A stretch of 64,000 bases of DNA from a virus (lineage: Duplodnaviria > Heunggongvirae > Uroviricota > Caudoviricetes). The DNA lies in IMG/VR virus record IMGVR_UViG_3300032007_000002; one strand, written 5' to 3'. Of this stretch, positions 1 through 64,000 are shown piece by piece. The position numbers and the translations under genes are program-made. Under the pieces are notes generated by a model, which did no database searches, was not told where the DNA came from, and was given only the letters and a program-made list of their open reading frames with translations. Numbering within the stretch: position 1 is the stretch's first letter; each line of letters opens with the position of its first letter.

Positions 1-285
1 TATGATAAAATATCGAAAATGGTCAGCAATGGCCGAATGATATATACATCTCCGAACGGGGTGTCGTCTAGGTGCTATTTGCAAGATTATTCTTTCGACC
101 CCAATAATGGGTGGCGTGCTACATTTGCCGGCGTGTCTACGATGGGCAACCTGGCAAGGCTGGGTTTGGTGGACTGTTCGTCAAATCACGGCACGCAAAC
201 GATGAACGCACGTGAGATGACCTTGTACCCAATCGACATCTCGGGCACTTATGGCAATGAGCGAAACACGATTTACTTCCTGTGA
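1..285 (+). CDS. 3' end of a probable virion/tail protein (partial, runs off the window)
   Basis: Frame is open from position 1 to TGA at 283-285; S/T/G/N-rich like the next gene. Confidence 0.45.
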   Translation, partial: YDKISKMVSNGRMIYTSPNGVSSRCYLQDYSFDPNNGWRATFAGVSTMGNLARLGLVDCSSNHGTQTMNAREMTLYPIDISGTYGNERNTIYFL

Positions 286-296
286 TGAGGTGACCT

Positions 297-1769
297 TTGA
301 GCGGTATTGTTTATGACGAAGAACGTCCATTTGCCCCGGTAGTCAATGACCGGCTTCGGACTGTATTGACCAATCATACTGGGCAATCTGACGCTCACCT
401 CTCATTCCCTTATCTGGGCATACTTGGCGAGCCGATGCTGAAACAGTATATAGCATTTGACCGGCCCGTAACTGATAATTTTGGCGCAGCGGGTGTTATA
501 TACAAGAAATCAACGGCTTCACAGCCAAATCGTTCATGGATTGAGTTTCAGCGCGATCCGTCCAATAATCTCATTGTGAGCGCTAGTTCGCAGATGATGT
601 GGATGCTGAAATATCCTTTTCCTGCGGGTGGACAGGGGTTTCCGTCCCCGTATGCGGATGTTGTCGTTTCGCTTGCTGGAATAAGCGATTATACCGCAAG
701 GGGGTTTACAGGGAATGGTGATTCGGTAGTCCCGTCGATTGCGTATGGCGGATCCCCGTCGGCAATGACAGGGCATGCCGATGTTTCAAAGGCCGTGACG
801 TTTAAGTTCTGGGGGCTTGACAGTATATCCAATGCGACTAGATATGTTTCCGCACATTACTTGTTCCATACGGATATACGAAACCTTCCGACTGGCTACA
901 CGCCGAATTACAGCAACCCGGTCAAGCTCTATACCGATATTAACCATGGCACCATGGGGATGATGAATGGCACCGGAACCTGGCCGCTTTATGTCTGGGA
1001 CACGGGTAGCCAGCAAGAGGGCTCCAGTACGTCATGGCATAAATTTTTGAGCGATCCGAACAATAGCGATTGGTTTAGATGCACTCGTTTCACCGACAAG
1101 GATGCGTTCCCGTCAACGTGCCCGTCCGACGGTAAGATGCTTGCATACATGCGTTTTGACATGCAGAGCGTTTCGCAGACATCGTATATTTCCACGACTG
1201 CGCCTACTGTGGGGCTTGACCTTTCCGGGTTTACCTATAAGTCCGATGCACCCGGTGCAACGCTCCATATTGATCTCGATTATGCGTTCTTGTTCTATGG
1301 CACAAAGGGTAACGGCTGGATCTATGACAATGACGGTTATAAGGATAATGTCCAAACGGCAACCGTTTCGCTGCAACCCAGCGAACGCGAAGTGGAACTT
1401 TTTAGTAATGTGGGCGGGCTGAATATCAGTGCCAAGTGTGAGTATAACGGGCCCATGCTTCGGTTGCGGTCCGCGACTGGCAGTACCATAAGGGTAAACA
1501 AGCTGACTATGGTCGCGAAGGCGAAATCACAGTATGGCGGTGATACTTGGGAACGCGACAATACAAAAACTATTACCACTGCGTTTGACATCCCGGTGGG
1601 TGGCAGCACTTCGTTCTATTATTGGTACAATTATCCTGTCCAAGTTGCGAGTAATACCTCGAAGACGTATTTAAAAGCTATATTTGAGCTTAGCAACGGC
1701 AAGAAACTCACGTTCGAGATTAACTCGACCGGCGGTATCACCTTGCGGCTTAAATGTATAGAGGAATGA
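297..1769 (+). CDS. hypothetical virion / tail-associated protein
   Basis: 490-aa ORF, TTG start after GAGG, S/T/G/Y-rich composition. Confidence 0.5.
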   Translation: MSGIVYDEERPFAPVVNDRLRTVLTNHTGQSDAHLSFPYLGILGEPMLKQYIAFDRPVTDNFGAAGVIYKKSTASQPNRSWIEFQRDPSNNLIVSASSQMMWMLKYPFPAGGQGFPSPYADVVVSLAGISDYTARGFTGNGDSVVPSIAYGGSPSAMTGHADVSKAVTFKFWGLDSISNATRYVSAHYLFHTDIRNLPTGYTPNYSNPVKLYTDINHGTMGMMNGTGTWPLYVWDTGSQQEGSSTSWHKFLSDPNNSDWFRCTRFTDKDAFPSTCPSDGKMLAYMRFDMQSVSQTSYISTTAPTVGLDLSGFTYKSDAPGATLHIDLDYAFLFYGTKGNGWIYDNDGYKDNVQTATVSLQPSEREVELFSNVGGLNISAKCEYNGPMLRLRSATGSTIRVNKLTMVAKAKSQYGGDTWERDNTKTITTAFDIPVGGSTSFYYWYNYPVQVASNTSKTYLKAIFELSNGKKLTFEINSTGGITLRLKCIEE

Positions 1770-2731
1770 TGCGTTTCGATGCGGAAGGATATGTTCGCCT
1801 AGTCAATGCCCCGGAAACTGCCGGGGTTCTTTATGGACTGCTGGATGCGCTGGAAGAGAATTTTCCGGGTGCGGCCAGATTGGTTTCCGAGATACGCGGT
1901 GCGCTTTGGCGTTCTGCTGACAAGGTTCCGGTAGTTCCTGCGCAGATTGGAGCGTGGCCGCATATCAAGGTAGATGTTCCTATAACCGACCGGTGTAACC
2001 TTGCCTGTAAGGCATGCTCCCACTTCGCTCCCATAGCGAAGGATGCGCCAATGGTTGACCGTGAGGACATAGCGGCCTCGCTGGAACTGTTGAAACGGTC
2101 ATGCGGGGACATCGTGTTTACTGTATTCCTCATTGGCGGGGAGCCCTTGCTGCACCGTGACCTGGAGGCAATTATCCGGGACACCCGGAAAATCTTCCCG
2201 GACTGCGAACGTTATGTGGTCTCCAACATGCTGCTGTATGGCAGGTGGCGAGGGGTGTTCAGGGATCTGCTGCCTCAGACGGGCACGGCTCTCGGGTATA
2301 GCTGTTACGGGGAGGTCAACCGGCGCGTAATCGAGATTGCCCGCAGGGACAGCGAAACCTATCACTTCCCCTTTGTCCAGTTTGGAACCAATCCGCCGGA
2401 GTTCACCTCCTACTTGAAGAGCGCCGACCCGAAATATCCGGCCACCGGAAAGGCCGATTGCTACATGGCCAACTGCCCTACCCTAATCGGAAACTACCTG
2501 TATTTGTGCAGCCCGGTCTCATATCTTCAATATCCCAATGCCGCGTTCGGGATGAACTTGCAGGCGACCTGCTATGACCGAATAGACTTGCGCGAGGTTG
2601 AACATCCCGACGAGGTCCTTGTCCTAACCCGATTGCCGCATCCGTTTTGCCGTCACTGCAACGTAAAAGGCAACCACCCGATAGGATGGTCGCCAAGCAA
2701 GTGTGAACGCGGCGAGTGGTTCGAGGACTAG
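1766..2731 (+). CDS. radical SAM protein
   Basis: CxxxCxxC motif (CNLACKAC), GGEPLLH, C-terminal Cys cluster (CRHC); ATG at 1766 follows GAGG. Confidence 0.85.
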   Translation: MMRFDAEGYVRLVNAPETAGVLYGLLDALEENFPGAARLVSEIRGALWRSADKVPVVPAQIGAWPHIKVDVPITDRCNLACKACSHFAPIAKDAPMVDREDIAASLELLKRSCGDIVFTVFLIGGEPLLHRDLEAIIRDTRKIFPDCERYVVSNMLLYGRWRGVFRDLLPQTGTALGYSCYGEVNRRVIEIARRDSETYHFPFVQFGTNPPEFTSYLKSADPKYPATGKADCYMANCPTLIGNYLYLCSPVSYLQYPNAAFGMNLQATCYDRIDLREVEHPDEVLVLTRLPHPFCRHCNVKGNHPIGWSPSKCERGEWFED

Positions 2732-3390
2732 CCGAAGAATTTCGCGAACGCCTCGTTCATTACCCGCCAGTCGTTGTGGTGTTTCAGCCGCTCGTTGACG
2801 AGCCCACAGGCGCCATTGTGGAACTGGACGACGTGCGGGACTTCATGGAACAACGAGAGAATCTTGATGCCCTTTCGCTTCGCATACAGGTGGTAGAGCA
2901 GGTCGTCGTGGTATGACTGGCGAGACAGGCAGTAGTCTGCGATTGCCGCGAATACGTAGGGGTTGTATGCTCCGGGCGGATGCAGGGTCGCATATCCCCA
3001 GGGGATCCCGTCGCCTACGGTCTGTGCGATGATGCAGCCGGGGTTCTGTTTCCACTTGTTGTAGAGTTCCCCCGCGTAGTCATATTTGTATAGGCAGTCG
3101 TCATCCGCGCTTATGATGGGGAGGTCCGGGTAGGCCTTCATTGCGAAGATGATTTTCTTGTAGGGCTTGTAGTTCTTGTGGACCCAGAGTATCTGGACGA
3201 CACCGGTTTTCGCGAGCGCTTGCAGGTCAGCCGGCAGCTCGGCTTCTTTCCGCGGGAACTCTTCGTCGGACAGGGTGAGGACTACCTTGAAGCCCTTGCA
3301 GTGTTTCAGTATGCTGAAAATCGTGAGGCCCACTCCCTTGATGCGGGCTTTCCACGAAGTCAGCGCGATTATCCCCTTTATGTTTTCCAT
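2728..3390 (-). CDS. glycosyltransferase-like protein (GT-A fold)
   Basis: LTSWKARI, PYKK, IISADDD (DxD) and HDD motifs; paralog of 10133-10828. Confidence 0.65.
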   Translation of the reverse strand: MENIKGIIALTSWKARIKGVGLTIFSILKHCKGFKVVLTLSDEEFPRKEAELPADLQALAKTGVVQILWVHKNYKPYKKIIFAMKAYPDLPIISADDDCLYKYDYAGELYNKWKQNPGCIIAQTVGDGIPWGYATLHPPGAYNPYVFAAIADYCLSRQSYHDDLLYHLYAKRKGIKILSLFHEVPHVVQFHNGACGLVNERLKHHNDWRVMNEAFAKFFG

Positions 3391-3394
3391 GTAG

Positions 3395-4039
3395 TTACTT
3401 CTTTTCCCCGTATTTCTTGGCGAGCGCCTGTGCTATCCGGGCACCTTCCTTTACGCCGAGCGTGGTGATCTGGTTGTCCGTGCAGAATTTGGCGAGACGT
3501 GCTGCGATTTTCTTGGCAAACTCGAAATTGTCGGTGTCCTTTGTCTGGACCATCTCGTCCTGGGCTTCGCGGACTGCGCCCGACTGCACGAACTTGGTGA
3601 CGATTTCTTCCGTGGGCATTGCCGGGACCTGTTCCTGGTTTACTGCGCCCGGTGTTTCGTCTCCGGTCGGAGGGGGTGCGTCAACCGTGTCCTGCGCTGC
3701 GGTATCGTCTGGTGCAGCCGCGCCGTCCGTGGAAATGTCGCCACCGCCAAGGTCTGCCCCGGCATCCATGCCGCCGAGCCCGCCATCGTCAGCCGGCAGG
3801 CTTGCATCGACCGCATTGGGATCGTCTGTGGCGGGTTCGGTCGCGGAGACATCGGCGGTTTCCGGTGCCGGAACTGCTGCGGCATCTGCCGGGGCATCGG
3901 TTTCCGTTTCCGTAGTCGGGACGCTGCCGTCACCTTCGGCTTCGAAGATTGCCATTGCTGCCTTGATTGTCGCTTCTACGAGGGGGACATCGGGGCAATC
4001 CTGCCGGATGTCTTTGAAGAACGGTGCAAGTTCATTCAT
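3395..4039 (-). CDS. acidic low-complexity late protein with shared N-terminal leader (putative internal head protein)
   Basis: TATAAACT upstream; leader ending AMAIFEAEG; start placed at MNEL (4039) because ATG 4063 abuts the motif. Confidence 0.5.
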   Translation of the reverse strand: MNELAPFFKDIRQDCPDVPLVEATIKAAMAIFEAEGDGSVPTTETETDAPADAAAVPAPETADVSATEPATDDPNAVDASLPADDGGLGGMDAGADLGGGDISTDGAAAPDDTAAQDTVDAPPPTGDETPGAVNQEQVPAMPTEEIVTKFVQSGAVREAQDEMVQTKDTDNFEFAKKIAARLAKFCTDNQITTLGVKEGARIAQALAKKYGEKK

Positions 4040-4060
4040 TGTGTTGCCAAGTGCTTTTGA

Positions 4061-4095
4061 CATAGTTTATAGCGTCGCCCCGGCTATAAACTATG
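4061..4095. promoter_or_regulatory. back-to-back pair of putative late promoters (TATAAACT)
   Basis: Perfect 13-bp inverted repeat CATAGTTTATAGC / GCTATAAACTATG between divergent genes. Confidence 0.7.
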
Positions 4096-4117
4096 GGTAA
4101 TTACGGAGACAAATGAA

Positions 4118-4510
4118 ATGAACGAATTGGACCAGATGATTGCGGCCACCAAGGCCGACATTGCCGATGACAATATCCTTGCCGAGGCTTTCGAGAAAGG
4201 CGCAAGGGCTATTTTCGAGGGTGTTGGCGCCGAGGGGACCGAAACCACGTCGCTTCCGACCGAAATGGGTGACGTGAGCGGTGACAAGGCAAAGGAAATT
4301 GCCTCTGCCGTGACCAACCTTGGCGAAACCCAGGATGCCGCTGCCGAGGCGAAGGAAGCCGTTGACAAGTCGACGGAGCTTTCTGAACGTGCCGAAAACG
4401 AGGCCAAGCTCGCCGATGCCGACAAGGCTGTCGCCGATGCCGCCAAGACGGCTGCCGACGTCACCAACTCGGTGACCACCGAGAAGAACGAACAACAGCA
4501 GCAGGCCTAG
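4118..4510 (+). CDS. acidic helical late protein with shared N-terminal leader
   Basis: TATAAACT and GGAG upstream; leader ending ARAIFEG. Confidence 0.6.
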   Translation: MNELDQMIAATKADIADDNILAEAFEKGARAIFEGVGAEGTETTSLPTEMGDVSGDKAKEIASAVTNLGETQDAAAEAKEAVDKSTELSERAENEAKLADADKAVADAAKTAADVTNSVTTEKNEQQQQA

Positions 4511-4512
4511 TC

Positions 4513-5046
4513 ATGCCGTCGAGTTTCGAGACATTCCTCGAAACGGTGCGCGGCAAGCTCGGTGAGGAATGCTACGACAACGTTTGCCGGAGATACCAGA
4601 CGTATCTTGAAAACTGCGCCCCTCCCCCGTTGAGGGTCCCGGACTCCATGCGTGCGAACGCGATGGTCTGGGGGTATTCCGACATGCTCAACATCCTCAC
4701 CCCGTCGGGTGCGGTTGACGGGAACGACTGTACGGGGAAGGCATATACCAACCCCAACCAGCCCGCGCCGTCGATGAAGGACCAGAGCGGGCAGATTGAC
4801 CCGAAGAACTGGGAACACCCGAAGTTCAAGAAGCCTACGCACCTGACGTCGATACCGATCAGGAAGATGATGGAACGCGCACAGTCGCACATCAAGCAGC
4901 CGATGGAATTGGCGAACGCGAGCCAGGTATATCCGAACAAGGTCGGGCCGTTCTCGGGCCGCGACGGGTATAACGTTCCCGTGAGCACCTACGTCGGCGG
5001 GGATTCCAGCAGCTCGGCATCCTCGTCCGCATCTACATCGGAGTAG
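4513..5046 (+). CDS. hypothetical protein
   Basis: 177-aa ORF coupled to the upstream gene. Confidence 0.6.
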   Translation: MPSSFETFLETVRGKLGEECYDNVCRRYQTYLENCAPPPLRVPDSMRANAMVWGYSDMLNILTPSGAVDGNDCTGKAYTNPNQPAPSMKDQSGQIDPKNWEHPKFKKPTHLTSIPIRKMMERAQSHIKQPMELANASQVYPNKVGPFSGRDGYNVPVSTYVGGDSSSSASSSASTSE

Positions 5047-5098
5047 GCATGGGTTCCGAAGTTTAAATTTGTATTTTTCGACTGGGTGGTACTGCTAG

Positions 5099-6202
5099 AT
5101 GAAATCAAAGAAGGTTGCCGGCAAACGACTTTTCAACTACCTGCAAGGTGGGATCAAGTGGAAGGAACACAAGGACATCATCCTTGACTTCTGGATTGGT
5201 TACAAGTGCAAGGACTATGGCTATCAGCCTAGCCAGTTTGCCCGCATGGTCCGCGTGGTGGACCTTCCTACCGAGGCGCAGAAGCGTTACGAGGAGTGGT
5301 TCAACAGCTACGATTTTCAGAACACGACGGACAAGGCGTGGCTTTCGTTCGTCGATGGCACGCTGAACATCTTCTACCACACGAAGAACCCCGTGATGGA
5401 CCCGGACGACACTTGGTATATCGAGTTGATGCAGTCCGAAGTCAGGGCCCGCGACATTGCTGAAAAACAGACATATCACGGGCGTCCGAACCTGAACAGC
5501 TTCTTCCGTTCCGATACCAACTCGAAGCCGGAAGAAGTCGGTGGCCGTCGAAACGGCTACATTTTCTCGTATAGGCTTGCGGAACTCGATACGTCCCGCG
5601 AAGACAACATGTATTGGGGCATCGTATTCCAGTGCCCCGAGACGGTTACGCTGCAGTTTGACAACAATGGGCGGACCGACAGCAGGTCGATTAACTGGGC
5701 CGCCAATGCCACGCACATGACGCTGGTGCGCGTATGTGCTGACGGGCGCCTGAAAATTGTCCCTGTGTTTGTGGAGGGCAAGGACTGGCATGCCGACCGG
5801 TATGTCCCCGAGGGGCAGGTGAACCAGTCACCGATGTCACCGAAGGCATTGCTTGCCTATGTCAAGGAGAAGTTCCAGGATCTTTATGGTATCTGGGACG
5901 ACATTGACGCGGCAGTGAAGAGCGATAACGAAGGGCAGACCGCCCGTGAAAACGCGATGAACGTCATGAACGACGAAGAAATCAAGGTCGGCAGGGTCAT
6001 CCCGAACATCGAGAAGTTCATCCGCGAGGGTAACGTGTCCGATGCCAAGCGCGAATACAACAAGGAAGTCCGAAAGGCGGTGAAGGCCCAGGTCAAGGGT
6101 TCCGAAAGCGCCAAGAAGGAGAAGATGCGCAATATAGTCAAGGCCAAGAAACGTGCAGCCGATGCGCGTCTTGCCAAGCTGCGGGTGGCGTTGGAGGACT
6201 AG
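5099..6202 (+). CDS. hypothetical protein with basic C-terminal helix
   Basis: 367-aa ORF, typical codon usage, variant early motif upstream. Confidence 0.7.
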   Translation: MKSKKVAGKRLFNYLQGGIKWKEHKDIILDFWIGYKCKDYGYQPSQFARMVRVVDLPTEAQKRYEEWFNSYDFQNTTDKAWLSFVDGTLNIFYHTKNPVMDPDDTWYIELMQSEVRARDIAEKQTYHGRPNLNSFFRSDTNSKPEEVGGRRNGYIFSYRLAELDTSREDNMYWGIVFQCPETVTLQFDNNGRTDSRSINWAANATHMTLVRVCADGRLKIVPVFVEGKDWHADRYVPEGQVNQSPMSPKALLAYVKEKFQDLYGIWDDIDAAVKSDNEGQTARENAMNVMNDEEIKVGRVIPNIEKFIREGNVSDAKREYNKEVRKAVKAQVKGSESAKKEKMRNIVKAKKRAADARLAKLRVALED

Positions 6203-6204
6203 CC

Positions 6205-6489
6205 ATGTCGCCTGACCGTTTCGCATTATGGAAATTCAAGACAATCGAGGGCATCCTCCAGGGATGGTGTCCTGGCGACTTCACCCGTTCCAAGTATGAA
6301 CAGGACGGGAAGCTCCGTGCCACGATTGAATACGATCCGAAACAGGAAACCGCCATGGTCTCCGTGGATGGGTCGTCGCCGGTGCAGGTTCCGTTCAGGG
6401 GACTTGTCGGCAAGCTCAAGGAACTTGGCCTGTATGTCCAGCGCGACAGGAAGTTCTGCCACGAAAACGCGCTGATACCATTTTGCTAA
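6205..6489 (+). CDS. hypothetical protein
   Basis: GGAGG RBS, coupled to the upstream gene. Confidence 0.6.
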   Translation: MSPDRFALWKFKTIEGILQGWCPGDFTRSKYEQDGKLRATIEYDPKQETAMVSVDGSSPVQVPFRGLVGKLKELGLYVQRDRKFCHENALIPFC

Positions 6490-6512
6490 ATCTGAATGAG
6501 GAAGGATTTGTG

Positions 6513-8387
6513 ATGGGCGCCTATAACGGATATGATTATGACATGGGCAGTGCGCTGCTCGAAATGGACAGCATCCTGCTCGAAGCGGGGGAAAGGCCTG
6601 TCTTCGTGGAGGCCGATACCGGAACCTCGGCAGATCCGGCTCCAGACGCCGGGGCGATGTCCCAGGCGGTGTGCGACTGGCTCGCCGACTTTGTAAATTC
6701 CGATGACGGCTGGGGCTACCTGGCCGCGAAACGCAGGTCCGGCAAGCTCGACGTGACAGTCGATGTCGGCGGAGTTACCATCCATGCGGACAACGAGCAC
6801 GAGAAAGGCTCGCCGACGAACTCGAAGGCCCTTGAAGTCAAGGACGGCGAGGTGTTTATCGGCCCGCGCAAGCTGATGGCATCCATCCTTTCTGCAAGTA
6901 TCAACGAGCTCATGGAGCAGGACAAGGATTCCTCATTGCAATCGGCCATCGTCAGCGTCATCCGCGGAGATTCCGCGAAGGGGAACCTGAACGTGAAGTT
7001 CAAGAAGGCCATCGGGGACTTTATCTCCGGCAAGCGCCCGAAGCCGGCCCCGCAGAAGCAGCAGCAACAGCCTGCGTCCCTGCCCGACCGCGTGTGGGCG
7101 TATCTTACCTCCGATGATGCGACCAAGAATAGTGGTCTCGGTGTGGATGCCAAGAATGGCCGGAACGACGGCGCACAGGAAATGCAGCCTGACTTCTATG
7201 GCGAACGCGACATCGACCGCTTCATCCAGGAAACTGCCCAGAAGGACGGCGTTGCTGTCGATCCGGCAACTGTTACGGATGACGATAAGAAGGCTATTCT
7301 CGCCCATCTCCAGAAGGTCGTGGCTGCGGTCAATGAGCTCTCTTCCGACGAGATGTCCGGGGACGATGCCACTGTCGGCAAGTATGTGACTGCCCACCTG
7401 ACAGGAGCCGGGAACGGTACCGGCAAGACTGACGGGCAGGGTGAGAACGGAGACGAGAACGACTGGGCGAAGCAGCTCTGGAAGTTCCTCCTTTCCGATA
7501 ACCAGGACAAGAACCGCATGCTCGGCCAGGACTGCCATCAGGCACGCAAGGCCGATACGCAGGTCGGCGATGATATCTACACCGATGACGCTATCCGGGA
7601 ATACATGACCGTGATGGCCGATGCGAACCCGTCGGAAATTTCCGGCTCGGCTGACAGCATTTCCGGTGCCGACGTGGACGCCTGTCGCGCCGTGATGGGC
7701 AAGGTTCCGCCTGCAATGAACCGTGTTACGCCTGAGCAGTATAACCGCAATGATGTGGAGCTCGGTGCGATTATCACCCAGTACCTTACTGCCGGTGATG
7801 CGAAGAAGGAACAGAACAACGGCATGAAGTCGGTCACTCCGGCAGCAATCATGCGCGGGTTCGAGGCATGGTATTTCGGCCAGTGGGTCCGTACCCGCGA
7901 CGAGGCCGTCAAGCATGTCGAGCGCCTGTTTAGCGGTTCCCCGTTCAGCAGCGATTCCAACGTCAGGAAGCAGATCAATTCCCACGACATCGCGAGCGGA
8001 TTTGCCAACGAGAACTATGTGGCCCGGACGGTCAACGAGTTCAAGGAGGCGATGAAGTCGTCCAAGAACGAGAAGGTAATCCCGGCGATGGACGGCAACG
8101 TGATGATGGCCATTGGCAAGTTCTTCAGCAGCACCCTTCCGGCACGCTACATGAAGCTCCGCCAGGCGGTCCAGGGCGTGGTCGAGAAGAACCCGAAGGC
8201 TGCGAAGGAATGGGAGAAGATTCCTCGCCGCGCAGCTGCGTTCGTTGACAACCGTGTCGATGCCTTCACTACCGAGAAGGTTGGCGGTAACAAGGGTGGC
8301 TGGCTTGAACAGATTGCCCAGGCTACCGAGCGCGTGAACAATTCATTCGGCCTCGAAAACGAGAAGCCGATTGCGGGGTTGAAATGA
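6513..8387 (+). CDS. hypothetical protein with internal repeat, possible internal virion protein
   Basis: Long ORF; N-terminal LLEM/LLEA/FVEA sites; duplicated ~130-aa unit. Confidence 0.65.
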   Translation: MGAYNGYDYDMGSALLEMDSILLEAGERPVFVEADTGTSADPAPDAGAMSQAVCDWLADFVNSDDGWGYLAAKRRSGKLDVTVDVGGVTIHADNEHEKGSPTNSKALEVKDGEVFIGPRKLMASILSASINELMEQDKDSSLQSAIVSVIRGDSAKGNLNVKFKKAIGDFISGKRPKPAPQKQQQQPASLPDRVWAYLTSDDATKNSGLGVDAKNGRNDGAQEMQPDFYGERDIDRFIQETAQKDGVAVDPATVTDDDKKAILAHLQKVVAAVNELSSDEMSGDDATVGKYVTAHLTGAGNGTGKTDGQGENGDENDWAKQLWKFLLSDNQDKNRMLGQDCHQARKADTQVGDDIYTDDAIREYMTVMADANPSEISGSADSISGADVDACRAVMGKVPPAMNRVTPEQYNRNDVELGAIITQYLTAGDAKKEQNNGMKSVTPAAIMRGFEAWYFGQWVRTRDEAVKHVERLFSGSPFSSDSNVRKQINSHDIASGFANENYVARTVNEFKEAMKSSKNEKVIPAMDGNVMMAIGKFFSSTLPARYMKLRQAVQGVVEKNPKAAKEWEKIPRRAAAFVDNRVDAFTTEKVGGNKGGWLEQIAQATERVNNSFGLENEKPIAGLK

Positions 8388-9529
8388 TCCAGGAAAATAT
8401 GCCGAACCGCTGGCTTAACTGCGCCGTCCCGGGCGTGGCGCTGACGACCTGCATTGGCTCCGTTTACTGCTGGAGCCAGTTCGCCCCCGAGCTCATGAAG
8501 ACTTTCGACTTGTCGAAGGGTGCGGTGAGCGTCGGGTTTACCCTCATCATCTTCTTCCTTGGCATGTGCGCCGCAATCTTCGGTTCGGCCATCGAGAAGA
8601 ACCCGCGCTTCGGTGCGTGGCTGTCCACGATAATCTTCATCACGGGCTTCCTGATGCTCGGGACGTCTGTCCTGATCGAGTCCGTGGCGGCTTTCTACAT
8701 CGCGACCATGTTCATAGGCGCCGGGACGGGCATAGGCTACGTCACGCCGGTAAAGAGCCTGATGAAGTTTTTCGCCGACCACAAGGGGCTTGCGTCCGGG
8801 CTGGCCATTACCGGGTTCGGGCTGGCCAAGTTCATTGCATCCCCGGTCATCGAGTGGCTGCTTGCCACGCTGCCGCTGTATGGCGTGTTCTACGCGCTTG
8901 GCGCGGTATATGCCGTGGTGATGATGCTGTCCAGCCTGTTTATCAGGAAATACCCGTCGGTGGAAATCCCGAAGAACCTTGACTGCTTCCGTTATTCATA
9001 TTTGCTGCGGTCGAGGGAATGGTGGGCCATCTGGTTCATGTTCATGACCAACATCAGCTGTGGCTTGGCGATTATCTCGCAGGAGAAGGGCCTGTTTTCC
9101 GGGCTCGGCATCGCCGCGATAGGCGCCGTCCTGTCAGTCACCGCATTGGCCAACTCCGGCGGTAGGCTGGGGTTCTCCGCGCTTTCCGACCGCATAGGCC
9201 GCAAGGCGTCGTATCATTTCATTTGCAGTTTCGGCATCCTCGGTTCACTGTTCTGCATCACTGGGAGCGTCCCGCTGACCGTGCTCGGCATACTCATGGT
9301 GGAGGCCGCATACGGCGGTAATTTCTCCGGCCTTCCGAGCCTGCTCGCGAAGCGCTTCGGCATCGAGAACGCATCGCGTGTCCATTCCATGACCCTTACC
9401 GGGTGGAGCGTGGGCGGAATTTTCGGCCCGTTGCTCGCGAATAACCTGTCCGGTACCGCGCTCTATGCCGTCCTTGCCGTCCTTTACTTCATTGCGTTCA
9501 CCGTGATGGAAGCCAACGTGAGAAAATAA
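8384..9529 (+). CDS. MFS transporter, oxalate/formate antiporter (OFA)-like
   Basis: About 12 hydrophobic segments; GSVYCWS, FADHKGLASGLAITGFG, GRLGFSALSDRIGR, YGGNFS motifs. Confidence 0.85.
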   Translation: MIQENMPNRWLNCAVPGVALTTCIGSVYCWSQFAPELMKTFDLSKGAVSVGFTLIIFFLGMCAAIFGSAIEKNPRFGAWLSTIIFITGFLMLGTSVLIESVAAFYIATMFIGAGTGIGYVTPVKSLMKFFADHKGLASGLAITGFGLAKFIASPVIEWLLATLPLYGVFYALGAVYAVVMMLSSLFIRKYPSVEIPKNLDCFRYSYLLRSREWWAIWFMFMTNISCGLAIISQEKGLFSGLGIAAIGAVLSVTALANSGGRLGFSALSDRIGRKASYHFICSFGILGSLFCITGSVPLTVLGILMVEAAYGGNFSGLPSLLAKRFGIENASRVHSMTLTGWSVGGIFGPLLANNLSGTALYAVLAVLYFIAFTVMEANVRK

Positions 9530-9696
9530 TGTATATTTGGATCATGGTACTCGTTGACGACATGCTCACTGTTCTCGGTTCAATGGCCGCGGTGGTCTTT
9601 GCGCTGATGGGTATTTGTTTCGTCCTGTGGATTGCCGTCCTTGTGTACTGCTCGCTGCATGAGGCCATGGTTTTGCGGGCTGCATGGAGGCGTGGC

Positions 9697-10176
9697 ATGA
9701 AGCTGTTTATTTCCGGTTCGGCATCCATCAAGGTCCTGACCCCGGAGGTCGAGAACGTTATCGACCAGTTCATCGGGAAGGGTGCCGAGATCCTTGTCGG
9801 CGACTGCTATGGTGTCGACTCCGCCGTCCAGCGGTATCTTGCCCGCAGGGAATACAAGAATGTTACCATCTATACGAGTAACTCTACGCCCCGGTGTGAC
9901 TATGTCCCGGGTTGCTGTATCATCTCGTGCAACGGGGAGACCATCGGCCTGCATGGCGAGGCTTTCTATGCGGTAAAGGATGCTGCCATGTGCCGTGACT
10001 GCGACTGCGCCCTCATGCTGTGGGACGGTGTCAGCATAGGCACCAAGAACAATATTGCCCGCGTGAAGGGCGCGGGCAAGCCGTATAAGGTGATTACAGT
10101 AAGCGGTGAGACCAGGGAGCGGATGAACCTTCTCAGACGGGGAGGCGCAGTCCGAGCTCAGGGTGCTCCCGCATGA
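9697..10176 (+). CDS. SLOG (DprA/YspA-like) fold protein
   Basis: FISGS, VGDCYGVD, KDAAM, WDGVSIGTKNNI motifs; GGAGG before ATG 9697. Confidence 0.6.
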   Translation: MKLFISGSASIKVLTPEVENVIDQFIGKGAEILVGDCYGVDSAVQRYLARREYKNVTIYTSNSTPRCDYVPGCCIISCNGETIGLHGEAFYAVKDAAMCRDCDCALMLWDGVSIGTKNNIARVKGAGKPYKVITVSGETRERMNLLRRGGAVRAQGAPA

Positions 10177-10828
10177 ACTCTTTCAGCGCGGCGCCGTAGC
10201 GGAACCTGCTGTATTCGTTCCTGAAAGCAATCTTCTCGTCGCCGTAGTCAATGTTCTCGATTACGTTCTTGGGGATCCTGGCAAGCGGGGTCCCCTTTGC
10301 CATTGCGCGGAGACCGTTCCACTCGTCGTCGTGGAGCATCTTGAAGTAATGGGAGAACCATTCTGTGGGCCAGTCCGCGAGTGAGTGCGGCGGGAATAGC
10401 CGAAGGCCAGCGACCAGCTTCACGCCGACGGTGGACTGCAGCCAGTGGCCGAGGATTGTCTTCGGGTATGCCCTGTGCAGCCGCGTGAGGTAGTCCACCG
10501 TGAACGGGGACACTACGACATCGTCGTCCGTCGTGATGACCGGGATGTCCGGGTATTTCTTCATCGTCGGGTCGAGCTTTTTCAGGGCGCGGGTGTTCTC
10601 CTTGGTCCAGAGGACCTCGAATTTCGGGGAGTTCCGCGTCATGACCTCGATAGCTTCCGGGAGACGGTAGCCTTTGCCGAACTCGTCGGTGGACAGCACC
10701 AGCACGACCTTGTATTTGAAGAAGGTCCGCTGCGTGAGCCAGCGTGCGAGGACGCGGGGGAGTTCCGGGCAGTTGATCCGCCCGGACCAGGTCGTCAGGG
10801 AGACTACGATGTCTAGCGGTTCAGCCAT
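10133..10828 (-). CDS. glycosyltransferase-like protein (GT-A fold)
   Basis: SLTTWSGRI, LKKL, ITTDDD, HDDEW; start at MAEPL; paralog of 2728-3390. Confidence 0.65.
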   Translation of the reverse strand: MAEPLDIVVSLTTWSGRINCPELPRVLARWLTQRTFFKYKVVLVLSTDEFGKGYRLPEAIEVMTRNSPKFEVLWTKENTRALKKLDPTMKKYPDIPVITTDDDVVVSPFTVDYLTRLHRAYPKTILGHWLQSTVGVKLVAGLRLFPPHSLADWPTEWFSHYFKMLHDDEWNGLRAMAKGTPLARIPKNVIENIDYGDEKIAFRNEYSRFRYGAALKEFMREHPELGLRLPV

Positions 10829-11682
10829 TTGGCAATCGCGTCCTTCTTGGAATAGAAGTATGATTCCCAAATCTGGGTGACGTTGTCCAGGTTCTTGCTG
10901 GAGATGTCGTCCATCTTCGGTTTCTTTTGGACATACGGGCGCACGGCGAGCACGTTGTTTTCGCCGATGATGGACTTGACTTCGTATTCCCCGGACTTGC
11001 TGGAACGGGCCACCCAGTCGGAGAAGATGTATTCCGCCCAGCCGACGAGGGTCTTGTTGCCGCTGTCGGTGTTCGGGGTGTCCATGCCGGTTTCGAGGTC
11101 GAGGACCTTGAAGTTGGACCACCCGGATTTCAGGAGGCCCGCGTTGAGGACATCGACCGGGGAGTTCTTCCACATGCCGCCGTCGATGTAGCAGTTCTTG
11201 TCGCTGTCGTAAACGCAGTCGAAGTAGGTCGGGGCTGCGGTACTTGTCAACACTGCGAACCACTTATCAACATCTTTGTCACCAAGATCCCACACCTTTT
11301 CAACGGACGAGCCGTTCATGCAGGTGGACGGGATATAGACCGGCTTCTTCCAGGTCCCGATTTTGCCCGTGAACTTCTCCTGCAATAGCTTCTTGAGGTT
11401 AGAGTTGTTGTAGGTCGGGCACTTCGGTTTGAGGCGCTGCAATACGCCATACTTCGTGAAAATCTTTTTCAGGTTGCTGCGGTAGAGGTCGTACAGGTCA
11501 TGCGCGGAATAGCCTTCCGCGAACCCGGCAGCGATGATTGCGCCGGTTGATGTGCCGGCGTATGCCTGCGCGATGTCGGGAATTTTCTTCCCGATGAGCT
11601 GTTCGACTTTGCAGAGGAAGGCCAGGGGGCCGATGCCTAGCGCACCGCCACCGGCGACGGAGATGACGAGTTGACGTCCCAT
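10813..11682 (-). CDS. patatin-like phospholipase
   Basis: GGGALG oxyanion loop, GTSTG nucleophile, AAPTYF, DGG. Confidence 0.9.
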   Translation of the reverse strand: MGRQLVISVAGGGALGIGPLAFLCKVEQLIGKKIPDIAQAYAGTSTGAIIAAGFAEGYSAHDLYDLYRSNLKKIFTKYGVLQRLKPKCPTYNNSNLKKLLQEKFTGKIGTWKKPVYIPSTCMNGSSVEKVWDLGDKDVDKWFAVLTSTAAPTYFDCVYDSDKNCYIDGGMWKNSPVDVLNAGLLKSGWSNFKVLDLETGMDTPNTDSGNKTLVGWAEYIFSDWVARSSKSGEYEVKSIIGENNVLAVRPYVQKKPKMDDISSKNLDNVTQIWESYFYSKKDAIAKWLNR

Positions 11683-11685
11683 TGA

Positions 11686-11961
11686 TTATCCTTTCATGTG
11701 TTTAAACTTGCGCATCTGAACGAGATGCTCGTCGGCAGCCTCCTTGCTCGGATGGCTGCTCAGGATTTCGCCCGTCTCGTGGGATTCGATGACCCACGGG
11801 GCATCCTCACCCTTCGAGTTCTTGTGGCCTTCGCGATATACAACCGTTTCTATGAGCGGTTCGCCGAAGATGGCGTATGCGGCCTTGCCGAACGCATCTA
11901 CGAGGACATTGTCGTCGCAGTCACTGCGGGCTGCTTCTACGAGCTTGTCTATCTCTTCCAT
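11686..11961 (-). CDS. small late protein with shared N-terminal leader
   Basis: N-terminus aligns with 4118-4510; TATAAACT upstream. Confidence 0.65.
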   Translation of the reverse strand: MEEIDKLVEAARSDCDDNVLVDAFGKAAYAIFGEPLIETVVYREGHKNSKGEDAPWVIESHETGEILSSHPSKEAADEHLVQMRKFKHMKG

Positions 11962-11966
11962 AAACG

Positions 11967-12001
11967 AAAAAACTAGGGGTGTATTCAGCCCCTAGTTTAT
12001 A
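11967..12001 (-). terminator. intrinsic terminator overlapping a TATAAACT late promoter
   Basis: Minus strand TATAAACTAGGGG-ctgaataca-CCCCTAGTTTTT. Confidence 0.65.
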
Positions 12002-12037
12002 GACCCAGTCGGGTATCGAAATAGTGACTTGGCGGTA

Positions 12038-13522
12038 TTACTTCTTGGAGCACTTCACCGCGAAAGCGTCGTAAGTGTTGTCCGGGTGCACCACGATTGC
12101 AACGCCGGAGCACCAGTTGACCCACGGGCTGTTGCCCGTCTGGTTGTACTGGAGACCGGTTACACCGGCCTGCATGCAGCCGATGTAGTAGTCGCTCGTG
12201 ATGAAGAAGTTAAGCCGTTTGCCGAACTTGTCCGCCGCGTTGATGATCTCGTTGATGAACTGCTGCGTGTCGGAGACAATCTGGCTGCGGGCTTCGTCCG
12301 CGCTGGAAACCCCGAAGTAGGTCGTGAGTTCGTCCTGGGTGAGGTTCTCCGGCTGGTTGGCGTATTTCTTCAAAAGCTCGGTGGTGCCGGATGCCGGTCT
12401 GGATTTCAGGTACCGGTAGCCTTCCAGGAGCTCCTGGTCGATTGTGATGCCCGAGTAGTCGGATGCCGAGCTGTCGGTGTCGCCGCGCCCTTCCGCGATG
12501 CACTGTGCGGTATGCTGTGTGCGGATGAGCTCGGTCGCGAAGTAGTGCGCGTCGTTGGTCTCGAACGGGATCGTGCAGGTGGCGTATGAGGATGACGGTG
12601 CGTTGCCGTAGGCAAGCTGCGTGCCTATCGACTTCGCGTGGGCGATGCCGGTGCTGTTGATGTCGGTGGTGGAGCTACCGTCGCTGTCGCGTTCGGCGTG
12701 CCTGATCACATAGATGAGGCGGTCGCCCTCGGAAAGCCACGGCTTGTCGCTGTCGGTCGTCTTTTCCGGGTCACGCATGATTGCGGCGTAGTAGAAGGTG
12801 TGCTCCTTCGTCATGTTTTGTGACTGGTCCATGAGGAACGCGCGGACATATTCAACCAGTTCTTCCGGGATTTCCGGCTCTTCTGTCGGTTCTGTCGTGA
12901 AGATGAGCTCGTCGCCGCTCGCATACTCGATTGAGTCAGCGGCATCAAGCATGTCGATGTACTTCTGCTTGCGTTCTTCCGTAAGGAACGGGTCGGTGTC
13001 GAGCGCCTGGAAAACGACCTTCGCTTCGCGGAATGAACCGGTAAGCACCAGTGTGTAGGCCGGCGCTAACTTCTCGGCGATTTCCAGCGGGGTGATGCCA
13101 ATGAATTTCGTGAGGATGCACTCTTCCTTGAAGAGGGCTATCATCTCATTCGCCACTTCTATATTGTAGTCAACCTCGCCCGCCACGCCGTCGATTGCCG
13201 CGATGCGGGATGCGTTGGAATTGTATTCAACCTCGAAGCGGACCTTGTCGACTGGCTTGCCCAAGAAGTCAAGGACTGTGTGCTCGTCGTAGTTTTCGAT
13301 GATGTCCGCCGCGGAGTTCGTCCAGAAATCTTTGTTGTTGTATATGCACTGGTCGTCAACATACACAACACGGGAAAGGTATTTCATGTCGGTATCCTCT
13401 GTGAAAATGAAGTCGGCCTCGTCGCGGTTGTCATACTTGATTGCGTCCTTGAGCATGAAGAGGCTGGCGGACTGGTATGCAATTTCGCGGGTGGCTTTGT
13501 CAAGCGCGTAGAACTGTTTCAC
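12038..13522 (-). CDS. tail-associated domain fused to a histidine-phosphatase domain
   Basis: C-terminal half has IRHAER and RTQHTA; N-terminal half resembles 16372-16713; GTG start. Confidence 0.6.
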   Translation of the reverse strand: MKQFYALDKATREIAYQSASLFMLKDAIKYDNRDEADFIFTEDTDMKYLSRVVYVDDQCIYNNKDFWTNSAADIIENYDEHTVLDFLGKPVDKVRFEVEYNSNASRIAAIDGVAGEVDYNIEVANEMIALFKEECILTKFIGITPLEIAEKLAPAYTLVLTGSFREAKVVFQALDTDPFLTEERKQKYIDMLDAADSIEYASGDELIFTTEPTEEPEIPEELVEYVRAFLMDQSQNMTKEHTFYYAAIMRDPEKTTDSDKPWLSEGDRLIYVIRHAERDSDGSSTTDINSTGIAHAKSIGTQLAYGNAPSSSYATCTIPFETNDAHYFATELIRTQHTAQCIAEGRGDTDSSASDYSGITIDQELLEGYRYLKSRPASGTTELLKKYANQPENLTQDELTTYFGVSSADEARSQIVSDTQQFINEIINAADKFGKRLNFFITSDYYIGCMQAGVTGLQYNQTGNSPWVNWCSGVAIVVHPDNTYDAFAVKCSKK

Positions 13523-13524
13523 GG

Positions 13525-15120
13525 TTAAACCTCCATACCGTTTAGTTCAAGGTAAAACTTCTGGTCAGTGTAAAGCGTTGCCGACCTGACCCCGTCGGAT
13601 TGGTAGGTATTGTCGTAAGCGGCGGATGCGAGGTCTGCTGCTGTCCCGACGTGGTTGATGGCATCCTCCAGCGGCACTTCGGTGACTGCCGAAAAGAGCG
13701 AGACGATGTCGAAGAATGTGGGGATGGTTTGCTGGCCTGTGCTAGTGTCGCCAACTAGGGTGAATGCGGAACCGGTATAGACATAAATGCCGGGGTTGTG
13801 ATGGTCGTCTGGATATTGCCCGGTTTCGTTCAGGTAATAGATACAGTTGGCTGTCCATTCTGTGTAGGAAGTGCCGTAACCCGCATCGTTTGGACCGAAA
13901 TCTACGGTATATCCCGATTTGAGCGTAAATACATCGCCGGTATGGTCGGCATAGTAGAAAGAACCAGTTGCGCCGACGGCCTTGTTTGTGCCATCCGCTA
14001 CGTAGCTCTTGTTGATAAGGGCAATCAGCGCTTCCATGTAATTGCTGTAATCGCCGAAGTTGATTTCTTCCGGGACATCTACGCTGGCAATCTTCCGGTA
14101 AATCCTGTTTTGCGTCAAGTAAGGGCTGACGTTGCTGCCGGTGTAGATTGCGTATTCGTACAGTGCGAGGTCATTGAGAAGGCCCTTGGCCGTTGACTTC
14201 ATGCCAGCATACTGCAACGGATCGAGCGATGCCTTGCGGGTGTAGATGTGGTTGTCTTCAAGGACGTTTTGTCCGCCTTCGTTGTAGTTCCATCCGGTGT
14301 AGCGGAATACATAGTTTGAGGCTGTGCTTAGAATTGTGTCCTTTGCCGCAATGGGGAGACTGGTGCCGGCCGTTCCGACCGGGCCGATGTATGGTCCGGT
14401 GGCGGCAGAATTTCTTATGTAGATTGTTCCCGATGAGAGGCTGTTGAAGCTCCCCGTCCAACGGCGGAAAACACCGGCGGTAGTCGCAATGAACGTGTCG
14501 ATGCTATCGGTTTCCCCATAATAGCCGGCCGTATTGTTGATGTCGGCGATGCTCTTGCTCTGGGCCTGGCCATGCGTCCATTTTAGGTAGTTGCCGTGCC
14601 ATCCGCTAATGGCTTCCGGCTTGAACGAGGCATTGTTATTGGTGTACTGGATGTAATACTTGTAGCCTTTTTTGAGGGTCACGCCGGACACAGCGGCAAG
14701 CCGGCGGTAGCCATTCTTGCCGAACATGGTCTCGCTTGAAATCGTGTCGCCGCTAACTTTTGCGACAACGAGGCCGCTCTCGTGGAAGATGGCCACGTTT
14801 ACCGAGGTAGATGATTCGGACGTTTCCGTGAATATCGCCAGGTTGCTGAGGTTGATGTCCTCTACCGGGACGTATTCAATCGTGACCGCATCGTTGGTTT
14901 CGGCAAGCGATATGTCTGTCGTCCACACGATGTATTTTTCCAGGTCGGCTGCGGACTGGACAGTCGCGCCCGGCGGGATCATGTAGACACGGTCAATGTC
15001 CACGAGGTCATTGGACCCCCCGTTCTTTTTGAGGAACTTGATGCCGTAGGTGTCGGCATTTGGGTTCCCCCTGCTCGGGAAATGGCAGGCTATCTTGCCC
15101 CAGTGAGTTTTTGTTCCCAT
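13525..15120 (-). CDS. putative tail fibre / receptor-binding protein
   Basis: T/S/G/Y/N-rich, lower GC, within the fibre-like operon. Confidence 0.5.
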   Translation of the reverse strand: MGTKTHWGKIACHFPSRGNPNADTYGIKFLKKNGGSNDLVDIDRVYMIPPGATVQSAADLEKYIVWTTDISLAETNDAVTIEYVPVEDINLSNLAIFTETSESSTSVNVAIFHESGLVVAKVSGDTISSETMFGKNGYRRLAAVSGVTLKKGYKYYIQYTNNNASFKPEAISGWHGNYLKWTHGQAQSKSIADINNTAGYYGETDSIDTFIATTAGVFRRWTGSFNSLSSGTIYIRNSAATGPYIGPVGTAGTSLPIAAKDTILSTASNYVFRYTGWNYNEGGQNVLEDNHIYTRKASLDPLQYAGMKSTAKGLLNDLALYEYAIYTGSNVSPYLTQNRIYRKIASVDVPEEINFGDYSNYMEALIALINKSYVADGTNKAVGATGSFYYADHTGDVFTLKSGYTVDFGPNDAGYGTSYTEWTANCIYYLNETGQYPDDHHNPGIYVYTGSAFTLVGDTSTGQQTIPTFFDIVSLFSAVTEVPLEDAINHVGTAADLASAAYDNTYQSDGVRSATLYTDQKFYLELNGMEV

Positions 15121-15121
15121 G

Positions 15122-16372
15122 CTAGACTCCCGTTATGCGGAAGAACAGCGTCCCCTTTCCGCCGATGTCTGAACTGTGGTTCTGGACGATGTCAATGATT
15201 TGCGAGTCGCTCTCGACGACGAACAGCTGCTGCGGGAGCAGGGCCGGGGTTCCCGTTTCGATGGGGTTTACCTTGCACTGGACGGCATTGTCAATATTTG
15301 CCTTGTCCGATGCAGTGACTACGCCGGTGTTTCCGCTGGAGCCAGATGCCGGGGCGGTAGCAAGCGGGATGGTGGCCTTCTTGTTGGTGATGCTCACGTC
15401 CGCGCTGTCGTTTTCGAGACGGATGGATTCGATGACGTTCGTTTCGCCACCGCCACCACCGCCGGACACCCAGTCGAGCGTGCCGTTTGCATCGACTACG
15501 CCGAGTACCTTGCCGTTGTCGTTTGCATCCGGTGTAGGCCATGTTGTAGTAAGCCAAGTGTTGAAATCACCAATTTGTTCCTTTTCCGCACCGCTGAGGA
15601 GACCAGCGGTTCCGCCGGCTCCTCCCGATGCCGCGGTTGCGAGGGGGACTGTCACTATCTTGGTGGTAGAATCCGGGGTAAGCGGATCGGATGCGCCATA
15701 CAGCTTGACGCCGTTGATGACGTTCATTTCGCCACCGCCACCACCGCCACCGGTAGAGCTGAACGTGAGTGTCTTGTCGCCGGTTGTTGCGTCCGTGGAT
15801 ATTGCAATCGTGACGTTGTTGCCTTCGGCAAAGATGAGCTTCCCGGATTCGCCCGGGGTGACCTCCGTGTCGGTCCCGCTAATCTTTGCATAGATTGAGC
15901 TGAACAGCGCATCGAGCTTTACCTTGTCAACCGCGGACATGAAGCCGGACTTTGCCGGGACATTTACTGTCTGGCCTGGGTCGTTCGGGTCTTCCTCAGT
16001 AGTCGCGTTCTGTGCGCACGGGGCATAAATCCACGGGTCGTCGCTCGGGTTCGTGGGGAGGCTGGCGATGGACGTAATCGAGCTGTCGGCTTCCTCGATT
16101 GCCAGGTGGACTGTCCGGTTGGCAGGCACCGCGATGTTGACCGACTTGTCGTTCGGGTCAATCGTCGCTGCGGTCCCGTTCACCTTGACCATCTCGATGA
16201 CGTTTTCTTGCGCATTGCCGGGGAGGTTGGCGAGCTTTTCGATAAGTTCGGTACTGACGACGTCCTTGCCTTCCTTGGCTTCCTGTGCGCTGATTTGTGA
16301 GCGGACGCGGGCCTGCTCGGTAGCGTCGAGGGTCTGTTCGTTGTAGCGGACACTAGGATTTACAAAAGACAT
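15122..16372 (-). CDS. putative tail fibre protein with repeats
   Basis: Repeated GGGGGGE(M/T)NVI..V/I(K/R)L...PLATA units and GFMSAVDKVKLD. Confidence 0.65.
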   Translation of the reverse strand: MSFVNPSVRYNEQTLDATEQARVRSQISAQEAKEGKDVVSTELIEKLANLPGNAQENVIEMVKVNGTAATIDPNDKSVNIAVPANRTVHLAIEEADSSITSIASLPTNPSDDPWIYAPCAQNATTEEDPNDPGQTVNVPAKSGFMSAVDKVKLDALFSSIYAKISGTDTEVTPGESGKLIFAEGNNVTIAISTDATTGDKTLTFSSTGGGGGGGEMNVINGVKLYGASDPLTPDSTTKIVTVPLATAASGGAGGTAGLLSGAEKEQIGDFNTWLTTTWPTPDANDNGKVLGVVDANGTLDWVSGGGGGGETNVIESIRLENDSADVSITNKKATIPLATAPASGSSGNTGVVTASDKANIDNAVQCKVNPIETGTPALLPQQLFVVESDSQIIDIVQNHSSDIGGKGTLFFRITGV

Positions 16373-16713
16373 TATGCTTCCTCCTTATTGGGAAGTTGAC
16401 GGTCTTCTCCTTCTTGGAGGGATTTTAACAGCCATTCCTGGATTTTTTCCAGGCCCGAAATTGAAATCTGGTTGATTTTCGTGATGGCCGAATCGAACAG
16501 CCCGAGCTGGATGTAGGGGACTACGTCCTTGATGTAGGGGTCGAAGTCGAGGCCTTCATACTGTGGGAGCTGCTTGATGAAGTCGTTGATTATGACCTGG
16601 CCGATGTACTGGTTCCATTCCAGGCCGGTCTTTCCGTGGCTTTCGTAGAGGACCGTGCCGTTGGGGCCGGACTGGTTCCGCATGAGTTCCTGTCTGTTGT
16701 AAGTAGTAAGCAT
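16372..16713 (-). CDS. small tail-associated protein (possible fibre assembly factor)
   Basis: Between fibre-like genes; GAGG RBS. Confidence 0.5.
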   Translation of the reverse strand: MLTTYNRQELMRNQSGPNGTVLYESHGKTGLEWNQYIGQVIINDFIKQLPQYEGLDFDPYIKDVVPYIQLGLFDSAITKINQISISGLEKIQEWLLKSLQEGEDRQLPNKEEA

Positions 16714-16722
16714 GGTTCCTCG

Positions 16723-19700
16723 TTAGGTTGCTGAGTGGATGTTGCGGATGGACATGAAGATACGGGCCGTGTCGATGTCCTCACTGCCCTCGGTGGAGCT
16801 CAATGTCCCGAGATACTGCGCGAATGTTGCGTCGGTAAGGTTGTTGATGCTGCCGCCGGTCAAGTTTTCCAGGTTTGGCCTATGGAGCGTAAGCCGCGGG
16901 ACGCCGTTGCACGTCGCGTTGTACCCGCCACATCCGTAAAGGCCGTGCATTGCCGGGGTATTTCCACCAGAGTCCTGCTTGCAGATGAGCGCGGTGTAGT
17001 AGAGCTTGTCGGAATACAGCTTGCTGTGCGTTTCGCTGATATTGCCCGACGGTATGGTGAGTTCGCGGAAGGCGGACACCGATGGGCTTGACTGCGCGAA
17101 GTCGCTGCAGTTATGGAAATTGGTGTGGCAAACGAGCGCGATGCTGTTTGGGCTATCCAAGTCGAACTCGTAGATGGCGAGTGCGAACTTGCCTGCCGTT
17201 CCTGGCTGGCGGAGATAGAACCCCATCTTGGCACCTGCCTTGATTTCCTGTGACATGACCGGCGTGAACAGGGTTCCGAAGAACACGCCGTTTCCGAACC
17301 ATGCCAGGTTGGAACCGCCGAGATCGTAGGAATTGTGGATTTCCGAGAACGACATGTTGGTGATGATGCGTTCGTCGATTGTCGTCTGCGTTTCTTTTGC
17401 AATTTCGACCGCTTCCTGCGCCGAACCTTCGAGAACGACCGATACGCCGTCGGTCGGGTCGATAATGATTCCGCCCCCTGCCTTCACCTTTATTTGCAGG
17501 TTGTTGTTGCCGTCGGTTTCGAGACCCTTGCCGACGTTTACGTTGATGTTATGGTCGTTTGCGTCGACGGTCGTCGCGATACCGCTGTTGTACTGGGTGC
17601 TCTGGGAGCTGTCGTATTCTGCGGTGCCGGACATGTATTCCTTCACTGCGATACGCGGGAACACGAGGATGTTGTCGCCGGTAGTCGAGTAGTCACCGGC
17701 ATAGGTGAGCATGTAGCCATGATACACCTTGCCGTTGATGGTGAAGTCCTTACCGGAGTTGTTGGAGATTGTCACCGTGCCCGTGAGCGAGCACATGCCG
17801 ACTTCTGCCGGGTATGACATGTGGTGAAGTTCCAAACTTTCGTTGGAACTGCCGGAGAGCACGCGCTGGACGGAGATGTCGCCGAACCCGTAGAACCCTG
17901 TGCTCGGGGTGCGTTCAAGACGAACGTCGTAAGTGAGCTCGAAGAGGTCAACGCCGTCAACGCCGTCGTTCAGCTGCGGGTCGGAGTTCGGGATGGTCTT
18001 GAGCGCGAACACGCACATCTTGTGGGTGTTCGGGTCTTCGGCAAACAGGAACCTGCCGTTGGCGGAGTCCAGCTTTATTACCATTGAATCGGTGATGAGG
18101 TTGGTCGAGTGGGCGGAGACATTGATGACGCCGGCGTCACCCCCGAGATAGCCGATTGCATGGTCGAGGGAAACTTCGAAGTCCTTTGCGCCGGTGTAGT
18201 CGGTGTATTCGGTCACGGAAACGCCGCGGCCCGCGCTGACGGAGACCGGGACTGCCTGGGAACCGCCCTGTGCCGAGATTTCCACCTCGTTCGTGTTCGG
18301 GTCCGCGGTAAGGACGACGTTGTTGCCTGCTTTCAGGCGGAGCGTGGACTTTTCGTCGGACGGTTCGATGTCAACTTCGCCCGCCGGGGTTCCGTCCGTA
18401 TCGACGGTGACCTTGGAGAAGTTCTTCAACTCGTCGAGCTTTTCCTTGTCCTCGCCGGTCATGAGGCCTTCCGTATATGTGGTCGAGTCGTTCTCGGTCA
18501 CATGGGAGGCGAGCGGGACTTCGAGCGTCGAGTCGGTGCCCTGGTTGGCGCTGAAAAGGTTGGATGCCGACTGGGCGCTACCGAGCTTGACTTTCAGCTT
18601 GCCGTCGTTGACCTGGAGAGCGTCGAGCTTCTGGTAGTCGGCTGGCGCGATGAGACCTTCCTGGTATGTGGTCGCCCCGCCGTTGGTGCTCTTGCCCATC
18701 GGGACGCTGACGGACACCGGGTCGTTGTCGGCCTGGTTGGCGGAGAAGGTCTGCGCCGCAGCGGTTCCTACCTGGATGGAGAGCGTACCGTCATGGACGT
18801 TCTCCGCCGTCTGCGCGGAACCGGTAATGTTGATTGCGTATGTGTCAGACGGGGTCCCGGTGGTCGGGAGATTGTCCTGCTTGGAAGTGTCGTGCGGGTG
18901 GACGTGGTCCTCGCGCGAGAACGCGGATGATGTGCCTACTGCGCCAACACCGTCCATTAACGGTGTGCTGTTTCCGGCGACCGGGACGACGATGTTTGCA
19001 ATTTTGTCATTGCCAACGACCGTCTGGTTGTTTACCCTGACATCCTGGACCGCGGTGTCGGCCTTTGCGCCCTGTGCCGCGGTGGCGAAGTCGCTTACCT
19101 TTGCGCCGGCATCTTCGATGGAGCCGTCGGCCTTGACCTTCACGAGGTTGCCGGTAGTCGCGTTGGTGAGCTTCTGGATGTAGTTGGAAAGGTCAACGGA
19201 TGTCTCGCCGATGATTTCCCATGAACCCTGTGCGCTGCCTTCCGGGATGGACCAGATCCATTCCGTGTATTTGTCCTTCTTAGTGGACTGAGAAGCCTTC
19301 GTAAGGTAGATGAAGCGCGGGGACGGGTCCTGGACATCGGGAACTTGTGGTTCGGTACTGGTGAGGGGGACAATCTTGAACCCGCCGTAGTTCGCGAGGG
19401 CAAGTTCGATTGCCGTGTTCATCGCGTCCAGTGTCGGGCGGTCGTCGATGGCTTCCTTGATGTTGCGTCCGCTTTCGTCGCCGTATGCGCGGCGTGCGGC
19501 AAATTCCTTGCCCTTGTATGAGAGCCAGAGCGATACTGCGTCCGGCGCTTCGCCGAACACATGGGCGACAATCTGCTGCCAGGAGACGTTGTTGTTCTCG
19601 TCTGCGGAGAGGATGTTGTCCGCGGCCTGCGATGTCGGGAGGGTTCCCGTCACCGTATGCGTGCGCGTACCGGCCTCGGTGATGTGGCCGCTTGCGTCAT

Positions 19701-20373
19701 ACTTGACATAGGGAACTTCGACCGTAGGACCTTCGGTAGCCGTTCCCGTGCCGGTCTGGCCCGGGGAAACGTGGTTTGTGTGCTTGAAGGTGTTCTTGTT
19801 GCCGGACGTGTCCAGCTTTATGCCGTCGGCTGCTTCGTAGGTAGTGTCGGTGATTTCTACACCGGGGATTGCATCGAGATCCGCCGCAGTAACGGCTTCA
19901 TACGCGGAAATGTGTCCCTTGTTGTCACGGGCCACCTTGTAAAGGCCGAGGCCGAACGGATCCGCGGTCGGGTGGATATACTTGTTTGCGCCATCTTCGA
20001 TGCCGTTGAGTTTCTGCGCGTCGTTCGTCCGATATGGGGCCGTGATTTGGCTAAGGATGTCCTGATTTCCGTGCTGGTGGGCCCAGCTTACGGCAGTCTG
20101 GACACCGGACTTGTTGATGCCGGAGTCCGCGAGGTTGCCGTAGGCGTCAAGCATCGCCATCTTGCCGTTGTGGCCAGTTCCGACCTTGTCGGCCTTCTTG
20201 TTCAGCTCGGACGGGTCAACGCCCCCACCGCCACCGCCCATCCATGAGCGGAACTCGTCGAGCGTGACCTTACCGGTAATCTGCATTTGGCTGTCCAGGG
20301 CCACATAGGCGCCCGGTACATACCCGGCCCTCCAAGGCGGTAAATCTTTGATTCGGACTTGTTTCTCTGCCAT
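16723..20373 (-). CDS. large putative tail fibre protein
   Basis: 1216 aa; KADKV, SREDHVHP, duplicated FSANQ...EGL...KLD units; TATAAACT upstream. Confidence 0.65.
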   Translation of the reverse strand: MAEKQVRIKDLPPWRAGYVPGAYVALDSQMQITGKVTLDEFRSWMGGGGGGVDPSELNKKADKVGTGHNGKMAMLDAYGNLADSGINKSGVQTAVSWAHQHGNQDILSQITAPYRTNDAQKLNGIEDGANKYIHPTADPFGLGLYKVARDNKGHISAYEAVTAADLDAIPGVEITDTTYEAADGIKLDTSGNKNTFKHTNHVSPGQTGTGTATEGPTVEVPYVKYDASGHITEAGTRTHTVTGTLPTSQAADNILSADENNNVSWQQIVAHVFGEAPDAVSLWLSYKGKEFAARRAYGDESGRNIKEAIDDRPTLDAMNTAIELALANYGGFKIVPLTSTEPQVPDVQDPSPRFIYLTKASQSTKKDKYTEWIWSIPEGSAQGSWEIIGETSVDLSNYIQKLTNATTGNLVKVKADGSIEDAGAKVSDFATAAQGAKADTAVQDVRVNNQTVVGNDKIANIVVPVAGNSTPLMDGVGAVGTSSAFSREDHVHPHDTSKQDNLPTTGTPSDTYAINITGSAQTAENVHDGTLSIQVGTAAAQTFSANQADNDPVSVSVPMGKSTNGGATTYQEGLIAPADYQKLDALQVNDGKLKVKLGSAQSASNLFSANQGTDSTLEVPLASHVTENDSTTYTEGLMTGEDKEKLDELKNFSKVTVDTDGTPAGEVDIEPSDEKSTLRLKAGNNVVLTADPNTNEVEISAQGGSQAVPVSVSAGRGVSVTEYTDYTGAKDFEVSLDHAIGYLGGDAGVINVSAHSTNLITDSMVIKLDSANGRFLFAEDPNTHKMCVFALKTIPNSDPQLNDGVDGVDLFELTYDVRLERTPSTGFYGFGDISVQRVLSGSSNESLELHHMSYPAEVGMCSLTGTVTISNNSGKDFTINGKVYHGYMLTYAGDYSTTGDNILVFPRIAVKEYMSGTAEYDSSQSTQYNSGIATTVDANDHNINVNVGKGLETDGNNNLQIKVKAGGGIIIDPTDGVSVVLEGSAQEAVEIAKETQTTIDERIITNMSFSEIHNSYDLGGSNLAWFGNGVFFGTLFTPVMSQEIKAGAKMGFYLRQPGTAGKFALAIYEFDLDSPNSIALVCHTNFHNCSDFAQSSPSVSAFRELTIPSGNISETHSKLYSDKLYYTALICKQDSGGNTPAMHGLYGCGGYNATCNGVPRLTLHRPNLENLTGGSINNLTDATFAQYLGTLSSTEGSEDIDTARIFMSIRNIHSAT

Positions 20374-20438
20374 ACGGGTATCTGCCTAGCCAGTAAAAGT
20401 TTCGTCCATAGTTTATAGTCTGGGCTGCCGGGCAAACG

Positions 20439-20466
20439 AAAAAGCCGACCGTGTTCCGGTCGGCTT
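20439..20466 (-). terminator. intrinsic terminator
   Basis: AAGCCGACCG-gaaca-CGGTCGGCTTTTT after the 20487 stop. Confidence 0.75.
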
Positions 20467-20486
20467 CATAAGTGGGAATTGCCCTG

Positions 20487-21488
20487 TTAGATGAGGGGCT
20501 GGACCTTGATGCCTGCTGCTTCGCAGAGAGCGATGGCTTCCGGGCCGCTGAGCTTGGCGACGATTGCCTGGTCGATGCCTTCACCCAGGAGTGCCTGCTT
20601 TGCGCCGCGGAACACGCCTGCGAGCTTGCCACCGATACCCTTGTTCTGGCGGAGGGCCTGACGGGTATGGGCAGCGAGAGACTTTGCACGGTCCTTGATG
20701 CCGACGGTGTTCTTGGCAATTTCGGCCTTGTCGAGGGCGGCGAGGTCTTCGTCAACTTCGGGCTTGTTGCTTCCGGCTTCCTTGATCTTCTTGGCAGCCA
20801 ACTGGGACGCGCGGTCTTCGATGACCTTGGCCGTGCTTTCGTCCTTCGGCTTGCCGTCTTCGCCGAAGAGTTCCGGGCGTGCCTTCTTGTACTTTTCGGT
20901 GATTTCGGCGACAGCGTCGGCCTTGATCTTGTTTTCGTCAACTGCCGGCTTGGCTTCGGTGGCCTGGCGTTCCTTGATGCCCTTCACCTTGTCGGTGCGG
21001 GACTTGTTGGCGTCGATGGTCTTCTGGTCGGCTTCGTTCTGTGCGGCTACCTTCTGTTCCTTTTCGGCCTTCTTTGCGTCGGCAGCGGCCTGCTTTACGC
21101 CGGCCTGGTAGTTCTTGAACGCGGTGTTGATGATGAGCTTCGCGTTGTCCTTGTTGGCGTTGAGGATTGCGACAATCTGCTCGACCGGCTTCTTGATGAC
21201 TTCGTTCACGTCGGTGCGGCCTTCTCCGCCGTCGCCTTCGGTCGCTGCCTCGATCAACACCCTTCCGCGGACGAGGTTGATTGATGCGACATCTTGCGGT
21301 GTCTTGGCCTGGCTTTCGCACATGCCGAGATAGTTCATGAACCTTGCGGTGCCGTTAGTCGGCTGAACCCCCTCGAACAGTGCGCCGCCCACAATGCCGG
21401 CGATTGCTTCGAGCTTCTGCTTGTCGGCCGGGTTCTGCGTAAGAGCCTGGAGCTTGCCCATTCCGGCGAAGAAATTCCTTGTATCCAT
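20487..21488 (-). CDS. Lys/Ala-rich late protein with tandem N-terminal leaders
   Basis: TATAAACT upstream; ALFEG and VLIEA sites; start MDTRN after GAGG. Confidence 0.6.
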   Translation of the reverse strand: MDTRNFFAGMGKLQALTQNPADKQKLEAIAGIVGGALFEGVQPTNGTARFMNYLGMCESQAKTPQDVASINLVRGRVLIEAATEGDGGEGRTDVNEVIKKPVEQIVAILNANKDNAKLIINTAFKNYQAGVKQAAADAKKAEKEQKVAAQNEADQKTIDANKSRTDKVKGIKERQATEAKPAVDENKIKADAVAEITEKYKKARPELFGEDGKPKDESTAKVIEDRASQLAAKKIKEAGSNKPEVDEDLAALDKAEIAKNTVGIKDRAKSLAAHTRQALRQNKGIGGKLAGVFRGAKQALLGEGIDQAIVAKLSGPEAIALCEAAGIKVQPLI

Positions 21489-21553
21489 TTTAGTCCTCGG
21501 ATGTAGTGTTTTGACCAATAGTTTATAGGTTGGGTCGGAAAATTTCTATATTT

Positions 21554-22330
21554 ATGGACATGAAGTGTGTCATTTTCAATAAGATCGTGTTTCACGACGT
21601 GGCCAGGTGGCTTGAAACGTGGGTGAAGGATGATATTGTGGTCGTTCTGGGCTACCATGCGGCACCGGCGGGCTGTACCATCGAGCATGTCCGTGCGGAC
21701 AACCCGGGAAAGAAGATAGTGGTTTACCAGCTTGAACAGCTTTATGACGGGTCCCCCGTGATTAACGGCAGATGCGGGGACTGGCTCAAGAAGGCAGACG
21801 AGGTGTGGGAGTTCGACCTTGGCAACAAGGCATACATGGAGAAGTATGGGTTCCACCCGAAATACGTCCCGCTTTCGTTTACCGACCGGACGCAGGTAAA
21901 CATGAGGCGCCCGGAGGAGAGGGACATCGACATCCTGTTTGTCGGGTTCCCGTCAACCTACCGACTGCAGATGTTGCAGCTGATGATGTCGCGCTTCCAG
22001 TATCGGTTCACTACGATTTTGGGGACCGGCGTGTCGGGCTTGATGCTGGATGAACTCATTTCCAGGTCCAAGATTTTCTTGAATATCCATGCCAACGAGA
22101 ACTACCACTGCCAGGAGCAGGTCAGGCTGTTCCGCGCAGTTTCTGGTGGCTGCTGTGTCGTTTCGGAGCGCAGCCCGTTCAACGAGTTCGGGAAGTCTAT
22201 CGTCGAGTGCGGCTATCACGAAATTGGGCCGACGTGCCGGGAATTGCTGAAAAGCGGGGACTGGCAGAAGATTGCAATGAACGCGTCAGAAACCTACCGC
22301 GCCCACTGCCAAAACCGCAAGAAGGTTTAG
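21554..22330 (+). CDS. glycosyltransferase-like protein (GT-B, CgeB-like C-terminus)
   Basis: DIDILFVG, RSKIFLNIH, RLFRA...CVVSE motifs. Confidence 0.6.
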   Translation: MDMKCVIFNKIVFHDVARWLETWVKDDIVVVLGYHAAPAGCTIEHVRADNPGKKIVVYQLEQLYDGSPVINGRCGDWLKKADEVWEFDLGNKAYMEKYGFHPKYVPLSFTDRTQVNMRRPEERDIDILFVGFPSTYRLQMLQLMMSRFQYRFTTILGTGVSGLMLDELISRSKIFLNIHANENYHCQEQVRLFRAVSGGCCVVSERSPFNEFGKSIVECGYHEIGPTCRELLKSGDWQKIAMNASETYRAHCQNRKKV

Positions 22331-22719
22331 GCTACCGCCCGTTCCTTCGCGAGCTCCTTGGCCTGCTTCTGTGCGGCTATGCGGTCCATGTGCTTCATTA
22401 TCTTGATGAGGGCCATGATTGCATAGCGCCATCCGTGCGCGGAGTCCCGGAGGAAGTGCACCATCGAGTGCGATGTCTCGTTGAGGCAGATGAAGTTTTC
22501 CGGGTGGTCGAGGTTGCAGTAGTTGAGCTCATCCATGTCCAGGTGATGCACAGTGTATTTGCTGTCGAGTTCTGCCCCGGTGACGGGGTCAATGACCTGC
22601 ATCGCCTTGAGTTTCTTACGGAACTTGGTCCACCGGGCAGACGACCTGAACTTGGTCTTCATCTGCTGTGGCTTGCTGAAACGTTTCCGTTTGAATGGCT
22701 TCTTGCATGCAGCGCTCAT
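22327..22719 (-). CDS. HNH-motif endonuclease-like protein
   Basis: VHHLD...NFICLNETSHSMVH. Confidence 0.6.
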   Translation of the reverse strand: MSAACKKPFKRKRFSKPQQMKTKFRSSARWTKFRKKLKAMQVIDPVTGAELDSKYTVHHLDMDELNYCNLDHPENFICLNETSHSMVHFLRDSAHGWRYAIMALIKIMKHMDRIAAQKQAKELAKERAVA

Positions 22720-22770
22720 AATCACCGCTCGGCTGTTCAAGAAAAGTTTAGGATAATTTGGTGCAGAAAG

Positions 22771-22800
22771 GAAAGGCGCCCGCGGTCGCGGACGCCATTT
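22771..22800 (-). terminator. probable intrinsic terminator
   Basis: GC-rich hairpin followed by TTTCCTTTC just after the 22803 stop. Confidence 0.5.
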
Positions 22801-22802
22801 TC

Positions 22803-25800
22803 TTATTCCAACATGGACGGGGTGACATGCCCGATCGGGTGGTCCTCGCCTCCGGTGCGTGCCATCAGGCGGCCTCCGGTTTCTCCTCCCGGCAGTGCCC
22901 ACATGAGCGTCGGGGACGTGCGGTCGTCTGTCGGCGAGTGCTGGTCGGGAAGCGCGTAGCGAGTGACGTTGCGTGCCGGCCAGTCGAACATGTTGTAGAG
23001 GCCCGGGCTGCCGATGCTGCCGTCGTCATATCCTTCGAGGCCCGGGATGTCGATTACGCCCTGCTTTCCGAGGGCGCCGGTTGCCGGACGGATATACTTG
23101 CGGACACTCCAGATGTTCGCGTGTTCGACCTTCGACATGTAGTTGACCCCGGCATTATATTCGCCGTTGACATTGCACGGGATATTCAGGCCGATGCCGC
23201 CATCGCTAACCGGCATGTATGGTTTGCGGAGGCGGGCCATGAGGGTTGCCTTCGGGCCGGATGACGCTTCCTTATCCACGTCGTTTGCGAGGTCCGGGTT
23301 GAGGACACCCGTATCGAGGAACGGGTTATCTTTGTAAAGCGCCGGGATGCAGGAGACATGAATGTCCATCGGGGAAATCATTCCGTATGGGACGTATTCC
23401 AGGCCCTTGTATGAGCTTGAAATGTTGTCGCATGCAGAGTTTGCCCAGATTTCGTGCTCGCCTTCCGCTGTCGGGAGCTTTTCGGAAAGTGCCCGGTTGC
23501 CGTAGAGCGGGGTGAGGTAGGTGGACGGGTATTGACGGTAGCCAGTCGTGAGCCAGCGTCCGAGCTTGGCGGAGAACGTAAAGCTCATGTAAACGCGGGT
23601 GTATGTCGCCTGGTCATGGAACTCCGGTTTGAGACCTTCCTGTGCATTGTTGAGCCACATGTAAGGTGCGCTTGACAATGACGAGATTACTCGGTTTTCA
23701 TTGACGGTGAACCAGTCGGCGTTCGGGTCGAACGAGTTGACTGGATCGCTGATGAAGTTGTCGCACACGAAACGGTTCATGCGGTCGCCATCGCTACCCG
23801 CGGAGAGTTCGGCTTCTAGCTTGTAGCGGTCATAAACGTTCTGGTCTTCAATGGTGCCATCATGGACAACGACCCTGCTGGACGAGTAGAACCGGCGCCC
23901 GAACTTGGACTGCTGTAACGGGAGATACGTCTTGATGAGATTGGCGAGCGCACCGGAATTGTCATTCTCGTCCGGCTGGAACTCGGATATGAATGCGGTG
24001 TTGTTATTGTTGCCGGCCCATCCGTATTGCCGGATGACGTCCGCGGGAAGAAGTTCGCGCTGTTCGGAAGTGAGCTGTTCCGCTGTGGATGCGTCGATGA
24101 CCGGCGCCTCCGCGCTGTCGAGAGAAACCATGTCAACGAACGGACAGAAGAACTGCGCCGCGCCATAGTTGCCTGCCGCAGTTTCTATTCTGCGCAGGCT
24201 TTCATCGTAGTCAACTGTCTGCAGGTCGGCGAGACGGCGGAAGTCGTCAAGCATGACTGCGATTGACTTGGTCTTGATGCGGCCGTCGGCGTTCAGCATG
24301 TCGGAAACGACATCTATCAGGATACGGTTGCACGGTTCATACTGGGTTCCCGGCATGCCAATGTCGTCATCGACCGGCGCTTCAATTTCCTTGGGGACGG
24401 AGTAGAGCGTAGCATCCTTGTAGTAGGGCAGATTGTCAATGTAGTCGCGGAACTTTGCGCGGAAACCTTCCCATTTCGGGGAAGCGGAAGCTGCCTCGTA
24501 GTCGAAGAACGCGTTGACAAGCAGTCTGGGCATGGTCTTCGGCTTGAAGAGCCACATGTCGTCGCCGACACCGTCAAGTTCGTATGCTTCGTAGTCGTTT
24601 GTGTCAGTAGTATCGCGATCGAAGAAACCGTCGATTGCCGGGAAGGCGCTTCTCGGTTCAACCCCGACATCAATCGTGGTTCCTTCCGACGAGAACAACG
24701 AATTGTAGTCCAGGCGGAGACGGAGCTTGGAGAAGTCCTCGATTAACTGCTGGTATGCCTTGGCTGCCTGGCGAACCGGGTTGCCGGAAGCGTCGGACAC
24801 GGTGTCCTTGGACGTGGCGGGCATCTTCACGCGGAGACGGTAAGCGATTGCACTTTCGCTGCCGGTCGGGCCCGTATGCCCTGCGCCGTCATCGCGGCTG
24901 TCCGAACCCTTTGCGTAGGTAAGCGGGACATCGTCGGCGCTGAACGCGAGGACACCGTCCTTGTGCGTAATACGGGAGAAGTCATCGAAGTCGCCCGGGT
25001 TCGCGAAGTGGTTTACGAGGTCGTAGTTGGCGTGCCATGCGCGGTCCGTAATCGAATCCGTGCCAGCGTCGGCCCACATCGTCATTGCTTCCGCGATTGA
25101 GTTGAGGCGCTTTCTTCCGCTGAGTTTCCACTGGAACGTATTGGTTGCGCCCTGGAATACCGTGGCGAGTAGGTAACGCTTGTCACCTTCCGGGAAATGC
25201 GTCCGGGTAGTGTCGGTCAGGTCGTCAGAGAGGGAGAAGAAACGGTTGAACTCCTGGAGTTTGCCACTCTCGCCGGTTCCGCCGTCCGGCAACCCGATCA
25301 GGTTTTCGCATCTGGTGCGGAGACCCATGTTCAGCGTTGTCGGCGTTTCGGGGTCGATTTCTTGGTTGAGACGGACAAACACGACGCCACATACGGCGAC
25401 GTTGCCGATGACGAACCGGCGGTCGGAAACGCTCCACGGGAAGTCCCCGTTGACCGTAATCGTGGTCGGGGCCGGGTCTTCATCGCTCGGGTAAGTTTCT
25501 GCCGTGGCTATGCCATCTACCCATGCTTCCGCCGGTTCCGTCGCGGAGTTGGTCAGGTGAACTCGCACCGGGAGGGAGACGCCAGTCACGCTGTCATGGT
25601 CGCCTTCCGTATCCGGGTTATGAACAATCGGTTCCCCGTTCAGGTCGCGGATTGCTTCCGTGGTCTTGAAGGTGAACGAACCCGAACCGATGTTGAGGTC
25701 GGTAATCGGGTAGCGGGTGGTCGAAAATTCCTGGAACCCGCCACACACGTAAACGCGCGGCTGGGCGATGAGCGCATAGTAGCCGCTGAGGTCCTTGACA

Positions 25801-27872
25801 TTTCCCTGCTTGAATGCCTGTTCAAAACTGAGGTTTTCGAGCGCGACTTCAATCTCGCAAGTGTCGCCGTCCTTCGTGGAAAGCGGGGCGGGAAGATGGA
25901 TGAATGTCGGCTTGACGACGGTTGTCCCGTCTTCTTTCGGCTTGAGCTCGTTGTAGATGGTGACCACATGGCGGTTGCACTCGTAACGCTCGATATTGCC
26001 TTCCCCGTCGTCTTCCTCGTAGTCGAGGTTGCCTACCGGGTATGCGTCGCCCGTGACGTGGGCGCCTTCGCGGACGAGCGTGATGCTGTTGTTGTAGTCA
26101 ACGTTGCTGTATGGCGTATGCCCGGTAAACGGCCAGTCCCTCGGGAGGGCGGGCTCGTTGGTCATGTCCACCTTGGCGTCGCTGTTGGAGCCGTAACCCC
26201 AGTGGATTACCGGGTGGCTGGGTTCCTGCTCGTATGCGGGAGTACCGTCGTCCATCTCCGCGGTAACCGCTGCGCCGGTTTCTCCGGTGTAGTAGCCGCC
26301 GAGGCCGAAGTTCTCGATGTTCACCACGGAACCCTTGGCGTTGGTGAACGGGGTGGAACCCGGATAGAGGAACCAGTTCACGAAGGCGCCGGCATCGCGT
26401 TCCGTGCTGTATGCGTTCTTGGAAATTCCTTCCGTGCTGTCCTGGACGAACCCGAACACTTCCTTGTCGCTGTAACCCTTGCGGAAGTGGGGGATGTTCT
26501 TCACTCCGTTACATGCCCAGACGTTGTCACTTAAACTCGGGTCGGCAAACGGGTTATGTTCGCGGTCAGACATGTCAGCAATGTTGGGAATTTCAACATA
26601 CTGGTCCTGCATCGTCCCTTCGATAATGTCCTGTGGCATGTCGGAGATGCGGATGAAGCTGTACGTATCGGTGTCTGCATCCTTCGTGAGCGAGTAAACT
26701 CCGTTTCCGGTGTTCTGCGCGGTGAGCGACACGATTGTATCGTCACCGACATCTATTTCGACATCGACCGTGTCGCGGCCAACATGTGTCACCGTGCATC
26801 CGGCGGGGATGTCGATGAGGAAGGTCGTGGTATCGGTAGTCGCGTCGTAGGCGACCTGTTCGACTTCCGCCACGGTTACTTGCAGCGCGGTTCCTTCGAT
26901 GTCGGAACCGGGTGCGGCGACCGGGGTGAGGCTGACTATGGCGTCCGCGGTTGCGCTGAAATCACCGAGAAGGGTGAACATCAGCTTGTCGCCAACCTTG
27001 TCGATGCTTTCCACCGGGATGCGGAACTTGCCTTCCGAGTAACGGACCTTCTGGCGGAACACGATATCCGCTTGTGTATTTTCATACTTGACGCCGTATG
27101 ACTGCTTGAGGAACAGCGGGTTACGGGTCCGGTCGTAGTCGTCGCCGCATGTCGGCTCGTTCGGGACGCCGGACTGGTTCACTTCCGGGAACCCTATCGG
27201 GCTAATCTCGATGTTGCCGTTGTCCTTGACGATGATGTCGCTCTGCGGCCAGTTGACGTAGCTGGCGATGCGGTCGCTTTCCGCGTCATATTCGCTCTTG
27301 AACCCGGATATGTAATGGCCGAGCCAGGTTTCCGCGTTGAAGTCGGTAGTGACGGTGTCTTCCGCCGCATCGACTATCTGGAACCCGTTGGCCACCGCAT
27401 ACAGTTCGGCCGTGTCGGGAACGTCGATGATTTCGAAGAAGATGCCTTCCGCGGTTGCGCCCATGTCGTCCACGGGCAGCGTGATTGTTACCGACTGCTG
27501 GGGATTTACGGTAAACGGTTCCTTGCGGTACGTGCCGTCGATGGACACGTTTACGGTGAACGGGCGGTCAAGGAGTGTGCCGTTGTCGTGTGCGGCGATT
27601 GCGAAGTTGAATTTCAGGAACTTGCCGTCCTCGATGCTTTCCGGCATCGCGGCGAACTTGAGGGCGGCCTTGCGGCTGCCGATGGAGCCGGTAGTGCGCC
27701 GGCGGAACGTCATGCAGACGTAGTAGGGCTGTACGGAACCCATGGGGAGCCGGTCGCTGGGCCAGGCTACCGACACGTCGGTGTCCGTGCCGCTACGCAG
27801 CACTGCGTCGCCCGCCTTTGGGAGGTCTTCAAAAGTGGCGTTTCCGCCAATCCACAGATCGATGCTGGCCAT
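22803..27872 (-). CDS. very large acidic virion structural protein (tail/baseplate?)
   Basis: ~1690-aa ORF; TATAAACT upstream; alternative TTG start at 27884. Confidence 0.55.
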   Translation of the reverse strand: MASIDLWIGGNATFEDLPKAGDAVLRSGTDTDVSVAWPSDRLPMGSVQPYYVCMTFRRRTTGSIGSRKAALKFAAMPESIEDGKFLKFNFAIAAHDNGTLLDRPFTVNVSIDGTYRKEPFTVNPQQSVTITLPVDDMGATAEGIFFEIIDVPDTAELYAVANGFQIVDAAEDTVTTDFNAETWLGHYISGFKSEYDAESDRIASYVNWPQSDIIVKDNGNIEISPIGFPEVNQSGVPNEPTCGDDYDRTRNPLFLKQSYGVKYENTQADIVFRQKVRYSEGKFRIPVESIDKVGDKLMFTLLGDFSATADAIVSLTPVAAPGSDIEGTALQVTVAEVEQVAYDATTDTTTFLIDIPAGCTVTHVGRDTVDVEIDVGDDTIVSLTAQNTGNGVYSLTKDADTDTYSFIRISDMPQDIIEGTMQDQYVEIPNIADMSDREHNPFADPSLSDNVWACNGVKNIPHFRKGYSDKEVFGFVQDSTEGISKNAYSTERDAGAFVNWFLYPGSTPFTNAKGSVVNIENFGLGGYYTGETGAAVTAEMDDGTPAYEQEPSHPVIHWGYGSNSDAKVDMTNEPALPRDWPFTGHTPYSNVDYNNSITLVREGAHVTGDAYPVGNLDYEEDDGEGNIERYECNRHVVTIYNELKPKEDGTTVVKPTFIHLPAPLSTKDGDTCEIEVALENLSFEQAFKQGNVKDLSGYYALIAQPRVYVCGGFQEFSTTRYPITDLNIGSGSFTFKTTEAIRDLNGEPIVHNPDTEGDHDSVTGVSLPVRVHLTNSATEPAEAWVDGIATAETYPSDEDPAPTTITVNGDFPWSVSDRRFVIGNVAVCGVVFVRLNQEIDPETPTTLNMGLRTRCENLIGLPDGGTGESGKLQEFNRFFSLSDDLTDTTRTHFPEGDKRYLLATVFQGATNTFQWKLSGRKRLNSIAEAMTMWADAGTDSITDRAWHANYDLVNHFANPGDFDDFSRITHKDGVLAFSADDVPLTYAKGSDSRDDGAGHTGPTGSESAIAYRLRVKMPATSKDTVSDASGNPVRQAAKAYQQLIEDFSKLRLRLDYNSLFSSEGTTIDVGVEPRSAFPAIDGFFDRDTTDTNDYEAYELDGVGDDMWLFKPKTMPRLLVNAFFDYEAASASPKWEGFRAKFRDYIDNLPYYKDATLYSVPKEIEAPVDDDIGMPGTQYEPCNRILIDVVSDMLNADGRIKTKSIAVMLDDFRRLADLQTVDYDESLRRIETAAGNYGAAQFFCPFVDMVSLDSAEAPVIDASTAEQLTSEQRELLPADVIRQYGWAGNNNNTAFISEFQPDENDNSGALANLIKTYLPLQQSKFGRRFYSSSRVVVHDGTIEDQNVYDRYKLEAELSAGSDGDRMNRFVCDNFISDPVNSFDPNADWFTVNENRVISSLSSAPYMWLNNAQEGLKPEFHDQATYTRVYMSFTFSAKLGRWLTTGYRQYPSTYLTPLYGNRALSEKLPTAEGEHEIWANSACDNISSSYKGLEYVPYGMISPMDIHVSCIPALYKDNPFLDTGVLNPDLANDVDKEASSGPKATLMARLRKPYMPVSDGGIGLNIPCNVNGEYNAGVNYMSKVEHANIWSVRKYIRPATGALGKQGVIDIPGLEGYDDGSIGSPGLYNMFDWPARNVTRYALPDQHSPTDDRTSPTLMWALPGGETGGRLMARTGGEDHPIGHVTPSMLE

Positions 27873-27900
27873 TGGTTCCGTCAATTCTAGTTACTGTCCC

Positions 27901-27949
27901 TAGTTTATATCCGCCAGGGGGTCGGAGGAAGGTTTCGGACTATAAACTA
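27901..27949. promoter_or_regulatory. back-to-back pair of putative late promoters
   Basis: TAGTTTATA (27901-27909) and TATAAACTA (27941-27949) between divergent structural genes. Confidence 0.7.
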
Positions 27950-27974
27950 CGGATGTAAGACTTACGGTAACCAA

Positions 27975-29333
27975 ATGGCAGGTAAAGGAATTAACAAGCG
28001 CATCATTGAACTTGACGAGTTTGCCAGGAACGGTGACGTAGACCCGGACGTAAACATCGACCGCCTCCAGAACGACTGGCCCGACAATAGCCAGCCGTGG
28101 AGCGCCAACTGGTGGATTCCCCTTGACTGCAAGCCCGCGGAAGGTGCTACCGACCTTGAAGACCACGGGACGCTGCGGTTGCCGTTTTCCCGTGTCGCCA
28201 TGCTGGACCAGTCCGGCAAGGTGCCGAACGCGATGCTTCCTGGCTATGTTGACGAGTGGGTGCTTGGCGAAATGACCATCACGACCGGGACGGGCGGGGC
28301 GGAAACGCAATACCTGTTCCACCCGACCGATGGAAGCGGCGCCGATTACGAGTGCCCGGTAATTACTCCGGGTTCGGACCACAGGAAGCCGGAAGGCCGC
28401 TTTGTGTATGTCGCCCGGAAGGTTACTATAAAGGACGCGGAAGGTGAACATGTTATTGTTGACGGGTCAACTACTCCATCCGAAGTCCAGTATCGCTATC
28501 TGGAAACTGCTGGCGGGAGCGGATATTTCTCCCCAATTCCCCAGACGATGGTATTGAAGGATGGGCGCGGCACGCTCGTTGTGCTCGGTGATGCCGACCA
28601 GGAAGTTGACATCAATATCGGCACCCCGCAGAACAAGGCGAGCGGAGCAACCAACCCGCTTGCCATCGCTACACAGGACGGGAAGGATAAACTGATCCAC
28701 TGCAACAGCGGTGTGACTGCCGGAACTTACACTGTTCTCCGTAAGAACGACAACATAACCGTGCTGTCCGACATGGAGATTGACGCGCAGGGGCACGTCA
28801 CCGGATTCGTGGATAAGTCTGGAACCCCGAGCATTGCGGATTACCTGAATTACTGCCCGATTACATCAAACTACGGTTATAAGCATGGTGTGAAGGATGG
28901 GTCGGAATACAACCATCTGTTCCCACCAACGACTGACGACCGGTCGGTGCTCGAAGTTGTGGCAAATACCAATGCAATTAACAACTTTAAGGGCGGTCAT
29001 CACTACCGGATAAGCATGGACATCCAGTATGATGTGGCAAGTTTGGCAGCGGAGTTTGCCCGGTTCTCGTCTTATATTCAGTTTACGTCAGACCAGGAAT
29101 ACCAAAAATTCATGCTTGGTGACAGTGTACTGAATTTGGCGGTTCAGTACCCCCAATTCATTCATATTGACGCCGTGGTTAAAGTTCCAGGAAACGCTAC
29201 CACATCCGCCGAACTTGGTTTTATGTTCGGATTGCCGGAAGATGGGCAGCAATTCCCGTCCGAGGGCGCCTATACTACCCGGAAGGATGACAGCACCCGA
29301 GTGGTGCGTTACTCCATCCGCGAGTTGCTCTAA
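27975..29333 (+). CDS. putative tail fibre-related protein
   Basis: LDQSGKVPNAMLPGYVDE, SGVTAGTY and IDAQGHVT fibre-type motifs. Confidence 0.6.
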   Translation: MAGKGINKRIIELDEFARNGDVDPDVNIDRLQNDWPDNSQPWSANWWIPLDCKPAEGATDLEDHGTLRLPFSRVAMLDQSGKVPNAMLPGYVDEWVLGEMTITTGTGGAETQYLFHPTDGSGADYECPVITPGSDHRKPEGRFVYVARKVTIKDAEGEHVIVDGSTTPSEVQYRYLETAGGSGYFSPIPQTMVLKDGRGTLVVLGDADQEVDINIGTPQNKASGATNPLAIATQDGKDKLIHCNSGVTAGTYTVLRKNDNITVLSDMEIDAQGHVTGFVDKSGTPSIADYLNYCPITSNYGYKHGVKDGSEYNHLFPPTTDDRSVLEVVANTNAINNFKGGHHYRISMDIQYDVASLAAEFARFSSYIQFTSDQEYQKFMLGDSVLNLAVQYPQFIHIDAVVKVPGNATTSAELGFMFGLPEDGQQFPSEGAYTTRKDDSTRVVRYSIRELL

Positions 29334-29938
29334 GAAACGGCAACCAGCCTGACTTCTTTTGTGTCCCAGTCGAACCCGTCTGGGACACTTTCTTTTATCG
29401 CATAAAGCAGGCCCTTGTTCTGCAGTGCAATGACATATTCATGGGATTCCGCGACTAGGTCGTAGATTAGTTCCTTGTTCACGGGGAGCGTCATTTGGCG
29501 TTCGCGCTTTACCTTTGCCGTCTCGACAGTGTCTTCGTCGTCGATGCGCCATTCGTCGGAAACGGAGAGCTCCCCTTCGTACAGTTCGTCCGGCGACGGG
29601 TTCATGCCCAGTGCGACGAGGGTCGTGCTTGCCTTCTGCGCCCGCCGTTCGATCACGTCGTTGATGCGGGACTCGTATTCAATCAGGTCAATCGCCCTGA
29701 ATTGTACGAAACGCGGGGTTTCCGATATGGCTTTCTTGTAGTATTCCTTCAATTCCGGGGATAGCGATGCCGGGTCCAGTTCGGCGAACGAGTTGAAACG
29801 GTCGTTTTCGCTCCAGCACCCGCGGTCACCGAGGATGATGTGCTTGAAGTCGAGGGTAACAGGGCCATTGCCGGCGAGATGCCATTCATTGGTGCCCTTG
29901 TCGCGCCATTCGGCGTATAGCGATATGTGATGGCTCAT
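29330..29938 (-). CDS. hypothetical protein (paralog of 43528-44061)
   Basis: GGAGG before MSHHIS; shared TLPVNK(E/D)L; the upstream part of the 655-aa ORF is antisense shadow. Confidence 0.65.
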   Translation of the reverse strand: MSHHISLYAEWRDKGTNEWHLAGNGPVTLDFKHIILGDRGCWSENDRFNSFAELDPASLSPELKEYYKKAISETPRFVQFRAIDLIEYESRINDVIERRAQKASTTLVALGMNPSPDELYEGELSVSDEWRIDDEDTVETAKVKRERQMTLPVNKELIYDLVAESHEYVIALQNKGLLYAIKESVPDGFDWDTKEVRLVAVS

Positions 29939-29991
29939 GGGAAACCTCCGTTTGCAGGTAAAACTATATTTTCCGGCAGCTTTCGGAAAGT

Positions 29992-30004
29992 TTTTGCTAT
30001 ATTT
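29992..30004 (+). promoter_or_regulatory. putative early/host-type promoter TTTTGCTATATTT
   Basis: Same motif recurs at 35044, 40387, 46803, 51221, 52816, 55956, 60780 and 63847, with variants at 21543, 32656 and 43417. Confidence 0.7.
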
Positions 30005-30010
30005 CCTTGC

Positions 30011-31150
30011 ATGGAAAAGGAAATTACTGCATCCGGCGAGAAAATCGCCATCATTGGTGACCTCCACCTGTCCCCGAAGTGCGAGAACGCGTCTATCCGT
30101 TCCGCCGTCGTGGGTGGCCAGGAGGCGTTTATCGACAAGTTGGTAGCCGACCTCCACGAGCAGGGCATCAAGAAGGCCGTGTTCTGCGGCGACCTGTTTA
30201 CCACGCGCACGTTTATCTCGGTCACCGGCCTTGAATACGCAATCGACATGTTCAGGAACAAGCTGAAGGACATCGAGTGCTATGTCATCGCGGGAAACCA
30301 CGACCTCGCGTATGAGAACAGTGCGGAAAGCACTTCCATCAGGTTCCTCGAACTGCTCCCGAATGTGCATGTCTTCGTCGATACGATCGGCAAGGCAAAG
30401 CTCGCCGGCAAGCAGTTCTTCTTCGTTCCGTGGATTGTCACCCCGGAGAAGGAGATCGAAGTGCGCAAGTGGCTCGAAAAGCTGGCTACGAAGTCCGCGG
30501 CGACCCGTGCGAACACGGTCATTGTCGGGCACTTCGACATTTTCGGCGCCCTCATGGAAGCGGGACAGATGTCCCCGGGCGGCATCGAGCCGGATAAGTT
30601 CACCGACGCGGTAGGCCTCACGATTTCCGGCCACTACCACTGCCGGTCCGAAATCGTCAGGACCAATTCCAAGATCGTGTATGCGGGTAGCCCGTATCAC
30701 CTGTCCTTCGCCCATGTGGGAACGGACTGCGGCTATTACATCTACGACGGCAACGAGATGCAGTTCGTGGAAAATAAGGTTTCCCCGCGTTTCATCGACA
30801 TCACCGACACCGAATATGTCGACGAGGAGACCGGCGACCTTTCCAAGTGCCTTGTCCGTCTGTTCCTTAACAGGGACTGCTCCGATGCCGAACAGGTTGT
30901 CCTGAAGCATTCCATCGAACAGCATAAGCCGCTCCACATCAAGACCGTCCCGTATGGAGACGCCGACGACATCGAAGATCTCCGTATCGCCGATGACGAG
31001 GAGACCAGGAAGCTGCTCAATGCCGACCAGTTCGGCATGGCCGAAATGTATCTCGCGAAGCATCCCGAAAAACTGCCAACACTTCACTCCGGCAAGGACC
31101 CTGCAAAGGAAATCCTCCGGTTCCTGTCCGAATATGCGGACAAGCAGTAG
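30011..31150 (+). CDS. recombination endonuclease subunit (T4 gp47 / SbcD / Mre11-like)
   Basis: GDLH, GDLF, GNHD, GHF, SGHYH, YAGSPY metallophosphoesterase motifs with gp47-like length. Confidence 0.85.
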   Translation: MEKEITASGEKIAIIGDLHLSPKCENASIRSAVVGGQEAFIDKLVADLHEQGIKKAVFCGDLFTTRTFISVTGLEYAIDMFRNKLKDIECYVIAGNHDLAYENSAESTSIRFLELLPNVHVFVDTIGKAKLAGKQFFFVPWIVTPEKEIEVRKWLEKLATKSAATRANTVIVGHFDIFGALMEAGQMSPGGIEPDKFTDAVGLTISGHYHCRSEIVRTNSKIVYAGSPYHLSFAHVGTDCGYYIYDGNEMQFVENKVSPRFIDITDTEYVDEETGDLSKCLVRLFLNRDCSDAEQVVLKHSIEQHKPLHIKTVPYGDADDIEDLRIADDEETRKLLNADQFGMAEMYLAKHPEKLPTLHSGKDPAKEILRFLSEYADKQ

Positions 31151-32636
31151 CATACTCGTAGATGCGGTCGCGACCCTAGCGATGAAGGACCCGGGAATTC
31201 TCCGGGTCTGGTCGCTTATACATCCTGTCATTGACGACAGGTCTGACATAGCATACAAGTCAAGGATTGACGGAGACCACCTGGCCTTCGTGTACAATCC
31301 GGCGCTACTGGAAAAGGTGGGATGCCGAATGGCTTCCCGCTTCGTCTACATGGAGTGCCTGCGCCTCCTGCTCGGGCATTACGACAAGCGCAGGAAGCCG
31401 GACATGGCCATCTGCAAGCTGGCGAGCGACATAGTTACCGGGACGATTACGATGCGGGCCATACCGCCCGACGGAGAGACTGCGGGCATCACTAGCCTGG
31501 TGCCGACATACGACAAGTATGTCAACGTTCTTGCCCGGCACCGCATCAGCTACCCGAACGAGAACTTCACGATAGAAGCCATCTACGACGCCCTGATGGA
31601 GGAGAACGAGACAATCCCCGAACCCATCGCTGACGCCGAGAAGGAAAACCCTGGCCCGGAAGGCGAGCCGGGCGATAAACAGCAACCTCCCGACGATAGC
31701 CGGGAAAGGAAGGACGAATCCGATGAAAGCAAGACTGGCGAAACTAATAAAGCTGATGGCGGAAGCGCTGGCGGAGATGGTGACGGTGAACTATCTGGCG
31801 AGTGTGACGGGTCTCCCTGCGATCCTGATGGACCTGATAACTCTTCGGATGAACAGGAAGAACAGGATGAAGCTAACGCTGCTGGCGGGTCTGCTTGCAA
31901 TGGCGACGGTGACGGCACGCCGTCACGGGAAGAAATTATCCAGGACGTTTTTAGATACGTGCCGCCTGATGGCGCATGGAACGGAACCGATGACACCGAG
32001 TCCCAAATCCGAAATATCGTTGACGAGCTTGAACGCTCGGGTTCACTCCGAAAAATCGTAGGGGCGTCGCTGCTCGGCGCGGTCCTGCACAGGTTCGACA
32101 CTGCGGTCAAGAAGATGAAGAACACGCTGCGCAGGTTCACTACGAGCGTGGCCAGTGTCCATACCGAGGAGAGTTGGATGCGCCCGAACCGCCGGTATGA
32201 CGACGACATGCCCGGTTACAGGACGGTTTCCCGCCCGAGGGTCCTGCTTGCCGTGGACGTATCGGGGTCGATGGAGATCAATGTACAGAAGGTAATTGAC
32301 ATCCTGCGCCAGGTGCTGCGGGTGTTCGACCTGGACGTGTGTTTTTGGAATGAGAATTGTACAGAACCCGTGCAGGGGAAGATTGGCCTTGTCCAGGTAC
32401 CGTCACCGTTCGGCGGAACCCGACCGGAGTGCGTCATGGAACTGGTGCGCGGGGGTAGGACGAGGTATGACGGGTTTGTGTTTGTGACGGATTGCGACTT
32501 CACATGGTTGGAGCGCCCGCCCGAGTGGAAGAAGATTGCGTTCATCCGCATGCCGAGCATAGACTTCGGTGACGCGCCGTGCAGTTTCCCCGATTGGAGC
32601 ATTTTCCAGATAGATAGCGAGGAAATTGGTGTATGA
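31134..32636 (+). CDS. DUF2201-like / VWA domain protein
   Basis: YNP...MECLRLLLGH, acidic linker, WMRPNRRY, DVSGSM (MIDAS), GGT, VTD. Confidence 0.7.
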   Translation: MRTSSSILVDAVATLAMKDPGILRVWSLIHPVIDDRSDIAYKSRIDGDHLAFVYNPALLEKVGCRMASRFVYMECLRLLLGHYDKRRKPDMAICKLASDIVTGTITMRAIPPDGETAGITSLVPTYDKYVNVLARHRISYPNENFTIEAIYDALMEENETIPEPIADAEKENPGPEGEPGDKQQPPDDSRERKDESDESKTGETNKADGGSAGGDGDGELSGECDGSPCDPDGPDNSSDEQEEQDEANAAGGSACNGDGDGTPSREEIIQDVFRYVPPDGAWNGTDDTESQIRNIVDELERSGSLRKIVGASLLGAVLHRFDTAVKKMKNTLRRFTTSVASVHTEESWMRPNRRYDDDMPGYRTVSRPRVLLAVDVSGSMEINVQKVIDILRQVLRVFDLDVCFWNENCTEPVQGKIGLVQVPSPFGGTRPECVMELVRGGRTRYDGFVFVTDCDFTWLERPPEWKKIAFIRMPSIDFGDAPCSFPDWSIFQIDSEEIGV

Positions 32637-32684
32637 CGTTGTATCACGCGTAAGATTTTTGTATATTTTAGACAGGAGTAAACC

Positions 32685-33497
32685 ATGGTCAGAACAGACG
32701 ATACCAACATTTTGGTGCTTGGCGACATTCATTTGGGTGTTGACTACGAGGGGAAATATAACACGGAAGAGCAATTTGCCGCGGTTATCAACCGTGCGCA
32801 CTCCGTATTGCCTTCCGGTTATGATGCGGTTGTGTTCAACGGGGATCTTGCGAGCGAGAACGCCCCGGTTGACGTTTATCACCGTATTCTGAAACAGGGA
32901 AAGAAGTTGTGCAAGCCGGCAGGCCGTGTGCTGGTTACGCCGGGCAACCACGACAATCGCGAGGCCCTTTCCCAGGCCTATGCCGCAATCAACCCGGATG
33001 ATGGACTTGAGGCAATGAACTTGAAGGTTCCCGGCAAGCAGTTCACCAATATCCCTGTCGGAAGTCTTACGCTCGTCCTGCTGGACAGCGGTGACGGCAT
33101 GCCGGTGGAAGGTATTGTCCGATTGGGCAAGTTCGTGTTTGGAAAGGGCAGTTCGGTCAATCGTCATGACGTGGTGATGTTTACCCACCGCCCGTTCGAA
33201 TGCAAAGGCCATCTCTATCATCGTTTCATGAACGATAAGATGCTCCCTGCCGAAATGTGCGATTATGTGGATCAGTATATCGGGACTTATGTCGCATCCC
33301 ACCTGCACTGCGAATCCAGGTTCGAGACCCACGGGTTTGCCGCTATGGTAACTCCGGGCATCCAGTGCCAGATTGATCCGTTCAGGAAGGATTTCGACGG
33401 AATTGCGATGCCTGGGTTCACGGTGATGTCCGCATCCCGCCACTCCAATGCGACTATTGACTTTGATACATTCTATGTGGAGGACCCAAATGGGTAG
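32685..33497 (+). CDS. metallophosphoesterase, CpdA/Icc-like
   Basis: GDIH, NGDLA, PGNHD, LLDS, THRP, SHLH, CQ...PGF. Confidence 0.75.
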   Translation: MVRTDDTNILVLGDIHLGVDYEGKYNTEEQFAAVINRAHSVLPSGYDAVVFNGDLASENAPVDVYHRILKQGKKLCKPAGRVLVTPGNHDNREALSQAYAAINPDDGLEAMNLKVPGKQFTNIPVGSLTLVLLDSGDGMPVEGIVRLGKFVFGKGSSVNRHDVVMFTHRPFECKGHLYHRFMNDKMLPAEMCDYVDQYIGTYVASHLHCESRFETHGFAAMVTPGIQCQIDPFRKDFDGIAMPGFTVMSASRHSNATIDFDTFYVEDPNG

Positions 33498-33975
33498 TTC
33501 GCTCGAAACCGAAAACAGTACGAAAGCTCATCCGCCGATTGACGCAGAAGTCAAGGCGTGTGTCCTTAAATATTTCCGCAAGGCCAAGGCCCGCGGCGAC
33601 GTGTTCAGCTGGAAGAAGCAACTTCCGTCCGAGTTCACGAAAAATCCGCTCCTTACCGATGCGGCAAACGTCCAGGCGAAGAAGGACTATTTGGAATGGA
33701 ACAAGGGTCTCAAGTACACGTTATTCTTGAACCAGACTTTGGCGAATAATGTTACAGATTCGACATGCGACGATGTGTATGCTTCCTTGACGTTGCAAGT
33801 CTTTTCCGACCGTGCGCCGGAACTGTTCGTGTTTATCCATACGAACCGCATCAAGGACTCCAAGCCGGATGCGTCGGGGCGCCCGGTATTCCATGGACGA
33901 GTTACCGAGTATTACTACTGCGACGGTTCCGACCTCTCGTGGTTTGATGAAATTTCACCTGCACCAAAGGATTGA
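33490..33975 (+). CDS. hypothetical protein
   Basis: GGAGG before ATG 33490; operonic. Confidence 0.6.
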   Translation: MGSSLETENSTKAHPPIDAEVKACVLKYFRKAKARGDVFSWKKQLPSEFTKNPLLTDAANVQAKKDYLEWNKGLKYTLFLNQTLANNVTDSTCDDVYASLTLQVFSDRAPELFVFIHTNRIKDSKPDASGRPVFHGRVTEYYYCDGSDLSWFDEISPAPKD

Positions 33976-34940
33976 TGATGGCAAAGACAACCAAGAACGA
34001 CAAGCTCACGGAAATGCTTGCGAAGGAGAAGATCGAGTGCTATGCCGACGGCATCGGCAACTTCGGCTACACCTTCAACGGCTATTCCCTCGGCGGCTAC
34101 ACCGACGGCGACCCCGCGGTTTCCGTTTACTTCAAGTGGATGCTCAACGGCAAGCTCGGCGGCAAGAAGGACAAATACTGCTCCGACGATACTCTCGTCG
34201 GCTCGGAAGCGAAGTCCTATCCGCACGAAGAGTGGGATCGCATGCGCATGACGACGCCGAAAGCAATCGCGGCAATCATTATCGAAGCGAAGCAGGCCTT
34301 GCTGAAGGAATACCCGCTCGCCAAGAAGTTGAAGCAGTCCCCGACCAGCGGCCCCATCCGCAAGAACCTCCTCGTGGTGTTCGAGGGAGTGGACAACTCC
34401 GGGAAAACCACGATTTCCAAGCGTCTCCGCGCGAAGATGCCGTGGTTCCACTGGTCCAAGGAGCCGCGTTTCAGCACGAAGTATGCCGACTACCTCAATT
34501 CCGATGCCTTCAAGGGGAAGGATGCCGCCCGCGAAGTCAAGTATCTCCGCGGCCGTCTCGAACAGCAGGATTTCTACAACTCCTGCCCGGTGATGCTCGA
34601 CCGTTATCTCTGGACGGGCCTCGCCTACGCCAAGACGTTCTCCCCGAGCATCTTCAACTTTTGCGAAGCGCTCTATACGGAGTTTGAAATCTTCAAGAAG
34701 CCGGACATCATCTTCTACATGCGCACCCCGCTGGCCACTTGCTATGACCGCGAGCCCGCGTTGAAGAAGACCCCGGGCCGTCTCGAACGCATCGAGAAGG
34801 CATACGACGATACCAAGGCCCTCCTTGCCGACAAGGTCCCGATTGTCGAGGTCGATGGCCGCATGTCCATCAAGGAATGCGTGGATTTCTGCTACAACGA
34901 AATCGTGAAGCGGTTCCCGGACCAGACGGTCGTCAAGTAA
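33975..34940 (+). CDS. tmk: thymidylate kinase with N-terminal extension
   Basis: VFEGVDNSGKTT P-loop, KEP, DRY, KPD. Confidence 0.85.
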   Translation: MMAKTTKNDKLTEMLAKEKIECYADGIGNFGYTFNGYSLGGYTDGDPAVSVYFKWMLNGKLGGKKDKYCSDDTLVGSEAKSYPHEEWDRMRMTTPKAIAAIIIEAKQALLKEYPLAKKLKQSPTSGPIRKNLLVVFEGVDNSGKTTISKRLRAKMPWFHWSKEPRFSTKYADYLNSDAFKGKDAAREVKYLRGRLEQQDFYNSCPVMLDRYLWTGLAYAKTFSPSIFNFCEALYTEFEIFKKPDIIFYMRTPLATCYDREPALKKTPGRLERIEKAYDDTKALLADKVPIVEVDGRMSIKECVDFCYNEIVKRFPDQTVVK

Positions 34941-35088
34941 GTCTGTAGCCATAAGAAATCCGTTGTGTGCACAACCTGTTGATACGTGAAAAATACACAA
35001 TATTTTGTGTTTTTCAGCAAAAATGGGTTGCCACATGACGGGTTTTTGCTATATTTCAGTAAGGAAAATGTAATACAGCACACTACGT

Positions 35089-35883
35089 ATGCAACCGATT
35101 AAAGAAACCCCAGCAGTTGCAATGTACATTAAGGCCATTGCGAAGACAACGCCACTGACGAGGGACGAGGAGGTCGTCCTCACTACCTTGGCCAGGAGGG
35201 GCAACCGCGCGGCCAGGAAGCGCGTCATGGAGGCAAACATGAGGTTCGTCCTGGGTGTCGCGCTGACATACAAGACTTCCCCGCTCGGTGTCGGCGACAT
35301 GGTGAACGAGGGAATGATGGGACTGTCCCGGGCAATCGACAAGTTCGACCCGAAGACCGGCATGAAGTTCATCAGTTACGCTGTGTGGTGGATCCGTTCA
35401 TACATCGGCAAGGCGATTAACGAGTACGGGTATTCCGCAATCCGCCTTCCCGCGAACAAGTACAAGAAGCTGTTTACGTCGATGACCACCGGGGACACGT
35501 CCAAGCTGAACAAGCAGGAAATCGAGATGCTTCCCCTGATGTATCGCCCGTCGAACCTGGACATGCCGGTCGATGGCGATTCCGATACCAACCTTAGTGA
35601 AATGATTGGGGACCCGAACTCCCTCAGCGCAGTTGACAGCCTTGACGCTGCCGAACGCGACACGCTCGTGAAGGAACTGCTCGCCGAAATGCCGGAACCT
35701 GCCCGGAAGGCGGTTGAACAGCATTTCTTCGAGAACTGTTCGTCGGATGAACTCCAGATGGACTTGAAGCTGAGCCGCGAGCGCATTCGCCAGATCAAGA
35801 ACCGTGCGATTGACAGGCTCCGCAATTCCCGGACCCAGCATGACAGCCGGGTGGGGGAACTACTTCGCGAGCTCGCCACTTAG
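35089..35883 (+). CDS. phage sigma-70 family RNA polymerase sigma factor
   Basis: Region 1.2 (YIKAI), region 2 (ANMRFV, DMVNEG, KFDP...KFISYAVWWIR), IRLP, region 4 (LSRERIRQIK). Confidence 0.92.
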   Translation: MQPIKETPAVAMYIKAIAKTTPLTRDEEVVLTTLARRGNRAARKRVMEANMRFVLGVALTYKTSPLGVGDMVNEGMMGLSRAIDKFDPKTGMKFISYAVWWIRSYIGKAINEYGYSAIRLPANKYKKLFTSMTTGDTSKLNKQEIEMLPLMYRPSNLDMPVDGDSDTNLSEMIGDPNSLSAVDSLDAAERDTLVKELLAEMPEPARKAVEQHFFENCSSDELQMDLKLSRERIRQIKNRAIDRLRNSRTQHDSRVGELLRELAT

Positions 35884-37566
35884 CTGTTTCTGTGTCGGTA
35901 TTACTACCTTGGACAGTGCTGATGTCATGGAACTTGATTCCAGTCGGGCGAGAGCTTTTTGCTCCGCCTTTACTGCATCGTCTCCCATTGCCGCGATGGT
36001 GCGGTTTGCTTCCAGGGCGATGCCGTTGGAGAATTCCAGTTCGAGGCCGTTGAGGAAGCCGAGCGGCTTGACTTCGCCATAGAACATGTCGTTGTTGACA
36101 TAGTACAGGCACCAGCAGGTGGCCATGACGTGGTCGTCGTTCGTGCCCGCGCTGGAACCCCAGGTGTTCTGGGTAAGGCGGGTAAATGTCATGAACTCGT
36201 CGATTGTCTGCTTGTCGTGGAGTTTCAGGTAGCCTCGTTCCACATACAGTTTCGCGAGCATGACCGCCTGCTGCTTGATCTGGTTGTTCACCCACAGGCC
36301 GCGGAGTTCGTCGTCGTAGTTCTGTATATTGTCGTAGCCGATAGGCTCGTTGAAGAGCACGCCGTATGCGCGGGAGCCCGGGCCGTTGTATTCGAAGGTC
36401 AGCGGCGGGTTTCCGTAGACGGACAGGAGTTCGGCCGCGCATTTGCAGAAGTCTTCGATGGTGACCTTGTTGCTGGACAGAACGGCGACCTGTTCCAGCT
36501 CGATGTTGGACTTCGCGAGCATGATTTGGAGGACGTGGTTGTCCTTGCGCATACCGTAGGACGGGTCGAGCGCGGCGACATAGACCCAGCCGCGGCGTTC
36601 GATTTCTGCCGGGTGTATCGGTTCCATGTATATGCGGAGGTCGTTCTGCTCGAAGCCGGAAGGCAACGAGACGTATGGCAGCTGAAGCGGCTCGTCCGGG
36701 TTCAGCTTTTGCAGTATCTTGAAGTCGATAAGCGTGATGGCGGAGCCGATGAACTCGCACTCGTATTCCTGCCTGAAACGCATTTCGCCGATACGTTCCA
36801 GTTCGTGCTGGCCCCATTCGGGAGTTCGGCCCGGAACCTCGTGCCAGAGCACCACCGATCGGACATACTTGTTTTCGAGGTCTTCGCGCGATGCCGTCTT
36901 CTCGTCCACTGCCTGCTGCCACATCTCGTAGAAGAAGTTCATGCCCGCGGGCGTGGACGTTATGATGATGCGGCTGGTCTTACCTGACGTGATTGTCGGC
37001 ATCACCGATGCGCAGAACTCGCTCGCCATCTTGGGACGGAGGAACGCAAATTCGTCGAGGTAGAGGAGGTTGAGGGAATAACCACGGACACCGTCCGGGG
37101 TCGTTGCCGCGATGAGGACGCGGGTCTTGGTGGTGAACTCCACCGACAGCTTGTTCCAGAGCGTCACACCGGGCTGCATCCAAAACGGGAGGGCCAGGTA
37201 GGTTTCACGGAACTGCTGGAGCTGTTCCTTCGCGAGGGACAGCTTGTTGCCGAGCATCATGATGGTCTTGCGCCGCTTGAACACGGCGAACCAGAGGATG
37301 AACGCGCGGACGACGGTGGACTTACCCACCTGGCGGGACCACTTGTTGATATTGAAGCGGTATTTGAGGAAACGGAGGATTGCCTCTTTCTGGTATGGAT
37401 AGAGCTTCATCAGCTGGAAGCCGTTGTCCAGGGTGTTGATGTAAACGTAGTGCTCGATGAAGTATATCGGGTCGTTGACACACTTCTTGATTTCGTCGAG
37501 CATCCACAGTTTCATCTCGACTTTGTCGCGCGAATCGCGCAGGTTGTCTATACCGTTGAAAGGCAT
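35860..37566 (-). CDS. terL: terminase large subunit (T4 gp17-like)
   Basis: DPIYF, LYPYQ, SRQVGKST Walker A, LLYLDE Walker B, TSTPAG.NFFY, FRQEYEC, LDPSYG, DDHVMA. Confidence 0.93.
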   Translation of the reverse strand: MPFNGIDNLRDSRDKVEMKLWMLDEIKKCVNDPIYFIEHYVYINTLDNGFQLMKLYPYQKEAILRFLKYRFNINKWSRQVGKSTVVRAFILWFAVFKRRKTIMMLGNKLSLAKEQLQQFRETYLALPFWMQPGVTLWNKLSVEFTTKTRVLIAATTPDGVRGYSLNLLYLDEFAFLRPKMASEFCASVMPTITSGKTSRIIITSTPAGMNFFYEMWQQAVDEKTASREDLENKYVRSVVLWHEVPGRTPEWGQHELERIGEMRFRQEYECEFIGSAITLIDFKILQKLNPDEPLQLPYVSLPSGFEQNDLRIYMEPIHPAEIERRGWVYVAALDPSYGMRKDNHVLQIMLAKSNIELEQVAVLSSNKVTIEDFCKCAAELLSVYGNPPLTFEYNGPGSRAYGVLFNEPIGYDNIQNYDDELRGLWVNNQIKQQAVMLAKLYVERGYLKLHDKQTIDEFMTFTRLTQNTWGSSAGTNDDHVMATCWCLYYVNNDMFYGEVKPLGFLNGLELEFSNGIALEANRTIAAMGDDAVKAEQKALARLESSSMTSALSKVVIPTQKQLSGELAK

Positions 37567-37582
37567 CCTTTTCTAGTGTCTC

Positions 37583-38191
37583 CTAGATTGGCATGGTCCG
37601 GCACAGCTCCTTGTTGCCGGGCGTCCACACGAACCATGCGTGGCACATTGTAGTGGCCCATCGCTTGCCGTTCTCGTCGGTGGGCTGGCCGTTGTTCCAT
37701 GTCGGCATGCGCTTCGAGAACGGGAAGCAGTATGCCGGCGGGTATTTAATCAAGTCGTCCTTGCGTTTCTCCCCTTCCCAGTATTGCACTTTGAGGAACA
37801 TGGCGAGGATGCCGGTGTCCGACAGTAGGGAGCGGCATTTCTGCACGAACTCCAGCGCCATCGAGTAGGGAGGGTTGCTGACGATGAGGTCGAATTTCTT
37901 GCCCGACAGGTCGGCGGACAGGAAGTCGTGGACGATGGTTCCCGGATAGCCGCGGTCCACTATGTCCATGCAGGTAGTTTCCGTCACTCCCGGGAAGAGG
38001 TTGAGCGTCCGTCCGGCGATATTGCCGTTACCGACGCAGGGTTCGAGGAATGACTTTGGCGCTTCCGGGCAGGCGCCTACCGTTTTCAGCGCATCGAACA
38101 GCTTGGTCACCGCTTCCGGGTCGGTTGCATAGAAGTCGTTGTCGACACGTCCGTTTTCCGGGTTCCCCCCGGCCAGTTTTCCACCTTGCAT
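37583..38191 (-). CDS. DNA adenine methyltransferase-like protein
   Basis: DFYAT, LEPCVGNG SAM-binding motif, SNPPY. Confidence 0.8.
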   Translation of the reverse strand: MQGGKLAGGNPENGRVDNDFYATDPEAVTKLFDALKTVGACPEAPKSFLEPCVGNGNIAGRTLNLFPGVTETTCMDIVDRGYPGTIVHDFLSADLSGKKFDLIVSNPPYSMALEFVQKCRSLLSDTGILAMFLKVQYWEGEKRKDDLIKYPPAYCFPFSKRMPTWNNGQPTDENGKRWATTMCHAWFVWTPGNKELCRTMPI

Positions 38192-38193
38192 AG

Positions 38194-38427
38194 TTATCCT
38201 TGGATGATGTATTTTACGGCTGCGCACAGGAAGGTTGCCAGCACCGCCAGCGCAGGCATGCCGAGGGCGGTGTACCAGAAGGCGCGGCGGAAGGACCAGG
38301 TTTCCGTTTCGAGGTGATATATCTTGATAGTGCTCATGGCTATCATGAATTCGAGACGAACGAAAATCCCCGCAAGTTGCAGGGCGTTGACATAAGGCTG
38401 GTTGTATTTAGGCAGATCTGCTATCAT
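38194..38427 (-). CDS. small membrane protein
   Basis: Two hydrophobic segments; operonic. Confidence 0.5.
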   Translation of the reverse strand: MIADLPKYNQPYVNALQLAGIFVRLEFMIAMSTIKIYHLETETWSFRRAFWYTALGMPALAVLATFLCAAVKYIIQG

Positions 38428-38453
38428 GGGAGTCCCTTGGTTATGGGCTGAAA

Positions 38454-38918
38454 CTAGGTTTTGGGGCGGGGTTTCCTTTCCTCGTGCAGGATGTCAAGCA
38501 GTTCCTGCGGGACCCATTTATCAACCAGTTCCTTCACTTCGGGGCTGGCTTCCATGTAGCCGTAAGGTGCATACATCCTGAACTCGAACGAGGATGCGAT
38601 GTCGTCAATGACGGTCTGGCGCTTCTCGGGAGGGAGGATGTAGCGTTCGGGTTCGCCGGTCGGCGAGTAGATTGGATCCATGAAGCCGTCCCGGAACAGG
38701 GAGACAAGCTGCAACAGCCACTTGCCGTCCTTGCCCTCGGGGCGTTCATCATAGAAGTCCCATACCAGTTCGGTGTGGGCGATTGGGTCGTATTCCAGGG
38801 ATACGTGCGGCCCCTCGAACAGGGCATTCCCGAAGCAGGCTGCCGCGCACTCGCACAGCGCCTTGCGGGTCGTCTCGCTGAGGCGGGCTGACTTGACGTA
38901 TTCCTGGAACTTGCTCAT
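38454..38918 (-). CDS. late protein with shared N-terminal leader
   Basis: Leader ends GNALFEG; coupled to the upstream late gene. Confidence 0.6.
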   Translation of the reverse strand: MSKFQEYVKSARLSETTRKALCECAAACFGNALFEGPHVSLEYDPIAHTELVWDFYDERPEGKDGKWLLQLVSLFRDGFMDPIYSPTGEPERYILPPEKRQTVIDDIASSFEFRMYAPYGYMEASPEVKELVDKWVPQELLDILHEERKPRPKT

Positions 38919-40330
38919 TAGAAGCCGCCCATGAAGCTGCCGGAGCCGCTCAGGCCGGTCCCGATGCCGCGGTTGGCTTTCCAGAGGTCGTTGGACTTGA
39001 TCTTGCCGACGTCGCGACCGGTCTTGTTGCCTTCCTTGTCAGTCGTGTCCATCGTGGAGACGCGGACGTTGTTCGCGTAGTCGCGGAGCTGCGGGGCAAG
39101 ACGCTTGGCGATGAACTCGGTGAACTTGTTCGGGCGGACGAACCACTTGGTGATGTCGCCTTCGCTAACCTTGTCGAGCTCCCCGAGCGGGATGTCGTTG
39201 ATCTTGTCGGCAGCGATCTTTGCGAGCGAGGTCATGAGGGCGTCGCCCTGACGGGGCGGATAGCCGGCGAGGACGGCGAGGGTGTTGAACGAGCCGCTTT
39301 CCGGCTTGCCGATTGCACGGAGAATCCACTGGTAGTTCACAGCGTATTCACCGCCCTTGTACTTGCCGAGGGTGTTGCTGTTGTCAACTTCGAAGTTGCG
39401 GACGTAGACCTTGGTGGACTGGGCATAGGGGCCGAGTGCAGCCTTGACCGCTTCCGCAATCTTCGGGAGGATTTCCTTGTCGTCGGTGTCGATTGGCTGG
39501 ATTTCGTAAACGCAGCCGTTCGGCTTGATGTCGCCTTCGAAGGTGAACGAGACGTTTTCGTCGAACTCTTCGCCTGTGGCGTCCTTGATTGCACCCTGGA
39601 TGCGGCTGGTGACAATCATCGCGTGGTGCTGGTCACCGGTGTAGGCGATGATGATGCCGGGGTAGTTGTTGGCGTTGAGGGTGTTGTAGTAATAGTCGTA
39701 GGTGTCCTTGACGGTATCGCCCGTGACGCCCGACGTGTTGTCTTGCACGGGTTCCTGGATGGCCTTCTTGACCGGACGACCGGACGAGGCTTCCTTCTTC
39801 GGGGCCGGCTTCGGAGCCGGGGCTGCCGGGGCAGGCATCATCGTGTCGGCGTAGGTCTTGAGGTGGGCGAGCGCGTCGTTGAACCCTTCGAGGATGCCGT
39901 GGACAGGGGCGATTACGTCACTGCCTGCGCCATAACGGGCGTTGTCCGGGTCGTAGATGCCGCCACGGATTTCTTCCAGCTTCGCGATGTGGCGGTGGAG
40001 GTCGCGCGGATCGACGTCGCCCTTGCCGACGAGGTCGTTGAGGAGGCCAATCGTGTTGCCGATGTCTTCCTTGGCGAGGGAGAACTTCTGCTTGCCGAAC
40101 TTGTTGTCGAGACGGTTGAACGCCTTGAAGAACGCTTCGGAAAGGTTGTCAACGTAGTTGGTGAGGGTGTCCGCGTCCGGGTTTCCGGCAGCGACGTCTT
40201 CCTGGATGGCTTCCTTGACGTCGGCTTCCACCATGACGTATGCGCCGTGGATGTTCTTCGCTTCCGCCGGGTTGATGGCTTCAAGCATTGCTGTGTAGCT
40301 CTTGAAGTCGGAAAGTGCTGGAATGAGCAT
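38918..40330 (-). CDS. late protein, putative internal virion protein
   Basis: Variant TCTAAACT upstream; MLEA and MVEA sites; start MLIPAL. Confidence 0.6.
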   Translation of the reverse strand: MLIPALSDFKSYTAMLEAINPAEAKNIHGAYVMVEADVKEAIQEDVAAGNPDADTLTNYVDNLSEAFFKAFNRLDNKFGKQKFSLAKEDIGNTIGLLNDLVGKGDVDPRDLHRHIAKLEEIRGGIYDPDNARYGAGSDVIAPVHGILEGFNDALAHLKTYADTMMPAPAAPAPKPAPKKEASSGRPVKKAIQEPVQDNTSGVTGDTVKDTYDYYYNTLNANNYPGIIIAYTGDQHHAMIVTSRIQGAIKDATGEEFDENVSFTFEGDIKPNGCVYEIQPIDTDDKEILPKIAEAVKAALGPYAQSTKVYVRNFEVDNSNTLGKYKGGEYAVNYQWILRAIGKPESGSFNTLAVLAGYPPRQGDALMTSLAKIAADKINDIPLGELDKVSEGDITKWFVRPNKFTEFIAKRLAPQLRDYANNVRVSTMDTTDKEGNKTGRDVGKIKSNDLWKANRGIGTGLSGSGSFMGGF

Positions 40331-40474
40331 AGGTTTACCTGTTTTGGCTGGTGTTTTGTTCCATAGTTTAGAACTTCTGGCCCGCATTTTGCTATATTTC
40401 AGAGTGGCCGGACGTGCCCCCGGGGGTCGGGGGCCTCCGTCCGGTGGGAAATATCCAAGAAAAGGTAACATATC

Positions 40475-41077
40475 ATGCCTCTAAATATAAGACAGAAACC
40501 AGAGATTGCACGACAGAGCACGCCTATGTTAAAGTTGAAGGCGGGCGATTATTCCGGCAACATTGCAGCTATCCTCAAGACCAAGAATGGCCCTGAAGGA
40601 ACCATTAAGATTTTGCTCCAACTTGTGTCCCCGATCGGGGTATGCTATGTAACCACGCCACCGTTCCAGTTATCCTTGGACGAGCGTGGTTTCTTCTTTA
40701 ATTTCTTGCGCGGATATGCCGGCGTCGCCGACTCGGATGGCCTCGTTGGCTGGATGGAGACGTTCCGCTACCCGGACGGCACCAAGATGGTCGATTCCAA
40801 CGGGAACTTTGACGAACGCTCGCTGATTGGCCTCCCGGTCTATGCCACTGTGGATGTCCACAACATTTCCCCGAAAATGGGGTCGAAGTTCCGAACCCAG
40901 CAGGTCACGGCAATCCGTTCCGCACCGAACTCGTTTAAGCTGGACCCGCAGTGGCTCATCCCGAGCTCGTTCGGCGAACCGAAATACGACATCGCGTTTG
41001 CGCGGGAACTGGAACAGGACGAACCGCTCCCGTATGACAGCAATGACCAGGATGGTTTCGATGGCAGTGATTGCTGA
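40475..41077 (+). CDS. hypothetical protein with acidic tail (possible SSB-like)
   Basis: Early motif upstream; beta-rich core and acidic C-terminus. Confidence 0.5.
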   Translation: MPLNIRQKPEIARQSTPMLKLKAGDYSGNIAAILKTKNGPEGTIKILLQLVSPIGVCYVTTPPFQLSLDERGFFFNFLRGYAGVADSDGLVGWMETFRYPDGTKMVDSNGNFDERSLIGLPVYATVDVHNISPKMGSKFRTQQVTAIRSAPNSFKLDPQWLIPSSFGEPKYDIAFARELEQDEPLPYDSNDQDGFDGSDC

Positions 41078-41321
41078 ACAGGGCCTTGCGCAGAAGCTGC
41101 TGCGCCTCGCGATGGATGCCGTGTATCACGACAGCCTGACGAGCATGCAGAAGGGGGAGAGCACTGACGAAAACGTCCAGTCGGTCAAGTCCCGCCTGTG
41201 CGATTTTGTCGATGCGGTAAAGGAAGACATGCTGTCCGGTGAACTGGACCCGTTTACCACGGATCCTACCAAATGGCTACTGAAAAAAGGTTTCATTAAG
41301 GAAACGAAAGATGGACTATAA
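41061..41321 (+). CDS. hypothetical protein
   Basis: Fills the gap before ligA; start MAVIAE. Confidence 0.5.
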   Translation: MAVIAEQGLAQKLLRLAMDAVYHDSLTSMQKGESTDENVQSVKSRLCDFVDAVKEDMLSGELDPFTTDPTKWLLKKGFIKETKDGL

Positions 41322-43395
41322 AGAATATTCTGAATTGTGCGACCTCCTCGCGAAGTGGGCGGAAGCATACGCGGCGGGCGAATCCAAGGTCGAGGATGTC
41401 GTCTATGACACGAAGTACCTTGAACTCAAGAAGTTCGAGGCCGAACACCCGGCGTTCATCCTCGCGACATCGCCGACCCGCCGTGTCATCGACGGCGCGG
41501 AAGGCTTCCGCAAGGTGAAGCATACCATCCCAATGATTTCCATTGCGAACTCGAACGGCATCGAGGAAACGGTGGACTGGGCAAGCGGTATGTTCAAGAA
41601 CGCTGTCGCCGAACTGGAACTCGAATACAAGATTGACGGTCTCGGCCTGGCCCTCATCTACAACGAAGGCCAGTTCATCGACGCGATTACCCGCGGCGTG
41701 GACAATGTGGGCGACAGTGTGTGGGAAAACGCGCTGCGCATCGAGTCCATCCCGAAGACTATCCCGTTGAAGGGCAAGGTGGAAATCCGCGGCGAAGTCG
41801 TGTGGAAATTCGACGACTTCGAGAAGTTCAACGACCAGCTCGAAGCCGACGGCAAGAAGCTGATTTCCAACCCGCGTAACGGTGCTGCCGGAACGCTCAA
41901 GTCGCACGATCCGCTCGAAGTCGAAAAGCGCAACCTGTCCTACATCGCATACCTCATCGTTGACGGTAGCCCGAACAGGTTGCAGTCCGACGACATCAAG
42001 CTGCTCGAAGGGATGGGGTTTGAAGTGCCTCCGCACTCCGTCGCGCGAAACCTCATCGAATTGCGCGAACAGGCGGAAAGCATGCGCGACAAGCGCTATG
42101 ACCAGGCCTACCCGATTGACGGCGTGGTGCTCAAGGTGAACGACAAGAGTGACCAGAAGCGCTTTGGCATGGGCACGAAGTACCCGAACTATTTCCGTGC
42201 CTATAAGTTCCCGCCCGAAGAAAAGGTAACGGTTCTCCGAATGGTGGAACAGTCCGGCGGTATGTCCGGCGCAATCTCCCCGGTCGCCGTGATGGACACC
42301 GTGCAGCTTGCGATGACTAATGTCAGCCGCAGCACCCTCTACAACTGGGACCTCGTCGAATACCTCGGCCTTACAGAAAACTGCCATGTGGTTGTCCGCA
42401 AGGCCGGCGAAATCATCCCGGAAATCGTAAGGTGCGTGGAAACCGGACGCTCCAAGGACGACTTCAAGGCATTGAAGGACATGAAGAAGGAACCGCGCAG
42501 CTGGTGGGAAGACCACCGTGCGCCGGAAAATGCCTTCCGTACCCCGAAGGTATGCCCGTTCTGTGGTGCCGAGCTTGTAAGGACACCCAACCTCGATGGC
42601 GACGACTCCGTCGCGCTGGTCTGCCCGTCCGAAACTTGCAAGTCCAAGATTGTCGCCAGGATGGTCAAGTTCGTTTCCCGCGAGTGCATGAACGTGATGG
42701 GCGTGGGCGCAAGCCTCGTCGAATTGCTCCACACCGTGGGCAAGGTCGAAAACATCACCGACTTCTACAAGCTGGATGCGCAGTCCCTTGTCGGCCTCGG
42801 CAACATCCGCGAGAAGAAGGCAACCAAGCTGGTCGCCTCGATTGCCAAGACCCGCGGCAACTTCCTCCACCAGCTCATCGAAGGCTTTGCCATCCCGGGC
42901 ATCGGCCACCAGGCATCCCCGGTTATCGCGAACATCCTTAACGGCATGGGCGGCCTTGGCGTGCTCGTGTACGGCGACGGATCCGCGACCAGCAAGTTCT
43001 TCGCCGACTGCGTTACGCAGGGCATTTCCTCGACCGACGCCAACGCGTTCATCAAGTTCATCGAAACCAACCGCGACATCGCCGGTTACTTCGTGGACAA
43101 CGACATCGCGCAGAAGGTCAAGGAGTTCACTGCGACTTCTACCAAGCTCCAGGGTCGCGTCTGCATCATGACGGGCGTATTCGACAAGCTGGAACGCGAG
43201 AAGTTCAAGGAAATGGTGGTGGCGAACGGCGGAACTATCTGCTCTTCCATCACCAAGAAGTGCAACCTCGTCCTCATGGGCGACGGGGCCGGCCCGAAGA
43301 AGGTCAAGGCCATCGAGGACATCAAGAGGGCTGGCGGACAGATCGACGTCTATACGCCGGAAACGCTTGACAAATTCCTCGACTTGCTCAAATAG
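41311..43395 (+). CDS. ligA: NAD-dependent DNA ligase
   Basis: EYKIDG, TRG, EIRGE, NPRN, IDGVVLK, AYKF, GEIIP, zinc finger, HhH and BRCT domains. Confidence 0.96.
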   Translation: MDYKEYSELCDLLAKWAEAYAAGESKVEDVVYDTKYLELKKFEAEHPAFILATSPTRRVIDGAEGFRKVKHTIPMISIANSNGIEETVDWASGMFKNAVAELELEYKIDGLGLALIYNEGQFIDAITRGVDNVGDSVWENALRIESIPKTIPLKGKVEIRGEVVWKFDDFEKFNDQLEADGKKLISNPRNGAAGTLKSHDPLEVEKRNLSYIAYLIVDGSPNRLQSDDIKLLEGMGFEVPPHSVARNLIELREQAESMRDKRYDQAYPIDGVVLKVNDKSDQKRFGMGTKYPNYFRAYKFPPEEKVTVLRMVEQSGGMSGAISPVAVMDTVQLAMTNVSRSTLYNWDLVEYLGLTENCHVVVRKAGEIIPEIVRCVETGRSKDDFKALKDMKKEPRSWWEDHRAPENAFRTPKVCPFCGAELVRTPNLDGDDSVALVCPSETCKSKIVARMVKFVSRECMNVMGVGASLVELLHTVGKVENITDFYKLDAQSLVGLGNIREKKATKLVASIAKTRGNFLHQLIEGFAIPGIGHQASPVIANILNGMGGLGVLVYGDGSATSKFFADCVTQGISSTDANAFIKFIETNRDIAGYFVDNDIAQKVKEFTATSTKLQGRVCIMTGVFDKLEREKFKEMVVANGGTICSSITKKCNLVLMGDGAGPKKVKAIEDIKRAGGQIDVYTPETLDKFLDLLK

Positions 43396-43437
43396 CGATA
43401 GACAAAATGCCCGAAATTTAGTATATTTCGGGTATAC

Positions 43438-43510
43438 GCGGAAGTAGCTCAGTTGGTAGAGCGCCTGGTTCCCATCCAGGAAGTCGCGGGTTCGAGTCCC
43501 GTTTTCCGCT
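43438..43510 (+). tRNA. tRNA-Gly (CCC), CCA not encoded
   Basis: Cloverleaf: GCGGAAG/TTTCCGC acceptor, CCTGG-TTCCCAT-CCAGG anticodon arm, GGTTCGAGTCCC, U73. Confidence 0.93.
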
Positions 43511-43527
43511 TAACAGAGAGGTTGCCC

Positions 43528-44061
43528 ATGTCTTCACGCTCGTTTACGCTCTTCCTACAGAAGCGGATGCCGGACGGTTCATATAGCCTGGTGTCCGACA
43601 GGCCGGTGTGCAGTGACTTCATGGGTTGGCTGGACCGCCTGGTCGATAACGTCTTCGACTATATGGACAGGCTGGAAGGGGTCGAGCGGTCGGAAATCCC
43701 TGCCCCGATTGCCGAATACCTGAACGTGGATGGCCACAATTTTTACATAGTCGAGGTGGCCGACTTGCATAGCGAGCTGGAAAGCATAATTGCTTCCTAT
43801 ACGGACGAGCTGAAATGCCTTTGCAAGTCGTTCGGGTTTACCCGGACTACCGTGGAGGGGGAGAGTGTTTGCCTTGGCGACATTCGTGGTGACACTACGC
43901 TACCCGTGAACAAGGATCTCGTTTCGGAGAGCGTCGACAAGCGCAACCGTGCCTTGACGGCGGAATTTGTTGAAGGCCTCATATACGCCTGGGTCCAGAT
44001 GTTTAACCACGACCGGGCGGGTTACGACGCGTTCAGGTTCATCGCCGCATACGATTATTAG
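43528..44061 (+). CDS. hypothetical protein (paralog of 29330-29938)
   Basis: GAGG before MSSRSF; shared motifs. Confidence 0.65.
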   Translation: MSSRSFTLFLQKRMPDGSYSLVSDRPVCSDFMGWLDRLVDNVFDYMDRLEGVERSEIPAPIAEYLNVDGHNFYIVEVADLHSELESIIASYTDELKCLCKSFGFTRTTVEGESVCLGDIRGDTTLPVNKDLVSESVDKRNRALTAEFVEGLIYAWVQMFNHDRAGYDAFRFIAAYDY

Positions 44062-44084
44062 TTGAAAGTAGTTGTTGGGTGCAG

Positions 44085-44130
44085 GCCCGGGAGGTTATAA
44101 ACTACGGTTTGAAACCACCCGGGCTTTTTT
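44085..44130 (+). terminator. terminator-like hairpin containing a TATAAACT late promoter in its loop
   Basis: GCCCGGGaGGTT...AACCaCCCGGGC-TTTTTT immediately before ATG 44131. Confidence 0.6.
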
Positions 44131-45009
44131 ATGTCCAGACAAATCACTCCCGCAATCTTCGAAGGTCTTGAAGGGATGCCCAACCGCTCCCTGTATAACT
44201 CCATGAAAACCGGCTACTCCACGTTCATCGAGGGTGTTGCCGACTCCGGCACCGACCCGTTCGTGAAGCTGGACGAAATCAACACCGCATGGAAGCCTAC
44301 CCCGGACAACACTGACCCGGAAGCCTTCGGCGTGTTCATGATGATTTCTAACCAGAAGCCAAAGGAACAGATCGGCGAGGTGGCCAAGGGACATGAAGGC
44401 GACCCGGATTTCGGGACCAAGGACATCGGTTACGGCATTACGTGGAAGGACATCGCCGACTGGTCCAAGCGTGACATCATGCAGGAAGGCATCGGCAAGA
44501 AACTTGCCCCGCTGGCGCTTGCCGGCGCGGTCGGCCTCGGTGCCGGAATTGGCATCGGCCCGAAGGTCCACGAGACTGCCCACAACATCGCCGACAACGC
44601 GAAGAAGGAATGGCAGGCCGCGGGGAACTTTAACTCCGCGATGAACTCGGCGTCCAAGTGGAACGCGTCGTCGGACCTTCTCGGGAACTGGAAGTATGTC
44701 GACGTGAAGGACAAACCGGGCATCTACTCGGATAGCCTCAATCACACGAGCCTGTCCGAACTCCAGAACGAGAACAGCTCGATTTTCCCGAGCGAAAAGA
44801 TTAAGGTCGGCTGGAAGGTTTCCCCGGACGGGAAGACGATTATGTCCACGATTACCGGGCGCGTGTACAAGACGAGCAAGTCGTTCTTCGATCCGTCGTT
44901 CACGGCAGCCGACCTCGGCAAGCCGGTTGGCGTCGGGGTTCTCTACATCGACAAGTCGCTCGAAGATTCCGCGTTCCCGTGGGACGTGGAAGCGCTATAC
45001 GGCAAATAA
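44131..45009 (+). CDS. late protein with leader and hydrophobic helix (putative injected protein)
   Basis: AIFEG, TFIEG and IMQEG sites followed by LAPLALAGAVGLGAGIGIG. Confidence 0.6.
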   Translation: MSRQITPAIFEGLEGMPNRSLYNSMKTGYSTFIEGVADSGTDPFVKLDEINTAWKPTPDNTDPEAFGVFMMISNQKPKEQIGEVAKGHEGDPDFGTKDIGYGITWKDIADWSKRDIMQEGIGKKLAPLALAGAVGLGAGIGIGPKVHETAHNIADNAKKEWQAAGNFNSAMNSASKWNASSDLLGNWKYVDVKDKPGIYSDSLNHTSLSELQNENSSIFPSEKIKVGWKVSPDGKTIMSTITGRVYKTSKSFFDPSFTAADLGKPVGVGVLYIDKSLEDSAFPWDVEALYGK

Positions 45010-45013
45010 AAGA

Positions 45014-45037
45014 AAGCCGCTACTTCCGTAGCGGCTT
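45014..45037. terminator. terminator between convergent genes
   Basis: AAGCCGCTAC-ttcc-GTAGCGGCTT with upstream A-run. Confidence 0.7.
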
Positions 45038-45102
45038 GATATGCTCACCTGCAAGCGTAGGAGGAGTTTCTGGGGGCGTTCCGGCAAGGGGCGCCCCCTG
45101 TT

Positions 45103-45450
45103 TTAATGCTTCCCGCAGTTGCAGCCCTTGTACACGGTGCCGATTGCCTTCCTGACGACGGAACCGATCTTGTAGCCCACCTTGAGGCCGAAGGTCTTGT
45201 ATTTCGCCGGGAGGGCATACATGTAGTCCTTGATTGCGGGAAAGTCCTTCGACATCTGCTCGATGGCGTTTACCCCGGAATAGCGTTTCCCGTTCAGGCT
45301 GACATACTCGAAGTCGGCAGCCGTCCCCGAGGCCGGGATGTACTGGGCCCTGTCGGTCCCCACCTTGGCCTTGACGAGGTTCATGAAATACCTGCACACT
45401 ACGCAGGTATTGTCATAGATGATTTTAGCCGTGGTTTGCATAGTCGCCAA
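45103..45450 (-). CDS. DCC1/DUF393-like thiol-disulfide oxidoreductase
   Basis: IIYDNTCVVC (DxxCxxC), G.RYSG..A. Confidence 0.65.
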   Translation of the reverse strand: MATMQTTAKIIYDNTCVVCRYFMNLVKAKVGTDRAQYIPASGTAADFEYVSLNGKRYSGVNAIEQMSKDFPAIKDYMYALPAKYKTFGLKVGYKIGSVVRKAIGTVYKGCNCGKH

Positions 45451-46282
45451 AGTACCCCTGCGGTCCGTCGAAATCGAATTTCTTTTCGTCCGGGTCCGGT
45501 TCCTGCGGTTCGGGGATGCCGAACTTGTTGACCGGGCGGAGCTGCTCGGCGCTCAGCGGGCCATAGATGTTCTCCATGAGCTCGCGCATGTGCTCGAAGT
45601 TTTCCGGGGCGTCGTTGTCGCACTGGCCGTCCGGGCATGCGCATGCGCTGCTGGCTTCCGCTACCTTGTCGTTGTGAGCGACGATGTCGGCGAGGACCGC
45701 GAGCGTGGCCAGGTCAACGCCGAGCGGCTCGATGTCGTCCTGCTGGAAGCTGAACTGCGGCCAGCAGCCGTCGGATCCGCCCCGTGCCATGTCGGCCTCG
45801 ATGTTGGTCGGCTTGGCGCAGATAATCACTTCGCCGTCGTTGTTCTTGACGATGTAGATGGACTTGCCGCCCTTGGTCGGCTTGACAACGGTACCCGGGT
45901 CGAAGATGCACTTGCACCCGTTGTCGCACTCGGTTTTGGCGAGGGCGTTCTTCATGGAGTGCTTGAAGTTCATGCCCTTGAAGAGACATTCTTCGAGATT
46001 TTCCTTGTCGGCGTCGGGGTTGCCGTCGCACTTTTCGAGAAGCGCGTTGTAGTCCGTCCGGTAGTTGCCGGAATTTCCGCCGCGGATTGGGTCGGCTTCG
46101 GGCTTCGCTTCGCCCCGGATGCACGTAACCGTCTGGCCATCCTTCGTCCACTTGTCCGACGGGAGACCCCGGTCAATGACTTCCACGGGGATGTCGTTTT
46201 CTTCGGGTGCCGCGTTCGTGCTGTCGCCTTCGATGGTCTGGGCGAGAACGCGGAGCTTTTCGAGATTCTCAAATTCGTCCAT
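45425..46282 (-). CDS. acidic Cys-rich late protein
   Basis: TATAAACT upstream; LLEK and LEE sites. Confidence 0.55.
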   Translation of the reverse strand: MDEFENLEKLRVLAQTIEGDSTNAAPEENDIPVEVIDRGLPSDKWTKDGQTVTCIRGEAKPEADPIRGGNSGNYRTDYNALLEKCDGNPDADKENLEECLFKGMNFKHSMKNALAKTECDNGCKCIFDPGTVVKPTKGGKSIYIVKNNDGEVIICAKPTNIEADMARGGSDGCWPQFSFQQDDIEPLGVDLATLAVLADIVAHNDKVAEASSACACPDGQCDNDAPENFEHMRELMENIYGPLSAEQLRPVNKFGIPEPQEPDPDEKKFDFDGPQGYFGDYANHG

Positions 46283-46337
46283 TATGATAAAACCGGGGTG
46301 TTTTCCCCTAGTTTATAACAGTTCGGGCCGTAAGTGA

Positions 46338-46775
46338 CTACTTTTTCTTGAAGGCCGCGGCGAGCTGGTCGAGGAAGGCTTCACTCGCGACACGCGGGGT
46401 GCCCGGGAGGACCGGCGTATGGGCGGCTGCCATCTGTGGCGGTTCCGGCGCTTCCGGTGCGTCCGGCATCTCGTCCTCGAAGGCCTCCGCCAGCGTGTCG
46501 TATTCGACCGGTGCGGTCAGCTGCAGGGTGGTGCCGTAACGGTCGAGTTCGGAGTCGGGGTCGTGGTCGAGGAGCCTGGGGTCCCGCCGGAAGCCGTTGA
46601 TCCTGGATAGGATTGGGTTGGCTCCGCCGCGGAACGGGTCGTTGGCCATGGCGCGTGCGTTGAAACGGTCGACTGCGCCCGTGGACGGCATGTCCGAGCC
46701 GTTGTTCACCCTTGTGTGGATGATGAAGTTGGCTGCGTAGTTTTCGAGCAGCGCCTGTTCGTCTTTGTTTGCCAT
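46338..46775 (-). CDS. hypothetical late protein
   Basis: TATAAACT upstream; ALLEN site. Confidence 0.55.
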   Translation of the reverse strand: MANKDEQALLENYAANFIIHTRVNNGSDMPSTGAVDRFNARAMANDPFRGGANPILSRINGFRRDPRLLDHDPDSELDRYGTTLQLTAPVEYDTLAEAFEDEMPDAPEAPEPPQMAAAHTPVLPGTPRVASEAFLDQLAAAFKKK

Positions 46776-46839
46776 GCACGTAGTTTATAGGTCCGAAACA
46801 CTTTTTGCTATATTTCACCATGAACAGAAAAGAGGAAAC

Positions 46840-47589
46840 ATGACAAAGCAGAAATCTACCCCGAAGACTGGCAAGGAATCAAAGCCAAAGTACCCGTGCG
46901 ATTCGCACGGCTCGAAACCCATTATCCATCCGGCAATCAACAAGATACCCCTCGGAAATGGCAAGACTAAGCTGGATACGGGAAACCTGGCGCTGAATGC
47001 TGCCGCGTTCGGCGATATCCATGGCGCCATAGTTGACGATGCCGACGCGAAAAATGTGGAAGTTGTGATCCGCGAACATGAAGACCAGCTGTCCAAGTTC
47101 TGCGACAAGTGGCATGACGCCAGGGACACCGGTCGCGTTACGGCGGACGACGGCATTGACTGGAATTTTTGGCATTCCATCGTCATGGCGTCGGTTGACT
47201 GTGCCAATGTCGAAAAATACGTGAACTTTATCAAGGCGCTTGCGGCAAATAGCGAACTCATGAAGACGGTTCCGCATGACGGCCTGGTCGGCCTCGTGAA
47301 CAATGTCTACACCGTCCCGCGTATTCTTGCTAGGTTTATCCGTCGCCGAATCGAGGGGCTGCTCGCACCCACCTTGGAAGATGACCTGTATAAGCCGATG
47401 AGCGACTGCGGTCTCCGATACGAATACGCGGTTTCGCCGGAAAAGATGCCCCTGTGCAGGGCGCATATTCTTGGCGATGCTTCCAGTTCTTTGCTCACAC
47501 TGACCATCTATCCGGTAATCGGGGACACGTCCAACCCGGATTGGAAGCGCGGCGTCCATTTTGAAACAAAACTTTCCATAAGGGCCTAA
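46840..47589 (+). CDS. hypothetical protein
   Basis: Early motif and GAGG before ATG 46840. Confidence 0.6.
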   Translation: MTKQKSTPKTGKESKPKYPCDSHGSKPIIHPAINKIPLGNGKTKLDTGNLALNAAAFGDIHGAIVDDADAKNVEVVIREHEDQLSKFCDKWHDARDTGRVTADDGIDWNFWHSIVMASVDCANVEKYVNFIKALAANSELMKTVPHDGLVGLVNNVYTVPRILARFIRRRIEGLLAPTLEDDLYKPMSDCGLRYEYAVSPEKMPLCRAHILGDASSSLLTLTIYPVIGDTSNPDWKRGVHFETKLSIRA

Positions 47590-47592
47590 TGT

Positions 47593-48072
47593 ATGGCAGA
47601 TTCTACTCAAGATACCCTCAAACACCGTGGCTGGGTGAAGAAATTCACCGCCATGTTCTGCAACAAGATGCTCGACCGCGCCGAACGGCACGACGAATCC
47701 AAGCTGCATGCGCCGGAAAAGGAAATGTTCGACCAGGTGGGGGAAAGCCATCCGCTCGGTAAGAGCGAGTTCGGCTCCGCTGAATATGCGGAAGGCAAGA
47801 AGCTGCTCGGGCCGGCGCTCGACCACCATTATGCCGAGAACGACCACCACCCGCAGCACTTCCACGACGGCATCGCCGGGATGAACTTCTACCAGCTCCT
47901 CGAAATGTATCTCGACTGGCATGCCGCTTCCAAGCGCAACAAGAACGGCAGCATCATCCAGTCGGTCGATCACAATATCCGCGAGTTCAAGATTGAGCCG
48001 CAGCTTGCCGCAATCCTTATGAACACGGCCCGGCTCGATAGCCAGGAGGAAAGCGATGATAGTCAGAACTAA
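47593..48072 (+). CDS. HD-like (DUF5662-type) protein
   Basis: H...HDESK...HHYAENDHHPQH...EMYLDW. Confidence 0.7.
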   Translation: MADSTQDTLKHRGWVKKFTAMFCNKMLDRAERHDESKLHAPEKEMFDQVGESHPLGKSEFGSAEYAEGKKLLGPALDHHYAENDHHPQHFHDGIAGMNFYQLLEMYLDWHAASKRNKNGSIIQSVDHNIREFKIEPQLAAILMNTARLDSQEESDDSQN

Positions 48073-48607
48073 ACAGATTTCGTGCCTGGAAGACCTGGAC
48101 AAGGTTCTTAAGTCGAGCGGCCTGCGGATTGACGAGTGCCAGATTGTGCCCGTCGTCGGCAAGTTCAAGACGAATTTCTACGTGTACTACGATGACGGGA
48201 AGCCGGATCCGAAGGCAGCGAAGGACGCACCCGCACCGGATGATACCATTGACCTGAGCAACGATAGCAAGGTTGAGTTTGAGGCATTCGGGAAGCGTTA
48301 TCCGGGTTTCTGCCACGAGTTCAACTATACCAGCACGTCCGAAGGGGGTATGTCAAAGTTCGTCGAGAAGTGTCGTCTCGATGTCGCTGTCGGAACGAAT
48401 GTTGCGACTGCCAAGGGTGGCGAAATGCTGGTCGCGAGCTTGCAGATGGAAGGCGTCAAGGGCATTGAGCTGACCGGCGTAATTGATAATGGACAACGGA
48501 ATATCGTCCGTGTCGACGTCACCGGCCGCGACAACATCGAGAAGTTCGCCGATGCGCTCGAAACGGCAGCCTACCGCCTTCGCGCAATGATGGCCAAGGA
48601 AGGGTAA
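48056..48607 (+). CDS. hypothetical protein
   Basis: GGAGG RBS; operonic. Confidence 0.6.
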   Translation: MIVRTKQISCLEDLDKVLKSSGLRIDECQIVPVVGKFKTNFYVYYDDGKPDPKAAKDAPAPDDTIDLSNDSKVEFEAFGKRYPGFCHEFNYTSTSEGGMSKFVEKCRLDVAVGTNVATAKGGEMLVASLQMEGVKGIELTGVIDNGQRNIVRVDVTGRDNIEKFADALETAAYRLRAMMAKEG

Positions 48608-48608
48608 C

Positions 48609-49046
48609 ATGTCCAAGTGGTATCGTCCGATCGAGAACGGCATCATGACGCTACCCGAGGTTGCGGTCGGCTCAAACAACTACCTGATGTACCTCAACGG
48701 GAAGTACCAGGTGTTTCCGGTGAGCATGTATTTGCCGATGGGATGGTGGATTGGCGTAGGCGCATGGCTTGACATGCCGATGGGCAAGTACGAGACCCCT
48801 ACGTTCCTCGGCAAGAATACCGACTGGGTTTCTGACGACCAGCGTGGCCGTTGGCGCAGGTTCTCCACGGCGCCCCTGCATGCGGAACCGGATGATGCCG
48901 TGATGGTCTATTATGACAACCCCGGCCAGGAAGTCTATTTCATGAAGGTGCGTGAGGCGAACGAAAAGTTTGCCGGTAAATCCGATGTGTGGTGGTTTGC
49001 CGAGCGCGTAATGCCGTTCGGCAAGCTGTTGGAAACGCCGGCATAA
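48609..49046 (+). CDS. hypothetical protein
   Basis: Operonic; Trp-rich. Confidence 0.55.
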   Translation: MSKWYRPIENGIMTLPEVAVGSNNYLMYLNGKYQVFPVSMYLPMGWWIGVGAWLDMPMGKYETPTFLGKNTDWVSDDQRGRWRRFSTAPLHAEPDDAVMVYYDNPGQEVYFMKVREANEKFAGKSDVWWFAERVMPFGKLLETPA

Positions 49047-49078
49047 ATTTGTATTTTCCGTGCATAGGAGATACAACT

Positions 49079-50392
49079 ATGTACGGAAAAAGCCTCGCGC
49101 ACGTAGAGCGCATCAAGGAAGTGCACGCCATCGAGGGTGCCGACAACATCGAACGCGTTACCGTTCTCGACTGGAACCTGGTCGCGAAGAAGGGTGAGTT
49201 CAAGCCCGGTGAACTTGCCGTATATGTGGAAATCGGGTCTATACTCCCGGACGGCCTCGAACCGGCCGACCGCGAACAGTATGCCAGCCTTGCCAAGATT
49301 GCGTCCGAACACCGCCGTCGAGAGAACGCGGTGAAGAAGGCGCAGGAGAAGGGCAAGCCGCTGCCGGACTTCAGCGGCCTGGACGTACTGGAACCGCTGG
49401 AAGTGGTCACGAAGGCCATGGAAGAAATCCAGGGCCGCTCCAAGTACCCCTACTTCGAGTTCCTGCGCCCGATGAAGTTCAAGATCAAGACGAAGGTCCT
49501 TAACCGCTTCAAGGTGATTTCCCAGGGCATCCTCTTCCGCCCGGACGTCCTCGGCATCGCGCCGGAGGAAGTGAAGCTGGGTGCGGACTTCACCGAACGC
49601 CTCGGTATTACGGAAGTCGTCGAGGATGCCGAGGAGGCCGGCGTAGTCGAGACGCCGAAGCCGGGCCTCTTCGGGTGGATTGACCGGAAGCTCATGCGGT
49701 TTGCCATCTACCGTTGGCTCCGCAAGGACACCGACAAGGCCGAGTGGCTCCCGTTCTTCCCGGCGAAATCCGACGAGGAGAACGCGCAGAAGATCTACTC
49801 CGGGATGTACGAAGCACACAAGGACGAATGGTTCGTCGCGACGGAGAAGCTGGAGGGCCAGTCCATCTCCATCTGTACCCGGGACGAGCGGTTCCTGTTC
49901 TTCTTCCACCGCAAGAAGCTCTATGTCGCGTCCCGCACCCGCAACCTTCCCTACAAGTCCTGCAAGAACATGCAGTTCTGGAAGACCGTCAAGCGCGGCG
50001 AGTTCGACAAGCGTCTCGCCAAGGTTCCGGGCGAATGGTTCATCCGCGGCGAGCATGTCGGACCCGGCATCCAGAAGAACATCTACCAGCTGGACCAGAC
50101 CGACATCCGCATCTACGATGTCATGCCGTTCAACAAGGAGACCGGGCGGTTCGACAAGCGCCTCAACTATGAGGACACGCTCAAGTTCTGCGCCGACCAC
50201 CAGTTCGACTATGTGCCGGTTATTGACGACCACTTCCGCCTGCCGGCCGATGTACAGGAAATGCTCCGCATTTCCAACGGCAAGACCGTGTTCGGCAAGG
50301 ATCTCAAACACGCCCGCGAGGGCCTGGTGCTCCGCCTGAGAGACAACTACTCCGTCTCGTTCAAGGCGAAGTCGCCGGAATACGAACTCTAA
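49079..50392 (+). CDS. ATP-dependent RNA ligase (DRB0094-like)
   Basis: N-terminal IEGADNIE and SQG; motifs TEKLEG, SR, IRGE, YDV, EGLV, FKAKS. Confidence 0.85.
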
Positions 50393-50400
50393 GGAGAGTT

Positions 50401-51213
50401 ATGAAACAGTATCTTGACTTGCTTAAGGACATCTTCGAGAACGGCGTTGACCGCTCCGACCGCACCGGGACGGGAACCCGCTCCGTGTTCGGTCGCCAGA
50501 TGCGGTTCGACCTGTCCGAAGGTTTTCCGTGCCTCACTACGAAGAAGCTCCATCTCCGTTCCATCATCCACGAACTTCTCTGGTTCTTGAAGGGCGATAC
50601 GAACATCAAGTATCTCCACGACAACAAGGTGACCATCTGGGACGAGTGGGCAGACGAAAATGGCGACCTCGGTCCGGTCTATGGGCACCAGTGGCGTTCC
50701 TGGCCTACTCCCGACGGCGGGCATATCGACCAGATTGCCAACCTCGTGAACAGCCTCAAGAACAACCCGGACTCCCGCAGGCACCTCGTCTGCGCCTGGA
50801 ACGTGGCGGAAGTTGACAAGATGGCCCTCCCGCCGTGCCACTGCCTGTTCCAGTTCTATGTGGGCGGTGTGGGCAAGAGCGGCAAGCGCAGGCTCAGCTG
50901 CCAGCTGTATCAGCGCAGTGCCGACACCTTCCTCGGCGTCCCGTTCAACATTGCGTCCTATGCGCTCCTTACGATGATGCTCGCGCAGGTGTGCGGGTAT
51001 GAACCGGGCGAGTTCGTCCACACGCTCGGCGATACCCACATCTACTCGAACCACTTCGAGCAGGTGAAGGAACAGCTGTCCCGCGAGCCGCGCAAGCTCC
51101 CGACCATGCGCATCAACCCGGAGGTGAAGGACATCTTCGACTTCAAGTTCGAGGACTTCACCCTGGAGAACTACGATCCGTGGCCGGCAATCAAGGCGCC
51201 GGTGGCAGTCTAG
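50401..51213 (+). CDS. thyA: thymidylate synthase
   Basis: DRTGTGT, ELLWFL, LPPCH, YQRSAD, HIYSNH. Confidence 0.97.
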
Positions 51214-51234
51214 GATTGCCTTTTGCTATATTTC

Positions 51235-51264
51235 AAGCGGTGACGGGTTCCGTCACCGCTTTTT
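51235..51264 (+). terminator. terminator-like hairpin after thyA
   Basis: AAGCGGTGACGG-gtt-CCGTCACCGCTTTTT. Confidence 0.65.
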
Positions 51265-51275
51265 AGTGAGGTTTT

Positions 51276-52196
51276 ATGCTTCTGTCTATGATTTTGGCCC
51301 GTTCAATGGGCGGAATGATTGGCGTCGATGGGCAAATCCCGTGGAAACTTTCGACTGACATGGCGCGTTTCAAGCGCATCACGATGGGCCACCATGTAAT
51401 CATGGGCCGCGCGTGCTATGAATCTATCGGCAAGCCGCTTCCCGGCAGGACGGAAATCGTCGTGACCCATAGCAAGGATTTTGCTGTACGCGATGGAGTA
51501 AAGGTTGTTCATTCTATTGCCGAGGCGATCGCTGTTGCCAAGGAGGCCGGCGACTCGGAGGCATTCATCATCGGTGGCGCCACTCTGTATGACCAGACAA
51601 TCGGCATTGTCGGCAAGGTTTACGATACTACGGTGGACCGTTCCAATTTCAGCGGGAATGAATATACACACCTGTCTGAACGGACGCTCTATTATCTAAA
51701 GTCGGGTGCGTTCAAAACGGTCGGGACGCCGGAACGGTCCGAGAAGGGTATGCTGGATGAATATTCGTCCACCTTTACCGTCAGGGAACGTAAACGTTTC
51801 TGCGGTTATGGCGATATTTACGCCGGAAACGCGGAACGGGGCGAACTCCAGGTTGAAATCCGTTTCGGAACTAGGGGAGTTGTTCGCATGAAGTCGGCAC
51901 ATCTTGGCGGACAAGATCGGTTCGAATGGTATCTGTCCAAGATTACGGTTCCGGTCAAATTCATGGATGCCGGGGTGGCCGGGTATATAACCGACATTGA
52001 AATCCATAAGGACCTGTATGTGGACGGAACGTTGCATCTTGTGGAAAACGACGCCACCCGCACTATGCGGGAACTTGCCAAGGGAGGCATGGAATTTTCC
52101 GTCACGGCAGAGGATGCCATGCTGTACAACGGTTGTGTGATTAAGCATGACATGTCCAGAATTGGTACGCTGGAAGCAATCGTGAATAAAGATTGA
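51276..52196 (+). CDS. folA: dihydrofolate reductase with extra C-terminal domain
   Basis: IG...IPW...DMARFK, IMGR, PLPGR, IIGG; ~130 extra residues. Confidence 0.88.
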   Translation: MLLSMILARSMGGMIGVDGQIPWKLSTDMARFKRITMGHHVIMGRACYESIGKPLPGRTEIVVTHSKDFAVRDGVKVVHSIAEAIAVAKEAGDSEAFIIGGATLYDQTIGIVGKVYDTTVDRSNFSGNEYTHLSERTLYYLKSGAFKTVGTPERSEKGMLDEYSSTFTVRERKRFCGYGDIYAGNAERGELQVEIRFGTRGVVRMKSAHLGGQDRFEWYLSKITVPVKFMDAGVAGYITDIEIHKDLYVDGTLHLVENDATRTMRELAKGGMEFSVTAEDAMLYNGCVIKHDMSRIGTLEAIVNKD

Positions 52197-52234
52197 ACCA
52201 TGATTATAAACTGTTGGAAAACTTACGGTAATAT

Positions 52235-52780
52235 ATGCCCGAGTTTTCCAACAGCCCGCTAGTATCGTTTACCCAGCTGTCCCCGAACTGTAACAAGAAA
52301 CGGACCCACGCCATCGACACGGTGACAATCCATTGTACCGCCGGGCAGAGGACCGTGGAGCAGCTCGGTAAAACGTTTGCCCCGGCTTCGCGCAAGGCGT
52401 CGTGCAACTACGCGATCGGAAGCGACGGGCGCGTGGCACTCATCGTCCCGGAGGAATCCAGGAGCTGGTGCAGCAGCGACGCGTCAAACGACCACCGGGC
52501 GGTAACCATAGAGGTGTCGAGCGACGATAAGACCCCCTATGCGGTGAACGATGCGGCATACGCGTCCCTCATCTATCTGGTGGCGGACATCTGCCGTCGC
52601 AACGGCATAGCGAAACTGCTGTGGAGACACGACAAGTCGCTGGTCGGCAAGACGGACAAGGACGGGAAGCTGGTGCAGAACCTCACGCTTCACAAGTGGT
52701 TCGCCAACAAGGCGTGCCCCGGGCCGTTCTTGGAAGATAGGATGTTCGACATCGTGGCCAAGGTAAACGCGCTACTGTAA
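52235..52780 (+). CDS. N-acetylmuramoyl-L-alanine amidase (Amidase_2), endolysin
   Basis: TIHC, ASCNY, SWCSS, TIEV, HKWFANKACPG; TATAAACT upstream. Confidence 0.9.
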   Translation: MPEFSNSPLVSFTQLSPNCNKKRTHAIDTVTIHCTAGQRTVEQLGKTFAPASRKASCNYAIGSDGRVALIVPEESRSWCSSDASNDHRAVTIEVSSDDKTPYAVNDAAYASLIYLVADICRRNGIAKLLWRHDKSLVGKTDKDGKLVQNLTLHKWFANKACPGPFLEDRMFDIVAKVNALL

Positions 52781-53179
52781 GATTTTTGGGAATATGGCGT
52801 GACAACTGTTGAAGTTTTTGCTATATTTCATTACGGAGAGGTCCGAGAGACCTCTTGAAGATTGAAAGACGCGGCATGGATTACTTTGCGGTTACGTAAA
52901 AACCGCACGTTCCCGGTAACGTTATCCGGGCAACAAGATATTCGGGGCGGTGGGTGCCGGCTACCTAGCCGGAGGGCTACCGTCCTACCTCTTGTGGATG
53001 GCACTGTCCATCCAAAAAGACCTTCCTGTCGGAGTAACTCGTGGGCGGAGCCGGCTTACTCGCGGCGAAACCTAAACGAGGCAGGGGGCCTTTTTGGGCG
53101 GACAGCCCATGAATTTGACGACTTCGGGGTATGCGGGAAGTTCCCGCAAGTGCTGCCCCGCTGTCGGACGTGTTTGTAT

Positions 53180-53251
53180 TGCCCGTTAGCCAAGTGGTAA
53201 GGCAGAGGATTCTGAATCCTCCATTCGGTGGTTCGAAGCCATCACGGGCAA
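53180..53251 (+). tRNA. tRNA-Gln (CTG), CCA not encoded
   Basis: TGCCCGT/ACGGGCA acceptor, GCCAAGTGGTAAGGC D-arm, GAGGA-TTCTGAA-TCCTC, GGTTCGAAGCC. Confidence 0.92.
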
Positions 53252-53264
53252 CTACAATAATCTT

Positions 53265-53628
53265 GGGGATGCTTTGGTTTCGACTGGGTATCAAGTTACC
53301 AAGACCTCACCCGCAGTTGGTCTATGGCTGCGTCACAAATGGACCGAAAACACAAATGCCAACAACAGTGCATTCGCCTATCGCGCTGCCGCCTAATCAG
53401 TAGCGGCGTGATTGCCCGGAACAAGCGGAAGGAATAAATTCCGGGACCAAGTGCATATCTTCCAGATTTAGCCGTGAGTTACTGGTCGTAGATCGGCTAT
53501 CTTATACTGGACCAGGACCCCTCTCGGGTAGATCCCCTTGTGGCTTAGGTAGAGCCCTAATAGATTGATGGTGATACGGTTGACGCGATGAGGTATTTAG
53601 GACAGGGGTTCGAACCCCCTCATCTCCA
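53265..53628 (+). ncRNA. ssrA: tmRNA; tag peptide ANNSAFAYRAAA (53358-53396)
   Basis: 5' GGGGATG...TTCGAC, 3' GGACAGGGGTTCGAACCCCCTCATCTCCA with G3:U70; tag ORF ending in AAA-stop. Confidence 0.92.
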
Positions 53629-53827
53629 CGAATTTTCGTCCTGCTGTCGGTAGGACCGCCCTCCAGCACGGGGTAGATGTGGGTGACCGGCTCCGGGTGG
53701 AGCGGCATGCCACTAAGGCAGCGGACACCGTCTTTCCATGCCGCGTCTGTAAAACTGCGGTGCCTCACCCGGCGGAGCGACAAGCGTGTCGCAGAACCCG
53801 GATGGCTAAGCGGTGGCAACGGTTGGT

Positions 53828-55281
53828 AAAAAGTGGTCGCATGAACATGCCCTTTAGATCGTGGGCGAGAACCGCCGATAGTAAATGTAATAAATAAATT
53901 ACATATTAAAGCAACTAATTCATATTTTATTTGAGTTGAATGCTATAAACTTTAATTGAAGTCAAGAAATTTAACATGGAAGCAGTAAGAAGCGAAGATA
54001 CGAAGGCCAAGATACGGGCGAGTATGTCCGCAACAAAGGCCAGACGGCAGACACAAGTCTGTCGAGTATTCGAGCTGAAGGTTTCCATACGGCACAATCC
54101 TAAGTCGGTGTTCGATAAGATGTCCCAATGCTTCAAGGAAGCGAAGTGGGTAATTAACGACATGCTATCGTTGTCCAAGGATAATCCAGACAATAGCATG
54201 TTTGACTACAAGTACACCGATCATAAGGATGTTGTTCATTACGACAAGGACAATAACCCAGTCCATTCTTCAATTACATTACCGTCGGTACTTCACAGGG
54301 CAACTGTAGCACAAAAGAGGACCGACATAGTGAACTTGGCTAAGGCCAAGTCACACGGAAGAAAGATTGGCGCACTGAAGTTCAAGCGGCAAGTGGACTG
54401 CATACCTATCATTACTGGGTTCACGCAGATTATTGACGGGTGTAGGCTAACCATACCGGGGTTCACGAAAATCCGGGTCAACGGACTGAACCAACTGCAC
54501 CAATTTGAACAGTTTGAAATAGCTGATGCCAAGCTGGTTCGCAAGGCAAGCGGCTACTATGTGAAGATTAGCATAATGCTACCGAAATCATCAAGGAAGC
54601 CTACCAACCGAGAGGTTGGTCTTGATTTCGGTATAAAGGATTCCATAACGACATCAAACGGAGACAAGTACAACTGCAAAGTGCAAGAATCGGAACGCCT
54701 GAAGTACCTTTCACGAATGTTGAATAGGCACAAGACCGAGAAGGGTTCCAAGCGGCGATGGAGATGTAAGTGTCAACTGGCTAGGGAGCATGAACGATTG
54801 GCTAATAAACGGAAGGATATTGCCAATAAGATATACAACCGGCTAGTAACCGATTACGATGTTATCTACTTTCAAGACGAGCAGATTAAGAACTGGCAGA
54901 AAGGGTTGTTCGGTAAGTCCGTGCAGTCTTCCTGTCTCGGTTCGCTGAAACAACGACTTGTCGCTCTCGAAGCGAGTGGACGTAGTTTCAAGATTTCTAA
55001 GTGGGAACCCACTACAAAGTTGTGTCCGATGTGTGGCTGCATAAACCACCCGACGCTTGCAGACAGAATCTACAAGTGCGACTGCGGATATACTATGGAC
55101 AGGGACACCCATTCTGCCCGTGTGGTCTTGGTGATTGGCTCGTCTAAAAGAGCCGAGTGCGTGGAACACGCCTCCGCTGAGGTAGCCGCCTCTATGCCTA
55201 CCAGTTCTACTGGGTTAGCACAAGTGGCTCCGTTGAAGCGAAAACTCGAAGCTCATGCCCTTTAGGTCGTGGGTAGTTCAC
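53828..55281 (+). mobile_element. non-autonomous IS200/IS605-family (tnpB-only) element
   Basis: Subterminal hairpins CATGCCCTTTAG(A/G)TCGTGGG at 53846-53865 and 55254-55273 (19/20 identical); right end GTAGTTCAC; lower GC; left boundary approximate. Confidence 0.8.
53976..55265 (+). CDS. tnpB: TnpB RNA-guided endonuclease
   Basis: RuvC-I GLDFG, RuvC-II YFQDEQ, TTKLCPMC...CDC zinc finger, RuvC-III DRD. Confidence 0.9.
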   Translation: MEAVRSEDTKAKIRASMSATKARRQTQVCRVFELKVSIRHNPKSVFDKMSQCFKEAKWVINDMLSLSKDNPDNSMFDYKYTDHKDVVHYDKDNNPVHSSITLPSVLHRATVAQKRTDIVNLAKAKSHGRKIGALKFKRQVDCIPIITGFTQIIDGCRLTIPGFTKIRVNGLNQLHQFEQFEIADAKLVRKASGYYVKISIMLPKSSRKPTNREVGLDFGIKDSITTSNGDKYNCKVQESERLKYLSRMLNRHKTEKGSKRRWRCKCQLAREHERLANKRKDIANKIYNRLVTDYDVIYFQDEQIKNWQKGLFGKSVQSSCLGSLKQRLVALEASGRSFKISKWEPTTKLCPMCGCINHPTLADRIYKCDCGYTMDRDTHSARVVLVIGSSKRAECVEHASAEVAASMPTSSTGLAQVAPLKRKLEAHAL

Positions 55282-55345
55282 GGGCGACTTGTGTTGCTTC
55301 CTGGCGACCTAACGGGCCGGGAATGAAAAGGATATCGCAGCAACC
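55282..55345 (+). ncRNA. probable 3' remnant of the large ncRNA; also the predicted TnpB guide region
   Basis: GTTGCT...AGCAAC stem enclosing TTCCTGGC/GCCGGGAA with a CC-TAAC-GG tip. Confidence 0.4.
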
Positions 55346-55359
55346 ATTTGGGAACCGAC

Positions 55360-55911
55360 ATGGGAACAAACCACTACGTCAAGATAGGCAAGCGAGGGCT
55401 GATCCGTGCAATCAAGGGTGGCCCTTATTCTAATGTTATGGCGCAGTATGGGCTGTTTACCCCGGTCAGCGGTTCCATTTATGAACGCGCCAGGCAGCAA
55501 GCCAATTACATGATGGAACATGCTGGCAAGCGTAACGGGTCCAGGGCTCCGCTTACACTGCATGTGGGCAAGAGCTCGTGCGGATGGCGATTTTCCCTCC
55601 ATTACATTCCGGGACTGTGCGAAACCCTGCGCGACTGGGAACAGATCTTCGCCAACGCGCTGAAAATCGTTGACGAGTATGGAACCGAGGAGACCCCAAA
55701 CCAGCTTATCAGGACGATAACGCGGCGCGGAATACGCTACGGAAGCACCTATGGCGGCAAGCCCCAGGAACCGTCCCCGGAATTTCTAGCGGAGAACCAT
55801 GCCAGGTGGGATGCCGAGAACGGACTGCTGCGGCATGATGACCGCATAACAAAGTCCTCGCCGGACGGGGTCACCTATGACTTGATTGACGACGATTCGC
55901 AGTCATGGTAA
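55360..55911 (+). CDS. hypothetical phage protein
   Basis: MGTNHY...HVGKSSCGWRF...IVDEYG. Confidence 0.65.
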   Translation: MGTNHYVKIGKRGLIRAIKGGPYSNVMAQYGLFTPVSGSIYERARQQANYMMEHAGKRNGSRAPLTLHVGKSSCGWRFSLHYIPGLCETLRDWEQIFANALKIVDEYGTEETPNQLIRTITRRGIRYGSTYGGKPQEPSPEFLAENHARWDAENGLLRHDDRITKSSPDGVTYDLIDDDSQSW

Positions 55912-55992
55912 AAAGTTTGATGTTGTTGAGCAAGGACGCGCGGGAGACCGCGCGTTTTTGCTATATTTTAGTGGACAATATAGGATTGAAAC

Positions 55993-57156
55993 ATGACTGA
56001 GACTGAAAAGAAAGTTCGTGAGACCGGGACGCTCGTAGTCAAATGCGTCGTCGGTTCCCAGGCGTTCGGGCTTGCCACGCCGACCTCGGATATTGACATC
56101 CGCGGCGTTTACGTGCTCCCATACAAGGAATGGCTCCGCAGGGAACCCGCCCTGCAGATTGCCGACGAGAAGAACAACGAGGTTTACTGGGAAGTTACCA
56201 AGTTCATCAAGGAACTTGCGAAGTTCAACGCCCAGGCGCTTGACCTCCTCTACAGCCCGGACCACTGCATCATCGAAGGCAAGGATTTCCTCGAAAAGCT
56301 CCGCGGCAAGATGGGCGGCTTCCTTTCCAAGCAGTCACAGAAGCCTTTCGTGGAATATGCCCGCGGGCAGATCTGCAAGGCCAAGGGCCTCAACAAGAAG
56401 GTTTTCAACCCGAAGCCGCTCGAACTCCCGAGCCTCCTCGAATACTGCTGGGTTCTTGACGATACCAGAGGCCCGGCTACGCCCATGCTCGAATGGCTTG
56501 CGAGCCGTTCGGTAACCGAACGCGACCAGAAATGGTATGCCGCGGCGAAGGTGGAGCATATCCGTGGCGGATATGCGCTGTATCACCAGGATCCGGGAGC
56601 GGGCTATATCCCGTCGGGCAACGGCGTGATTGAACGCCCGGAGCATGAATGGCGCTGGGCCTACGGCATCGTCCGCGACGAGAAGAAGAGCTGCGAAATC
56701 CAGCTGAACAGCATTCCCAAGAATGCCACGCTGGTTGCGCATTTCATCTTCAACCAGGACCATTATTCCCAGGAGTGCAAGGAACGCGCCGAATACCGCA
56801 GATGGATCAAGGAACGCAATGCCGAACGCTATGCGACCACATTGAAGCATGGCCACGGCTACGACTCCAAGAACATGATGCACTGCATCCGCATCCTGAT
56901 GACTGCGCGTGACCTCGCCAGGACCGGCAAGCTGATTGTTGACCGTTCCGCCGACCGCGAGTTCCTGCTTGGCATCAAGAACGGCATGTGGTCCTACGAG
57001 AAGGCGATGGAATATGTCGATAACCTTATCGAGGAGACCAGGATCGCCTACGAGCAGTCCAGCCTCCCGGACATCAAGTACAGCCAGGATTCCATCGACG
57101 AATGCTGTTTCGACTGTGTGGACATGGTGAACGCGGCGGGGAGGAAGAATGGCTAA
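55993..57156 (+). CDS. DNA polymerase-beta superfamily nucleotidyltransferase (RlaP/YcgL-like)
   Basis: GSQAFGLATPTSDIDIRG, YDSKNMMHCIR, LLGIKNG. Confidence 0.85.
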   Translation: MTETEKKVRETGTLVVKCVVGSQAFGLATPTSDIDIRGVYVLPYKEWLRREPALQIADEKNNEVYWEVTKFIKELAKFNAQALDLLYSPDHCIIEGKDFLEKLRGKMGGFLSKQSQKPFVEYARGQICKAKGLNKKVFNPKPLELPSLLEYCWVLDDTRGPATPMLEWLASRSVTERDQKWYAAAKVEHIRGGYALYHQDPGAGYIPSGNGVIERPEHEWRWAYGIVRDEKKSCEIQLNSIPKNATLVAHFIFNQDHYSQECKERAEYRRWIKERNAERYATTLKHGHGYDSKNMMHCIRILMTARDLARTGKLIVDRSADREFLLGIKNGMWSYEKAMEYVDNLIEETRIAYEQSSLPDIKYSQDSIDECCFDCVDMVNAAGRKNG

Positions 57157-57361
57157 GAAGCAGCAGGTAAATCCGAAGCAGCTCTGGAAGGTCCAGGTGA
57201 ACTTCACGGCGCCGGACGGGTCGGAGTTCGACGACATCTACAAGGTTGTTGTCGGGAGCGCGGACCAGATTGCCGCGGACATACCGTGGCGAATTGAAAA
57301 CTTACTCGAAATGGGGTTCTTATGGACCCTCGGGCAGATGGAATTTGTAAAGCAGGTTTAA
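57149..57361 (+). CDS. hypothetical protein
   Basis: GGAGG RBS; operonic. Confidence 0.55.
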   Translation: MAKKQQVNPKQLWKVQVNFTAPDGSEFDDIYKVVVGSADQIAADIPWRIENLLEMGFLWTLGQMEFVKQV

Positions 57362-57362
57362 C

Positions 57363-57998
57363 ATGGCAATTATCTTAGATAACTATGACAAGTTTGTCGA
57401 ATGGGTCAAGAGCAACGGCGAGTGGCCCGCAACCGAAATGTATCACCTCCAGTGGCTCCTCCGCAAGAAGGACGGCAACTGTGCGAAGGACTCCAAGGCC
57501 AGCAAGCACTGGTTTGTCCGTTCGTTCGCGGAACTCGAAACGGTCAAGCCGCGTCTCTACGAGTATGCGGAAAAGGGTGGCCGCATCACCATCGGTGTCA
57601 ACCGCAAGAACGTTGACGCATGCAACTTCCAGCTTGCCCATGAATGTATGCAGGCCTCGCTCAAGCATGTGCATCCTATCGCGACGGCCATCTATCCGGG
57701 CGTCGTCGACAAGGTCGGGGCATCCGGCCGCGGTTTCTACATGCTCGACATCGACCCGATGCCGGAAGAGACCAGGGAGCAGCTCGAAGCCCGCGTGGAA
57801 CGCTATTGCGGTTTCATTGAAAGCGCAATGTCCAATGACAAAGGCAAGAAGGTTTCCGCGGTCTTCCAGTCCAAGAGCGGGTTCCACATCATCTTCCATC
57901 GTTGCAGCCCGGATGACGTGATGAGCAAGATTACCGAACCGCACGACTATGCGACGTTCTTCAAGGATTCGACCACCAACCTCATCATCGGTGTATAA
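57363..57998 (+). CDS. hypothetical protein with AEP/primase-like motifs
   Basis: RKKDG, YMLDID, SKSGFHII. Confidence 0.5.
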   Translation: MAIILDNYDKFVEWVKSNGEWPATEMYHLQWLLRKKDGNCAKDSKASKHWFVRSFAELETVKPRLYEYAEKGGRITIGVNRKNVDACNFQLAHECMQASLKHVHPIATAIYPGVVDKVGASGRGFYMLDIDPMPEETREQLEARVERYCGFIESAMSNDKGKKVSAVFQSKSGFHIIFHRCSPDDVMSKITEPHDYATFFKDSTTNLIIGV

Positions 57999-58102
57999 TG
58001 AAACAGCTGTTCAAGACAATCCGCTATTCAATCTACGCGGTCCTCGCGGTCCGCATCGTTCTGGCTATCTACTGGCACGTCAAGTCGGGGAATGAGGAAT
58101 GA
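57998..58102 (+). CDS. 34-aa membrane peptide (not in the ORF track)
   Basis: TAATG coupling upstream and ATGA coupling downstream; MKQLFKTIRYSIYAVLAVRIVLAIYWHVKSGNEE. Confidence 0.55.
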   Translation: MKQLFKTIRYSIYAVLAVRIVLAIYWHVKSGNEE

Positions 58103-59847
58103 ACGAGACCCGTGACGCATCCTGCCCGGAACCGGAAACGCCGAAGAACGAAAGCAAGCTCGACGACTCCATCCAGAAGTTCGACGAGGTTGTCCGCGAC
58201 TTGCCTCCGATTTACGTAAACCGGAGCAACACGGCAAAGGGTCTTTTGCATGCCATGTTCCGCCCGGACATCCTGAAACGCCGTTTCAAGAACAACGGCA
58301 TCCGCATGCTGCGCGGGTCGTTATTGATGCCGAATACCGCCAAGTACGTGTATGCTGCCGAGAAGCTGGTGAGTATCGTCGTCCCGAACACCCCGGTGGC
58401 GACCTTCATGAAGGGCGTCCGCAACGCGGTCTTCCTGGACCAGTTCGTAGGGGACATCGTCCCGAAGATCGAGTTTGCCGGCGGGATGAATGTCCGCGAC
58501 AAGTTGCACAAGGTATTCGGGACAACCGCATCCGCGCCGATTTCCCTTTCGGACTATCCGCGCATGGACGGCAATATCCACGACGTGTGGCTGGCCTATA
58601 TGTTCATCGTGCGGATGTGCCAGCTGGAACTTGGCGAGAGCATCGAGGTGACTACCGCCCATCAGCTGCGCATGGACGAGGAGTACAGCTATACCAACCA
58701 GAAGAAAATCCATTTCGTCCTGAAATACAAGAACGGGGCACCTGAATGGAATGGCAAGGAGTACAAGGTGTCGAAGGTGCCTGGAGGCTATATCTACGTG
58801 ATCGTGGACGTTCCCGAGCTCCAGCATACGCTTGTCGTGTTCGCGCAGCTCGCCAGCCGTGACATACTGGCTTCCGAAAAGGCCATCTGTTTTGGCGGGG
58901 GCGGGGCGGCAGTCCTTTACTGGAACGAGGAGGCATTCCAGCAGACTACCTCTAACTATGTACCGGATATCTCGTTCAGCATCATCGACCCGCAAGTGCA
59001 CGGGCTGACGCTCTACGAAACATGGATGACCTCAATGAGGCGTACATACAATGACCCTCCAGGTGAGATTTTCGACGCAAACACCCGTGGTATCATCGAC
59101 CGGATGCACACATCCATGCAGCGAGGGTTCTCACGCGCATACGCACTCGTGGGTGTCCCGGGAACGGGAAAGACCTACATCATGGAGAAGTTCGTGAGGG
59201 AGTCCAAGGATGCGTTCGTGATCTCCCTGGACTCGATTGACAGCCCGGCTCTCGTCGCGGACATCGTGTCCAGTATCCAGCAGCGGAATGTAATCATCAT
59301 GATGGACGACGTCGACAAGCTGCTTACCCTTCAGCCCGTCCGTACCGTCGAGACTACCGAAGGCAATACGCCGTCGGAGGCGCCTGCCCAGGAGACCAAG
59401 ACAGGCAAGCTCATCAAGATGTTTGCCGACTTGCGCCGGGTGGCCCCGGGCGGAGTGGACCCGAAGACTGGCGCAGTCCTGAAGAACTATACCGTCGTGG
59501 CGACGATGAACAACCCCAAGCTGTTCAACAACGCGGTTATCAAGCGTTCCGGCCGGTTTGACGAGGTAATCGAGATCGGGCTCCCGCACCCGTCCATCTA
59601 CATGAAACGGCTCATGGGCATCCAGGTCAAGGACGACCGGACCAACTACGCGGCATGGCGCTTCCGTCCGCTTTACAGGTACATGCGCTTCAAGCGTATC
59701 ACGCTTGCCGACGTGTCCAACCTGTATGACATCATGCGGATCCACCGTGCCGAGAACCGTTTCCGGTTCGGCGTGAAGGACATGTTCTACGCCATCCGTT
59801 GTCTGAGCAAGAACCGTTCCAACGCGGACAAGGAGTATGCACTGTGA
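58099..59847 (+). CDS. AAA+ ATPase
   Basis: GVPGTGKT, IMMDDVD, ATMN, KRSGRFD. Confidence 0.85.
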   Translation: MNETRDASCPEPETPKNESKLDDSIQKFDEVVRDLPPIYVNRSNTAKGLLHAMFRPDILKRRFKNNGIRMLRGSLLMPNTAKYVYAAEKLVSIVVPNTPVATFMKGVRNAVFLDQFVGDIVPKIEFAGGMNVRDKLHKVFGTTASAPISLSDYPRMDGNIHDVWLAYMFIVRMCQLELGESIEVTTAHQLRMDEEYSYTNQKKIHFVLKYKNGAPEWNGKEYKVSKVPGGYIYVIVDVPELQHTLVVFAQLASRDILASEKAICFGGGGAAVLYWNEEAFQQTTSNYVPDISFSIIDPQVHGLTLYETWMTSMRRTYNDPPGEIFDANTRGIIDRMHTSMQRGFSRAYALVGVPGTGKTYIMEKFVRESKDAFVISLDSIDSPALVADIVSSIQQRNVIIMMDDVDKLLTLQPVRTVETTEGNTPSEAPAQETKTGKLIKMFADLRRVAPGGVDPKTGAVLKNYTVVATMNNPKLFNNAVIKRSGRFDEVIEIGLPHPSIYMKRLMGIQVKDDRTNYAAWRFRPLYRYMRFKRITLADVSNLYDIMRIHRAENRFRFGVKDMFYAIRCLSKNRSNADKEYAL

Positions 59848-60278
59848 TCGACGAGATAGAACTGCTTTTCGACAGCTGCGAGACGATTACCGTGGGCATG
59901 TCCGCGGTCAAGTCTCTGCGGTTCACCACGTCCGGCGAGCGGTACGAGTGGGACGCGAGGAACAATGAGTTCGACAAGTCCCATTGCATGAGCGAACTGC
60001 ATCTCGAAATCGACCTGGACGAGGGTGCGCAGCTCCGCGGAGGCGACCGTCTTACCATGGAGGCGCGTCGGATGACCGAACGGGAGTATATCGTCGAACG
60101 GCTGTCCAAGACGACCGACATTACGGCCATCTTCATAGCGGGCGAGAAATACAATGTCCCGTGGGGCGAGGGAGGCGCATACACCAACCTGTGGTGCAGG
60201 ACTTTCTTTAACCCGCGGAGCAAGACGGTAGTCTATGACATGGGCAGGCAATATCGAAACAAGATGTGTTTCGGCTAA
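59844..60278 (+). CDS. hypothetical protein
   Basis: AGGAG before GTG 59844. Confidence 0.55.
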   Translation: MIDEIELLFDSCETITVGMSAVKSLRFTTSGERYEWDARNNEFDKSHCMSELHLEIDLDEGAQLRGGDRLTMEARRMTEREYIVERLSKTTDITAIFIAGEKYNVPWGEGGAYTNLWCRTFFNPRSKTVVYDMGRQYRNKMCFG

Positions 60279-60303
60279 TTTTAATCCTAACAAGAGGTAA
60301 CCA

Positions 60304-60624
60304 ATGAACAATGAAGAAATGAAAATCCAGAGCGAGCGCATGCTTGGTCTCATCAACGACTCCAACGCCGCTGACGAAAAGTATCGTCGTCGCCGTGCGG
60401 AAAGGGCTCTCGAACTTCTCAACCCGAAGCCCACGCCGGAGAACCCGAACCCGAAGAAGCCGACCGAGCTCGTCCTCAACGCGATGCTCGACAGCGATGC
60501 GGAACTCTGCGAGCTCCGCGAAATCCGCAACAAGGCGAACGCACAGGCCCAGGTGTCCAAGATGGCATTTGAAAGCTGGAGCAAGGACGTTCCGGCAGAC
60601 GGCCCGGGCCCGCTTTTAGGCTAG
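60304..60624 (+). CDS. hypothetical protein
   Basis: GAGG RBS. Confidence 0.6.
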   Translation: MNNEEMKIQSERMLGLINDSNAADEKYRRRRAERALELLNPKPTPENPNPKKPTELVLNAMLDSDAELCELREIRNKANAQAQVSKMAFESWSKDVPADGPGPLLG

Positions 60625-60633
60625 TATTGCCAT

Positions 60634-60782
60634 AAGGTGCGCAGTACGTTAGTGGAGAGAACACCTGGCTAGGGGCCGGGTGGCGGTTACCGTTGCGATG
60701 CGTGTATCGATCGGCGGGATAGTTCATTCCACAAGGGCGGGGCGAGTATCAGGCGCATGACAAACTCCCGTCCGCGCACTTT
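60634..60782 (+). ncRNA. candidate ~150-nt multibranched ncRNA
   Basis: Closing stem AAGGTGCGC/GCGCACTTT plus several internal stems; intergenic. Confidence 0.45.
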
Positions 60783-60797
60783 TGCTATATTTCAGCC

Positions 60798-61412
60798 ATG
60801 GGTATGATTACGATAAAAGAGGCCGAAATGGCCAGCGAACTTCTCAAATCCGAGAACGTCCGCGAAATCATGGATTTTATGACGGCAAAGTATGCCGCCG
60901 AAAGCGCCACCAACTGCAACCATCTTCTCCAGCGCATCCCTGATATAGCGGCTGCCAACATCAAACGGCAGGAAAGTGAGCTGTTCCTCCGTCAGAAGGC
61001 CGTGGAGACGATCGAATTCATGCTCCCTTCCAAGGCGGAATGGGAGTTCGGCCCTACCGGGGCAGTCATGTTCGTCTACTGCCAGTGCAATTTTAGGAAG
61101 ATGTGGATTGAGTCCAGGCAGCCCGAGCTCCACAAGAACATGCTCACCGCGCTGCAGGCCATGCAGGGGCACCCCGGCATCCGTGCGACGCTTCCGCAGT
61201 TCAAGAAGTATGTCGACGAGTGCAGGGCGAATCCGGGAGGCTGGGAAGACAGCCTGATGTGGGACCAGATTGACAACGAGGACTGCAAGGACATGGTCCG
61301 GTGGTGCATCGCGAACAAGCAGCTCTGGGACGACATGGATGACTACATGCAGAAAATCGAGGCGTTTAAGTTAAACACGCCGAAACGCGGAAGGCCCGCA
61401 AAGGAACAGTAA
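60798..61412 (+). CDS. hypothetical protein
   Basis: Early motif 5 nt upstream; C-terminal KRGRP. Confidence 0.65.
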   Translation: MGMITIKEAEMASELLKSENVREIMDFMTAKYAAESATNCNHLLQRIPDIAAANIKRQESELFLRQKAVETIEFMLPSKAEWEFGPTGAVMFVYCQCNFRKMWIESRQPELHKNMLTALQAMQGHPGIRATLPQFKKYVDECRANPGGWEDSLMWDQIDNEDCKDMVRWCIANKQLWDDMDDYMQKIEAFKLNTPKRGRPAKEQ

Positions 61413-61834
61413 TGGTTATCGCTTTTGATTTCGACGGGACCGTGGCGACCGACGGGTGGCCGGACATCAGCAAGGCCAAGCCCAACCGGGCCGTGATTGA
61501 CTGGCTCAAGAAGCGTGCGCAGATGGGCGACAAGCTCATCCTCTGGACATGCCGGGAGAACTATGGCGGTGTGCGCTTCCCCGACGGGCCGTATCTTGAA
61601 AATGCGCAGGCGTTCTGTGCATACCATCTGCTGTTCCCGGACAACACGAACATGTCCGTCGGCGAGAAGGAAGGCGACTACGGGACCAAGTACGGCCGCA
61701 AGGTGACCGCCAACTTCTACCTGGACGACGCATCCGTGCCGTTCGATCCGAACGGGCGCTTCGCATGGCTGTGGTGGCGCCTTTACCTGAAACTTGTCGA
61801 TTGGAGGCTGTCCAGATGCCAGCGAAACGCGTAG
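61412..61834 (+). CDS. HAD-superfamily phosphatase-like protein
   Basis: IAFDFDGT, LWTCR, RK..A.FYLDD. Confidence 0.8.
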   Translation: MVIAFDFDGTVATDGWPDISKAKPNRAVIDWLKKRAQMGDKLILWTCRENYGGVRFPDGPYLENAQAFCAYHLLFPDNTNMSVGEKEGDYGTKYGRKVTANFYLDDASVPFDPNGRFAWLWWRLYLKLVDWRLSRCQRNA

Positions 61835-63003
61835 TATATCCCCTCTTTACCGGCGGCATCGACATGCGGCAGAAGAACAGGTACATTGCTCTTGCCGCTT
61901 CTTCCATCGCGTCGTATTTCCAGGCCGGCAACGACGTCCCGGTAATTGTCGCGGCGAACGACGACATGTCTGCCGCTGTGATGAAGTTTCTTGCCGACCA
62001 GATGAAGTACGACCTCACCGTGGAAATCCATCCCGCGGAAGAAGTCGCGGAGTTTTCCAGGCAGAACGCGCAGGGCGCAGGTCCCGACAACCGCACGTCG
62101 GTAACCGGGGCCAAGCTGTATGCCATGCAGAAGGTCGCCGAAGGCTATGACCGCCTGGTCGTGGATGCCGATACGCTGTTCTTCTCCCGTATTCCGTGGG
62201 GCAAGTTCGACCATTCGGAGTTCGCCATGTTCGTTCCCGCCGAGTGGGAGAACCCGCTTTCCGTGACGGTGAACCAGATTCTCTACTTCCGGTGGAAACT
62301 GACAAAAATCCCGACGTTCGGGGAATACGTCAAGAAGCTGGTTGACGCGCACCCGCACTGGGGCGGGCGCATTTCGATGATTGACAGCTCACCGTGGCCG
62401 AACAGCGGCATCGTTTACATGACCGACTGGTTCAAGAAGGGACCGTACATGGAGGCCACCCGGACACTGGACCGGGATTTGCTTCCGGTCGAGGACGAGG
62501 GCATCCTGTTCAACTATATGAACACCCGGCTCGACGACAATACGTTCGGGTATGAGACCTCGCTGTTCCGCAATGTCGCAATGAACATTCCGGTGGCGTT
62601 TTCCGACATGGCCAAGCAGTCGGAGCCGTTCCACCCGGTGGATTTCTACGGGAACCCCATCGTCGCGGCACATTTCCACTTGCGCCCGAAGCCGGTGGAC
62701 TTCGAGATTTCGTATCAGGGCGTGGTGCGCCCGCCCGCGGTGCAGTCTGCGTGGTCGCTGGACTTTGCCAGGGACTCTATCGGCACCGGCCAGTATGGGA
62801 CGATGTCCGGCATCATCTGGACCTATGTGTGGCAGTATTTCAACTCCATGACGATTGCCAAGTACCGTAACGGCGACGTGGTGGCCATACACCCGCCCGA
62901 GGTCTGGAAGGGCATCGTGGAGACGTTCGTAAAGTCAAGGAAGGCATGGTTCGAGGCCGCGGGCTGTTCCGACGTGCTCATCAACCATGAGTTTGAACCG
63001 TAG
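61816..63003 (+). CDS. glycosyltransferase-like protein (GT8-like)
   Basis: KLYA, VVDADTLF, PNSGIV, EDEGILF, HFH...KP. Confidence 0.55.
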   Translation: MPAKRVVYPLFTGGIDMRQKNRYIALAASSIASYFQAGNDVPVIVAANDDMSAAVMKFLADQMKYDLTVEIHPAEEVAEFSRQNAQGAGPDNRTSVTGAKLYAMQKVAEGYDRLVVDADTLFFSRIPWGKFDHSEFAMFVPAEWENPLSVTVNQILYFRWKLTKIPTFGEYVKKLVDAHPHWGGRISMIDSSPWPNSGIVYMTDWFKKGPYMEATRTLDRDLLPVEDEGILFNYMNTRLDDNTFGYETSLFRNVAMNIPVAFSDMAKQSEPFHPVDFYGNPIVAAHFHLRPKPVDFEISYQGVVRPPAVQSAWSLDFARDSIGTGQYGTMSGIIWTYVWQYFNSMTIAKYRNGDVVAIHPPEVWKGIVETFVKSRKAWFEAAGCSDVLINHEFEP

Positions 63004-63016
63004 GGAGGACGCGGCA

Positions 63017-63190
63017 ATGTCGATAATATCTGCCGAAAAGGTAAAAGCGTTGCGTGTCCGGTGTGGCGGGGTGGGTTTGCTCCGCTGCAAGCGGGCGCTC
63101 GAAGCGTGCGAGGGCGACATGGATAAGGCGGAGGAACGTCTGCGACGGGAACCGATGGTTCCGGTCATGATCAGGCGTCCGAAACCCTAG
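63017..63190 (+). CDS. stand-alone EF-Ts N-terminal (UBA-like) domain protein
   Basis: ISAEKVKALR...G.GLLRCKRALEACEGDMDKAEERLR; GGAGG RBS. Confidence 0.75.
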   Translation: MSIISAEKVKALRVRCGGVGLLRCKRALEACEGDMDKAEERLRREPMVPVMIRRPKP

Positions 63191-63828
63191 TCAGCCCAGA
63201 ATTTCTCGATTACGCCGAACTTGGCATACCTTCTTAGAGCTCCTACGCAGGAGCTCTTTGTCGCATAGTGGTTCGGGACCTGCATCGCTATCGTGTTGAG
63301 CGTCGCGTCGGGATGCTTGCGGGCATATTCCTTCGCCCTGGCGATGAACCTGGAAAAGACTGTGGACCGCTCGCCGGACTTCGTGCCGGCTTCCAGGTGT
63401 TTCTCCATGCCCTTTATTTCGGGGAGCCAGTAGTCCAGGTCGGCCGGGAGCTCCATCGGGCGTATGAGTATCCTGGCAGCGTAGCGGGTCCGGCCGTCCG
63501 AGAGGTCCAATACCCTGAACACGCCGATGTAGCCTATGCCGAGTGCGCGGAGGACACGCCGGGCATCCTTGTTCGGCCTGCCGGGGCAGGCGACATAGAC
63601 CTTGGACGCGGTGTCCAGCCACCGGATGGCCTGTGCCATCACCTTCATGTTCACTTTCGTTTTCAGCTCGATTGCGATGACTTTCGTGTCGCTGTAATAG
63701 ACCAGGTCGCACGATCCATTCCCGATGCCGATTTCCTCGGCGTATTGCATCTTGCCGAACAGTTCGGAGGACTTTACCGCCTCGCCGACTTCGGTTTCAA
63801 GAATATTCAGCTGTTGTTTCTTTGCCAT
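63187..63828 (-). CDS. PD-(D/E)XK nuclease-like protein
   Basis: E...CDLV...IELK...QA...VYVA. Confidence 0.65.
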   Translation of the reverse strand: MAKKQQLNILETEVGEAVKSSELFGKMQYAEEIGIGNGSCDLVYYSDTKVIAIELKTKVNMKVMAQAIRWLDTASKVYVACPGRPNKDARRVLRALGIGYIGVFRVLDLSDGRTRYAARILIRPMELPADLDYWLPEIKGMEKHLEAGTKSGERSTVFSRFIARAKEYARKHPDATLNTIAMQVPNHYATKSSCVGALRRYAKFGVIEKFWAD

Positions 63829-63834
63829 GGTAAT

Positions 63835-63858
63835 AAATATAGAAAATTTGCTATATTT
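63835..63858. promoter_or_regulatory. back-to-back pair of putative early promoters
   Basis: AAATATAGAAAA-TTTGCTATATTT between divergent ATGs at 63828 and 63864. Confidence 0.65.
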
Positions 63859-63863
63859 CTTGC

Positions 63864-64000
63864 ATGAACAAGAAGAAAATACTCCTCCAATACCCGTTGC
63901 AGTCCGAAGTGGACCACGCCAACCAGTGCTACCAGAAGATCTGGATAAACGCCAACTACCCGCTCCTCGCCTCCTCGGAGTTCCATCTTTATGAAGCGGA
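63864..64000 (+). CDS. 5' end of a hypothetical protein (partial)
   Basis: ATG 5 nt after the early motif; MNKKKILLQYP..., open to the window end. Confidence 0.5.
   Translation, partial: MNKKKILLQYPLQSEVDHANQCYQKIWINANYPLLASSEFHLYEA

Follow-up and report, generated by a model that had tools for sequence, protein, structure and literature searches.

Large islands of tRNA and tmRNA genes occur in huge phages, and to our knowledge it is not known how these long untranslated units are expressed and matured. The RNA island studied here (~52799-55347, + strand) belongs to a rumen huge phage, of which a 64-kb stretch was analyzed (the window), and has genes for RNA ligase, ThyA, DHFR and an endolysin around it. 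It raises the question of what role the structured non-coding sequence bracketing its tRNA and tmRNA genes plays. The original prediction saw in this sequence a ~600-nt scaffold of the GOLLD or ROOL kind carrying the tmRNA as cargo, and named as alternative a processing stem like those of rRNA operons. The promoter, leader, tRNA-Gln, tmRNA, junction element and 3′ arm form one stable-RNA transcription unit, whose features are listed in Table 1.

Table 1. Features of the RNA island, in coordinates of the window.
Feature	Coordinates	Strand	Evidence
Sigma70-type promoter	52799..52827	+	10/12 consensus matches, TG present
5′-terminal hairpin, CGAGA pentaloop	52836..52856	+	fold and compensatory changes
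Invariant single-stranded box GAAGATTGA	52857..52865	+	same in all leader-bearing lineages
Closing helix, 5′ arm	52867..52880	+	exact complementarity, relatives, precursor fold
Leader hairpins D and E	52887..52934	+	compensatory pairs
Rest of structured leader domain, several hairpins	52935..53179	+	fold, partial alignment with relatives
tRNA-Gln (CTG), CCA not encoded	53180..53252	+	ARAGORN, Rfam
One-piece tmRNA, tag ANNSAFAYRAAA, CCA not encoded	53265..53631	+	ARAGORN, Rfam
New conserved junction element	53638..53726	+	covariation; 3′ of phage tmRNA
Closing helix, 3′ arm	53735..53748	+	exact complementarity, relatives
Lineage-specific 3′ spacer, left part	53749..53825	+	unsupported as structured RNA
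TnpB-only IS200/IS605-type insertion, strain-specific	53826..55279	+	Pfam domains, empty sites
Lineage-specific 3′ spacer, right part	55280..55347	+	reaches to downstream ORF, ATG ~55360

The promoter predicted upstream of the hairpins was confirmed. It is composed of GTGACA, a 17-nt spacer, an extended TG and TATATT, and the relatives have TTGACA/TTGACG/TTGCCA-17-TAYATT at the same place. Transcription is inferred to start near 52833-52835. The promoter type suggests a host outside the Bacteroidota. The 5′ flank (52830-53180) has a folding energy of -152.6 kcal/mol compared to -128.5 +/- 6.6 kcal/mol for shuffled sequences (z -3.6; none of 100 shuffles was as good). This fold includes the back-to-back hairpins originally proposed; one of them, GGGGCGGTGG/CTACCGTCCT, loses two pairs in the related record G001. 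In the related loci the 5′ arm is always preceded by the same arrangement of sigma70-type promoter, hairpin with CGNGA loop and box. Compensatory changes are found at four of the seven pairs of the 5′-terminal hairpin while its loop is conserved, and the box (also GAAGAUUGA), identical in every lineage bearing the leader, lies at the foot of the closing stem. The 5′ arm is followed by a multi-hairpin domain of about 300 nt. It begins with hairpin D (TGCGGTT/AACCGCA; two of seven pairs compensatory) and hairpin E (CCCGG.../...CCGGG; six of eight pairs compensatory), the latter with a conserved AACGWTA loop. Its remainder can be partly aligned with the syntenic relative L048 and more weakly with L057, L038 and L053, and has lineage-specific insertions. 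What the relatives broadly have in common is limited to the initial ~105 nt of the leader and to the 89-nt junction element. A 1-nt indel relative to G001 at about 53086 argues against a coding leader. The original prediction was right in taking the flanks for non-coding structured RNA. Judged by its compensatory changes, the leader is a new covarying motif, absent from Rfam.

Both stable RNA genes were identified as predicted. The tmRNA is full-length: it scores 88.6 bits against RF00023 (threshold 47), covers model positions 1-374 and has a tag frame. The additional TTGTA/TACAA stem on which the tRNA was described to sit is present with 5 bp, but is lost in L048. In two strains from RNA libraries the slot 53176-53258 is filled by a diverged block of equal length. 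Bovine rumen RNA libraries yielded contigs with an identical tmRNA, and RNA-library contigs span the unit without tnpB. Two bovine runs (X7 and X10) gave only tmRNA pieces (53281-53666 and 53262-53607), about a third of the sampled words was found in seven more (X6, X8, X9 and X11-X14), and a contig of X4 has an end at 52862, adjoining the 5′ arm. Because these data are assembled contigs, missing cover and contig ends are no sign of instability or processing.

The tmRNA is followed by the junction element (~89 nt), found just 3′ of the phage tmRNA across the relatives and as one copy per phage in the four records searched whole. It is a three-way junction, cloverleaf-like if a 3-bp GGU/ACC hairpin forms, and has a 5-bp stem with the invariant 7-nt loop YCAGCAC. 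Eight of its 26 pairs show compensatory changes (0 of 500 shuffles), which identify it as a second new covarying motif missing from Rfam. It shares with tRNAs and tRNA-like punctuation elements the closing stem, the 5-bp stem with 7-nt loop, a further arm around the junction and the position right after a tRNA-like gene. Unlike in a tRNA, T-loop and D-loop motifs are absent, and P1 has nine predicted pairs with a 2-nt interruption. ARAGORN made no tRNA call for it and no Rfam tRNA match was obtained even at E<=10. The element was not found in a sample of 5 + 151 Bacteroidaceae genomes, the host possibly belonging to another phylum. Neither junction element nor leader showed consistent complementarity to the tmRNA of the phage or to rrn loci of Bacteroidales.

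The two ends of the unit are complementary. AGACGCGGCATGGA (5′ arm) is the exact reverse complement of TCCATGCCGCGTCT (3′ arm), giving the 14-bp helix around tRNA-Gln and tmRNA that the original prediction described. Two non-palindromic inverted repeats of at least 14 nt within 3 kb occur in the 64-kb window, the arm pair being the longer, and none of 2,460 other 40-nt windows in a surrounding 12.5-kb stretch equals the cognate 3′ arm in pairing with the 5′ arm. Both folds computed for the 996-nt precursor (z -5.7), MFE and centroid, contain the helix. Covariation of the helix, proposed as a check, was found in eight related rumen huge-phage loci whose arm sequences differ by lineage but remain complementary. 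The syntenic L048 (about 78% identity) has TGACATTGTG-GTGTGGAAAA/TTTTCCACAC-G-CACAATGTCG, a 20-bp helix with one bulge. The arms of G002 are TGTCGGAAGCGTT/GACGCTTCCGACA, with a span of 4 kb, and those of L055 form 15 bp with one mismatch. In L057, where CATGTC-GGATGCTTTT/AGAAGCATCC-G-GACATG spans 6.7 kb, GGAAGC/GCTTCC is changed to GGATGC/GCATCC. Helices of 16-17 bp are found in L061 and L053 over about 7 kb. Two variants of the 3′ arm, 53742 C>T in G001 and 53747 C>T in RNA-library X1, both yield G.U pairs. Cognate duplexes have energies of -21 to -32 kcal/mol, compared with -9 to -18 kcal/mol when the window arms are paired with arms of other clades (G002, L055, L057, L061 and L053). In five of the eight loci no site of the entire locus (8-14 kb) is a better partner than the cognate 3′ arm; it is rivaled by one or two further sites in G002, L055 and L057. 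A helix search without gaps failed to detect the bulged helix of L048 and, taken alone, has only marginal significance. From this comparison of sequences we conclude that the closing helix is under selection.

The position of the 3′ arm is conserved as well. In all loci the RNA island ends with it: it is found just upstream of a terminator and the next promoter (G002, L055), directly after the last tRNA (L057, L061, L053) or ~10 nt upstream of the AUG codon of the next ORF (L048). The cargo enclosed by the helix varies, with a single tRNA plus tmRNA (0.9 kb) in the smallest unit and more than 15 tRNAs (about 7 kb) in the largest. The junction element is ~8 nt from the 3′ arm in the window and in L048, whereas kilobases of tRNAs separate the two in other lineages.

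Sequence 3′ of the arm has a different character. The tnpB ORF (53976-55265) codes for the Pfam OrfB_IS605 domain and a Cas12f1-like TNB domain, and empty sites (GGTTG|ACGGG) are found in G001, L062, X1 and X4. In three DNA records of relatives and in two contigs from RNA libraries, position 53825 is joined directly to about 55280. The domains, the presence/absence polymorphism and the precise boundaries assign the element to the IS200/IS605-type TnpB insertions and confirm that it interrupts a once-continuous sequence. Its empty sites indicate a later strain-specific insertion, downstream of the stem and outside the design of the RNA operon. The 3′ spacer in its tnpB-free form shows no excess stability (z +0.24) and is absent from L048, so that the structure thought to resume beyond tnpB was not recovered. 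Of the ~200 more structured nucleotides expected after the tmRNA, only the junction element and the 3′ arm stand.

The distribution of the unit was also investigated. blastn against 50,697 phage records gave no match, and synteny via the endolysin led to 28 related loci besides G001, none of which has a homologous RNA region in the corresponding place. G001 also provides the sole match of the 187-aa protein encoded downstream. Matches to 16-mer leader patterns in IMG/VR were chance matches, as were most of those to a combined promoter and box pattern.

An operon-closing stem akin to the processing stems of rRNA operons is the best explanation of this organization, one that we consider reasonably probable and in which cleavage is inferred. 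The comparative data thus favor the alternative of the original prediction, and the variable length of the enclosed segment fits such a stem and not a fixed ornate scaffold. Pairing of the arms closes the whole unit into a loop and would bring both termini of this long untranslated precursor together, as do the stems flanking 16S and 23S in rrn operons. The stem would then protect the ends, or mark a site of double-strand or adjacent single-strand endonuclease cleavage that parts the stable RNAs from flanking mRNA. Release of tRNA-Gln and tmRNA would subsequently require RNase P, trimming of 3′ ends and addition of CCA. The 5′ hairpin probably stabilizes the 5′ end, and the box adjoining the 5′ arm may be a site where the RNA is cleaved or a factor binds. 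Most tentatively, the junction element may serve tmRNA 3′ maturation as a module for punctuation or recognition. Conservation of the leader loops and of the junction element exceeds the needs of a passive stem, which probably reflects further roles.

The established precedent is provided by the RNase III duplexes that flank 16S and 23S (PMC8708148). As in the rRNA operons, a segment of the 5′ leader is complementary to sequence 3′ of the stable RNAs, pairs with it over kilobases and undergoes compensatory change; a hairpin close to the promoter and a conserved box directly precede the 5′ arm, and tRNAs are embedded in the enclosed precursor. The phage unit differs in being phage-encoded, in enclosing tRNAs and a tmRNA but no rRNA, in helices of 13-20 bp with a cleavage that is presumed, and in a box GAAGAUUGA that is unlike rrn boxA. 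With 13-16 bp, several of the closing helices fall short of the about 20 bp of classic RNase III substrates. A search of four incomplete phage contigs revealed no gene for RNase III, and a host enzyme would thus be needed. T4-type tRNA clusters comprise co-transcribed stable RNAs of unknown function and resemble the rumen phage unit in being polycistronic and carried by a large lytic phage, in having extra structured RNAs between or by the tRNAs and in processing by host RNases, presumed for the rumen phage. For T4 we know of no description of a helix that closes the operon, of a conserved box in the leader or of a junction element linked to a tmRNA.

The leader may in addition have a nut-like function in antitermination or as a chaperone, a possibility compatible with the operon-closing stem that we put forward tentatively. 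The 5′ hairpin and the GAAGAUUGA box would bring host Nus factors or a protein of the phage to RNA polymerase, block Rho termination over kilobases of RNA that is not translated and tether the 5′ arm until synthesis of its partner. Leaders of rrn operons carry boxB-boxA-boxC, and their antitermination complex tethers the leader until its partner is made; the order hairpin, box and 5′ arm parallels this arrangement. Box and loop are invariant while the stems covary, the untranslated units reach about 7 kb, and L061 has a second promoter-proximal copy of the leader, with the same 5′ arm, upstream of its first tRNA block. Against this reading, a boxA matrix built from 60 distinct Bacteroidales rrn sites (GTTCTTTGAAAGA...), which may not represent boxA of the phage host as this is perhaps not a member of the Bacteroidota, gives the phage box a rank of only 8th to 401st in its own locus. 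No enrichment of the exact box was seen among 103 rrn leaders, and the box-binding protein is hypothetical, with no candidate identified. The host-leader sequence GAAAGATTTACAT resembles GAAGATTGACAT by eye, a suspected boxA mimicry that failed the matrix test.

It is unlikely that the flanks compose a two-piece ornate ncRNA, in which RNase P and 3′ processing would free tRNA-Gln and tmRNA and leave a ~345-nt leader and a trailer (junction element and 3′ arm) held together by the closing helix as a large RNA with a function, possibly oligomeric like GOLLD and ROOL. Members of these two families have a large multi-junction architecture of about 580-800 nt. The unit studied here resembles them in its phage context, rumen origin and adjacent tRNA genes (tRNA-Gln adjoins the leader) and in being a hairpin-dense non-coding RNA of several hundred nucleotides. 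The leader is indeed a multi-hairpin RNA that is conserved, also in its loops, and covaries, and the short distance of the junction element to the 3′ arm in the window and L048 would suit a joint structure. GOLLD and ROOL are phage-associated and found near tRNAs (PMC5737381), and RNA-only assemblies are described for them in a preprint (bioRxiv 10.1101/2024.12.08.627333). However, the scan of the flanks against Rfam that the original prediction called for, including the tnpB-free allele, matched no family. At gathering thresholds GOLLD, ROOL, OLE and RNase P were unmatched in the window; at E<=10 the four had no match on 52700-55450, 52800-53185 or the tnpB-free 3′ flank of G001; and none of the four had a match in the eight related loci. 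Permissive matches on the flanks and the tnpB-free allele (mir-885, Pab19, snoTBR5 and Pospi_RY) were at chance level, and an RNase P-like reading of GCAGAACCCGG/ATCCGGGC made by eye found no Rfam support. The kilobases of tRNAs between junction element and 3′ arm in other lineages mean that no fixed 5′ plus 3′ architecture is conserved, and the window sequence 3′ of the arm is not detectably structured and is missing in L048. A fixed multi-junction architecture of the GOLLD/ROOL type is not found among relatives whose spacing and content vary from 0.9 to about 7 kb, tRNA and tmRNA being operon genes and not scaffold inserts. The scaffold with tmRNA cargo is accordingly not supported.

Leader and junction element could also be functional RNAs themselves, either with leader and trailer as a helix-joined two-piece ribonucleo-complex or with the cloverleaf-like element as an RNA cofactor or decoy in trans-translation, an idea that we regard as rather improbable. 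The element with the YCAGCAC loop always lies beside the phage tmRNA, and no SmpB gene was found in the four incomplete phage contigs. Finally, that the arms are terminal inverted repeats of a mobile tRNA/tmRNA cassette, acting as DNA and forming no RNA helix, is very improbable: the island is a hotspot of mobile DNA (tnpB here, an HNH ORF in L048, HEARO in L037, a group I intron in L055) with a cargo that varies among relatives, but the non-Watson-Crick pairs on the transcribed + strand are six G.U against one C.A (judged by eye on the helices), the 5′ arm is located within the transcript after conserved promoter, hairpin and box and not at a cassette boundary, no transposase is associated and the flanking genes are syntenic.

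The operon-closing stem provides a testable design rule for the RNA islands of huge phages, composed of a conserved leader hairpin, an invariant box and a stem that spans up to about 7 kb. With the covariance models R1 and R2 of the motifs absent from Rfam, such islands can be annotated and delimited. Should processing take place at the stem, phages would have independently adopted the rRNA-operon solution for production of tRNAs and tmRNA. If the leader or the junction element is active itself, it would link phage RNAs to ribosome rescue, and huge phages would then carry a new RNA machine that controls ribosome rescue or the maturation of stable RNAs.

The tRNA-Gln and tmRNA that the original prediction placed whole within a larger structured transcript were both called by ARAGORN and Rfam (see the table below). 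The 5′ flank is as structured as had been claimed, its stability exceeding that of its shuffles (z −3.6). A 1-nt indel relative to the nearest phage record, G001, within its only sizeable ORF argues against coding. The window promoter is of the sigma70 type with an extended −10. The extra TTGTA/TACAA stem attributed to the tRNA is not retained in the syntenic relative L048. A diverged block of equal length (83 nt) takes the place of tRNA-Gln (slot 53176-53258) between unchanged flanks in two RNA-library strains from sheep rumen, a replacement that suggests cassette-like tRNA exchange. The flanking phage genes also include thymidylate synthase and DHFR. The RNA operon is bracketed by the genes of an RNA ligase and of an RlaP-type nucleotidyltransferase, and CCA is encoded by none of the RNA genes; the bracketing enzymes suggest a tRNA/tmRNA repair or CCA-related module.

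Features of the RNA unit, its surroundings and related loci (window positions unless a locus is named)
Feature	Position	Description
RNA ligase	48989-50392	PHA02142 OB-fold and RNA_ligase domains
Amidase endolysin	52235-52780	
Closing helix, 5′ arm / 3′ arm	52867-52880 / 53735-53748	14 nt
tRNA-Gln(CTG)	53180-53252	ARAGORN and Rfam
Complete one-piece tmRNA	53265-53631	ARAGORN and Rfam
Junction element	53638-53726	
Junction element, closing stem		GUCC-U-GCUGYC/GGCAGN-GGAC
Junction element, second helix		invariant 5-bp stem, 7-nt loop YCAGCAC
Junction element, third helix		variable hairpin
tnpB element	53826-55279	
RlaP-type nucleotidyltransferase	55993-57156	downstream of the RNA unit, along with a 187-aa ORF
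Closing helix, G002		13 bp; span 4 kb; 3′ arm then terminator and next promoter
Closing helix, L055		15 bp, one mismatch; span 4.7 kb; 3′ arm then terminator and next promoter
Closing helix, L057		16 bp, one bulge; span 6.7 kb; 3′ arm immediately past last tRNA-Ser
Closing helix, L061 and L053		16-17 bp; span about 7 kb; 3′ arm immediately past last tRNA-Ser
HEARO / group I intron loci	L037:2737-2965; L055:4117-4381; L005:1113-1339	HEARO in L037, group I intron in L055

G001 is an IMG/VR contig of 172 kb, estimated to be 45% complete, with 96-97% identity across the region; nucleotide searches of phage records and endolysin synteny gave no relative beyond it. The phage record G002 was recovered via a tmRNA search in related contigs. 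Directly 3′ of its tmRNA, a 49-nt stretch shares 90% identity with the window, against only 74% between the two tmRNAs; used as a search pattern, this stretch retrieved two more IMG/VR loci and 13 metagenome loci. L048, on a 473-kb metagenome contig, has ~78% identity to the window and the order DHFR, endolysin, leader, tRNA-Gln, ~900-nt insert, tmRNA, junction element and downstream ORF. Its insert (oriented copy about 2404-3300) lies in the tRNA-Gln to tmRNA interval, inside the stem-closed unit, and carries an ORF with a putative HNH-like motif (HHILPKSLGG) assigned by eye. The phage gene neighbourhood, the large contigs of the relatives and the presence of the window sequence in sheep and bovine gut libraries therefore identify this as a huge phage of the rumen.

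The inverted repeat predicted to close the unit is exact. Across the whole window just one other non-palindromic inverted repeat of at least 14 nt has its arms within 3 kb of each other (4581-4595 / 7022-7036; 15 nt, 93% complementary). The cognate arm outpairs all 2,460 alternative 40-nt partners of the 12.5-kb neighbourhood, and the helix appears in the MFE and centroid folds of the 996-nt precursor. It covaries in relatives: the L048 arms differ from those of the window at homologous positions with complementarity kept (TGACATTGTG-GTGTGGAAAA / TTTTCCACAC-G-CACAATGTCG; 20 bp, one bulge). More distant lineages each have a complementary 3′ arm where the RNA island ends, and GGAAGC/GCUUCC in G002 is changed in a compensatory manner to GGAUGC/GCAUCC in L057. 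Cognate arms form duplexes of −21 to −32 kcal/mol, and window arms combined with those of the other clades (G002, L055, L057, L061, L053) form duplexes of −9 to −18 kcal/mol. In five of eight loci the cognate arm outranks every other site of the locus as a partner; in the other three, one or two sites tie with it. A second exact copy of the 13-nt G002 3′ arm, GACGCTTCCGACA, is found in a protein-coding ORF 2.3 kb past the RNA island (L043:7606-7618); the leader may pair with the mRNA carrying it, or the copy may be due to chance.

The start of the leader is common to distant lineages and comprises, in order, a promoter (TTGACA-17-TAYATT), a CGNGA-pentaloop hairpin whose stem covaries, an invariant box (GAAGATTGA) and the 5′ arm. 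Its first ~105 nt (hairpin 1, box, locally unpaired 5′ arm, hairpin D and hairpin E, whose loop AACGWUA is conserved) are conserved in both the window clade and that of L057/L038/L053. Compensatory changes affect 13 of 25 pairs and the observed covariation score was reached by none of 500 shuffles; selection on the structure of the leader is clear. Its covariance model (R2) has a second, weaker match with the same 5′ arm preceding the first tRNA block of L061, and a further copy elsewhere in the phage record G007. Leader modules of related phages are adjoined by ~80-nt tRNA-like elements (GGGGSCSCATGTTCCAAGG...GGATTCGATTTCC...TTCCA; L061:345-423, two copies in L053, L213:1422-1505 and 1637-1715) with a G3.U70 acceptor stem, a T-arm and discriminator A, and without an anticodon arm. 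ARAGORN made no call for the two L213 copies. Judged from sequence, these elements may be alanine-accepting mini tRNA-like RNAs.

The junction element follows the phage tmRNA in 17 of 17 loci, inside tRNA islands, after a gap of about 21 nt or about 126 nt. It folds as three helices around a junction, with compensatory changes in 8 of 26 pairs and a covariation score reached by 0 of 500 shuffles; pairing collapses to 35-51% in slid registers. Its covariance model (R1) found exactly one copy in each phage record searched whole (G001, G002, G007, G008), one in every island locus searched, and none in the 156 Bacteroidaceae genomes searched. Two different ~100-nt structured insertions, one closed by GCATGCATG/...GCATGCATC and the other by ATATGTGC/GCACATAT, occupy, by lineage, the exact same spot in the tmRNA-junction element gap (window 53629-53633; L041, L045, L053, L055; G002). 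One sheep RNA-library strain of window type has a 109-nt insertion there, as in the L041 and L045 lineages.

At least part of the stretch is present in each of thirteen RNA libraries, which come from several studies of the rumen. Contigs of two sheep studies run from the leader through the tRNA slot, tmRNA, junction element and 3′ arm into the downstream ORF and lack tnpB; being assembled contigs, the library data show presence and not RNA ends or relative stability. Structure had also been proposed on both sides of the tnpB element. The uninterrupted form of the segment 3′ of the helix (53749-53825 plus 55280-55347) is not stabler than its shuffles (z +0.24), and L048 lacks the 3′ spacer sequence, its next ORF beginning about 10 nt past the 3′ arm. 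The tnpB element is missing from G001, locus L062 and two RNA-library strains, which leaves a clean GGTTG-ACGGG junction; given this empty allele, a guide of the element would match the uninterrupted allele. The element is TnpB-only and has 20-nt near-identical direct repeats near its ends (CATGCCCTTTAGATCGTGGG at 53846, CATGCCCTTTAGGTCGTGGG at 55254), of which the one at the right end shows complementarity to the flank 55305-55317. In relatives, the RNA islands contain or adjoin HEARO RNAs (121.6 and 125.2 bits) and a group I intron (55.4 bits); the RNA island is a homing-element hotspot.

The same leader and end-pairing enclose varied cargo, from one tRNA and a tmRNA in the window to more than 15 tRNAs and a tmRNA in L057, L061 and L053, and the enclosed units also house mobile inserts (HNH-like ORF in L048, HEARO in L037, group I intron in L055). 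The helix thus belongs to the transcription unit as such and not to one fixed ornate fold. A ~600-nt GOLLD/ROOL-like scaffold with tmRNA as cargo had been favoured originally; neither flank matched any Rfam family, even at E≤10 and with short sub-regions and the tnpB-free allele included. The rRNA-operon-like processing stem named as its alternative fared better, processing being a use that we infer. In rRNA operons the 5′ strand of the stem comes after boxB and boxA. RNase III cleaves the duplexes that leader and spacer segments form around 16S and 23S (PMC8708148). This pairing of end segments around enclosed stable RNAs is the closest known design to the phage unit, and the region is therefore read as a stem-closed stable-RNA operon. 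A literature search turned up neither an operon-closing stem of this kind nor this leader or tmRNA-linked junction element, and Rfam 15 contains none of the three.

A nut-like antitermination or tethering role is attractive for the hairpin and box. The box was not recognised by a Bacteroidales boxA matrix, whose group may not be that of the host: the canonical TTGACA promoters suggest a host outside Bacteroidota, so that the Bacteroidales boxA would not be the right comparison. The 103 Bacteroidales rrn leaders inspected (L087-L206) share a layout of TAnnTTTG-type promoter (TACCTTTGCA), hairpin, boxA GTTCTTTGAAAGA, then AAGTAGTACAAGA and AACCGTCAA, which is a useful reference for host-type rrn leaders. 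That leader and trailer persist as a two-piece ncRNA is rather improbable: the structural selection on the leader would fit, but no combined 5′ and 3′ architecture is kept across lineages. Transposon ends acting at the DNA level are an unlikely origin of the arms, as the non-canonical pairs on the + strand (six G.U and one C.A, helices read by eye) favour pairing in RNA over inverted repeats in DNA. In the stem-closed stable-RNA operon the pairing of the ends is established, and the closing stem would serve processing and/or end protection.

Follow-up and report, generated by a model that had tools for sequence, protein, structure and literature searches.

Results

The phage locus

The window, that is the whole stretch of 64,000 nucleotides that was analysed (IMG/VR record IMGVR_UViG_3300032007_000002), is phage DNA encoding a large terminase subunit (35860-37566) and an NAD-dependent ligase, and its source is a rumen jumbo phage. 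The INPHARED phage records contain no match to the window, neither in near nor in distant mode. Near-identical phage contigs reach up to 436 kb. Genes for thymidylate synthase, DHFR and an amidase lie directly upstream of the tRNA/tmRNA-tnpB region, in which all features described below are located on the plus strand. A protein-free stretch, preceded by a promoter-like site at 52799-52827, contains a tRNA-Gln gene (53180-53252, ARAGORN) and a phage tmRNA gene (53265-53631, ARAGORN; Rfam RF00023, 88.6 bits), after which no further RNA gene is recognisable up to the tnpB element. At about 53800 the G+C content falls from ~60% to 36-45%.

The tnpB element itself spans 53828-55281 (1454 bp), as defined by family alignment and empty sites, and is co-oriented with the tRNA-Gln/tmRNA transcription unit; an earlier note on this DNA had placed it at 53821-55300. 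The left boundary is uncertain by 1 nt due to a 1-nt deletion in the window copy. The left end of 148 nt (53828-53975; family alignment by eye, DNA fold and motif scan) consists of a decayed subterminal hairpin region and an AT-rich stretch that continues up to tnpB (53976-55265), and the AT-rich part contains a conserved promoter-like box TTTATTTGAGTT at 53926-53937. The -7-like promoter box reads TTTATTTG in the window and TATATTTG in the family consensus. A predicted omega-RNA scaffold (55082-55281) overlaps the 3' end of tnpB and abuts the end of the element.

Empty sites in close relatives

Related phages with an empty site, whose search the earlier note had proposed as a check, were found in five cases (G001, L035, L036, L037 and L040). 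The nearest virus record, G001 (172 kb), is 97-98% identical to the window on both flanks and lacks the element, while the other four empty alleles were retrieved by searching for exact matches to the 183-aa protein encoded downstream. Three further contigs from this search have another upstream sequence, and the RNA module is absent from them. The five empty alleles read ...GGCAACGGTTGAC|GGGCGACTTGTGTTGC..., with the junction GGTTGAC|GGGCGACTTG; in G001 a T stands for C at base 4 past the junction (guide position 4). The element was consequently inserted without target duplication directly 3' of TTGAC, as is evident from the five empty alleles (TTGAC|GGG...). The empty site had previously been reconstructed as GGTTGGT|GGGCGACTTG. 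The register of this reconstruction was right, since all five relatives join exactly at the predicted point, but the motif in front of the junction has to be read as TTGAC instead of TTGGT. A junction at 53825 / 55276 with a 4-nt overlap, as suggested by BLAST, was rejected, because this overlap is just the likeness between the target-adjacent motif (TAM, TTGAC) and the right end (TTCAC).

Only a single occurrence of the occupied allele came to light, in the window and in the JGI contig L042, which is 100% identical to the window and is not an independent observation. The occupied right junction had no match in a pattern scan of IMG/VR. Scans of IMG/VR with trailer and tmRNA patterns as well as the search for relatives of the downstream gene in IMG/VR yielded G001 only. 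There is no sign that the window insertion is sweeping, and the other relatives found are all empty.

Related copies, ends and target motif

Relatives of the TnpB protein with 70-95% identity are encoded by 26 IMG/VR loci and three MAG contigs. The latter (89-317 kb) are the only result of the scan of bacterial genomes; their ends are the same, a tnpA is missing between left end and tnpB, and the scan identified no host-chromosome source of the element. The carriers are large contigs of up to about 440 kb that are mostly classed as viral, and the family is abundant in large phage contigs from rumen and gut. The reading frame is intact in 22 of 22 translated copies (21 related loci and the window). 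This is a large and apparently active tnpB-only family of rumen/gut jumbo phages.

The right end ...TAGTTCAC, closing at 55281, is identical in 24 of 24 distinct related insertions, in agreement with the right end TTCAC proposed earlier, and the invariant AGTTCAC is followed by an unrelated flank at each distinct insertion site examined. The family left end begins with AAA(T/G)AGGCGGTCGC... and is preceded by NTGAC in 20 of 24 relatives and by TTGAT in one more (TTGAC 13, CTGAC 3, GTGAC 2, ATGAC 2, TTGAT 1). Because the empty alleles contain TTGAC, this motif belongs to the flank and represents the TAM, which for the family is TTGAC/NTGAC. In the window copy, the corresponding position (53823-53827) carries TTGGT, unlike the five empty alleles and the family consensus with their TTGAC. 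The ancestral site carried TTGAC, and therefore TTGGT must have arisen after the insertion and does not reflect another target choice. Hence, TTGGT, which had been suggested as the approximate TAM, is a derived, mutated form of it.

The decay is not confined to the TAM. Where TTGAC-AAATAGGCGG is expected, the left junction of the window copy reads TTGGT-AAAAAG-TGG, so that 16 nt contain four substitutions and one deletion of 1 nt. In other copies, no part of the element is better conserved than the first 50 nt of the left end, which are 90-100% identical to each other even where the ORFs are only 73-78% identical, whereas the window copy is 69-75% identical to the others in these 50 nt. Despite this decayed left end, the ORF of the window shares 86-90% identity with its closest relatives.

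The family possesses subterminal hairpins with stems of 7-10 bp that show compensatory changes. The paired subterminal hairpins that had been noticed in the window are reflected there by a 20-nt motif, CATGCCCTTTAG[A/G]TCGTGGG, near both ends (53846-53865 and 55254-55273; two matches in 0 of 100 shuffles), but as DNA structures they are weak or absent. The left-end hairpin of the family is not formed in the DNA fold of the window copy, and the right-end hairpin has a folding energy of -2.8 kcal/mol (z +0.6) versus -10 kcal/mol (z -3.0) in the related copy L004. In both ends of the window copy the hairpin has acquired an identical C to T change in its 5' arm and an identical G to T change in its 3' arm, and the ends are 95% identical to each other; no other copy with a hairpin of the window type was detected in IMG/VR. 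With the altered TAM, the 1-nt deletion and the many changes in left-end foot and hairpin, the TnpA substrates of this copy are decayed, and a transposase probably does not move it any more.

Absence of a transposase

The proposal that the element lacks tnpA proved to be correct. None of the 114 six-frame ORFs of 105-240 aa in the window matched Y1_Tnp or a resolvase, and a tblastn search of the window with the Y1 TnpA of a phage as query was likewise negative. No tnpA is located inside the family copies examined, in which left end and tnpB start are separated by ~150 nt, and no Y1 TnpA is present in four of the five related phage records. The Y1 TnpA of the record G003 was considered as the cognate transposase and rejected, as the ends there are unrelated and the adjacent gene does not encode a TnpB.

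TnpB and its active site

The 429-aa protein was confirmed as a TnpB by its Pfam matches (OrfB_IS605, 1.6e-9; Cas12f1-like_TNB, 3.4e-9), which exceed the curated cut-offs, and by its match to the ISDra2 TnpB structures (E 2e-17). It is of full length with no C-terminal truncation, and contains D217 (RuvC-I), Q300-D301-E302 at the RuvC-II position, R376-D377 (RuvC-III) and a zinc finger formed by C350/C353/C368/C370. According to phmmer alignments, the catalytic Glu of ISDra2 lies opposite Gln300, within an invariant IY[FI]QDEQI motif. An E-to-Q exchange is a classic inactivating change.

An exhaustive search resulted in 330 cluster representatives (E<=1e-30), and conservation was analysed in the 132 full-length sequences among the best 150 of these 330, which are 32-50% identical to the query. 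Position 300 is Q in all 132 representatives, position 301 is D (or N), and an acidic residue invariably occupies position 302 (E in 110, D in 22). Neither D217 nor R376-D377 varies in this set, and the four zinc-finger cysteines are kept in 128-130 of the 132 representatives. A conserved site of this kind probably represents a constrained, rearranged RuvC-II (Q-D-[E/D]) that is active rather than decayed, and a displacement of the catalytic acid is likelier than an inactive enzyme. That E302 might act as this replacement acid is inferred only from conservation. RuvC-II rearrangements that are conserved, some of them in virus-specific branches, have been interpreted as active (Altae-Tran et al. 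2023, PNAS, PMC10691335).

On its own branch, the tnpB gene of the window has accumulated 29 synonymous versus 10 non-synonymous changes, compared to 26/8 and 26/7 in sister copies. These counts indicate that tnpB is under purifying selection on the window branch, although this selection may have acted before the left end decayed.

Omega-RNA and predicted guide

The earlier note took it as established that the omega-RNA derives from the right end. For 21 copies aligned over their final 200 nt, RNAalifold predicts a scaffold of eight helices that abuts the end of the element, and compensatory changes occur in 23 of its 45 pairs. In this alignment, 94.8% of the cells are paired versus 35-45% with the partners slid, and the values are matched by 0 of 500 shuffles. 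The region is not covered by any Rfam family. The terminal stem at 55251-55274 serves as the omega-RNA stem and corresponds to the right-end DNA hairpin. As RNA, it forms nine of ten pairs in the window copy; the three G-U pairs and the single C-U mismatch in this stem could compromise the function of the omega-RNA.

The predicted guide, GGGCGACTTGTGTTGC (55282-55297), is the right flank that directly follows the conserved right end, just as had been supposed, and is unique in the window. It matches the target in L035, L036, L037 and L040 at 16 of 16 positions and in G001 at 15 of 16, so that element-free alleles are available in at least four near-identical phage contigs with the exact target and in a fifth with one mismatch. 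Identity with the empty alleles extends beyond the guide to about 55306. The motif in front of the target differs by a single base between the empty (TTGAC) and the occupied (TTCAC) allele. A discrimination between self and non-self via TTGAC versus TTCAC would thus be available.

The insertion site in the RNA module

The element is inserted into the 3' trailer of the tRNA-Gln/tmRNA module. The left part of this trailer (53632-53822) contains the 3' arm of a 14-nt leader-trailer helix (52868-52881 with 53734-53747), which was recognised as an inverted repeat in an empty-site relative and read directly in the window sequence; this helix ends about 80 nt upstream of the insertion. Beyond the element follows a 3'-terminal hairpin of the module (55298-55322) with one compensatory pair (C-G to U-A) in L040 and two disruptive changes in the window. 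Homology to the three module-less contigs starts at about 55322, just past this hairpin, and the insertion is therefore located within the last ~40 nt of the RNA module.

The earlier note had regarded the site as the interior of an ncRNA, with the omega-RNA being fused to the 3' domain of this ncRNA. This is unproven. The spacer between tmRNA and the next gene, which has 277 nt in the empty alleles, has no Rfam match, folds no better than shuffled sequences (z +0.17) and displays, across five sequences that are 96-99% identical, one compensatory pair besides four changes compatible with wobble pairing; RNAduplex comparison of leader and trailer parts did not reveal anything beyond shuffles. 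Support for a structured ncRNA as insertion host is therefore weak, and such an RNA is not established, and the supposed fusion reduces to the statement that the guide is the flank.

Discussion

Overall, we consider it probable (roughly 0.7) that the locus represents a non-autonomous, tnpB-only IS1341-like element of the IS200/IS605 group, which would be RNA-guided against the empty alleles of related phages and has probably lost its transposase mobility. The simplest reading is that transposase-dependent mobility was lost while the nuclease gene was kept under selection. A decay of the transposase substrates next to an intact nuclease gene is the pattern one would expect if TnpB alone maintains or spreads the element.

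According to this reading, TnpB would be expressed from a promoter region of its own in the AT-rich left end or by read-through, and the omega-RNA would be cut from the 3' end of the tnpB transcript, with GGGCGACTTGTGTTGC... as its guide. The ribonucleoprotein is predicted to recognise TTGAC plus this sequence, i.e. the empty allele of at least four near-identical phages, whereas its own allele would be spared because TTCAC precedes the identical target. A cut in a co-infecting genome without the element might then be repaired from the occupied genome, by which the element would be copied in. This copying would be equivalent to a non-restorative homing, that is to a localized marker exclusion, and any continued spread of the window copy would proceed via TnpB. 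Homing through the cutting of empty alleles in co-infecting phages is plausible in this context. It is a more tentative idea, with the odds rather against it, that the element is by now maintained by homing only, meaning that the transposase features have been lost and that tnpB and omega-RNA are selected through Q-D-E-dependent cutting of empty alleles, leading to spread or exclusion among co-infecting jumbo phages.

The heavily mutated left junction and left end, the weak DNA hairpins, the departure of the -7-like promoter box from the family consensus and the restriction of the occupied allele to one lineage, with five or more relatives being empty, could also be expected from an inert relic, a fossil insertion that neither transposes nor cuts nor homes and simply hitch-hikes in one phage lineage. 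Such a relic is unlikely, though, given the intact ORF with its 29:10 ratio of synonymous to non-synonymous changes, the complete set of catalytic and zinc-finger invariants, an omega-RNA terminal stem that still pairs at nine of ten positions and a guide that matches the empty alleles at 16 of 16. The ends might alternatively be remodelled instead of dead, if the window copy belonged to a sub-lineage with a changed recognition of hairpin and cleavage site that is mobilised by a matching Y1 TnpA in trans. The identical changes in the two hairpins and the mutual identity of the ends would fit to this, as would the finding that the first 50 nt outpaced a rough estimate of the synonymous rate (about 12 changes per 50 nt versus roughly 9%). 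But we consider such a remodelling quite improbable, as IMG/VR does not contain another copy with hairpins of the window type, a cognate TnpA was found neither in the window nor in four of the five related phage records, and the ancestral TTGAC of the flank changed to TTGGT only after the insertion.

Two further explanations concern the function of the element. With Gln300 in place of the canonical RuvC-II Glu, TnpB could be a nuclease-dead, domesticated protein of the TldR kind that uses its guide for binding and repression instead of cutting. TldRs have lost their transposon ends, whereas the copies of the present family keep them and have a different flank as guide at each distinct site. 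Although phage-borne TldRs are known (PMC10705468), the conservation of Q-D-[E/D], D217, R376-D377 and the zinc finger across 132 diverse representatives and the lack of a C-terminal truncation in the window protein make this explanation very unlikely. Finally, the co-orientation of the element with the RNA transcription unit and its position inside this unit might suggest an IStron-like behavior, in which the element is spliced from the tRNA/tmRNA transcript and the host RNA is restored. Yet within the element there is no match to a group I intron or any other Rfam family (gathering or E<=1 thresholds), and the 148 nt in front of tnpB are mostly AT-rich, so that we hardly give any credit to this possibility.

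The non-autonomous element with RNA-guided targeting of empty alleles therefore remains our preferred reading. Together with its relatives, the window provides a matched natural pair, in which a phage backbone of 97-99% identity occurs both with the TnpB element and without it. As the TAM, the guide and the target can each be read from the sequence, a direct test of the prediction that TnpB cuts the empty allele is feasible. If homing is indeed the only remaining activity, this copy would constitute a natural, TnpA-independent and RNA-guided gene drive between viruses. The present analysis furthermore documents a clade-wide Q-D-[E/D] variant of RuvC-II. It leaves the known framework unchanged and adds a phage example to it.

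This framework includes restorative homing by TnpB (Meers et al. 2023, Nature 622:863, as cited in PMC13565253) and the TnpA-independent spread of IS605 elements among plasmids, termed 'gene drive' (Mears et al. 2025, bioRxiv 10.1101/2025.02.20.638934, as cited in PMC13565253). For 'non-restorative homing', this 2026 review names co-infecting phages as a case that is so far only theoretical (PMC13565253). The locus described here resembles TnpB homing in that the allele without the element would be targeted (TAM plus right flank), and that near-identical replicons able to recombine carry either the occupied or the empty allele. It differs in the nature of these replicons, which are co-circulating phages.

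Compared to IS1341-type elements and ISDra2 from Deinococcus radiodurans, the OrfB_IS605 and zinc-ribbon domains, an omega-RNA overlapping the 3' end of the gene and, for the family of the element, the subterminal hairpins at both ends are shared features. The same applies to the insertion without duplication 3' of a 5-nt TAM (TTGAC here, TTGAT in ISDra2) and to a right end (TTCAC here) that resembles the TAM yet differs from it. Unlike ISDra2, the phage family has no tnpA in cis in any copy examined, its RuvC-II reads Q-D-E instead of E-D/H-L, its carriers are mostly viral contigs and not bacterial chromosomes, and in the window copy both left end and TAM are decayed. With regard to the active site, the closest parallel is offered by the RIIr branches of TnpB (PMC10691335), in which the canonical RuvC-II Glu is also conservedly replaced while the rest of the site is kept; the large branch RIIr-5, however, has a Gly and a distant alternative Glu, in contrast to the Gln followed by an invariant acid two residues later in the family described here. 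A similar arrangement within phages is known from the free-standing homing endonucleases of the T-even phages, SegB from the tRNA region of T4 and SegF. There, too, a selfish nuclease gene resides beside tRNA-type genes of the phage, and as in our prediction related phages without the gene are cut and flanks are co-converted. SegB and SegF recognise their targets as proteins, whereas recognition by the phage TnpB would be RNA-guided, and self would be told from non-self by the presence or absence of the insertion.

In the window, positions 55323-55359, which comprise the 5' UTR and ribosome-binding site of the gene downstream of the tnpB element, are unusually far from the empty-site relatives, i.e. 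near-identical phage contigs that lack the element. The 200 nt immediately to the right of the insertion contain 12-13 differences, compared to 0-3 per 200 nt elsewhere nearby, and despite the diverged 5' UTR and ribosome-binding site the protein encoded by the downstream gene is identical. This region could be a co-conversion tract or reflect local selection. A second, strongly divergent patch lies 1800-2600 nt to the left of the insertion (approximately 51200-52000), in or beside the DHFR gene. Since it shows 15-25% differences per 200 nt between phages that are otherwise approximately 99% identical, it indicates mosaicism.

One empty-site relative (L035:3120-3230) carries an additional, G+C-rich insertion of approximately 106 nt directly 3' of the tmRNA end, which replaces the GAATTTT at the window counterpart (approximately 53628-53636) and has no relation to the ends of the TnpB family. 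Three further contigs with an identical downstream protein (L038:1-190, L041:1-190 and L039:1-65) possess wholly different DNA 5' of GATGAAAAGG, and all three break at this string, equivalent to window position 55322 or so. This common break and the different upstream DNA, for which an Rfam search gave no match, suggest that another repeated or mobile segment takes the place of the tRNA/tmRNA module.

Among the related tnpB copies, the one in L018 (2900-3000 and 4290-4320) has a truncated left end, carries the 13-nt string ACACAAGGAAGGC on both flanks and has lost the tnpB stop codon, resulting in a read-through product of 500 amino acids; taken together, these features suggest an imprecise recombination or repair event. 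In two other loci, L011 and L012, the left end approximately 150 nt 5' of tnpB is truncated as well and is preceded by a right-end-like remnant, GGGGTAGTTCTG, which hints that family members inserted into one another or in tandem. The related 253-kb phage G003 possesses two family tnpB copies alongside a Y1 (IS200-like) transposase of 136 amino acids (L030:1474-1884), around which no family end motifs were found.

Within the right-end hairpin of the element, 13 nt (55257-55269) are complementary at 12 of 13 positions to the phage flank at 55305-55317, which lies 23 nt 3' of the element. The G-to-A exchange at 55308 in the window improves this pairing but disrupts the phage's own 3' hairpin. 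The pairing may be due to chance, because pairs of similar size are found elsewhere.

The left ends of the family share a conserved box, TATATTTGAGTT, approximately 40-50 nt 5' of tnpB, which reads TTTATTTG in the window (53926-53937). Strings resembling it also occur at 1679 and at 55962, the latter just 5' of an RlaP-like gene. The family box fits the -7 promoter element of the Bacteroidota type, TAnnTTTG.
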